A DNA stretch of 34,086 nt, from the NCBI GenBank assembly GCA_029241965.1, contig JAPWVK010000159.1, positions 1 to 34,086 of the forward strand, in the 5' to 3' direction. Shown in pieces: positions 1 to 34,086 of this stretch. A program made the position numbers and the translations under genes. A model generated the notes under the pieces. The model searched no databases and was not told the origin of the DNA. It worked only from the letters and a program-made list of their open reading frames with translations. The stretch comes from Candidatus Methanophagales archaeon (lineage in GTDB: Archaea > Halobacteriota > Syntropharchaeia > Alkanophagales > Methanospirareceae). The stretch's first letter is position 1; every line of letters starts with the position of its first letter.

Positions 1-2
1 AT

Positions 3-146
3 TTTGTTGGATTTTTCGCAGGAATATATGCAGGGTTGGTAGTATTACTTGCGGATAAAATCCTTCCATATTTATGTTGGTGGACTGTGTTGTATTTTCT
101 ATTATTTGTTCTGTTGACGTTTTTTATGGGTTTCTTTGCATCATGA
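3..146 (+). CDS. 3' end of a hydrophobic membrane protein gene that continues upstream of the window
   Basis: Frame 3 is open from the window edge to TGA at 144-146. It translates to FVGFFAGIYAGLVVLLADKILPYLCWWTVLYFLLFVLLTFFMGFFAS, which is TM-helix-like. No recognisable motif. Confidence 0.3.
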   Translation, partial: FVGFFAGIYAGLVVLLADKILPYLCWWTVLYFLLFVLLTFFMGFFAS

Positions 147-327
147 TTCTTAATTATATTTGCACTTTAAAGAGGAGATGATTAATTAATTACGACTTCT
201 GTTAATAATCAATTCAATATAAAAATCCCGACTCCTCTTTTGTTCACTTTAGGGAAACGAAAAATGGGGGGGGTAAGATATTGCTTCGCAAAAAAAAAAT
301 CAAAGGGTTCGAATCTATCTGGCAAAA

Positions 328-1197
328 TTAACAGAAATCTTCAGTTATATACACCTTGTCATCCCTTGAAATAGCCACACCAATACCTTCACTTTTCCAA
401 TAGGCTGTTAAAATGTTCTGTCTATGCCCGGGGCTATTCATCCAGCCTTGAACAGTGGATTCCGCAATTTCGTCCTGAGAGTTCCAATCATAAGAGGGAA
501 TTCCGCCATAGTATGTTACCGAACTGTATAAATTGTTCTGAAAAATATTTTCAGCACCCTTATAGATGTAGTTTCCCACACGTACATCACAATTAAAGCC
601 TTCTTGTTGGTATCTATAAGAAAAATCATGCCCTTCTGGATCGCTATGAGCAAAATAGTTTCTATTCGCCATATCTTGACTGTGCTTTCTCGCAATAACG
701 CTCAATTTGTCATTCCAAGCTAATGTCGGCAATCCTCGTTTTTCTCTTTCTTCGTTTATCAGGTCGTGGATTTGTTTTTCTAATTCTTGAATATTGATTT
801 CTGGTTTTGATGAAGTCACAGAAGGCGAATAATTGCCTGTTTCGTTCCACCAACTACCAACATCTTCACCTACACTTTGAAAAGATGATTGCATTCCATC
901 AGATTGGAAAGCAGGATATAAGAAATAACCAGCAACTGCTAAAATTGCTAGGGCAATTATAGCCTTTTTAATTTTCATTTCTCTTTCTTTTCTATATTTG
1001 TATCTCAGTTTTCTATAAGCAATAGTGCCTTGACCACCGAGATGTTCAATGTAATATCTGTAATGCTCCCCCGTAAGGTAAATGCCTTCCCAGCGACCAG
1101 TTTTATCTGCCATCTTGTATGCTCTTTTATAAACCCATTGGGGTATTTTCGTTTCGTCTATTTCTTCCCAACCGGTTAAATCAATTTTTCTTGGCAT
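328..1197 (-). CDS. CAP/SCP (PR-1-like, YkwD-type) domain protein with an N-terminal cytoplasmic segment and one TM helix
   Basis: 289-aa ORF. TM helix AIIALAILAVAGYFLY. The C-terminal half has CAP-family signatures: RGLPTLAWNDKLSVIARKHSQDMANRNYFAHSDPEG, GENIF, QGWMNSPGHRQNIL. Confidence 0.7.
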   Translation of the reverse strand: MPRKIDLTGWEEIDETKIPQWVYKRAYKMADKTGRWEGIYLTGEHYRYYIEHLGGQGTIAYRKLRYKYRKEREMKIKKAIIALAILAVAGYFLYPAFQSDGMQSSFQSVGEDVGSWWNETGNYSPSVTSSKPEINIQELEKQIHDLINEEREKRGLPTLAWNDKLSVIARKHSQDMANRNYFAHSDPEGHDFSYRYQQEGFNCDVRVGNYIYKGAENIFQNNLYSSVTYYGGIPSYDWNSQDEIAESTVQGWMNSPGHRQNILTAYWKSEGIGVAISRDDKVYITEDFC

Positions 1198-1226
1198 ATT
1201 TTATTCCCTTTTTCGGATACAATAAC

Positions 1227-1574
1227 CTATATTTTTTCCCATTCTTTACGAATTTTGTAGGAATCGTTTTCTCCGAATATTATCGTTCTTCTGAGCTTTT
1301 TCAAAGCTTCTACTCTTTTTTGAGTCTTCGGACGAACCCATAAAAGACGATATATAAGATATATAAGATATGAAAAAATGAAGATTGAGATGATAAGTAG
1401 AGAAAACCGTAAACCAGAAATGATGGAAGTGATGTTATTAGCTGGTAAATTAGTTGTTCCTGCTGCAAATATAAGGGCTGTAATTGAAAGTGCAACTGCT
1501 ACAAGCAGAGTGATAGTTGGGGTAGTACTATCTTGGCTATTTTGTATTCTCTGTCGAGTAGAGCTCATAGCCAT
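1227..1574 (-). CDS. small hypothetical membrane protein (two hydrophobic helices); start uncertain
   Basis: 115-aa ORF with two TM-like stretches. Its first 7 codons (both candidate ATGs) lie inside domain VI of the adjacent group II intron, so the real 5' end is unclear. Confidence 0.35.
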
Positions 1575-2206
1575 CTCCTCCCGGAAGCTACTATGAGCCC
1601 CCTCACAGAACCGGACTTGAGGTTTTCCCTCATCCAGCTCTTCGGAAGAACCTCCCTACCCTTTACCGGATAGGTTATGAGTCCAGTTTTGTTGCCACCC
1701 TTTACCAGCCTCTTTGTGCGGTGGATGTGTCCCTGACCCAACGGTTCAACCGCCAGCCCCTTCCCTCCACGGGCATTACCCCGCTTCTCCGGTACTATGA
1801 ACTGGTCCGACTCCCAGAGTGTCGTCTGCACTATCTTACCGTTTATATGTTTGATAGGACATACTCCGGTAAGGAGAACACCCCGGGTCTCCCGAGTTAA
1901 CATAATATCCATTTGATACCGTGCCACGGTCTCAGACCCCGTCGGGCTCGCATCGCATCGCCACGTCCTATTAAGACTATCGGCGATGAGAGTACTGCCT
2001 TCCGCCAACCAAACAGCGTCGGCCACCGACACAATAAGAATTTCGTGGCTGAATCCCTTCACTTGCGTTGCAGCCCAGTATCCCATTCCCCTAGCTTCAC
2101 CACAGCCTGTTACCAGGCTGGATGCAAGGTTCAGTTCTGAGGTGGCGGCTAACCTTTCCTCAGGTTGGATTTCCACCAACTGGATATTATGAACTTTGCT
2201 CGGCAC
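1553..2206 (-). mobile_element. ORF-less group II intron, copy A (~654 nt)
   Basis: Domain V is on the minus strand at 1608-1640 (GAGCTGGATGAGGGAAAACCTCAAGTCCGGTTC, with the AGC triad). Domain VI follows, with a GGGA tetraloop, a GCTCATAG/CTATGAGC stem and a bulged A in CTCT-A-CTCGAC. The 3' end is ...GAC (AY rule) at 1553. The 5' end is GTGCC at 2206. No RT ORF is present; the 218-aa ORF 1565..2221 is a translation of structured RNA. Confidence 0.75.
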
Positions 2207-2292
2207 TCCCCCCCCAAACATCTCCAGAACTCTGTACGAACACTAAATCCCTTTACCTGTAACTACGATACTCTGATATACGATACAACCGT

Positions 2293-4026
2293 TCACACAT
2301 CCAACCTGAATATCTTCACCTCTTTGCTCTGATAAAACGGCATGTAACCCTCGATAGAGGGGTTAGTCCATAACCGGTAATAGTTAGTCCGATTTGTGAG
2401 CTCGTTCCGCCCGACCAATCGCCCGTTATCATCAAAATACATCCTGATTGACTCATTACTGGGTGTCAGACTGTAACCCGTGGCATAACCCATTATAGGT
2501 GTCAGATAAGCATCGTACTGAAAAAGCATCAGGTACACTTCCGAGCTATTATGCTTCTGTTTGAGTGTTCGCGCAATCTGCAAGCCTTTGTCCGGGTCCG
2601 TTGCCACGATGACCGCAGAAACCGCTTTTACTGTCTCATCAGGAATGTACATCTGGTCAATTACAGGCCTACGTTTCGCGAAATACGCCAATGAATTGCC
2701 GTGGTCCCACCAGTTGATAAATAGCGAATCTGCGGCTGTGTTGTTCTGGATGTACAAAAATGCTGCTTTCTTTTCTGGTTGGATGATATATCCGCCTGGA
2801 TAGCGCACTTCATTTACGGAACAAATGACAGGATTTACGAATGCGATGACTATGATTACGATAACAGCCACACTCGCAAGCTTTTTCCATACCGATTTTT
2901 GCCGTTCCTGCCCCTGTATTCTTTCTAATATGAACGAGGCACCGATGCCAAGCGAGATGTACACGAACATCGAGAACATATCCATGAAATGGTACGCCCG
3001 AACTGCCGGCATCATGGTAGCGAGCAGTGCGGCAAGGAGATACAAACCACTTCTTCCATCGCGTTTGTAAAGGCCATACACACCAACTGCGGTCATGACA
3101 AGCCCAACCAGCAGAAATGTCCCGAAAAGCGATTCAAAACTTTCTATGCGCGGCGGCATAAGGTCGCTTGTGAATTTATAGACCAAAGGACCTTCTGCAA
3201 ATCCCAGCATCTGTGCCGCTCTCAAGATTTCCACGGGTCCACGCACCGGATAGAGAATCAGCGCTATTATAGTGCCAAAGAACAGCGAGGAACAGATGAG
3301 CACCCACGTTTTCGGCAGATAACTCTTATATTGTTTCATAGAATCACGCTTGACCAAAACGGAAGTGGTTAAAAGGAGTGCATAAAAGATCAGTATCGCA
3401 TGAATGATGAAATATCCACCCCACGTGAAACCTGTGATGCCAATAAGAGCTGCGGGAGTGAGTATAGAAGCCAAATAGATAGCTCGATCCTTGAATCCCC
3501 TCGGAAACGGATTATCAACAGTTTTTAGTGCGTACCAAAAAGCGACAACCGTTAATAAGATTAGAAACAGAGAAAGAGCGTCGTGGAAGACGAACCCTTT
3601 CATGGTGCGTAAGATCAGAATATGAGAGAATGACGCGAGCACACCCGCAATGATTCCCGCAGACTTATTAAATAGGCTCGTTGCAAACCAGTATATAACC
3701 AGCACGGTAGCAGCACCGAGTAAGGGCGGCACCAGACCCTCAGCGATAATCATGCTTGGTTGCGAGAATTTGTAAGGAATGAGATCAATCAACCAGCCCA
3801 CGAAGGCAAGAAGATAAGCCATACCGGGCTGATATAACGGCGCTGAACTGAACGGGTCAGGAACTGCAGGATGTCCAAACGAATAGATATATTCTGCCTG
3901 TCTTGCCATATAAGCATCGTTATCCCATTTTGTCTCCCAAGTACCACCTAAAAAGCGTATGGCGAATGCTAAAATAAAGAGCAAGATAAAAGGAAACAGC
4001 TCTTCTATCTTCTTTCTTGCACTCAT
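2293..4026 (-). CDS. aglB: archaeal oligosaccharyltransferase AglB (STT3 family), short form
   Basis: 577-aa polytopic membrane protein. It has an N-terminal acidic loop motif (TKWDNDAYMARQ) and the diagnostic WWDxG motif (INWWDHGNSLAY) before a C-terminal soluble domain. Confidence 0.75.
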   Translation of the reverse strand: MSARKKIEELFPFILLFILAFAIRFLGGTWETKWDNDAYMARQAEYIYSFGHPAVPDPFSSAPLYQPGMAYLLAFVGWLIDLIPYKFSQPSMIIAEGLVPPLLGAATVLVIYWFATSLFNKSAGIIAGVLASFSHILILRTMKGFVFHDALSLFLILLTVVAFWYALKTVDNPFPRGFKDRAIYLASILTPAALIGITGFTWGGYFIIHAILIFYALLLTTSVLVKRDSMKQYKSYLPKTWVLICSSLFFGTIIALILYPVRGPVEILRAAQMLGFAEGPLVYKFTSDLMPPRIESFESLFGTFLLVGLVMTAVGVYGLYKRDGRSGLYLLAALLATMMPAVRAYHFMDMFSMFVYISLGIGASFILERIQGQERQKSVWKKLASVAVIVIIVIAFVNPVICSVNEVRYPGGYIIQPEKKAAFLYIQNNTAADSLFINWWDHGNSLAYFAKRRPVIDQMYIPDETVKAVSAVIVATDPDKGLQIARTLKQKHNSSEVYLMLFQYDAYLTPIMGYATGYSLTPSNESIRMYFDDNGRLVGRNELTNRTNYYRLWTNPSIEGYMPFYQSKEVKIFRLDV

Positions 4027-4063
4027 GGCTTTACACCATTTTTTCTGTGTCTTTTCAAATGAG

Positions 4064-5977
<1,914 letters not shown>

Positions 5978-6024
5978 CTATCTATTTATGTGAGATACAT
6001 TTAAATAAATCAGCATTAAAATTG

Positions 6025-6184
6025 CTGTATTTGTATAGCAAATTTTTAAAACCACGAGATTCCACAAGATCAACACAAGAAATAGGGATTAATGTGGGAT
6101 AATGTGGCCTATGGTATACTAAAATCTGGTTACTGCCCTTCTATTCTCGTGGAAATCGGTAAAATCTTGTGGTTAACTAAACAA
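6025..6184 (+). repeat. MITE-like intergenic repeat, copy R1
   Basis: Shares its ends with copies at 12310-12450, 13971-14125 (inverted) and 33831-34006. The ends are CTGTATTTGTATAGCAAATTTTTAAAACCACGAGATTCCACAAGAT ... TTCTCGTGGAAATCGGTAAAATCTTGTGGTTAACTAAACAA. The terminal segments are inverted relative to each other (ACCACGAGAT / ATCTTGTGGT). Confidence 0.7.
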
Positions 6185-6444
6185 TCACAAATTGCTCTCC
6201 ACCATCTATATTTTATCGTATAACCAAGCGGACAGTTTGATCTCGAAAGATGATGTTGGGCAAGTCACGAAGTATAAATAGAGGAAATAAAAATTAAAAT
6301 AGTGATTTGAAATGGAAGAGAGGTTTTGATATGTGATAAATGTTGATAGAAAGTTGGTTTGGGAATGAAGGAATCCGAGACAAAATCAGGGAAAAGAGAT
6401 AGTGATAGCGTGGCGAACAAAAGAAAAGATTCTGGTGTGTTGAA

Positions 6445-6696
6445 ATGGAGATAGAATTTCCATATGTGGAAGAGGAAAGCAGTGTGTTGGAGACAGTAAA
6501 GAGGCCCCGCATCAAGAGGGATGCTCTTTCGGAACTGGTAAGCGATTGGGTTACTATAGATGAGGTTTTGGTGGATACCGGTGCTGATTTCTGTGTGCTG
6601 CCAAAGTATATCGGTGAGACACTGGTTAAGGACATAACAACCGGCAATTTACCTCTTACGAAAATACCCCTTTCAGCCCAGTACTGTCCACCATGA
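6445..6696 (+). pseudogene. truncated retropepsin-like (clan AA) aspartic protease homolog
   Basis: 83 aa with the DTGA active-site motif (VLVDTGADFCVLPKYIGETLVKDITTG). It is paralogous to 21699..22136 but lacks the C-terminal half and overlaps the 3' end of the convergent gene 6656..7603. Confidence 0.45.
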
Positions 6697-7603
6697 TCAT
6701 ATTCAACCGTACCACTAACGCGAAAGAGAGCCCGAGGACCTCCCCGTTTGGTATGCCAAGCAGGAGGAACATCACCGCCGTTGTGCCTTCCATTAGCCCC
6801 AATCCCGACACTGTTACAGGCACGAACCTGAGAAGGGTAATCAAAGGATGCAGAAGGAAATAAGTCAAAAAGCTTAATTCGGTGATGCCCAGCGATAAAC
6901 CAATGAGCTGCCATTGAAGCGCCAGAAGTATCCAGCAGATGAAATATATAATGAGGATAACAGGAAGGCTATCCCGAATCGAAAGACTCTTATCCTTCAT
7001 ATTCTGAAAATCGTCCTTGAATTTCTTGATGTATGGTATCTTAGCGAGTAGATTGCTCGATAACGATTCATCTGTCCACAATATCCAGAGCATAACCACA
7101 CCCAAGCCACCAAAAATACAGCCGCCTATACACAATGATACCAGCACATTTGTGCTTATATTCACAGAAACCGCAGTGATAAAGAATATTAAGCCGAGGA
7201 AGCCGCCTACGACTTTCAAAACGAACTCTATACCCTGCGGTGCCAGAATTGCTGCCATACCGTGGGAAATACTGCAATTTGTACGATTCTTCAAGAAATA
7301 CGGTACAAGAAAAAACCCAGACCTGCCTGGCGTAACATCCGAGGCTATCATACCAGCAATGTGTGCAAAGAACGAATGCGTGAAACTAACCTTATTGCCC
7401 ATCGTACCCAGCAGGTAGTAAAGACGATACGCCATAATGAGGTTGTAGCAGAGATAGGAAATAGCTGCGGCTACGAATAATAAAATGTTTACACCTCTTA
7501 TCGCTGCTAACACCTCATGGATGTCTATCTTATAAAACAGAAGTGCGAGTATCGTTATTCCTATAAATACCTGGACGAATCTTCTTTTATTGTTCATAAA
7601 CAT
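6656..7603 (-). CDS. polytopic membrane protein, flippase-like / UPF0104 (lysyl-PG synthase TM-region) family
   Basis: 315 aa with about 8 hydrophobic helices. The N-terminal pattern KRRFVQVFIGITILALLFYKIDIHEVLAAI is typical of this family. The family assignment is from memory of the architecture only. Confidence 0.55.
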   Translation of the reverse strand: MFMNNKRRFVQVFIGITILALLFYKIDIHEVLAAIRGVNILLFVAAAISYLCYNLIMAYRLYYLLGTMGNKVSFTHSFFAHIAGMIASDVTPGRSGFFLVPYFLKNRTNCSISHGMAAILAPQGIEFVLKVVGGFLGLIFFITAVSVNISTNVLVSLCIGGCIFGGLGVVMLWILWTDESLSSNLLAKIPYIKKFKDDFQNMKDKSLSIRDSLPVILIIYFICWILLALQWQLIGLSLGITELSFLTYFLLHPLITLLRFVPVTVSGLGLMEGTTAVMFLLLGIPNGEVLGLSFALVVRLNMIMVDSTGLKGVFS

Positions 7604-7640
7604 TTATTTAAAAAGAAAGCTTTACCAAAGAAATAAAATT

Positions 7641-7685
7641 TTTTCTTTTAGTGCAGGTTTTCTTTTTATAAAAAGAAAAAGTGCA
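7641..7685 (+). promoter_or_regulatory. AT-rich palindromic module (candidate bidirectional promoter/TATA element) in the divergent intergenic region
   Basis: TTTTCTTTTAGTGCAGGTTTTCTTTTTATAAAAAGAAAAAGTGCA contains the perfect palindrome TTTCTTTTTATAAAAAGAAA. It lies between the divergent gene start at 7603 and tRNA-Leu. Near-copies occur at 14126-14176 and 33880-33932. Confidence 0.35.
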
Positions 7686-7686
7686 T

Positions 7687-7769
7687 GCGGAGGTCGCCGA
7701 GTGGACAAAGGCGTGAGGTTCAGGGCCTCATCCCGTAGGGGTTCGGGAGTTCGAATCTCCCCCTCCGCA
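7687..7769 (+). tRNA. tRNA-Leu (anticodon CAG), class II with long variable arm
   Basis: Cloverleaf folded by hand. The acceptor GCGGAGG pairs with CCTCCGC, followed by discriminator A. The anticodon stem TGAGG/CCTCA carries loop TTCAGGG. The variable arm is TCCCGTAGGGGTTC. The T-arm is GGGAG-TTCGAAT-CTCCC. No CCA is encoded. Confidence 0.93.
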
Positions 7770-7804
7770 TCAAAGAACATAACAGAGCCTTAGAAAAGGA
7801 AGAA

Positions 7805-8776
7805 ATGAAAGATAGCGAACCGATGGCGATATTGGAAAGGAACGTAGAGGAGATAGTAACGAGCGCAGATTTGAAAGAGGCTCTGGCATCACTGCCTGAC
7901 TCTAAAGATAAACTAAGAGCGTATGTGGGCTTTGAACCAAGCGGCGTAGTGCACATTGGGCATTTACCCCTAATAAACAAGTTGCGGGAGCTGCAACGCA
8001 TTGGCTTTCATGTAATCGTGCTGCTTGCCGATATGCACGCGTACCTGAACGAAAAAGGTACTTTCGAAGCAATAAGAGATACTGCGGAATACAATAAGAA
8101 ATGTTTTGCAGCGGCGGGCTTGAGTGACGAGACCGAATTTATCTTCGGAGCTTCTTTTCAGATGCAAGAAGACTATATGCTGAACGTATTAAAGCTTGCA
8201 ACGGTGACAACCGAGAAGCGAGCGCGGCGGAGCATGGATGAACTTTCGCGTAGCAAGGAAGATCGGAAAGTATCGCAACTGATATATCCATTGATGCAAG
8301 CCGTAGACATTGCAGCCCTTGATATAGATGTAGCAGTGGGCGGCATAGACCAGCGGAAAATACACATGCTTGCAAGAGAGAACCTCCCAAAATTAGGCTT
8401 TAAAGCACCTATTTGTATTCATACCCCGCTGTTAATCGGGTTGGATGGCGAGAAGATGTCCTCTTCATTGGGTAATTTTATTTCCGTGCATGAGCTGGTG
8501 GAAGACGTGGAGACCAAGATAAAAGCTGCTTTTTGCCCTCCTGAAATAGCAGACGGCAATCCTGTACTGCAAATCTACAAGCACACTATATTCCCGGTTG
8601 TGGAAGAAGTGCGGATTGAACGGCCGGCAAAATATGGCGGTGACGTAAATTATAATCGGTACGCGGATTTAGAACGTGATTATACCGGGGGAAAATTGCA
8701 CCCGCTGGATGTGAAAACAACTGCTGCGAGGTATCTGAATGAGATACTGGCGCCTATCAGGAATAGATTGCAATAG
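7805..8776 (+). CDS. tyrS: tyrosyl-tRNA synthetase (archaeal type)
   Basis: 323 aa. Class I HIGH motif (GFEPSGVVHIGH) and KMSKS-type motif (GEKMSSSLGNFI). Size and layout match archaeal TyrRS. Confidence 0.93.
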   Translation: MKDSEPMAILERNVEEIVTSADLKEALASLPDSKDKLRAYVGFEPSGVVHIGHLPLINKLRELQRIGFHVIVLLADMHAYLNEKGTFEAIRDTAEYNKKCFAAAGLSDETEFIFGASFQMQEDYMLNVLKLATVTTEKRARRSMDELSRSKEDRKVSQLIYPLMQAVDIAALDIDVAVGGIDQRKIHMLARENLPKLGFKAPICIHTPLLIGLDGEKMSSSLGNFISVHELVEDVETKIKAAFCPPEIADGNPVLQIYKHTIFPVVEEVRIERPAKYGGDVNYNRYADLERDYTGGKLHPLDVKTTAARYLNEILAPIRNRLQ

Positions 8777-8871
8777 CAAATTTGGGAAAGAAAGCTTTAC
8801 TAAAGAAAAAGAAAGGGTAATATAAAAGTGTACATTGAAACCGCGGTAAAGGAGAATAGGAGGGATAGGGA

Positions 8872-10191
8872 ATGGTAGCAGCTATCATAGCCTTCGTTGT
8901 GTTTATAATCGGGGCAGGTCTATCATGGGAAATATGGCAAGGAATCAAAAAAGCAGAAGAACCTATTGAGAATCAAGAAAAAGCATTTAAGGAAAAACGT
9001 GAAGAGCTTAGAGTCTTATATTCAGAATTAGGGGTAATCCCTATGGATGAAAGAGATACAAAACGAAAAGAAATCCAGAACAAGCGTAATGAACTTCGGA
9101 CGGAAAGAGAGAAATTAACTAAAAAAGTAGAAACAGAGCAAGTAGGAAATTACTTAAAGCTCATATCCACTATAGTTGGAACGTTTTATCTAATGATACT
9201 TATTCTGATAACGGGAGCAGAGAAAGGATTGGGGCTTTTTTCGTGGATGATGATTTGGGCTCTACCAATAGTGATTGCATTCTATATTCTATCAAGTATT
9301 AAAACGGTAGGCGCAGACGAAAAGGGATTAAAGCTTTTCATGGATTTACCTTATCAAGAAGCAAAAAGTGGTCCAAATTTTGTTCCCCTTCAGTTGGTTC
9401 AACTGCTAAAATTACCGACTACCGTTAATTATTTGAAATTTGAGGAAGATACAGTAATGCTTACAGGACCAGAATCACAGCCATTACGACTTAATTTTTC
9501 TTTAAAATGGAATATAAAACAACTATTTGATGCCGTGACCACCCTTGGAATGAGTATGGATAAAATCAGCGGCAAGCTTGAAGGACCACCAGAAGGAAGT
9601 GGGGAAAAAGGAATATTAAGAGACAGAGTGGCTGAGATAAGCCGTTCTTTCTTTGCTAAATTAACAGGAAAAGATGCTCTTGATAAGGCATTAGGAAGCC
9701 GTGAAGAACTCGTAGGAGCGCTAAACGAGCAACTCAGGGATATGCTAGAATACCACGGAATTGAATGTGATGTGATAGTTGGTGATATAAATCCCGCAGA
9801 TGAAATGGTCAAAGCCCGGCTCGATAAGACTACGACTAAAGTGGAAGTGGAAACTGCGAAAGAAAAGCGTAAAGTGAAATTTGAAGAAGGGGCAGCGAAG
9901 ATAGATGTTATCAAACATCTTAAACAAGAAATACCGGAAGCTGAAAGAATAGTTCCCTTGATCTCAGTAATGATGCTTGGTGAAGATGCGATTGGAAAAT
10001 TGATGGAGGGTGCGGGGAAATTGAATATTTATTTAGCGCCGGCGTTACAAGAACTCTTTGCCGCTCTTAAAGGCGGTTCTACACCAGAAATTAATGAATC
10101 AACGCAAAAACTATTAGAATTTTCGGAAGATGAAATAAGAAGTCTAATAGAGTTTGCAAAGACTTTATCAGGCAAAGATGAGAAAAAATGA
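8872..10191 (+). CDS. membrane protein with coiled-coil and SPFH/band-7-like region
   Basis: 439 aa. It has an N-terminal TM helix, a K/E-rich coiled coil and two further TM helices. A segment GADEKGLKLFMDLPYQEAKSGPNFVPLQLVQLLKLPTT resembles the start of SPFH domains. The function call is weak. Confidence 0.5.
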   Translation: MVAAIIAFVVFIIGAGLSWEIWQGIKKAEEPIENQEKAFKEKREELRVLYSELGVIPMDERDTKRKEIQNKRNELRTEREKLTKKVETEQVGNYLKLISTIVGTFYLMILILITGAEKGLGLFSWMMIWALPIVIAFYILSSIKTVGADEKGLKLFMDLPYQEAKSGPNFVPLQLVQLLKLPTTVNYLKFEEDTVMLTGPESQPLRLNFSLKWNIKQLFDAVTTLGMSMDKISGKLEGPPEGSGEKGILRDRVAEISRSFFAKLTGKDALDKALGSREELVGALNEQLRDMLEYHGIECDVIVGDINPADEMVKARLDKTTTKVEVETAKEKRKVKFEEGAAKIDVIKHLKQEIPEAERIVPLISVMMLGEDAIGKLMEGAGKLNIYLAPALQELFAALKGGSTPEINESTQKLLEFSEDEIRSLIEFAKTLSGKDEKK

Positions 10192-10847
10192 CTGAAGCAC
10201 TTCTGGCGCTGGTAGTTGATCTCAGTATAGCAGGTGTAATTTTCTTAATCTGGTACTTCTATAAGGACTCAAAAGCGCCGAAAACAGAAGGAAAAACAAA
10301 AACCGCCGAAGCGCCGACAACACCAGCTCCAGAGAAAGAATTTCCTTGGGGACTAATTATTGGAGGAATAATATTGATAATAGCAATAATAGCAATTGCT
10401 TCTGTTGTCAGTAACTTGGACAGCCAGCCAGCTCCTAAGAAAACAACTAAAACAGAAGAAATAGTAACAGTCAGAGTATACGCTAACGGCTATACTTGCG
10501 CTGTAACTCCCTTTTTTGAAAAAGGACAAACAATCGTAATTACAGCCACTGGAAACATTTTAGATTCGACAAATCAAAACAGAATTGGTCCTGAAGGATA
10601 TCAGTCAGACCCGATAAATATTCAAGGGTATAAAAAATGCATGAGTAATATCAGATATAGAGCATTGATCGGATATTTTGAAGGAGACTCTGGGCATTGT
10701 TTCCATATTGGAACAAGTATGAGCATTGAAGCAGAAAGATCAGGAATACAAACAATCTGTTTTACTACTAATAAAGTCAACGAGCTACGCAATAACTACG
10801 AAAATGACAGCGGATATTACACAGTGACAATCAGAGTAGTCGATTAG
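10188..10847 (+). CDS. single-pass membrane protein with a C-terminal beta-rich (PA-IL/LecA-lectin-like) domain
   Basis: 219 aa. Its start overlaps the upstream stop (ATGA), suggesting translational coupling. It has two TM helices. The C-terminal pattern GQTIVITATGN...IGPEGY...ALIGYFEG...FHIG...DSGYYTVTIRV resembles the LecA fold family (low certainty). Confidence 0.5.
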   Translation: MTEALLALVVDLSIAGVIFLIWYFYKDSKAPKTEGKTKTAEAPTTPAPEKEFPWGLIIGGIILIIAIIAIASVVSNLDSQPAPKKTTKTEEIVTVRVYANGYTCAVTPFFEKGQTIVITATGNILDSTNQNRIGPEGYQSDPINIQGYKKCMSNIRYRALIGYFEGDSGHCFHIGTSMSIEAERSGIQTICFTTNKVNELRNNYENDSGYYTVTIRVVD

Positions 10848-11325
10848 AGCAAAATCAACAAATCAAATCCCCAAAAAACAAAAAAATGAAAAATGGACAG
10901 AAATTTGAAATTTCAATCAAATTGATTTCAAAAATCTGTCCTCTTTTTTTTATCAAAATTTTATGGTATTCTAAATGCTATTATGGCAGAAATTAGCGTT
11001 AGTAATTGACCTTTGTATAATATAGAAGCATTTTTCTGAAAAGGTTAAAGACCACCGAAAGCAATCACCAGAACCATAGAAAAAAACCAGGTAAGGACTG
11101 CTGTCGGTATAATAGCATTGATAATAGTGATAACAGCAATTGCCCTTCTTGCCACCAATTCCAGTGATAATTCCCGTAAAATCCCTGCAAAATTCACCAA
11201 AACGGTCAGTCCATATCAAGTCACACAAAACCCAGACGGATCAGTAACTTTGACAGCAGACGCAAAAGAAAAAACATTTACTCCTTCTCAGCGCTCTCGG
11301 TGATCTAAGCGGTAAACAAATAGGA

Positions 11326-12240
11326 TTATAACATGCCATTCAACCTTTGTATCTCTTCGCATATCCTCAGATTGTTCAGCGCCTGCACAGGTGTAATCGG
11401 GAAAACCTTGCCTTTCTGCACACACGCAATAAACGTCTTCAATTCCTCCTTTAACGGCTCTACCTTATTAACCAGCACCTTCTCTATGATATTCTCCTGT
11501 GTATACCGCTCTGCTTCTATATCATATCGCTCTGGCTTTCTATACACGTAAATCTCCTGGTTCATAAAATCACCCTCAATGGTGAACTCCTCTTCCTCTA
11601 TATAAACCGCCCTGATCTTCTTTGACGCCTTTCTACTTGCGGACAACGCCACAACAGAAGAGCCAAATTTTAGTATTACTTTGCTCAGGTCTTCATTGCC
11701 CGCGCTGTATAGTTCATAAGCGCCGCTAAACAAGACGTTGAATACAATGTCTATGTCGTGAATCATCAAATCTTCGACGACCGTGCTGTCCGTAATCCGT
11801 GCAGATGCCGGATTGTGCCTTCGTATCGCAACATAAAGCGGGTTCTTTACTATCTTCGCTATTTCACCTACTATTGGATTAAACCGCTCGATGTGCCCAA
11901 CGCCGACAATTACCGCCTTAGCTTCTATTAAATTCAGTAATTCCTCGCCCTCTTTTGTGGTTGATGTGATTGGCTTCTCTATAATGCAATGAACGCCGTT
12001 TTCAACGGCAGTCTTAGCAATATCAAGATGATATTTCGTCGGAGCACAAATGCTAACTACATCTACACGCTCCAGAAGCTCTTCCATAGAATCAGAGACG
12101 ATAGCACCATACTCCTTCACACTTTTTACATTCACCTTATCAACATCAAATGCGTAAACCTCGTCAACATCCTTGAGTTCTGAATAGATTCTCACATGGT
12201 TCTTCCCCATTGTTCCCGTGCCTATAACACCCGCTTTCAT
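11326..12240 (-). CDS. Gfo/Idh/MocA-family NAD(P)-dependent oxidoreductase (sugar dehydrogenase-like)
   Basis: 304 aa. N-terminal Rossmann motif MKAGVIGTGTMGKNH, the EKP motif (CIIEKPIT), and a GHIERFNP segment typical of the family. Confidence 0.85.
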   Translation of the reverse strand: MKAGVIGTGTMGKNHVRIYSELKDVDEVYAFDVDKVNVKSVKEYGAIVSDSMEELLERVDVVSICAPTKYHLDIAKTAVENGVHCIIEKPITSTTKEGEELLNLIEAKAVIVGVGHIERFNPIVGEIAKIVKNPLYVAIRRHNPASARITDSTVVEDLMIHDIDIVFNVLFSGAYELYSAGNEDLSKVILKFGSSVVALSASRKASKKIRAVYIEEEEFTIEGDFMNQEIYVYRKPERYDIEAERYTQENIIEKVLVNKVEPLKEELKTFIACVQKGKVFPITPVQALNNLRICEEIQRLNGML

Positions 12241-12309
12241 TTTTACTGCCTCAAAAGGAATAAAGTTTTTGAGTACATATTAAATTAACCGTGTTTGTAA
12301 AGTCGGGGT

Positions 12310-12450
12310 AAAAAACCACGAGATTTCACGAGAACCCCACAAGATTTTTGGATTAACCGGGGATGAAAGAGCCATTAAAGTACTTAAGCCGGAACCATTT
12401 TATCGTTTTTCTTGTGTGAATCTGCGTAATCTTGTGGTTAACTAAACAAA
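12310..12450 (+). repeat. MITE-like intergenic repeat, copy R2
   Basis: AAAAACCACGAGATTTCACGAGAACCCCACAAGAT ... CTTGTGTGAATCTGCGTAATCTTGTGGTTAACTAAACAA. Same termini as R1. Confidence 0.65.
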
Positions 12451-12490
12451 TGCAATTAAACCACTCCACAAACCTACACAAAAAGTTGCC

Positions 12491-13903
12491 TTAAAGTATC
12501 GCTGTTTTCATCAGTCCCCGTATATACAACCGAGCCCATGAGTATGCTACTGTCACACCAATAATGTTTGCTACAACCAGGCCCCACCAGATGCCCACTA
12601 AGCCCAATCCAAGGTTGAACGCGAATACGGCTGCAAATAACGGAGTTAGAATGACTGTTCGTAAAACGGTGACAAGCAGTGCGGGAATCGCTCTGCCCGT
12701 TCCTTGAAAGACAGAAGAAGAGAGCATACCAAATGATATTGCAGGGTAGAATAGAGCGATTATCCGGAGAAAAATTGTCAAATCCGATGTTATATGTGCT
12801 GCACCCTCTGCTTGTGTAAATACCGCGGCGATCTGCGGTGCGAAAATGAAGGTTGCCGCTGCTATCGCTATCTCTATCATGATACCAATCTTTATTGCAT
12901 AGAGGTGCGCGATACTTATTTTCAAAAAGGCGCGTGCGCCAAAAGCAGCTCCGGTTACCGTAACAACGGCAGTAGCGATACCCATTGACGGCAGGACCGC
13001 TATACTTGCTACCCGCCAGCCGGTAGAATAGATTGCCACTCCATCGGTGCCGCCCACCATTACTATTAGGACGTTCAGGATAAGCATAGTGAACGACATA
13101 GAGAGCTGCATCACTGCAGATGGCAGACCAACTCTAAAAATATCCTTAACAATGCTTTTATCGTATTTGAAGTCGCGGAATGTGAATAATACATAGGTGT
13201 CCTTTTTGAATAGGAACCAGTTTAACATGATGATGGATGTAACGCCCAGCGATATGAGTGTAGCCCAGGCTGCACCGGCAATACCCAAACCAAGCGTGTA
13301 GATAAAAATAGGGTCTAATACGATATTCAGACCGGCACCCAATGCCATTGCATACATGGCTCGTTTGGCGTCGCCTTCACCCCGCAGTATTGCATTCGCT
13401 ACGCTAGTGAAAAATATGAAAATACTGCCGGCAAAGATAACCCTACCGTAGGCTACTGCCATAGCTAAGGTTCCACCCGCACCTATCAGAGCGAATATCT
13501 CCGCTGCAAAGGCGAAAAGCGGTATGGTGAAAGCAACTGCGACTATCACCGTTATAATGAGTGTATGAACTGCTACGTTATCTGCACCTACCTTATCCCG
13601 CGCACCGATCCTACGGGATATAGCCGACCCTGCTCCTACGCCCAATCCGTTGGACAGAGCCATAGCCATAAAGAAAAATGGGAAGACGAAACCAATGGCA
13701 GCGAGTGCGTCTGCACCGAGACCCGACACCCAAACGGCATCAACAAGATTATAGATGGTCTGCATGGACATAGCCGCAATCATAGGCAATGCAAGTTTGA
13801 TAATGCCTTTTTTCGGGTCGCCAAGTAAAGTCTCTACGCCTTTCGTTCTCTTGTTCTGTGATGACTCCGCAGAAATGTCTTTTCCTGATAATTTAGTATT
13901 CAT
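12491..13903 (-). CDS. MATE-family multidrug/toxin efflux transporter
   Basis: 470 aa with about 12 TM helices. The N-terminal signature LALPMIAAMSMQTIYNLVDAVWVSGLG and the internal duplication are typical of MATE (NorM/DinF-like) proteins. Confidence 0.88.
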   Translation of the reverse strand: MNTKLSGKDISAESSQNKRTKGVETLLGDPKKGIIKLALPMIAAMSMQTIYNLVDAVWVSGLGADALAAIGFVFPFFFMAMALSNGLGVGAGSAISRRIGARDKVGADNVAVHTLIITVIVAVAFTIPLFAFAAEIFALIGAGGTLAMAVAYGRVIFAGSIFIFFTSVANAILRGEGDAKRAMYAMALGAGLNIVLDPIFIYTLGLGIAGAAWATLISLGVTSIIMLNWFLFKKDTYVLFTFRDFKYDKSIVKDIFRVGLPSAVMQLSMSFTMLILNVLIVMVGGTDGVAIYSTGWRVASIAVLPSMGIATAVVTVTGAAFGARAFLKISIAHLYAIKIGIMIEIAIAAATFIFAPQIAAVFTQAEGAAHITSDLTIFLRIIALFYPAISFGMLSSSVFQGTGRAIPALLVTVLRTVILTPLFAAVFAFNLGLGLVGIWWGLVVANIIGVTVAYSWARLYIRGLMKTAIL

Positions 13904-13970
13904 GTGCAGCCTCTGTATTTAATTAATACACAAGCCCTGTTTAAGCACCACAAAAAAAATCAAGTCGTAA

Positions 13971-14125
13971 TTGTTTGACTAACCACAGATTACACAGATT
14001 TCCACGAGAAAATATAACGCTGTAAGGTATAAGATGCAAATCTAACCGATATCCTGCGTCCCGTACAATCTTCTTGTGCTAATCTCGTGGAATCTCGTGG
14101 TTTTAAAAATTCGCTATACAAATAC
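13971..14125 (-). repeat. MITE-like intergenic repeat, copy R3 (inverted orientation)
   Basis: The reverse complement reads GTATTTGTATAGCGAATTTTTAAAACCACGAGATTCCACGAGATTAGCACAAGAA ... TTCTCGTGGAAATCTGTGTAATCTGTGGTTAGTCAAACA, collinear with R1. Confidence 0.65.
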
Positions 14126-14176
14126 GTTTTTCTTTTAGCACATGTTTTCTTTTTTCTAAAAAGAAAAAGTGTTGTG
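14126..14176 (+). promoter_or_regulatory. AT-rich palindromic module (copy 2), pointing into group II intron B
   Basis: TTTTTCTTTTAGCACATGTTTTCTTTTTTCTAAAAAGAAAAAGTGTTGTG is a near-copy of 7641-7685 and of the reverse complement of 33880-33932. Confidence 0.3.
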
Positions 14177-14211
14177 TTAAGTATTGTGTAATATCGTGGT
14201 CTGTCGACATG

Positions 14212-14530
14212 GAAGCTGCATCGCAGATTGCCCGTGCGGCTACCCCCGCCATTCGGGGTAATCCTACTGCGGAACACGTCGGGGGTAACGCTTGCGTGGT
14301 AAGCTCGCAGGACAACGTGGAAAATCAGAAAGTCCGATTTGGATCAACTGCCAGGATAAGAACGCTATTTGTTGACAAGAAGTTGCATCACCGATTGCCT
14401 AACCGGGTACCCCCGCCATTCGGGGTAATCCTACCGCGGAATGCGCGGATGGGAACGTCCACGTAGTAAGCCCGCGGAACAACGTGTAAAATCTGAAAGT
14501 CCGGTTTAGATCAACTGCAAGGATAAAAAC
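14212..14530 (+). repeat. tandem duplication (2 x ~167 nt) covering the 5' exon-intron junction and 5' part of group II intron B
   Basis: Unit 1 (14212-14378) is GAAGCTGCATCGCAGATTGCCCGTGCGGCTACCCCCGCCATTCGGGGTAATCCTAC.... Unit 2 (14379-14530) is GAAGTTGCATCACCGATTGCCTAACCGGGTACCCCCGCCATTCGGGGTAATCCTAC.... The GTGCG 5' splice motif is present only in unit 1. Confidence 0.75.
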
Positions 14531-15155
14531 ACCATGAAGAGCGTAAAGCGAACCATTGTAAGAGTCGTCACGTATAATAAGCGAAAACGGACTGTTACGC
14601 TTGGACCAAAAGGTACGGAATTTGGCCATAATGGCTACCATAACGTTATGGTGGGTGGACATACGATTCCCGGCTTACAGGCGGCTTCTAAGGTGTTCAT
14701 AAATATCTGTGATGTAGAACGTGGTAAGCCCTATATGCTCCCGGAATCACAGGGTAGGGACCTCGTAAGGGTAAACGATGGCTTAGAGGGTAGAGGATTT
14801 GGTAAAAAGCGAATGGCATCTTGTAATGAAAGGTATAGGGGTTCGAAATTTGCCCTAACCCGAAAGGGTGCTGACTTACCAAATTGGTGTTCCATTGTAT
14901 GCTTGGAGGCAGAATGTAAGTAGTTCAATTACGCCTGTAATAGGCGAGCGACTTACAGACATTCAACCAAAACGCCGATATCATATGGAAAGAGGTTGAA
15001 GAACTTGTTAACAGGTTGCAAACCTGAATTACAAAAGCAGTTAACTGCTGCCCGATACAGAAAGGGTTATGAAATGCTTGAGCGGTATGAAGGGAAACTT
15101 TCACGTACCGTTCTGAGACGAGGAGGGGCGAGCAATCGCCCCATCCTTAGTCTGC
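14234..15155 (+). mobile_element. ORF-less group II intron, copy B (~0.9 kb including the internal duplication)
   Basis: The 5' end is GTGCG at 14234. Domain V is a canonical 34 nt at 15080-15113 (GAGCGGTATGAAGGGAAACTTTCACGTACCGTTC), with the AGC triad, a GAAA loop and a 2-nt CG bulge. Domain VI has a GCAA tetraloop (GGGGCGA-GCAA-TCGCCCC) and a bulged A at 15149. The 3' boundary is only approximate (+/-10 nt). There is no RT/maturase ORF. Confidence 0.8.
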
Positions 15156-15171
15156 TAGCTAAACAAATAAT

Positions 15172-16419
15172 TCAAAATGACTTCGTCAATTCCTCTACTA
15201 TCGCGTTGGCTATCAACTTCTTCGCGCCTTTCACATGCTTTATATCCACCGCACCTGCGCTTAAAATGAACACATCGTTATCTTCGGTTCCTATTCCACC
15301 CTTGCCAACGTCATTTGCAACTACCATCGCAAGGTTGTAGCTCTCCATCTTTTCCCGCGCTCTTTCTATCAGTTCATCATCAGAAACGTGCGTCTCCGCT
15401 TTGAATCCCACGATAACGAGTTTCGGGAATTCTTTACGTACTTCTTCTATCAGTTTCGGAGTGGGGACAAGAGTCAGATGGAGCTCGCCTCCTGATGGGA
15501 TTTTCGTATCTACCGAATTACCGGTAAAATCGGCGATCGCCGCTGAGGATATAAGCGCATCGTATTCTTTACCGTTCTTTTTACCCTCACGTAGTTCATT
15601 AACGCAAGCATCAATCATTTCTTGCGCTGTTTCCACCCGGATTTCTTTTATCCCTGTTAAATCCAGTGCTCTGCTGTGTACGAGTGTGACTTCGGCTCCC
15701 TGCGTGTATGCCGCCCTTGCGAGTTCTACACCTGTTCGTCCAGAGCTTCGGTTTGTTAAAATCCTTATCGGATCTATCGGCTCAATGGTCGCACCTCCTG
15801 TAATGATGATGCGTCTTCCCAGAAGATTCTTTGGCGAGAGTACACGCTCAATGGTAAGAACCATATTCTCGATTGATACGATCTTAGCAAGCCCTTCCTC
15901 TATTTTCGGCCCTATGACGGTTACACCGAGCCTTTTCAGCTTATTGAGGTTCTCTATCAGAACAGGACTCTTATATATAGTCTCGTGCATCGCCGGCACC
16001 ACAATAATTGGTATTTCAGAGCCGAAGGCAGTGGTTGCAAATGCAGTCACCGTGGTGTCCGACACGCCCGTAGCGATTTTATTTAACGTGTTTGCAGTGC
16101 ATGGTGCGACGATAAACAGGTCTGCGAAACCTTCCATACCCAAGAACTCTACATGCTCTATATTACCCATTAGTTTCGTTATCACTTCGTGACCCGTGGC
16201 GTAATGAAGCGTATAAGGGTGAATTATTTCGGTTGCCGCTTCACTCATCACGCCGTACACATCTGCACCATGCCGTACTAGTTCGCGTGCGAGTTCAACA
16301 GTTCTTACTGCTGCGATAGAGCCCGTAACACCCAGAACTATCTTCTTATCTAACAGAGACTGGCTTTTTGTTCCTTTGATGCGCAGGGTCGGATGCGGCC
16401 CCCTATCTCTTTTTGTCAT
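15172..16419 (-). CDS. coaBC: bifunctional phosphopantothenoylcysteine decarboxylase / phosphopantothenate-cysteine ligase (CoaBC, Dfp)
   Basis: The N-terminal flavoprotein half has KKIVLGVTGSIAAVRTVELARELVRHGADV and a PCTANTLNKIA-type motif (APCTANTLNKIATG). The C-terminal ligase half has ITGGATIEPIDPIRILTNRSSGRTG and AAIADF. The start is placed at the Met at 16419 because the longer ORF (to 16479) overlaps tRNA-Ala. Confidence 0.9.
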   Translation of the reverse strand: MTKRDRGPHPTLRIKGTKSQSLLDKKIVLGVTGSIAAVRTVELARELVRHGADVYGVMSEAATEIIHPYTLHYATGHEVITKLMGNIEHVEFLGMEGFADLFIVAPCTANTLNKIATGVSDTTVTAFATTAFGSEIPIIVVPAMHETIYKSPVLIENLNKLKRLGVTVIGPKIEEGLAKIVSIENMVLTIERVLSPKNLLGRRIIITGGATIEPIDPIRILTNRSSGRTGVELARAAYTQGAEVTLVHSRALDLTGIKEIRVETAQEMIDACVNELREGKKNGKEYDALISSAAIADFTGNSVDTKIPSGGELHLTLVPTPKLIEEVRKEFPKLVIVGFKAETHVSDDELIERAREKMESYNLAMVVANDVGKGGIGTEDNDVFILSAGAVDIKHVKGAKKLIANAIVEELTKSF

Positions 16420-16421
16420 AA

Positions 16422-16494
16422 TGGACTGGTCGGGATTTGAACCCGAGGCCTCTCGCACGCCAAGCGAGTGATCTTCCAACTGATCTACCAGCCC
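16422..16494 (-). tRNA. tRNA-Ala (anticodon GGC)
   Basis: The 73-nt cloverleaf was folded by hand. The acceptor GGGCTGG pairs with CCAGTCC and includes the G3:U70 alanine identity pair. The anticodon stem CTCGC/GCGAG carries loop TTGGCGT. The T-arm is TCGGG-TTCAAAT-CCCGA. The discriminator is A and no CCA is encoded. Confidence 0.93.
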
Positions 16495-16979
16495 TTACTA
16501 CTTCTTTCTTAATATACCATAATCTATTAATATAATATATAACACAAAACATTACATTTTTAGATATTCGGCAGATATAACAAGAAAGCATAATATCCAC
16601 CCAAAATTAAATATTGACACCGATTAACGCTGATTTACACAGAAGAAATTAAATCCTTGTGAATCTGCGTAAATAGGTAGAAGTTATACGTTATATATAA
16701 AAATAGAGGTGAAAAAAGCTAATGTCACAAGTAAAATTCTTGAAGAGTTCCAGAAAGTTACTGCTACAGAGCGCTTTGCTATCATTCAGGTTGCTTTACA
16801 TTTGATCCGTGAAGACCGTCAGCAAATATAACAACCACCAAATCGAGAAGAGAGAAAACGGCAAGTTACCGAAGCGGCTGAGGCTTTATTGCAGGATTAC
16901 AAGTCGGGCAGCAGTGAACTGACTATTTTCTCCGTTCTTAACTAAACCTTTATTCCCTTTATCACACCCAGAATCAAGC

Positions 16980-17783
16980 CTATTTCCTCTTTACGTAGTA
17001 ATAAAAACCTACAATGCCAATTATAACCAAAGCGACAATTAGAATGATTAAGAGTTTGTACGTTTGTTTTGGCGACACAGGCGCAGGAGTAATTGTTACC
17101 GTGGGTGCAGGTGTTGCAGTTATTGTTTGTTTAGTCAATGCAGGAGTTACTGCGGGCGCATCAGAACCAGGATAGGAATGTTGGTCATTCGGATCGGTTC
17201 CTACAAACGTCTCATCTATGTCGCGATAACCGTCTCCATCTGCGTCCGTTTCTCCGCCCGCGCCACTCCGATTATATGGTGGTGTGGTAGTCACTACGTA
17301 TAACAGCCCATTTCTTGCGGCTGACGTTCCGAAATTGCCCTCGGGATCCGACAATTCGATATCACTCAGCGTCATATGGCTATAATTTATCGAATCAGAT
17401 GTTCTTTCCACGCTAAAGTTGAGCAAAGCAATTGAACCACTTGACCCATTTGATATGGCATATGCAAAAGGACCAGCGAGTGAAACACGAGTCCCCCCCT
17501 CAAAATCGTTGTTAAACCCTAAAACATTCCATTCCAACGTTAGTTCCCCTCTTAAAACGTTTGTAACGTTTATGACTCGCTTGTCATAAGCTATATTAAA
17601 TACAATAGCTTGAACCGGCCCGTTTTTTACTGTTGTTATATTTACTGGCACGATTACATGTGTTCCCTGCACTCCACTTGCATCTACCAGACCAAAACCA
17701 TCGGCACTTGGCTGTGCAGATACGGGTATCAGTGCTATTACCAAACACATGCCTATTCCATACGCTAACGTTTTAATATTCAT
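16980..17783 (-). CDS. cohesin-domain surface protein with Ca-binding TSP3-like repeat, Thr/Pro linker and C-terminal TM anchor
   Basis: The signal peptide is MNIKTLAYGIGMCLVIALIPVSA; the start is set at 17783 rather than 17822. The cohesin-like domain has GTHVIVPVNITTVKNGPVQAIVFNIAYDKRVINVTNV...GSIALLNFSV...LSDIELSDPEGN. It also has a DADGDGYRDIDETFVGTDPND repeat. The C-terminal anchor is LLIILIVALVIIGIVGFYYYVKRK. Confidence 0.75.
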   Translation of the reverse strand: MNIKTLAYGIGMCLVIALIPVSAQPSADGFGLVDASGVQGTHVIVPVNITTVKNGPVQAIVFNIAYDKRVINVTNVLRGELTLEWNVLGFNNDFEGGTRVSLAGPFAYAISNGSSGSIALLNFSVERTSDSINYSHMTLSDIELSDPEGNFGTSAARNGLLYVVTTTPPYNRSGAGGETDADGDGYRDIDETFVGTDPNDQHSYPGSDAPAVTPALTKQTITATPAPTVTITPAPVSPKQTYKLLIILIVALVIIGIVGFYYYVKRK

Positions 17784-17794
17784 TTCTTTCTCCG

Positions 17795-18661
17795 TTATAC
17801 AACCCTTATTGCAGGAACCCAATCATCGTATATCTCCCCGTTTGCGTCCGTGAATTTGGTGCAGGTAATTTCTCCGCCTGTTACGTTTATTCTATGTTCG
17901 TGTACTATCTGCGGATATGATCCTGTTTTTATTGTATAGTTGTACTTTTTACCTTCTCTTAATTTAAATGTATTCGTGAAATTTATGTTTTGATACTCGT
18001 CATTGTAACCGTTCCATGAGGCACTTTCATTCACGCCATGCCCCTGAATCCAAACGTATTCGGTATGCCCGCCTGTGCCTTCACAGGAATACGTATAGAG
18101 TGTATGCACGGTAATATCAGCATTCGGCGTAATCGTTCCTATGTGTATGCCGGAGATGGAGGGATAGGTGCCTGGGCCCGTATGGAATATTGTTTTTTCG
18201 AGCACATTTACTGAGATCGGAATCCTAAGGCCAGAATATTCATTTCCACCAATATTTGTATCCTGAAATTGAATATACATCCTTCTCTCATCGGAATGCC
18301 CTACTTCGCATGCGCTTCCCGACGTTGCGCCATATAATCCTGGTTCGGCATTCTTTGGTATCTTGATTGTAACAGTAAAAGTTTTTATTTCTCCACTCTT
18401 GATCGTGTACTTCTCTGGTTCGACTCTGATCCATGATGTAATGTTAATCAATTCTTCATCATCTTTCTCTACATGCTCGTAATATACGGACCAATATCCA
18501 GTTCTCTCAGTAGGTATTGTCCCCACTAGTGTGATATTTTGATTTAATGTATCACCCGGACAGCCTTCCCAGTTGCACATAGAGCGGCAATCAACCGATG
18601 TCGCGGATGCCGCCGGAACGCACAACAGTGCAATCAACATTATCAGTATTATTTTCTTCAT
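17795..18661 (-). CDS. secreted surface protein: N-terminal Ig-like domain (paralog of 30464..31722 proteins) fused to a conserved C-terminal beta domain shared with 18800..19729
   Basis: 288 aa with a signal peptide. The N-terminal half aligns with 30464..31066 and 31063..31722 (CxxEGxxGD...TSWIxVxPExYTIKxGE...PGLYGATS...GHSxERRxYI). The C-terminal ~130 aa (YPSISGIHIGTITPNADITVHTLYTYSCEGTGGHTEYVWIQGHG...) is near-identical to the C-terminus of 18800..19729. Confidence 0.75.
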   Translation of the reverse strand: MKKIILIMLIALLCVPAASATSVDCRSMCNWEGCPGDTLNQNITLVGTIPTERTGYWSVYYEHVEKDDEELINITSWIRVEPEKYTIKSGEIKTFTVTIKIPKNAEPGLYGATSGSACEVGHSDERRMYIQFQDTNIGGNEYSGLRIPISVNVLEKTIFHTGPGTYPSISGIHIGTITPNADITVHTLYTYSCEGTGGHTEYVWIQGHGVNESASWNGYNDEYQNINFTNTFKLREGKKYNYTIKTGSYPQIVHEHRINVTGGEITCTKFTDANGEIYDDWVPAIRVV

Positions 18662-18799
18662 AATTACCTGTACTATTTTCGTATTAAAAGTACTTTATTA
18701 ATTTCATGCTCTTTGGTGTTTCCTTTGGCGCTATTACCAAACACAGCGCACTAATGCTTAATCCATACGCTAACGTTTTAATATTCATTTCTTTCTCCG

Positions 18800-19729
18800 T
18801 TATACAAACCTTATTGCAGGAACCCAATCATCGTATATCTCCCCGTTTGCGTCCGTGAATTTGGTGCAGGTGATTTCTCCGCCTGTTACGTTTTTGCTAT
18901 GTTCGTGTACTATCTGCGGATATGATCCTGTTTTTATTGTATAGTTGTACTTTTTACCTTCTACTAATATAAATGTATTCTCGAATTCTATGTTTTGATA
19001 ATCGTCATTGTAACCGTCCCATGAGGCACTTTCATTCACGCCATGCCCCTGAATCCAGACGTATTTGGTATGCCCGCCTGTGCCTTCACAGGAATACGTA
19101 TAGAGTGTATGCACGGTAATATCAGCATTCGGCGTAATCGTTCCAATGTGTATGCCGGAGATAGAGGGATAGGAGCCCTGACCCGTATCGAATAAAGTTC
19201 CGGTAGTATAAAACGTCCCGTTCTTCACTGGTGCTGGTCCTTCGTTACCAGACGGATCCGACAATTGAATATCACTCAGGTTCATGTCAGTTTTATATGG
19301 TGCACCGCCTATGACGCGGAAGTTAAGAAGGACGACAGAACCACTTGAGCCATTCAGTATGGCATGAGCGGATGGTCCTGAGAGTAAAACACGGGTACCC
19401 CATGCAAAGTTGTTGTTAAAGCCTAAATTGCCCCAATTAGACGTTAGAGTACCTCTTGAAACGCCTGTAACGTTTATAACCGTCTTGTCATACGCTATGT
19501 TGAATACAATGCCTAAAATCGGACCGCTGCTTGTATTTGTAATGTTTACCGGCACGGTTACATAAGTCCCTATAAGCCCATTGGCATCGTCAACACCGAA
19601 ATTATCTGCGGTGGGCGCCGCCAGAGCCGTTAACTCAAATATAGCAAATACCGTTAACAACCCGAATATAGCTAAACCCCCTCTCAGTCCTATTAAGCCT
19701 CTTCGTTTCCTCGATGCGGTTTTTTTCAT
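18800..19729 (-). CDS. cohesin-domain surface protein fused to the shared C-terminal beta domain
   Basis: 309 aa. It has a signal/TM segment and a cohesin-like domain (GTYVTVPVNITNTSSGPILGIVFNIAYDKTVINVTGV...GSVVLLNFRV...LSDIQLSDPSGN). The EGTGGHTKYVWIQGHG domain follows. Confidence 0.75.
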   Translation of the reverse strand: MKKTASRKRRGLIGLRGGLAIFGLLTVFAIFELTALAAPTADNFGVDDANGLIGTYVTVPVNITNTSSGPILGIVFNIAYDKTVINVTGVSRGTLTSNWGNLGFNNNFAWGTRVLLSGPSAHAILNGSSGSVVLLNFRVIGGAPYKTDMNLSDIQLSDPSGNEGPAPVKNGTFYTTGTLFDTGQGSYPSISGIHIGTITPNADITVHTLYTYSCEGTGGHTKYVWIQGHGVNESASWDGYNDDYQNIEFENTFILVEGKKYNYTIKTGSYPQIVHEHSKNVTGGEITCTKFTDANGEIYDDWVPAIRFV

Positions 19730-19760
19730 TGTAGTATAATATTTCTTTGGTAAAGCTTTT

Positions 19761-20810
19761 TCATTTCTTCTTTCGCAACCAAAGGTATCCCATGAGTACG
19801 AGCAATCCTCCAGAAACGAGGGTCATTGTACTCCATTCAGGAATCGGGTAGCCCGGGTCCGTTCCGGGTGATGATATGTAGCTCCATGCCATACCGGTCT
19901 GCACCTTGTAGTCATAGCTCGTATTGTTGTTTGTCAGATTGAGTGCTAAAAACTTTCCTGCCGGCACAGTAAACGCTGCTGCGGTTGTTTCAAACGAGAA
20001 GACGCTTTTGCTGCCGTTTCCAGTCAGTGTTGCCTGTGGTCCTCCGGCAGTAAAATTGGTGCCACCCGAAGAATTACCTATCTCAACCTTGAATGTATCT
20101 CCGTCTGCCGGTGCCGCGACAAACGTTATCTGCCCTGTCCAATTGTTGCCATTCACTGGAAAGGTAACGTCTGTCTGCGCCGCTGAATCCGCAACCCAGA
20201 TATGAGAGTCGCTGTGGTTTATGGTAATATTACCCTGTGGTTTGGTCTGGTTTCCCTTGTACATCTCGCTGTCGTTGTGCAGATACCAGGACTGTGTGCC
20301 GCTGACAGTAAAAGTCCCATTCTTTGGGGGGGCAGATCCTATTCTATAACCGCTTACATCTGAGAAGCTTATATTTACATACGTAAAGTTCATAGTACTT
20401 GTTTCACCCCGAGTTCCAATAACGCTGAAGTTGAGTAGAGCGACAGAACCACTTGACCCATTTGATATGTTATATTCGGCAGCTCCCGTCATGTAAACAC
20501 GAGTACCCCATGTAACGCTGTTGTTATAGTCGAAATTATTCCAACTAGACGTTAAATTACCTTTTAAAACGTCTGTAACGTTTATGACATTTTTGTCATA
20601 CACAATATTAAATATTATTCCCAAAAGTGGACCGTTGCTAACATTTGTAATGTTCACCGGCACAATCACCGAAGTCCCATGTGCGCCACTCGCATCGTCC
20701 ACACCAAAACTTTCCGCAGTAGGATCTTGTGCTGAAACAGGCATCGCCATTACAAGTACTGACAACAGCACGATTGCACTTAGTCCATGCACCCATCTAT
20801 TTCTATTCAT
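19761..20810 (-). CDS. cohesin-domain surface protein with a second beta domain and a C-terminal sorting/anchor signal
   Basis: 349 aa with a signal peptide. The cohesin-like domain has GTSVIVPVNITNVSNGPLLGIIFNIVYDKNVINVTDV...GSVALLNFSV. The C-terminus is PIPEWSTMTLVSGGLLVLMGYLWLRKKK: a motif, a TM helix and a basic tail, resembling PEF/PGF-CTERM archaeosortase-type signals (inference). Confidence 0.75.
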   Translation of the reverse strand: MNRNRWVHGLSAIVLLSVLVMAMPVSAQDPTAESFGVDDASGAHGTSVIVPVNITNVSNGPLLGIIFNIVYDKNVINVTDVLKGNLTSSWNNFDYNNSVTWGTRVYMTGAAEYNISNGSSGSVALLNFSVIGTRGETSTMNFTYVNISFSDVSGYRIGSAPPKNGTFTVSGTQSWYLHNDSEMYKGNQTKPQGNITINHSDSHIWVADSAAQTDVTFPVNGNNWTGQITFVAAPADGDTFKVEIGNSSGGTNFTAGGPQATLTGNGSKSVFSFETTAAAFTVPAGKFLALNLTNNNTSYDYKVQTGMAWSYISSPGTDPGYPIPEWSTMTLVSGGLLVLMGYLWLRKKK

Positions 20811-21084
20811 TTTTCTGGCTTCGGGGCAAAAATATATCTTTCCCCCCCTTTTTTCTAACCGCTTATCCCTTTCGCTTTTATTCTATATGCACTGTACCAT
20901 ATATAAAGTTGTATGTGGAGTGTTCCCTATATAAAGCTATACCTATGTGGAAACTATGGTGTGTGAACAGGCAGAAGCACAGGAGAATATGCGAATACGC
21001 TCTTTCGGTTGCAATAAAGTCCAATTTGGGTAATCTGTGCGATCCGTAGTTGACTATTATCCAGAGCACATTCGTCTCGCTTCA

Positions 21085-21714
21085 TCATGTCAATATGATT
21101 TCGCCCAATACCGCCCGGTTCATCAACACTAAATCGCCGGCATCTGCTATCCTATCGTTATGGTTCAAGTCCCACCGCCAATCTCCCGGTATTTCCCATA
21201 ACACCGCTCGGTTCATCAACACTAAATCGCCGGCATCTGCTGACTTCCCCTCATTGTTCAAATCGCCTACCAGCCAAAGCGATAGATTCGTGGTCTCATT
21301 GGCAGTTGCATTTACTTCAGTTGAGTTATCCCAATACCTTGTTTTCGAGGCGTTTACGTAATAATCGCCGGCATTAACGTTTGTAAAGTTGTAATAGCCC
21401 GTTCCGTTCGTGTGTGTTGAACTTACGACATTCATAGTGGTCGCGTTCGTCAAATTTACCGATACATTTGGCATCCCGATAGTAGTATTATTACTATATG
21501 TTATCTGCCCTGTTATAATTACGGGTGCGGGCAGCACCGTTACGTACTGTACTGCAGCAAACACGAGTGAGGGAAGCAGCGCTAATACCACTAAAATCAA
21601 TATGATCATCTCCTTCTTTCTATTACTCTGTTCCATCTTTTTAAATGCTCTTTTTTTGTTAGAATTTGCTTCAAAATCCAAAGCCGCACTAATCGCATTC
21701 ATTCTTCCCAGCAT
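21085..21714 (-). CDS. dockerin-containing secreted protein with a CarboxypepD_reg-like beta-sandwich domain
   Basis: The C-terminus carries a duplicated dockerin segment: GDLNNEGKSADAGDLVLMNRAVLWEI and WDLNHNDRIADAGDLVLMNRAVLGEI. The DNA duplication is visible at 21100-21250. The middle region GQITYSNNT...TNGTGYYNFTNVNAGDYYVNASK resembles a carboxypeptidase-regulatory-like fold. The internal Met at 21636 gives a cleaner signal peptide (MEQSNRKKEMIILILVVLALLPSLVFA). Confidence 0.75.
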   Translation of the reverse strand: MLGRMNAISAALDFEANSNKKRAFKKMEQSNRKKEMIILILVVLALLPSLVFAAVQYVTVLPAPVIITGQITYSNNTTIGMPNVSVNLTNATTMNVVSSTHTNGTGYYNFTNVNAGDYYVNASKTRYWDNSTEVNATANETTNLSLWLVGDLNNEGKSADAGDLVLMNRAVLWEIPGDWRWDLNHNDRIADAGDLVLMNRAVLGEIILT

Positions 21715-22136
21715 AGTTTAACCTTCTCCCCCTTTAAAAAGTTAGCATCGAAGAGGTCTAAACCATTGACCCTGCCTAAGATTGGCGGAACATCATTTGA
21801 ATCTGAAATTGCCACTGGTAACTCGAATTCTTTACCGTTGAGTCTAAATTTGAGTTGGTGAATGTAAACGATTAGTTTTGCGTACGGAACAATCCCTCTT
21901 GTGACATCTTCAATTAATAAGTCGCCGACATCTCTTGGTAGGACCGATATATCAGCACCAGTATCTGCTAATGCATTCTCTATTTTTATCCATTCTAAAG
22001 TATCGCCTTTTATTTCAACTTCAATCAGAGGTCTTAATACCTTCCCAAAAATTCCACTTTCTTTTTCCGTGTACTCAAAAACTTTCTCGGGCATTTGAAC
22101 ACCTAAGCTATTAAAATTCCTGCTGGTGGCTCCCAT
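21699..22136 (-). CDS. retropepsin-like (clan AA) aspartic protease
   Basis: 145 aa with an ALADTGADISVLP active-site motif and a C-terminal ILGRVNGLD flap/dimer-type segment. It is a full-length paralog of the truncated 6445..6696. Confidence 0.65.
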   Translation of the reverse strand: MGATSRNFNSLGVQMPEKVFEYTEKESGIFGKVLRPLIEVEIKGDTLEWIKIENALADTGADISVLPRDVGDLLIEDVTRGIVPYAKLIVYIHQLKFRLNGKEFELPVAISDSNDVPPILGRVNGLDLFDANFLKGEKVKLCWEE

Positions 22137-22258
22137 CTAATAGATAATTTTTTGTTGGGATATTTCACCTTTGCTCGTTTCCACATCTCTTTTAAATTCC
22201 TACCTTCTAAAATTGGTTTTCCATCAGCCAATACAAAGTATTCATACATTTTTTCCAT
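22103..22258 (-). CDS. small (51 aa) ORF upstream of and overlapping the retropepsin-like gene (DUF5678-like pattern)
   Basis: Hand translation gives MEKMYEYFVLADGKPILEGRNLKEMWKRAKVKYPNKKLSIRWEPPAGILIA, with ATG at 22258 and TAG at 22103-22105. It is below the 60-aa cutoff of the ORF track. It overlaps the downstream start by 34 nt. The family assignment is from memory. Confidence 0.35.
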   Translation of the reverse strand: MEKMYEYFVLADGKPILEGRNLKEMWKRAKVKYPNKKLSIRWEPPAGILIA

Positions 22259-22343
22259 TTTTCATCACCCCATAATTTATTTCTTCTTTATTCTTTTTAT
22301 AATTTTCACTATTCTTCTTCTCGCTCAATCAAGCGTTATATTG

Positions 22344-23801
22344 TTATACCGCTTCTCCCAACACCGACACCGTGGATGTGTCCGTTCCCGACCCTTTCAG
22401 CTCGTATGCCAGATACAAGTCATTGTAAGTTCCTACGGATACTGTTACCCCTGTATCTTTATAGCTACCCCATGACTTTAGAGTAGTCCAGCTACTGACC
22501 GCCCAGGGGCTCGTGTCATCTACGGTTACATTACAGAAATGAACCGGATAACTCTCTATGGCTGAAGACGTATTTGCATCCCTGACGAAGCATGCTAGCG
22601 TTATTGTCTCCCCTACGGTGTAACTATTTTCGTCAGGAGGCAAATCCCATGTTACGTTTGACCAGCCCCACTTAACCACCGACTCATTCTGATAAGAGCT
22701 GTTAGAATTAGATGCATTGTCATAAGTTGTTTCGGTAATATTGTATTCTCCGTCCTCAGGGACGGACAAAGTAACGACAAAAGTTCCATTTGTGGCGTTT
22801 GTAGTTGAATTGACTATCTTTCCTTCGTAAGGCACTTTGTCTATTTTCTTGATGATTACAGGTTTATTATTCTCATCAAGGGCGACCAAAATTCTTCCAT
22901 CCGAAATCTTCTGGTAGATGTTTTCTATCCTTATAAGAGAGAATTTATTTATATACCCGTTGCCAATATTATCAGTGGTGGTAGAAATGTCGGAAGTCGA
23001 AATCAGGTTTAAAGTTCCCACGGGATTGAAGGAAGAGATGGAAGAGCTTCCGGGAATGGAAGAGATGGTTGTAGAATTCATAAGGCTGAAGATTTTCGAG
23101 CATGAATTGAAGAAGTCTAAGGAATTACAGAGGTTCATATTTGAGTCGTTGTCCGCAAAGAGCAAATTGACGCTGGCAGATGCTATTGAACTTGGGGCGA
23201 AAATGAAGGAAGGAATGCTTGAAGAGCTCAAAGAGAAGGGATTACTGTAGATGAGACTGGTTGTGGATGCAAATGAGCTGTTCGCGGGGATAATCGCTAA
23301 AGGTAAGGAATTACAGAGTTGGACGCTGGACATATTATTTTCAGATGAAGTTGAATTGTTCGCACCTTTCATATTGCTTGCCGAATTGGAGAAGAACAGG
23401 GATGAGATAAGGGAAAAGTCAGGATTTTCCCTGAGGGATTTTGATGTGTTCGTTGGCATCCTCAAGTTAAGAGTCGGATTTATCCCTCTGGAGCGGTTTT
23501 TAGCTAAGATTCCGGAGGCTAAGGAGTTGGCACCGCATTTAAAAGATGTCGAATATTTCGCATAAGCATTGAAACTTGATTGCCCAATCTGGACGCAAGA
23601 AAAAGCGTTCAAAAAACAATCTGTAGTCAAGGTGTTCTCAACTCTTGATTTGTTTTCGTTTTTATCCGAGACAGGCCCATAGCCCGCTAAAGAGGTTGAA
23701 GGATATTTTGGATTGACTGAAGTGTAAACCTTATGCTCTGGCGAAAACGTCAGAACTGTTTCGTATCTACTCAAATCCATAAATCTTATTTTTTGCTTCA
23801 T
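22344..23801 (-). CDS. orphan 3' fragment: decayed Hint unit (no Cys1, truncated block F/G) fused to a shortened copy of the giant protein's C-terminal domain; probably a remnant or silent cassette
   Basis: Its ATG overlaps the giant gene's stop (ATGA at 23798-23801). The N-terminus KQKIRFMDLSRYETVLTFSPEHKVY aligns with QKPIKYLEYDY...LLVSPEHKVY. The middle ~230 aa is a Ser-rich translation antisense to TA cassette c. The C-terminal ~190 aa aligns with the giant protein's C-terminus. The last ~100 nt are about 90% identical by eye to 23798-23895. Confidence 0.55.
   Translation of the reverse strand: MKQKIRFMDLSRYETVLTFSPEHKVYTSVNPKYPSTSLAGYGPVSDKNENKSRVENTLTTDCFLNAFSCVQIGQSSFNAYAKYSTSFKCGANSLASGILAKNRSRGINPTLNLRMPTNTSKSLRENPDFSLISSLFFSNSASNMKGANNSTSSENNMSSVQLCNSLPLAIIPANSSFASTTSLIYSNPFSLSSSSIPSFIFAPSSIASASVNLLFADNDSNMNLCNSLDFFNSCSKIFSLMNSTTISSIPGSSSISSFNPVGTLNLISTSDISTTTDNIGNGYINKFSLIRIENIYQKISDGRILVALDENNKPVIIKKIDKVPYEGKIVNSTTNATNGTFVVTLSVPEDGEYNITETTYDNASNSNSSYQNESVVKWGWSNVTWDLPPDENSYTVGETITLACFVRDANTSSAIESYPVHFCNVTVDDTSPWAVSSWTTLKSWGSYKDTGVTVSVGTYNDLYLAYELKGSGTDTSTVSVLGEAV
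22987..23250 (+). CDS. small antitoxin-like protein, cassette c (antisense inside 22344..23801)
   Basis: Starts MSEVEIRFKVPTGLKEEMEEL and ends ...GAKMKEGMLEELKEKGLL. Layout and length match the antitoxins of cassettes a and b. Its stop abuts the PIN start (TAG-ATG). An AT-rich TATA-like ATTTATTTATATA lies about 35-45 nt upstream. Confidence 0.6.
   Translation: MSEVEIRFKVPTGLKEEMEELPGMEEMVVEFIRLKIFEHELKKSKELQRFIFESLSAKSKLTLADAIELGAKMKEGMLEELKEKGLL
23251..23682 (+). pseudogene. PIN-domain (VapC-like) toxin, cassette c, interrupted by an in-frame TAA at 23563-23565
   Basis: Starts MRLVVDANELFAGII.... It reads ...APHLKDVEYFA-stop-ALKLDCPIWTQEKAF...SETGP, compared with cassette b ...SPDPNDVDFFALALKLNCPLWSEDKLL...SLISP. 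The stop replaces a Leu (TTA to TAA). Homology continues in frame to TAG at 23680-23682. Confidence 0.6.
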
Positions 23802-26800
23802 ACCGCTTCTCCCAACACCGACACCGTGGATGTGCCCGTTCCCGACCCTTTCAGCTCGTATGCCAGATACAAGTCTTTGTGTGTTCCTTTGGATACTCTT
23901 ACCCCTGTATCTTTATAGCTACCCCAAGATTTTAGACTAATCCAGCTACCAACAGCCCCGGGGCTCGTGTCATTTGCGGTTACGTTAAACTTCTCGTCAT
24001 TTATTATTGTTGACCAACCGTTCACCTCTTCTACCTTCAGCCAGATCTTGTATTCAGTCGAAGAAGAAGGATTGTAAATTGTAACTACTGGTGAGTTACT
24101 GGTCACATTTTGCGGGTTGCCGCTGCCGTCCGCATTATTGTGTGGGTCAACTACTGTGGCACCAGTTGCACCCGAGAAGTTAATGGAACTGATACTCTGC
24201 GAAGCAGTTTGATTTCTGATTTCAAGTGTCGTTGCGTATGACAACTCTATGGATGTATTGGCTTCATCATCCGCAGTGACGTTATAAAACAGCGTGGCAT
24301 TATCCGTGATATTACATTTTGGATAGTACCATCCTACTGCCACGCCTGATGTATCCCAATCCAGGACGGCATATCCGCTGCTATTCGTGTAATTCAGACC
24401 AAGGTATGTCACGGTAGAGTCAGTCTTGTTATAAAAACGAACCGGATAATTCTCTATGCCCGATGAGGTATTGACATCGCGGACAAGGCATGTTAGCGTT
24501 ATTATCGCACCTGATTCGTAACTACTTCCGCCGGAAGGCGAGCCCCACGTTACGTTTGACCAACCCATCTTAAACACCGATTGATTTTGATACGAGATAT
24601 TATAATTCGATGCGTTATCATACATCTCTACCGACACGTTGTATTTCCCCTTAGCAGCACTTGAATTTAGATAAAAACTCGCATTTACATACGAATTTGG
24701 TGTGTAAGCAGTATCCGACGACGAATTGATGGTCGCAGTAGCGTTGTATATCGTGACCGTGTAGTTCTTTGGATTATCCTCCGTGTACGAGAAGTTGACA
24801 TAAAACTGCTCGCCGCCCTTCTTGTAGATTGGAACGGAAGTTGTAGGCACGTCTATCGTGATAGTCGGTGATTGCGAATCTATGGTGAAGTTCGTACCGA
24901 GCCACGTCTCTGACGTCTCGCCCTCATCGTCTGTTGCCACGCAATGCAACGTATAGAGTCCGGGACTATAATTGGATGCGTTGAACGCTATATCGGCAAT
25001 CCCGCCAGCGGCATCCGCTTCGGTAAAAGTATTGTTTACTATCGAAATAAATGTCTGGTTCGGATAGCACAAAGTCAGATTATGAACCACTGTGCCGCCG
25101 TCCGGATCGGTCGCAACCCCAACACCAATATCGAATATACCGTCATAGCTACCATTCATATCATAGTCCTTTACACCACTGATATTGAAATACCTAATGT
25201 GCGGGACGGTAGGTGGATAGTGCACCAATCTGATGTCGTTTGTAAGCAGCGTTGAATTGCTCCAACTACCCGATGCGTTTGCTGCATACAGCTTCATCTG
25301 GTGCTGCATACCACTTTTAGAGTAGTCGAAAAATAACTTCGGCGTCCATGCCGCCTGCAAAAATGACGAGCCATCATTGGTACTCGTCCATGCAACGTTT
25401 GTTTGCGCAAACGATATGTTCATACCGCTCGTACCATCTACATACGCCAGGCGGTACTCATTGCTTGTAGCTGTCGGAGATCGGAAGTATATGTATCCAT
25501 GCGGTGTTGTGTTTACGTCAGAACCTATAACCCTGCTATTGTTCACACCAATCGTAAAGGTCACGAACGAACTGTTGTACGGCTCGTACGTGTAATCATC
25601 TACTGTTGTGCCAGTGTACGAAGTCAAGTAAGTATAATATGGACTTTCGAGTGGCTTACCGCCAGTGATGTTATACGAGTCGTTTAGGTAGTAAATATCA
25701 AGATTGTTCGATGCTCCCAGATCGGTTGCCTCGAAAGCGATATGTATTTTATAGTCCGAAGAACCTTTAATTGCTTCAGTGTCCCAGAACTTGACCAGAG
25801 CAGCACGGTATCCTGTTGAGCCCTGTTTATAGATGTCATAATATTTGCTAATCTCTTTCTGCATCCGCGTCCTATCTAAGTAATACATGTTCTCAAATAC
25901 AGTATTCTCAACCGTGCCATTCCAGTGCACATACGAGTGCGTGTCATTTACCTTTTGGATAGTAAGCCGGGAAGTGTTTTCATCCGCGCCCGCCCATTTC
26001 CAGACGTTGCCCTCTGTGATGGTGGCATTATCCTCAAAGTTCAAGCGCTGTATTGTAGCATTCCGGTTATCGGCACGTAGAATCTGCTCGTTGCATAAAG
26101 CCCATACCGCAGATTTGTTGTTGCTCGGAACACGGAGTGACCAGTTATAACTATCGAGCACCGAGTCCCAGAGCGTCCAGACGAGCGATACGCTGCTGTT
26201 ATTGAGTGTATGTGTAGCATCCGTAGTAACCAACCAGGTTACGTTGAATGCACCGGTCGAGTTCTCGTAAATCGTAGCCGGCTCCTGCGAGATGAGTTCA
26301 AATGTCGGACAGCCCGCCTGATTGTATGCATAATCGACGTCACCACCAAATCGAAACTCTAATGCGTGTTTGCCCGAAGTTAAAACCTTACTTGTTTCGT
26401 AGCTGGTTTCGTTACAGGAATAATTGTGTATGAATAAGGAATTGTTTCGCCATTGATAATCCAGTGTGCGATTGCCGCATTTCAGGGCAAGCAATTGCAG
26501 GTCATAGTTTGAGTTGCCGCACCAGACAGGCGTTGAGTTTTTACGCCGTATTAAAAGTATGCGGTTCGGGACGGTAACAGAGTAAATCTTGCCGTTATAA
26601 GGGACTTCTTCGATTTTTTTTACTGCTACGGGATTCTGTTCGGAATCGAGGAATACTAACTGTTTGTCGGGTAGCTCGTGGAGTTCCGAGATTTTTAGCA
26701 ATGAATAGGTATTTAAACCGTTCGGATTTATAGTATTAGTGATGACGGTTTCTTTTTCATTCACGGTCACAGGCATCGAGAAGTTATTTAAATACAGCAA

Positions 26801-29800
26801 GTTAGTTTTATTATTGGTGAGAGAAATGGCCGAAATAGTTGTTAAGGTTCCAGAGGATATTGGTATAGAGCTTGGTAGGGTTTCAGAAGAGAATTGGCAA
26901 TTGTTATTCTCAAGATTCCTGAGAAGAGAGCTGGAAGAAATAAGAGGGATCGAAGCGATAGTATCTAAATCAAAACTAACAGAGGAGCAAGCCAAAGAAT
27001 TAGCAGATGAAGTAAGTTTAGCGATAGCTAAAAGACTTCTTGAGAAGTGATTCGAGATGTTATTGGTAGTTGACGCTAATGTCGTATTCTCAGCACTAAT
27101 AAGAAGAGGCAAGCCATTAAGGGTATTTGAGTTGAACAAGCTTCTCATGAAATTTGAATTTATTGCACCAGAGTTCCTGTTCTTTGAGGTGGGTAAAAGA
27201 ATGGATAAAATACTCAAGCTCACAGATTTATCTAAAGAAGAGTTCATAACGGTTTTTTCATTCATTAAGAATGAACTCGAGCTAATTCCTCTTGAAACAT
27301 TTGAAGATAAAGTTGATGAAGCCAAGGAGAGATCACCACACTTGAAGGATATGCCATATGTTGCTTTATCCCTCAAATTCGATTGTAAGATTCTGTCTGG
27401 AGATAAAGGAATAAAGGAATGCTTGCCTGGTAGAGTCATCATACCATCTAAAGCCTTAAGAATTCTATTTGGGAGGACTGCACCATAAACCTTATGCTCA
27501 GGCGAAACCAGCAGTTGACTGCCATCTTCCAGAGTAAGCTCGAACATCGCATCCGAATAGTCGTATTCCAGATATTTAATCGGTTTCTGATTGCAAAAAA
27601 GTTTTGTGTGTTCTTTTGTAATTTGTGGTTTCCTTGTGGTTTCGTTATGCCGTTTCACCAGCACGATGTCGTTCGGGACGTCAACGTCATAAATCTTGCC
27701 GGTATAAGGGACTTCTTCGATTTTTTTTACTGCTACGGGATTCAGCTCGGAGTCAAGGAATACTAACTGTTTGTCTGATAGCTTGTCATAGAGTTCCGAT
27801 ATTTTTAGCAATGAATAAGTATTTAAATACAGCAAGCCAGTCTTATAATTAGGGGCGATAGAAATGTCAGAGTTAGTTGTTGAGGTTCCAGGATTGCTTA
27901 GAGGAGAGGTTGGTAAGCTAGAGCGAGAGATAGAGGAGCTAATATCGTGGGAGGAGAAGCGTAAATTACTCTCTCTGTTCATGGATGAGGTTATGAAAGA
28001 TGCTAAACAGTTGAGCGAAGACGAACTGGTTACACTTGGAAGAGAGATTAAGAAAGGCAGGTTTGAAAAGCTCAAGCAAAGGGGGTTTGTATGAGTGCGG
28101 TTAGTTGCTGACACAACCGAACTCTTCTCGTTCTTCAACGCTCGGTCAAAGGCAAGGGAGTTATCCATAATCCCTGAATTGGAATTACATTCCCCCTCCT
28201 TTTCTTTATATGAACTCAAAGAACATAAATCCAAGATTCTTACGAGTTTCTCGTTGACCGAGACACAGTTTCTATTGATAATGAAGTTGCTTAAGACCGT
28301 TGTAAAAGTTGCTAAAGAGGAAGAATACTCGGATTTTCTATCGGAGGCTAAGGAAATATCTCCAGACCCTAACGATGTAGATTTCTTTGCGTTGGCTCTG
28401 AAACTGAACTGTCCGCTTTGGTCAGAGGATAAGCTGCTAAAGGGGCAGTCTAAGGTTAAGGTACTCTCTACAAAAGATTTACTTGAACTTTTATCTCTCA
28501 TCAGCCCATAAACCTTATGCTCAGGCGAAACCAGCAGTTTACTGCCATCCGCCAGAGTAAGCTTGAACATCGCATCCGAATAGTCGTATTCCAGATATTT
28601 AATCGGTTTCTGCCATTCCTGCTCTCCCGTCTCCTGGTTTAAAGTCAGAACTTCTTCTTCTGGTTCTAAATCTTTGAACAGTTTCCAGCCTTCTTTTGTT
28701 AGAACCTCGGTTTCTTCGTCGTAACATTCGTACGGTTGGTTAGTCCAGGTCGTCCCGTTAACCGCGGTTATAGTCAAATCCGCAGTTCCTTCCGTCTCGA
28801 ACTTGACAGACCAGTTTCCACCTACTGCTGGATAAGACTGGACATTAATTATACTAATCGGATCAACAGCAACATACCAGGGTCTTGCCTCTGTAAATGT
28901 TTCTGAATCATAACTAATTTCCGCAGTACCTAAAGCGTACAAATAAGGCCACACAGGAGGAACTGCGTAAGAATAACTGACAGATGTTTTCTTGCCAATT
29001 AAATCTTTATTCCAGGTTATTGTCTTTGTATCGTCTTCCTGCATAACCGTAGCGGCATCCGTTGAATACACATCGAACTCAGCAGGCACAAATTCTTTTA
29101 ACGTTACGGATTCCGCATCAGTAAAGCATTCTACGTCAATCCTGACCTCAAACCTGTCCTGCAGTGTGGGGTCTATCTTGCTTTGTGTCGTTCTTATGAT
29201 GTCGAATTCATACTCCGGCTGAACCCGGAAATACGTATTGAAGAATACTTCAACGTTGTCAATTAAACCCGTGACTGAGATCGAGTGATTACCCTCTATT
29301 TCCGTTGGGTAATCCAGGTTATAAATGCCAGATTCGCTACTTGCGGTAATCGTGCCATCAGCGGTGGAATAAATCGTTTCCTCGTTATCGGGATTGTTTA
29401 CGGTTAAATAAAGATCGGCATTGCTGACTGAGTGCCCTGCTTTATCCAGGACAACGATAACGAATTCCACGGTTTCACCGGGTTTGTAGATGCTTTTTTT
29501 GGTGTTTACGGAAACAAGGCCCCACGGGAATTCGGATTCTAAAACGTAAACGTGCTCGTCCTTCACTAACTCCACACTTAATGTATATACGCCCACTCGG
29601 AATGCTCGTTCCTTAGGCAATTTAATTGCGAATTTGCCTTCGCCTTTTTTCGCTATTTCGGGCGCGATGTCTGTTAGTGCACCCGAAGAATCATAAACAA
29701 AAGTCTCTATCGTTTCGTTTTCTGTCACCCAGCGTTTCAATGCTTTTTGGGGTGCGCCAATAGCAGCTTCCTCACTTACAGTGCTAAGCATTTCCCGCGA

Positions 29801-30460
29801 TGCGTTTTCGGTAACATTTTCATTAAAAGTTTTCTGCGAAGCGTTTTTGATAAAACTTTTATTAAAAGTTTTATATTCAAACGAAAAAGTCGGTTCCTCA
29901 TCCAGGGAATAAGACTCTTTGTTTGCAATTAGTTTTGGCGGTTCAATCACGGATTCCGTAACATTAATATTACGTGATTCACCTGTTGATTCGTTAATCG
30001 TATAATTCAAACCGATGACGGAGGTATTATCAGTTGCATTTTCCGGTGTTTGTATCGTAACGCCCGAGGCATTACCTGTTGTATTATCCGTTGTATTTTC
30101 CGGTGTTTGTAACGTAACGCCCGAGGCATTACCTGTTGTACTATTATTAGTTGCAGTTTCAGGTGTTTGTATCGTAATGCCCGTGGCATTATCAGTTGTG
30201 TTATCAGTTACATTATCAGGTGATAGTATCGGATTTATCGGTGCCGTTACGTCCGTAATATTTTCTGACGGGGTATCATTAAGGTTAGTTACGTATGATG
30301 TAATGTTTTCAGGCAGCGTTGTGTTCTCGTTTTGTGTTGCACCAAAAGCGATTAAAGGCACGATAAGCAAAGCTATGACAATTGTAATGCGTGCGCTCTT
30401 CCAGTTTGTTTTTGCTCTTAGCATCTTTTCGCAGGTCAAGCTTCCTTTTCTATCATACAT
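23798..30460 (-). CDS. giant (2220 aa) secreted, sequon-rich surface protein interrupted by a composite Hint/intein region
   Basis: Single uninterrupted ORF. The N-terminal hydrophobic signal/anchor is ARITIVIALLIVPLIAFGA. It has three tandem ~19-aa repeats (GNASGVTxQTPENxTDNT) and very many N-x-S/T sequons. It is beta-rich throughout. The intein blocks lie at aa 579-1308. It is tightly packed with upstream genes: 3-nt gap, then an ATGA overlap. Confidence 0.85.
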   Translation of the reverse strand: MYDRKGSLTCEKMLRAKTNWKSARITIVIALLIVPLIAFGATQNENTTLPENITSYVTNLNDTPSENITDVTAPINPILSPDNVTDNTTDNATGITIQTPETATNNSTTGNASGVTLQTPENTTDNTTGNASGVTIQTPENATDNTSVIGLNYTINESTGESRNINVTESVIEPPKLIANKESYSLDEEPTFSFEYKTFNKSFIKNASQKTFNENVTENASREMLSTVSEEAAIGAPQKALKRWVTENETIETFVYDSSGALTDIAPEIAKKGEGKFAIKLPKERAFRVGVYTLSVELVKDEHVYVLESEFPWGLVSVNTKKSIYKPGETVEFVIVVLDKAGHSVSNADLYLTVNNPDNEETIYSTADGTITASSESGIYNLDYPTEIEGNHSISVTGLIDNVEVFFNTYFRVQPEYEFDIIRTTQSKIDPTLQDRFEVRIDVECFTDAESVTLKEFVPAEFDVYSTDAATVMQEDDTKTITWNKDLIGKKTSVSYSYAVPPVWPYLYALGTAEISYDSETFTEARPWYVAVDPISIINVQSYPAVGGNWSVKFETEGTADLTITAVNGTTWTNQPYECYDEETEVLTKEGWKLFKDLEPEEEVLTLNQETGEQEWQKPIKYLEYDYSDAMFKLTLADGSKLLVSPEHKVYGLMRDKSSSKSFVESTLTLDCPFSSLSSDQSGQFSFRANAKKSTSLGSGDISLASDRKSEYSSSLATFTTVLSNFIINRNCVSVNEKLVRILDLCSLSSYKEKEGECNSNSGIMDNSLAFDRALKNEKSSVVSATNRTHTNPLCLSFSNLPFLISLPSVTSSSSLNCLASFITSSMNRESNLRFSSHDISSSISRSSLPTSPLSNPGTSTTNSDISIAPNYKTGLLYLNTYSLLKISELYDKLSDKQLVFLDSELNPVAVKKIEEVPYTGKIYDVDVPNDIVLVKRHNETTRKPQITKEHTKLFCNQKPIKYLEYDYSDAMFELTLEDGSQLLVSPEHKVYGAVLPNRILKALDGMMTLPGKHSFIPLSPDRILQSNLRDKATYGISFKCGDLSLASSTLSSNVSRGISSSSFLMNEKTVMNSSLDKSVSLSILSILLPTSKNRNSGAINSNFMRSLFNSNTLNGLPLLISAENTTLASTTNNISNHFSRSLLAIAKLTSSANSLACSSVSFDLDTIASIPLISSSSLLRNLENNNCQFSSETLPSSIPISSGTLTTISAISLTNNKTNLLYLNNFSMPVTVNEKETVITNTINPNGLNTYSLLKISELHELPDKQLVFLDSEQNPVAVKKIEEVPYNGKIYSVTVPNRILLIRRKNSTPVWCGNSNYDLQLLALKCGNRTLDYQWRNNSLFIHNYSCNETSYETSKVLTSGKHALEFRFGGDVDYAYNQAGCPTFELISQEPATIYENSTGAFNVTWLVTTDATHTLNNSSVSLVWTLWDSVLDSYNWSLRVPSNNKSAVWALCNEQILRADNRNATIQRLNFEDNATITEGNVWKWAGADENTSRLTIQKVNDTHSYVHWNGTVENTVFENMYYLDRTRMQKEISKYYDIYKQGSTGYRAALVKFWDTEAIKGSSDYKIHIAFEATDLGASNNLDIYYLNDSYNITGGKPLESPYYTYLTSYTGTTVDDYTYEPYNSSFVTFTIGVNNSRVIGSDVNTTPHGYIYFRSPTATSNEYRLAYVDGTSGMNISFAQTNVAWTSTNDGSSFLQAAWTPKLFFDYSKSGMQHQMKLYAANASGSWSNSTLLTNDIRLVHYPPTVPHIRYFNISGVKDYDMNGSYDGIFDIGVGVATDPDGGTVVHNLTLCYPNQTFISIVNNTFTEADAAGGIADIAFNASNYSPGLYTLHCVATDDEGETSETWLGTNFTIDSQSPTITIDVPTTSVPIYKKGGEQFYVNFSYTEDNPKNYTVTIYNATATINSSSDTAYTPNSYVNASFYLNSSAAKGKYNVSVEMYDNASNYNISYQNQSVFKMGWSNVTWGSPSGGSSYESGAIITLTCLVRDVNTSSGIENYPVRFYNKTDSTVTYLGLNYTNSSGYAVLDWDTSGVAVGWYYPKCNITDNATLFYNVTADDEANTSIELSYATTLEIRNQTASQSISSINFSGATGATVVDPHNNADGSGNPQNVTSNSPVVTIYNPSSSTEYKIWLKVEEVNGWSTIINDEKFNVTANDTSPGAVGSWISLKSWGSYKDTGVRVSKGTHKDLYLAYELKGSGTGTSTVSVLGEAV
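26826..27050 (+). CDS. small antitoxin-like protein, cassette a (antisense inside the giant ORF)
   Basis: Starts MAEIVVKVPEDIGIELGRV and ends ...SKSKLTEEQAKELADEVSLAIAKRLLEK. The start is set at the internal Met (26826) by analogy with cassettes b and c. TATTTAAATA at 26785-26794 and a GGTGA SD-like motif precede it. It ends 6 nt before the PIN start. Confidence 0.65.
   Translation: MAEIVVKVPEDIGIELGRVSEENWQLLFSRFLRRELEEIRGIEAIVSKSKLTEEQAKELADEVSLAIAKRLLEK
27057..27488 (+). CDS. PIN-domain (VapC-like) toxin, cassette a
   Basis: 143 aa with a PIN acidic quartet layout: LLVVDANVVFSAL (Asp), FFEVGKR (Glu), SPHLKDMPYVALSL (Asp), KILSGDKGI (Asp). Its last codons overlap, antisense, the HKVYG block-B codons of Hint unit 2. 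Confidence 0.8.
   Translation: MLLVVDANVVFSALIRRGKPLRVFELNKLLMKFEFIAPEFLFFEVGKRMDKILKLTDLSKEEFITVFSFIKNELELIPLETFEDKVDEAKERSPHLKDMPYVALSLKFDCKILSGDKGIKECLPGRVIIPSKALRILFGRTAP
27864..28094 (+). CDS. small antitoxin-like protein, cassette b (antisense inside the giant ORF)
   Basis: Starts MSELVVEVPGLLRGEVGKLEREIEEL and ends ...QLSEDELVTLGREIKKGRFEKLKQRGFV. TATTTAAATA lies at 27820-27829, about 35 nt upstream. Its stop TGA directly abuts the GTG start of the PIN gene. Confidence 0.65.
   Translation: MSELVVEVPGLLRGEVGKLEREIEELISWEEKRKLLSLFMDEVMKDAKQLSEDELVTLGREIKKGRFEKLKQRGFV
28095..28511 (+). CDS. PIN-domain (VapC-like) toxin, cassette b (GTG start)
   Basis: 138 aa: RLVADTTELFSFF (Asp), SLYELKEHK (Glu), SPDPNDVDFFALAL (Asp), PLWSEDKLL (Asp). 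The layout matches cassette a although the sequence is divergent. Its 3' end overlaps, antisense, the HKVYG codons of Hint unit 1. Confidence 0.75.
   Translation: MRLVADTTELFSFFNARSKARELSIIPELELHSPSFSLYELKEHKSKILTSFSLTETQFLLIMKLLKTVVKVAKEEEYSDFLSEAKEISPDPNDVDFFALALKLNCPLWSEDKLLKGQSKVKVLSTKDLLELLSLISP
30039..30215 (-). repeat. three tandem 57-60-nt coding repeats in the giant protein N-terminus
   Basis: The plus-strand unit is TTTTCCGGTGTTTGTATCGTAACGCCCGAGGCATTACCTGTTGTATTATCCGTTGTA, repeated at about 30039, 30096 and 30156. It encodes T(D/G)NxxG(I/V)TxQTPExxTxNx(T/S) repeats rich in sequons. Confidence 0.8.
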
Positions 30461-30463
30461 ACA

Positions 30464-31066
30464 TTATCTTTTCCTTCTCAACCACACCACAATCAATATA
30501 ATTACGATTGCCACGAGCGCAACAAGATGATTATTCTCCTTTAGTTCCCTTGTAATAAGGGTAAACGGATTTTGCACTGCTAAAACGTTTACTGATGCAG
30601 GTATCAGGAGCCCCGTATAAACTGTAGAGTCACCTGCACCTGCTGCTGCCGCCGAAGCATCCTCAAACAAGATGTATGTCCTTCTTTCACCGGAATGCCC
30701 TTCCATGCCTGCATCTTCAGAAGTGGCACCATACAATCCAGGTTTTGCATCTTTCGGTATGCTTATCCGCACTGAAAACTCCTTTTCTTCCCCTGCTTTA
30801 AGTGTGTAATCCTCAGGAATTACCTCTAGCCAGCTCGTTATGTTTGCCTTCGCCGAATCACCTTCCACCGTTTTATAAAAAGTGCGCCAGTGCCCTATCC
30901 TTTCCACTGATGTGCACTCCAGCGTGACTGGTATAGTAAGCACATCGCCTGCATATCCTTCGTTATTGCAGATGGATAACCGATTTACCGCGGTTGCTGC
31001 TACAGATGCGATAGTTACTACGAAGATGAGAACCAATATTGTTAGTGCTATTGGTATCTGCCTCAT
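30464..31066 (-). CDS. anchored surface protein (signal peptide, Ig-like/CARDB-NEW3-like domain, C-terminal TM plus RRKR tail)
   Basis: 200 aa and a paralog of 31063..31722. The shared pattern is CNxEGYAGD...TSWLEVIPEDYTLKAGEEKEF...PGLYGATSEDAGMEGHSGERRTYI...YTGLLIPASVNVL. The fold name is a guess. Confidence 0.7.
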   Translation of the reverse strand: MRQIPIALTILVLIFVVTIASVAATAVNRLSICNNEGYAGDVLTIPVTLECTSVERIGHWRTFYKTVEGDSAKANITSWLEVIPEDYTLKAGEEKEFSVRISIPKDAKPGLYGATSEDAGMEGHSGERRTYILFEDASAAAAGAGDSTVYTGLLIPASVNVLAVQNPFTLITRELKENNHLVALVAIVIILIVVWLRRKR

Positions 31067-31722
31067 GTTTTCCTGCGCCTGAGCAGTATTACCAGAAGCA
31101 CAACGATTACCGCTAACATAGCGATAGATAGGATATTCGATTTTAGCGTGTCTGTAATGCCTTCGAATGGCGACGGTTTTTCGGGTGTTCCTAAAACGTT
31201 AACTGAGACTGGTATTCTAATCCCTGTGTATGTGGTAGAGCCCGCACCTTGCACAACAGCTTCTGCATCAGCATCCTTGAATTCTATGTAGGTTCTTCTT
31301 TGGGCTGCATGCCCCGCTATCCCTGCATCTTCTGATGTCGCACCCCATAGTCCAAGGGAAGCATCCGAAGGCACGTTTATTATCAACATAAAATGCTTTG
31401 CTTCTCCGGTTTTTATTGTATAGTCCTTTGGTTTCACTTCTATCCAGGAAGTTATGTCCATCTTCTCCGAATCGCCTTCTATTTGCTTATAAAAAATTCG
31501 CCAGCTTCCTGTCCTATCTGGAAGGTCACCATACAGCGTCATGTCTTCCGTTATTGTATCGCCCGGATAAGCATTGAGATTGCAGAATATTACTCTCTCC
31601 GCAGTTGTTGCAGATGCTATTTGTATTGGGACTTGGACAGTAGCCGAGAGTACCAAGACTAATAACCCGAACGCTAGAATTGTTGCTATGTTCTTCGCGG
31701 TATCCGCCTTTTCGTTTCGCAT
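31063..31722 (-). CDS. anchored surface protein, paralog of 30464..31066
   Basis: 219 aa with the same domain pattern and a C-terminal TM helix plus RRRKT tail. Its stop overlaps the downstream start (ATGA at 31063-31066). Confidence 0.7.
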   Translation of the reverse strand: MRNEKADTAKNIATILAFGLLVLVLSATVQVPIQIASATTAERVIFCNLNAYPGDTITEDMTLYGDLPDRTGSWRIFYKQIEGDSEKMDITSWIEVKPKDYTIKTGEAKHFMLIINVPSDASLGLWGATSEDAGIAGHAAQRRTYIEFKDADAEAVVQGAGSTTYTGIRIPVSVNVLGTPEKPSPFEGITDTLKSNILSIAMLAVIVVLLVILLRRRKT

Positions 31723-31855
31723 GTCTTTCTTTTACTCCTGTTTATTTTAAATGTTTTTGTTTCGTGTAATGCCCTTTTTTAAAAAAAAAAGTGGGGCGAA
31801 AACGCCCCGTTCTTTATACTCCTATGCCCCCGTTCCTATTCTTAGCTACATTGTT

Positions 31856-32419
31856 TTACAGCTCGCAAGTCACGTTAAACGTTGATGTTGCCGATCCACC
31901 TTGGTTTAACGCTGCTTTTAGCCAAAGCGACCAGTTTCCATTCGCAGAGAGTGTGGTATTAGGTGCATTTGAAATATTAAGCGGTACCTCAACGTCATCA
32001 GCGAATACTGTCCAACCAGCGGGCTTTGTGCCATCAGAAACATTCCAGGATTCTGATGATATCACATTGTCACCAGTCCATGCGCCTGCGGTTATGTAAA
32101 CAGTCATAGCTGCGGCGGTGTTCGTGTTGTTCAGGCATGCTACGGCTGTTTGATTAGTAGTTATAACTTGTGTTTGACCCGCTGAATTCGCGGGATCAGC
32201 TACAGTTGCGCCAGACTGACCTGAGAAGTTCCAGTGGGTGACTGCAGGAGTTGCTGCGCCAGATTGACCTACGATTTTAACCGCCGTAATGTTCTTCGTC
32301 ACAGTTGCGTTCTGCACCGATTCGGAACCACTTACCGGTAAAGAAGCAGAGAACACCAGCATCGCCACAACAACTGCAAGGATTAGTGACAAACCTATAG
32401 TTGTTTTATCTATTCCCAT
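31856..32419 (-). CDS. small secreted protein related to the C-terminal domain of the giant protein
   Basis: 187 aa with an N-terminal hydrophobic segment GLSLILAVVVAMLVFSA. The motif NFSGQSGATVADPANSAG matches NFSGATGATVVDPHNNADG near the C-terminus of the giant protein. Confidence 0.6.
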   Translation of the reverse strand: MGIDKTTIGLSLILAVVVAMLVFSASLPVSGSESVQNATVTKNITAVKIVGQSGAATPAVTHWNFSGQSGATVADPANSAGQTQVITTNQTAVACLNNTNTAAAMTVYITAGAWTGDNVISSESWNVSDGTKPAGWTVFADDVEVPLNISNAPNTTLSANGNWSLWLKAALNQGGSATSTFNVTCEL

Positions 32420-32949
32420 TTTTTATTTATCACCCCCTAATTTTTTATAAAAGATTTTACAATCGTCCCTTCTTCTTTGATGTCCATTGCCTGGGTATAA
32501 CACCACAGCCGAAACATATTTACGCTCATCGTTTTTCAGGTTATCTATTGTGGGACATAGCCATATTTTTGGTAGCTTCTTACCACTACCAAAAAATTAA
32601 TAAGGGAACGACAGTTAAATTGATTTGCGGTAGCTGCAAAAAAAATTGTGGATGTTGTAATTTTTTTTAGGAACATGTAGTACGGAGTTTGTACAGATGT
32701 TAGTGTCTCTTGAAGTAGTCAGAGGAATGATTAAATCTGGACGAAATAGAAGAAGAATTTAACGCAGTTGGCTGTGTTACTCACGGAAGCGAAGAGGTCT
32801 ATATGTAAAAAGCAGTAATTGAAGCGATGCAGCGCGGGATAGAAGAAAAGAGGCAGGGAAAAAACGCGAATATTGAGCTAAAACGATTAGAGAAGGGATT
32901 TGACTTTGGGAAGAGATTGTATAAGACGAGAGATGTTACCAACTACCAT

Positions 32950-33735
32950 TCATACTTTACAAACCTTATCAAATATCTCTTTCACTGCGACAACCGCTTT
33001 AGAATCCTCCGGTAGCTCTAATATTGGCGTACCAACTAAATCAAACGCTCTTATGTTCTCATCCTCAGGAACCGTTCCTACAAGCGTAAGCCTGCTATCC
33101 TTTACCAGCCCCGCAAGGGCAGCCTTCACTTTCTCGTCTTCCGTCATCTTGTTCAGCACCAGATATATCTGCCCGAAGTCAATATGCAGCTTTTCCGCAA
33201 TGTTCTTTATCGTGGATGCCGTGTCTATACCTCGTTTTGTGGGATCGCTAACTACGAGCATTGTATCCACGTCCCGAGTCGTTCTGCGGCTCAGATGCTC
33301 CAACCCGGCTTCGCAATCTATCAGGATTGTGCAAAACCGCGAAGACAGCTTATCAATGAAATGCCGCAGCATATCGTTTATCAGGCAGTAGCAGCCCGGA
33401 CCTTCAGAACGACCCATGACTAATACCGAGAACCGTGCGGTATTCACCAATATCTCGTCTATTTTGTACTCAATCAGCATGTCGGTGGGCATGTCTTCGG
33501 AGAAGAAGACTCCGCTTGGCGATGCTATCTCTTCTCGCACATCACCTAAGGTCTTATTCACTTTCACACCTAACGTGCTTGGTAAGCTCGACGCGGGATC
33601 GGCATCTATTGCAAGCACTCTCCCGCCTGTTCCGTTCTCGGCCAGGAATTTTAGTAGTAACGAGGCTATCACTGTCTTACCCGTACCACCTTTTCCTGCT
33701 ACTGCGATAATATGCGCTCCGTTTCTATGCGACAT
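32950..33735 (-). CDS. cooC: CooC-type Ni-insertion ATPase (CODH/ACS maturation factor, MinD/ParA family)
   Basis: It has a deviant Walker A motif (IIAVAGKGGTGKT), a DADP segment, and the CxC metal motif GPGCYCLIN typical of CooC/AcsF. The start is placed at the Met at 33735; the ORF is open to 33759. Confidence 0.85.
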   Translation of the reverse strand: MSHRNGAHIIAVAGKGGTGKTVIASLLLKFLAENGTGGRVLAIDADPASSLPSTLGVKVNKTLGDVREEIASPSGVFFSEDMPTDMLIEYKIDEILVNTARFSVLVMGRSEGPGCYCLINDMLRHFIDKLSSRFCTILIDCEAGLEHLSRRTTRDVDTMLVVSDPTKRGIDTASTIKNIAEKLHIDFGQIYLVLNKMTEDEKVKAALAGLVKDSRLTLVGTVPEDENIRAFDLVGTPILELPEDSKAVVAVKEIFDKVCKV

Positions 33736-33830
33736 GGTTTTTAGATTGTAACTCCACACATCTAATAACAGCTATGTATGATATAGTTGTTCTCTGCACG
33801 GAAAAAATGATATGGAAAGCAATATCAAAT

Positions 33831-34006
33831 ATTTGTTTGTACAGCAAATCTACGAAACCACGAGATTCCACGAGATTAGCACAACACTTTTTCTTTTTCA
33901 GAAAAAGAAAACCTGTGCTAAAAGAAAACACGTTTGTTCTTTTGGTAAAGCTTTTCTTTCAAAGAAAAGGTTTCTCGTGGAAATCTATGGTTCGCTAAAC
34001 AAACAT
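33831..34006 (+). repeat. MITE-like intergenic repeat, copy R4, with the AT-rich palindromic module nested inside
   Basis: The sequence is TTTGTACAGCAAATCTACGAAACCACGAGATTCCACGAGATTAGCACAACA, then [module 33880-33932], then GGTTTCTCGTGGAAATCTATGGTTCGCTAAACAAACA. The module is the reverse complement of 14126-14176 and points toward cooC. Confidence 0.6.
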
Positions 34007-34086
34007 TAAACATCTATTGAGCCTCTGGAAGCAGACCTATCCTATCCCCATTAATAAATCAATTTACTATTTTTATCCCTTTTTCA

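Follow-up and report, generated by a model that had tools for sequence, protein, structure and literature searches.

The 17-mer TATTTAAATACAGCAAG, which we found on the + strand at 27820-27836 and 26785-26801 of the window (the whole 34,086-nucleotide stretch of DNA analysed here), is likely to be the core promoter, as predicted from its sequence, of a PIN_2-type toxin-antitoxin (TA) operon lying antisense within an intein. It would combine a weak BRE with the TATA box TTTAAATA and the first part of an AT-rich proximal element. A TA-operon promoter had been proposed in an earlier sequence-only reading of the window, and comparison with about 50 independent relatives strongly supported it through the enrichment, position, spacing and BRE of the element. 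The same reading had assigned the element to a conserved segment of the intein, which did not hold up: the motif travels with the cassette, is missing from mini-inteins and encodes a variable peptide (Y-[LI]-N or [FY]-K).

The host gene is a 2220-aa ORF on the minus strand (23798-30460; ORF list and translation) for an N-X-S/T-rich surface protein with an N-terminal signal/TM segment and Pfam matches to the MG2 domain and Intein_splicing. It carries a 738-aa composite intein running from Cys579 to Asn1316 (26513-28726, minus strand), delimited by motif positions and by a match to Pfam PF14890 (E 3.5e-9, above the curated cut-off); the KlbA mini-intein 2JMZ also matched it (E 9e-4). The intein starts at the N-terminal Cys579 (CYDEETEVLT), has SPEH at the TxxH position of block B (residues 645-648) and ends in VWCGN|S (residues 1312-1317), with the +1 Ser at 26510-26512. 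Its penultimate residue is Gly, not His, and the C-terminal consensus ...GN|[CST] is common to relatives P0010 and P0012-P0016, including a ThyX intein. According to the motif map, the layout consists of a Hint-N half (CYDEETEVLT...SPEHKVYG; 28505-28726, minus strand), cassette b, partial Hint-C and Hint-N copies, cassette a and a terminal Hint-C half (YSLLKISEL...VWCGN; 26513-26707, minus strand). The stop codon TAA of PIN b (28509-28511) falls within the V-Y codons of the Hint-N half. The internal copies between cassettes a and b (27482-27817, minus strand; repeat families D4 and D5, 87% and 96% identity) comprise a partial Hint-C copy without the WCGN end (27644-27817), a junction and a partial Hint-N copy (27482-27586), and they might interfere with folding. 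In five intein-free host homologs (P0017, P0018, P0019, P0021 and P0022), TITAVNGT.. is joined straight to ..DL.FL..CG...; the insert is thus a sporadically present intein, and homologs without it have a contiguous junction. That these inteins undergo protein splicing is suggested by the stop-free frame across 59 of them. A truncated paralog ORF (485 aa; 22344-23801, minus strand; repeat families D2 and D3) holds a dead intein remnant without Cys1 and without block F/G, yet stop-free across cassette c. Exact-product look-ups for PIN a and the giant protein returned none on record, and the nearest named relatives were Methanosarcinales MAG proteins.

Cassettes a, b and c lie on the + strand, each with an antitoxin gene (74-87 aa) that ends 0-6 nt upstream of the PIN start in the same frame. 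Cassette b encodes a 76-aa antitoxin (27864-28094), matching in position and size its counterparts in about 39 related PIN_2 cassettes, and a 138-aa PIN_2 toxin with a GTG start (28095-28511; Pfam PF10130, E 2.7e-20). Cassette a encodes a 74-aa antitoxin (26826-27050) and a 143-aa PIN_2 toxin (27057-27488; PF10130, E 8.4e-22), which are 64% and 67% identical, respectively, to the antitoxin and the intein-embedded PIN of L047. Cassette c is decayed, with the toxin lost first and the antitoxin kept: its 87-aa antitoxin ORF is intact (22987-23250), and its PIN_2 toxin is a pseudogene (23251-23685; PF10130, E 2e-9 over the first 104 aa) broken by an in-frame TAA at 23563-23565, past which homology resumes. 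The window antitoxins had no significant Pfam match. PINs a and b are only 30% identical, and cassette c shows 38-40% identity to a and b at the PIN level. The flanks of a and b are duplicated and 80-96% identical (D4, D5, D7, D8 and D10). Since the 17-mer is common to a and b because their flanks were duplicated, we rejected two independent occurrences. Cassette a also has a distal TATA copy that has decayed (TATTTAAAcc, 26711-26720), plus an in-frame insertion of 75 nt (together 26711-26792, + strand; alignment A1, D8 and D10), which among the window cassettes occurs only in a.

Box A of archaeal promoters, TTTAWATA, is centred at about -26/-27. The 8-mer TTTAAATA starts at 27822 in cassette b and 26787 in cassette a, and the antitoxin ATGs lie at 27864 and 26826. 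The distance of 32-35 nt to the ATG that had been given for the element is correct only if counted from the centre of the 17-mer; the TATA box itself begins 42 nt (b) and 39 nt (a) before the ATG. The SD-like motifs AGGGG (27851-27855, b) and GGTGA (26816-26820, a) were present as claimed. Predicted promoter b (27814-27829, + strand) consists of the weak BRE-like AATAAGTA and the TATA box (27822-27829), which reads Y-L-N on the minus strand. Downstream (27843-27855, + strand) are the AT-rich proximal element TTATAATT (27843-27850), a predicted TSS zone (27844-27852) and AGGGG; an ATTATTA-like block is conserved at the proximal-element position in L001, L002, L003, L040, L047 and L025. TATA box a occupies 26787-26794 (+ strand). 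In cassette c, the TATA box TTTATATA (22948-22955, + strand; Y-I-N on the minus strand) also lies 39 nt before the ATG, at 22987, with an SD-like GGTGGT at 22977-22982; this box had gone unmentioned in the sequence-only reading. The BRE position of the window cassettes holds only AATAAGTA, AGAAGTTA and AGAATTTA, of which AATAAGTA (cassette b) and AGAAGTTA are weak, and the TATA core TATTTAAATA is perfectly palindromic. Because the core is palindromic and the BRE in the window is weak, the direction of the promoter rests on relatives. A sigma-70-type match, TTTAAA-16-TATAAT at 27822-27849, was treated as a coincidence with the TATA box and proximal element, the scan being unsuited to archaea.

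Within 22300-30500, TTTAWATA occurs exactly three times on the + strand, at cassettes a, b and c; the whole window holds 13 matches against 6 expected. This mild excess, like the duplication of a and b, would suit a chance AT-rich string copied with its flanks. However, cassette c carries an independent variant at the same spacing. We examined 59 related archaeal inteins bearing opposite-strand TA cassettes, whose linkers total 49,898 nt. The cassette strand contained 49 exact TTTAWATA matches, against 9.1 expected from dinucleotide shuffles, and all 49 lay at promoter positions upstream of the cassette's first gene, with none inside TA genes. A chance origin is effectively refuted.

The spacing from TATA start to ATG fell into three classes, which the rule used to set the relatives' start codons (first ATG) may have sharpened or blurred. 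At 29-33 nt (n=23, 15 of them at exactly 30), none had an SD, a leaderless geometry; at 39-42 nt (n=8), GGTGA or GAGGT was present, and the window cassettes belong here; at 46-67 nt (n=18, mode 55), most had GGAGG. Directly upstream of the TATA box, relatives carried a BRE-like RAAAGA, with A at -5, -4 and -3 in 43, 41 and 38 of the 49, respectively. The motif accompanied five different TA families. Nine TTTAWATA copies deep in linkers were 24-58 nt ahead of the next ORF start, and second cassettes in tandem linkers had their own TATA copy, hundreds of nucleotides from any Hint segment.

On the minus strand, TAT-TTA-AAT is read within GLLYLNT and NLLYLNN of the 2220-aa ORF, as had been stated. 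If this LLYLN peptide were needed for intein folding or splicing, the TATA resemblance would be incidental. The segment does adjoin the first conserved Hint-C strand (YSLLKISEL), and Y-L-N recurs in L001, L002, L040, L047, L017 and L023. However, the cassette-free mini-inteins L014, L029 and P0006 had no TATA motif and carry unrelated residues there (SIEGNN, GVDKQD and KADYEKE, respectively). The peptide over the TATA box was [ILV][FY]K in 27 and Y[LI]N in 22 of the 49 motifs, and the stop-making register was used in none; one half of the inteins with cassettes have [FY]-K in place of Y-L-N. The offset from Hint-C ranged from 3 to 79 nt, the motifs of second cassettes are far from Hint segments, and the KlbA alignment places the position in a loop after block B. 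Codon choice is also always TATA-forming: other Y-L-N sites in the window are coded TACCTGAAC, TATCTGAAT, TACCTAAAC or TATCTAAAT, never TATTTAAAT. On the mini-intein, register and offset evidence we rejected LLYLN as a fold-conserved intein block, and a folding requirement is highly improbable.

Somewhat less improbable, though still quite unlikely, is that the palindromic TATTTAAATA is a recombination or insertion site for cassette exchange at the boundary and is conserved for that rather than as a promoter. Such exchange would fit the homology between a and b, which breaks just inside the antitoxin gene and returns exactly at the PIN stop codon, the 30% identity of the PINs against 87-96% in the flanks, and the direct repeat TATTTAAA that bounds the 75-nt insertion of cassette a. 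A recombination site, however, needs neither a fixed 30-nt gap to an SD-less ATG, nor an SD at longer gaps, nor a one-sided RAAAGA, and the tolerated variants TTTAAATA, TTTATATA, TTTTTATA and TTTATAAA follow the degeneracy of a TATA box instead of that of a specific recombinase site. One role would not preclude the other.

If the element is a promoter, we infer that transcription would start about 22-30 nt past the first T of the TATA box, near 26809-26817, 27844-27852 and 22970-22978, giving mRNAs with a short leader and a GGTGA-type SD; calibration of this offset on the upstream regions of the window tRNA-Leu and tRNA-Ala was ambiguous. A start 30 nt from the TATA start would put the SD-like motif at the extreme 5' end of the mRNA. 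The operon would occupy the homing-endonuclease slot of canonical inteins on the opposite strand, and the host surface protein would be made only if a ribosome translates through the entire intein. Because such read-through is required, every base of the cassette, promoter included, would have to form a stop-free codon of the intein frame. The TATA box would be compatible with an open antisense frame in two of three registers, TAT-TTA/ATA-AAT (Y-L/I-N) and TTT/TAT-AAA ([FY]-K), and the intein peptide at this site would be set by the promoter, not by the fold. Promoter activity, TSS, protein splicing and an addiction-type TA role are all inferred here; the sequence features, conservation, spacing, enrichment, open frame and recoding are observed.

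The intein frame indeed had 0 stops across each window cassette, against 9-19 in the other two antisense frames, and across the linkers of the 59 inteins there were 0 stops in 16,318 codons (48,954 nt), where background genes would give about 547. All six + strand gene starts (26826, 27057, 27864, 28095, 22987 and 23251) fall on minus-strand codon position 2, as reported earlier, and the rule that antisense stops in this phase arise solely from Y|TA or T|CA holds by construction. The claim that all cassettes share one codon phase stood within the window and for PIN_2-type cassettes (39/41 PIN-sized genes) but failed as a general rule: in sister inteins, ParE, DUF433 and PF01850 PIN genes are aligned codon-on-codon, and the third phase is found in one DUF4258-like gene. 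We therefore rejected a universal single-phase rule. The wobble-on-wobble phase of PIN_2 cassettes is probably shared by common descent, inherited from an ancestor of the intein-embedded PIN_2 cassettes. It is also the cheapest antisense phase because stops are possible only at Tyr, His and Gln codons, and these residues are depleted in TA proteins and preceded by safe codons. The predicted recoding constraint was borne out family-wide in a dicodon test against amino-acid sequence and local codon usage (phase-2 genes, 0 stops versus 92 expected). In the window alone the result had the same direction but was weak (0 versus 3.6 expected, joint P ~0.014), because the TA proteins are so poor in Tyr, His and Gln that few sites are at risk. 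Embedded TA genes had 0 stop-making dicodons and a Tyr content of 1.14% versus 3.77%, judged against background genes and phase-3 embedded genes instead of free-standing homologs, since free-standing PIN_2 controls were scarce (of 55 PIN_2 loci in about 700 kb of surveyed DNA, only 1 was not close to a Hint domain).

Transcription of the TA operon could also regulate the giant host gene, through head-on transcription or an RNA duplex. Each cassette's TA mRNA would have full complementarity to 0.65-0.7 kb of the host transcript, and the layout recurs in 59 inteins. However, conservation of the arrangement is explained without such regulation, and the host genes are diverse (LamG, DUF2341 and MG2 proteins). 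We regard an antisense role as unlikely.

Several known systems resemble parts of this promoter-bearing arrangement. In the dnaX intein, a LAGLIDADG endonuclease overlaps the linker on the same strand in the +2 frame; the intein frame does no more than stay open, purifying selection acts on the cargo frame, and its authors infer secondary invasion of a mini-intein. Here, too, cargo genes overlap the linker in another reading frame, but the cargo is a two-gene TA operon on the opposite strand with its own predicted BRE/TATA promoter inside the ORF, drawn from at least five TA families and stackable in tandem. With canonical and mini-inteins (M. jannaschii KlbA, PDB 2JMZ), the window intein shares the Hint fold and cargo between block B and block F; family members include versions with in-frame LAGLIDADG (P0010 and P0013-P0016) and mini versions (P0006, L014 and L029). 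Unlike in canonical inteins, the cargo here does not belong to the intein polypeptide and is not an endonuclease, and translation of the linker yields a low-complexity S/L-rich sequence, a by-product of the antisense genes. The cassettes match type II TA modules (VapBC-like PIN_2, ParDE/RelBE, DUF433-DUF5615 and DUF4258-DUF2283), which are addiction modules of mobile elements, in gene order, gene sizes, tight coupling and Pfam domains; by contrast, the cassettes here lie wholly inside another gene's ORF, with codons and composition shaped for a readable opposite strand. The 8-mer consensus, the upstream purine-rich BRE seen clearly in relatives and the AT-rich proximal element are as in archaeal promoters, and the 30-nt TATA-to-ATG gap of SD-less cassettes is as in leaderless archaeal mRNAs, although here the promoter lies within a translated ORF of the other strand and is restricted to two of three registers. 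Rpn nucleases contain an internal RpnS antitoxin on the same strand and in the same frame that is part of the toxin itself (PMC10327210). In these 'genes within genes' a TA component likewise arises from an internal start within another ORF (PMC10327210), whereas here a complete foreign operon lies antisense in an unrelated host gene.

A full-text literature search found no description of natural TA cargo in inteins. The layout occurs in DPANN archaea and Methanosarcinales, within genes for giant surface proteins, with at least five TA families and some tandem stacks. It is somewhat better than an even bet that this is an undescribed class of composite selfish element, in which TA operons with their own promoters fill the homing-endonuclease slot on the opposite strand. 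If so, the TA cargo would make the intein addictive, replacing homing as the route to persistence; the intein would, by splicing, rid the host protein of the antisense 'junk' peptide, rendering the insertion harmless; and codons would spell out even the BRE/TATA promoter, with both strands selected over 0.6-1.9 kb. The arrangement suggests how endonuclease-free inteins could persist, through addiction via TA cargo, and how TA modules could settle in genes without harm, the insertion being erased by protein splicing. In prokaryotes, long antiparallel overlaps are usually written off as artefacts; the 59 cases here have 0.6-1.9 kb constrained on both strands, for function on one and readability on the other. 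Gene callers either treat the region as a single giant ORF or predict the TA genes only. The host ORFs also appear to contain tRNA-like genes on the sense strand, behind codon-embedded TATA boxes.

The giant host gene is a 2220-aa ORF on the minus strand (23798-30460). Its product has a signal/TM N-terminus and an MG2 domain, is rich in N-X-S/T sequons and gives a Pfam match to Intein_splicing. By motif mapping, a composite intein runs from Cys579 (28726) to Asn1316 (26513), with Ser as the next residue, in the order Hint-N, cassette b, partial internal copies of Hint-C and Hint-N, cassette a and terminal Hint-C, which ends in VWCGN/S. The KlbA mini-intein (2JMZ) was the nearest relative with a solved structure, and in insert-free host homologs the junction is contiguous. 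Each plus-strand cassette pairs an antitoxin gene with a PIN_2 toxin gene: 26826-27050 and 27057-27488 in cassette a (PIN_2 E 8e-22), and 27864-28094 and 28095-28511 in cassette b (E 3e-20). The decayed cassette c (plus strand, 22987-23250 and 23251-23565) sits within the ORF of a truncated paralog (22344-23801), and its PIN is interrupted by an in-frame TAA (23563-23565). The minus-strand intein frame contained no stops through cassettes a, b and c, compared with 9-19 stops in each of the other two antisense frames; the translated linker is of low complexity and S/L-rich. The PIN stop codon sits within the V-Y codons of block B, so that the cassette occupies the cargo slot exactly. The N-terminal part of the giant gene has four tandem 57-60-nt repeats (29968-30231, family D1); the units they encode are rich in T/N, for example TPENTTDNTTGNASGVTIQ.

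When intein b was used as a protein query, 16 relatives were found. Several had linkers of similarly low complexity, and antisense PIN_2 or ParE-type cassettes were present in the DNA of three. A genome scan using a Hint-N alignment yielded 78 loci, most of them from DPANN (Woese-, Pace-, Nano- and Aenigmarchaeota), Methanosarcinales and Altiarchaeales. Scripted pairing of Hint-N and Hint-C matches gave 59 inteins from 46 sources, with linkers of 537-1860 nt filled by antisense gene pairs. Over 48,954 nt of linker in these 59 inteins, the intein frame had zero stops, against approximately 547 expected from background antisense density. According to Pfam, their cargo represents at least five TA families: PIN_2 (PF10130), ParE/RelE (PF05016) and PIN (PF01850), each with an antitoxin; DUF433 with DUF5615/Mut7-C (PF04255 and PF18480); and a DUF4258-like gene with DUF2283 (PF10049 for the latter partner). 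Cassette-free members of the family include mini-inteins (among them L014, L029 and P0006) and inteins with in-frame LAGLIDADG domains (among them P0010 and P0013-P0016). Several family inteins per host gene are common (four at locus L016, three at L059), and the linkers of L007, L018, L024, L031 and L033 hold two stacked cassettes. A few loci were binned as bacterial MAGs (Saccharibacteria, Hydrothermota and Omnitrophota), yet their promoter is archaeal-type; misbinning is possible.

The sequence-only reading had proposed a TATA-like 17-mer as the promoter of the TA genes. Checking the window sequence confirmed this element upstream of the antitoxin ATG in cassettes b (27820-27836) and a (26785-26801), as well as the SD-like AGGGG (b) and GGTGA (a). 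Because the 17-mer lies within duplicated flanks, its two copies count as a single observation. Cassette c, whose element the sequence-only reading did not list, has TTTATATA at 22948-22955, 39 nt before the ATG as in cassette a and read as Y-I-N in the intein frame. Across the family, the cassette strand of the linkers contained 49 exact TTTAWATA matches, where dinucleotide shuffles predicted 9.1. Every one of the 49 preceded the first gene of a cassette, with no match inside a TA gene (two had been flagged otherwise by script, solely through start-codon assignment); in the nine far from Hint-C, including second-cassette promoters in tandem linkers, the next ORF start came 24-58 nt further on. 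The distance from TATA start to ATG fell into classes: 29-33 nt (23 cases, 15 at exactly 30), with no SD-like motif and leaderless-mRNA geometry; 39-42 nt (8 cases, the window's class), with SD-like GGTGA or GAGGT; and 46-67 nt (18 cases, mode 55), with mostly GGAGG as the SD-like motif. A one-sided purine-rich RAAAGA was found directly upstream of TATA, as expected of a BRE, and the window's subfamily has an AT-rich ATTATTA-like block where a proximal promoter element or transcription start would be. This comparative evidence strongly supports the 17-mer region as the putative TA operon promoter. Predicted transcription starts lie near 26809-26817, 27844-27852 and 22970-22978, the first two agreeing with earlier estimates of about 26815 and 27850.

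The bases of the 17-mer do translate on the minus strand as LLYLN(T/N), and the TATA element does lie within intein codons; the description of this peptide as a conserved intein segment did not hold, since the residues found there in mini-inteins without a cassette are unrelated and the peptide follows register. The register alone set the peptide over TATA: 27 cases read [ILV]-[FY]-K and 22 read Y/H/F-[LIK]-[NK], and the remaining register (ATT-TAA) was absent from the 49 motifs. The offset of TATA from the first Hint-C strand ranged from 3 to 79 nt, second-cassette motifs lay hundreds of nt from Hint-C, and other codons were used for Y-L-N elsewhere in the window. The constraint acts on the DNA: it is the putative promoter that sets the peptide, and the intein frame demands only the absence of stops.

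All six gene starts in the window were indeed in the phase previously calculated (wobble-on-wobble): the third positions of plus- and minus-strand codons pair with each other, and first positions pair with second ones. Antisense stops can therefore arise solely from Y-TA or T-CA across a codon boundary. Sharing of a single phase held in the window and in most PIN_2-type cassettes (39 of 41 PIN-sized genes, and both genes of a cassette generally) but not as a rule, as other TA families use other phases. Codon-on-codon is the phase of the ParE, DUF433 and PF01850 PIN genes, and the third phase is used by one DUF4258-like gene; the intein frame is open in all of them. In background genes, the wobble-on-wobble phase had the fewest stops per 100 codons (3.35, against 4.0 and 5.9 in the other two). 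The window PINs share 30-40% mutual identity, PIN a is 67% identical to the intein-embedded PIN of locus L047, and 54 of 55 PIN_2 loci in the fetched DNA adjoin Hint domains; the shared phase was thus probably inherited from an ancestor that was itself embedded, and did not arise through three separate insertions in phase.

The suggested recoding constraint, formulated as a dicodon test, proved real family-wide. Embedded wobble-on-wobble genes contained zero stop-making dicodons, against 92 predicted from amino-acid sequence and local codon usage and 63 from within-gene synonymous shuffles. Codon-on-codon genes likewise had zero, against 71.5 expected, because TTA, CTA and TCA were wholly avoided. 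Embedded wobble-on-wobble genes have a Tyr content of 1.14%, compared with 3.77% for background genes and 3.06% for embedded codon-on-codon genes. The window alone gave a weak signal (3.6 stops expected, joint probability of zero about 0.014). Its TA genes have Tyr, His or Gln at 17 of 622 codons, and 8 of the 17 come after W, E or K, residues for which no codon can create a stop. Stop avoidance there is largely a matter of protein composition, with a weak contribution from codon choice.

The model best supported by these comparisons is a TA operon that lies antisense within an intein's cargo slot and has its own putative BRE/TATA promoter. Protein splicing would free the host protein of the antisense-encoded filler, and the TA module may stabilise the element as an addiction module. 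The further idea from the sequence-only reading, that head-on transcription could make the cassette an antisense regulator of its host gene, is speculative. The closest published analogue found was the cyanobacterial dnaX intein, which carries homing endonuclease cargo out of frame but on the same strand, whereas the TA cargo here is on the opposite strand. A literature search of limited scope turned up no account of inteins with TA cargo on the opposite strand. We regard the arrangement as a variation on known kinds: intein cargo, TA modules and overlapping genes.

The flanks of cassettes a and b are duplicated with 80-96% identity (repeat families D4, D5, D7, D8 and D10), and the PINs inside are just 30% identical. 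Between the cassettes (27482-27817), partial Hint-C and Hint-N copies are 87-96% identical to the terminal halves, but identity between the TA genes they enclose is only about 30%, a pattern suggestive of exchange between intein alleles with different cassettes, by unequal recombination or gene conversion. Locus L003 has a comparable internal Hint remnant. Compared with b, cassette a has an extra 75 nt (25 codons) inserted in frame (26711-26792) and flanked by an 8-nt direct repeat, TATTTAAA; this leaves a decayed distal TATA copy beside Hint-C and an intact TATA 39 nt before the ATG. Plus-strand T8 runs (26614-26621 and 27721-27728) correspond to the K-K-I codons in the AVKKIEE segment of Hint-C. 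Each precedes its cassette's Hint-C-proximal TATA-like element by about 100 nt, and the one in cassette a is about 170 nt upstream of the functional TATA; they could be oligo-T terminators for transcripts entering from the preceding cassette. The downstream 485-aa ORF, a truncated paralog that contains a dead intein remnant, begins on an ATGA overlap with the giant gene's stop and keeps antitoxin c, its TATA box and an open antisense frame despite the premature TAA in PIN c. Cassette c fits the customary decay order, with the toxin gone and antitoxin and TATA retained.

On the sense strand of intein-bearing ORFs, ARAGORN identified tRNA-like genes of 83-92 nt, most of them Ile-GAT. They were located in L016 (697-784, 6411-6494, 6847-6931, 8601-8684 and 9885-9970), L059 (1731-1815, 5883-5967 and 9240-9323), L034 (5094-5177, 5355-5439 and 5707-5789), L024 (3793-3876), L029 (6687-6770), L035 (5884-5966) and L049 (670-761). 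Exactly one frame, the Hint frame, was open across the element in 15 out of 15 cases, and two elements were inside intein linkers. About 9-10 codons upstream, most ORFs have Y-[LI]-N and a few Y-L-K or Y-L-S; we read this as another putative TATA box spelled in codons, in this instance on the sense strand. Hint-N also contains a second insertion hotspot, in the proteins P0004 and P0006 and at locus L002 (759-3389), where CYDNETEILT is followed by a long insert and a restart at K-C-Y-x-E-E-W-K-L-F-K-D-L. The end of this insert translates like a tRNA T-arm (…GFESRPG…).
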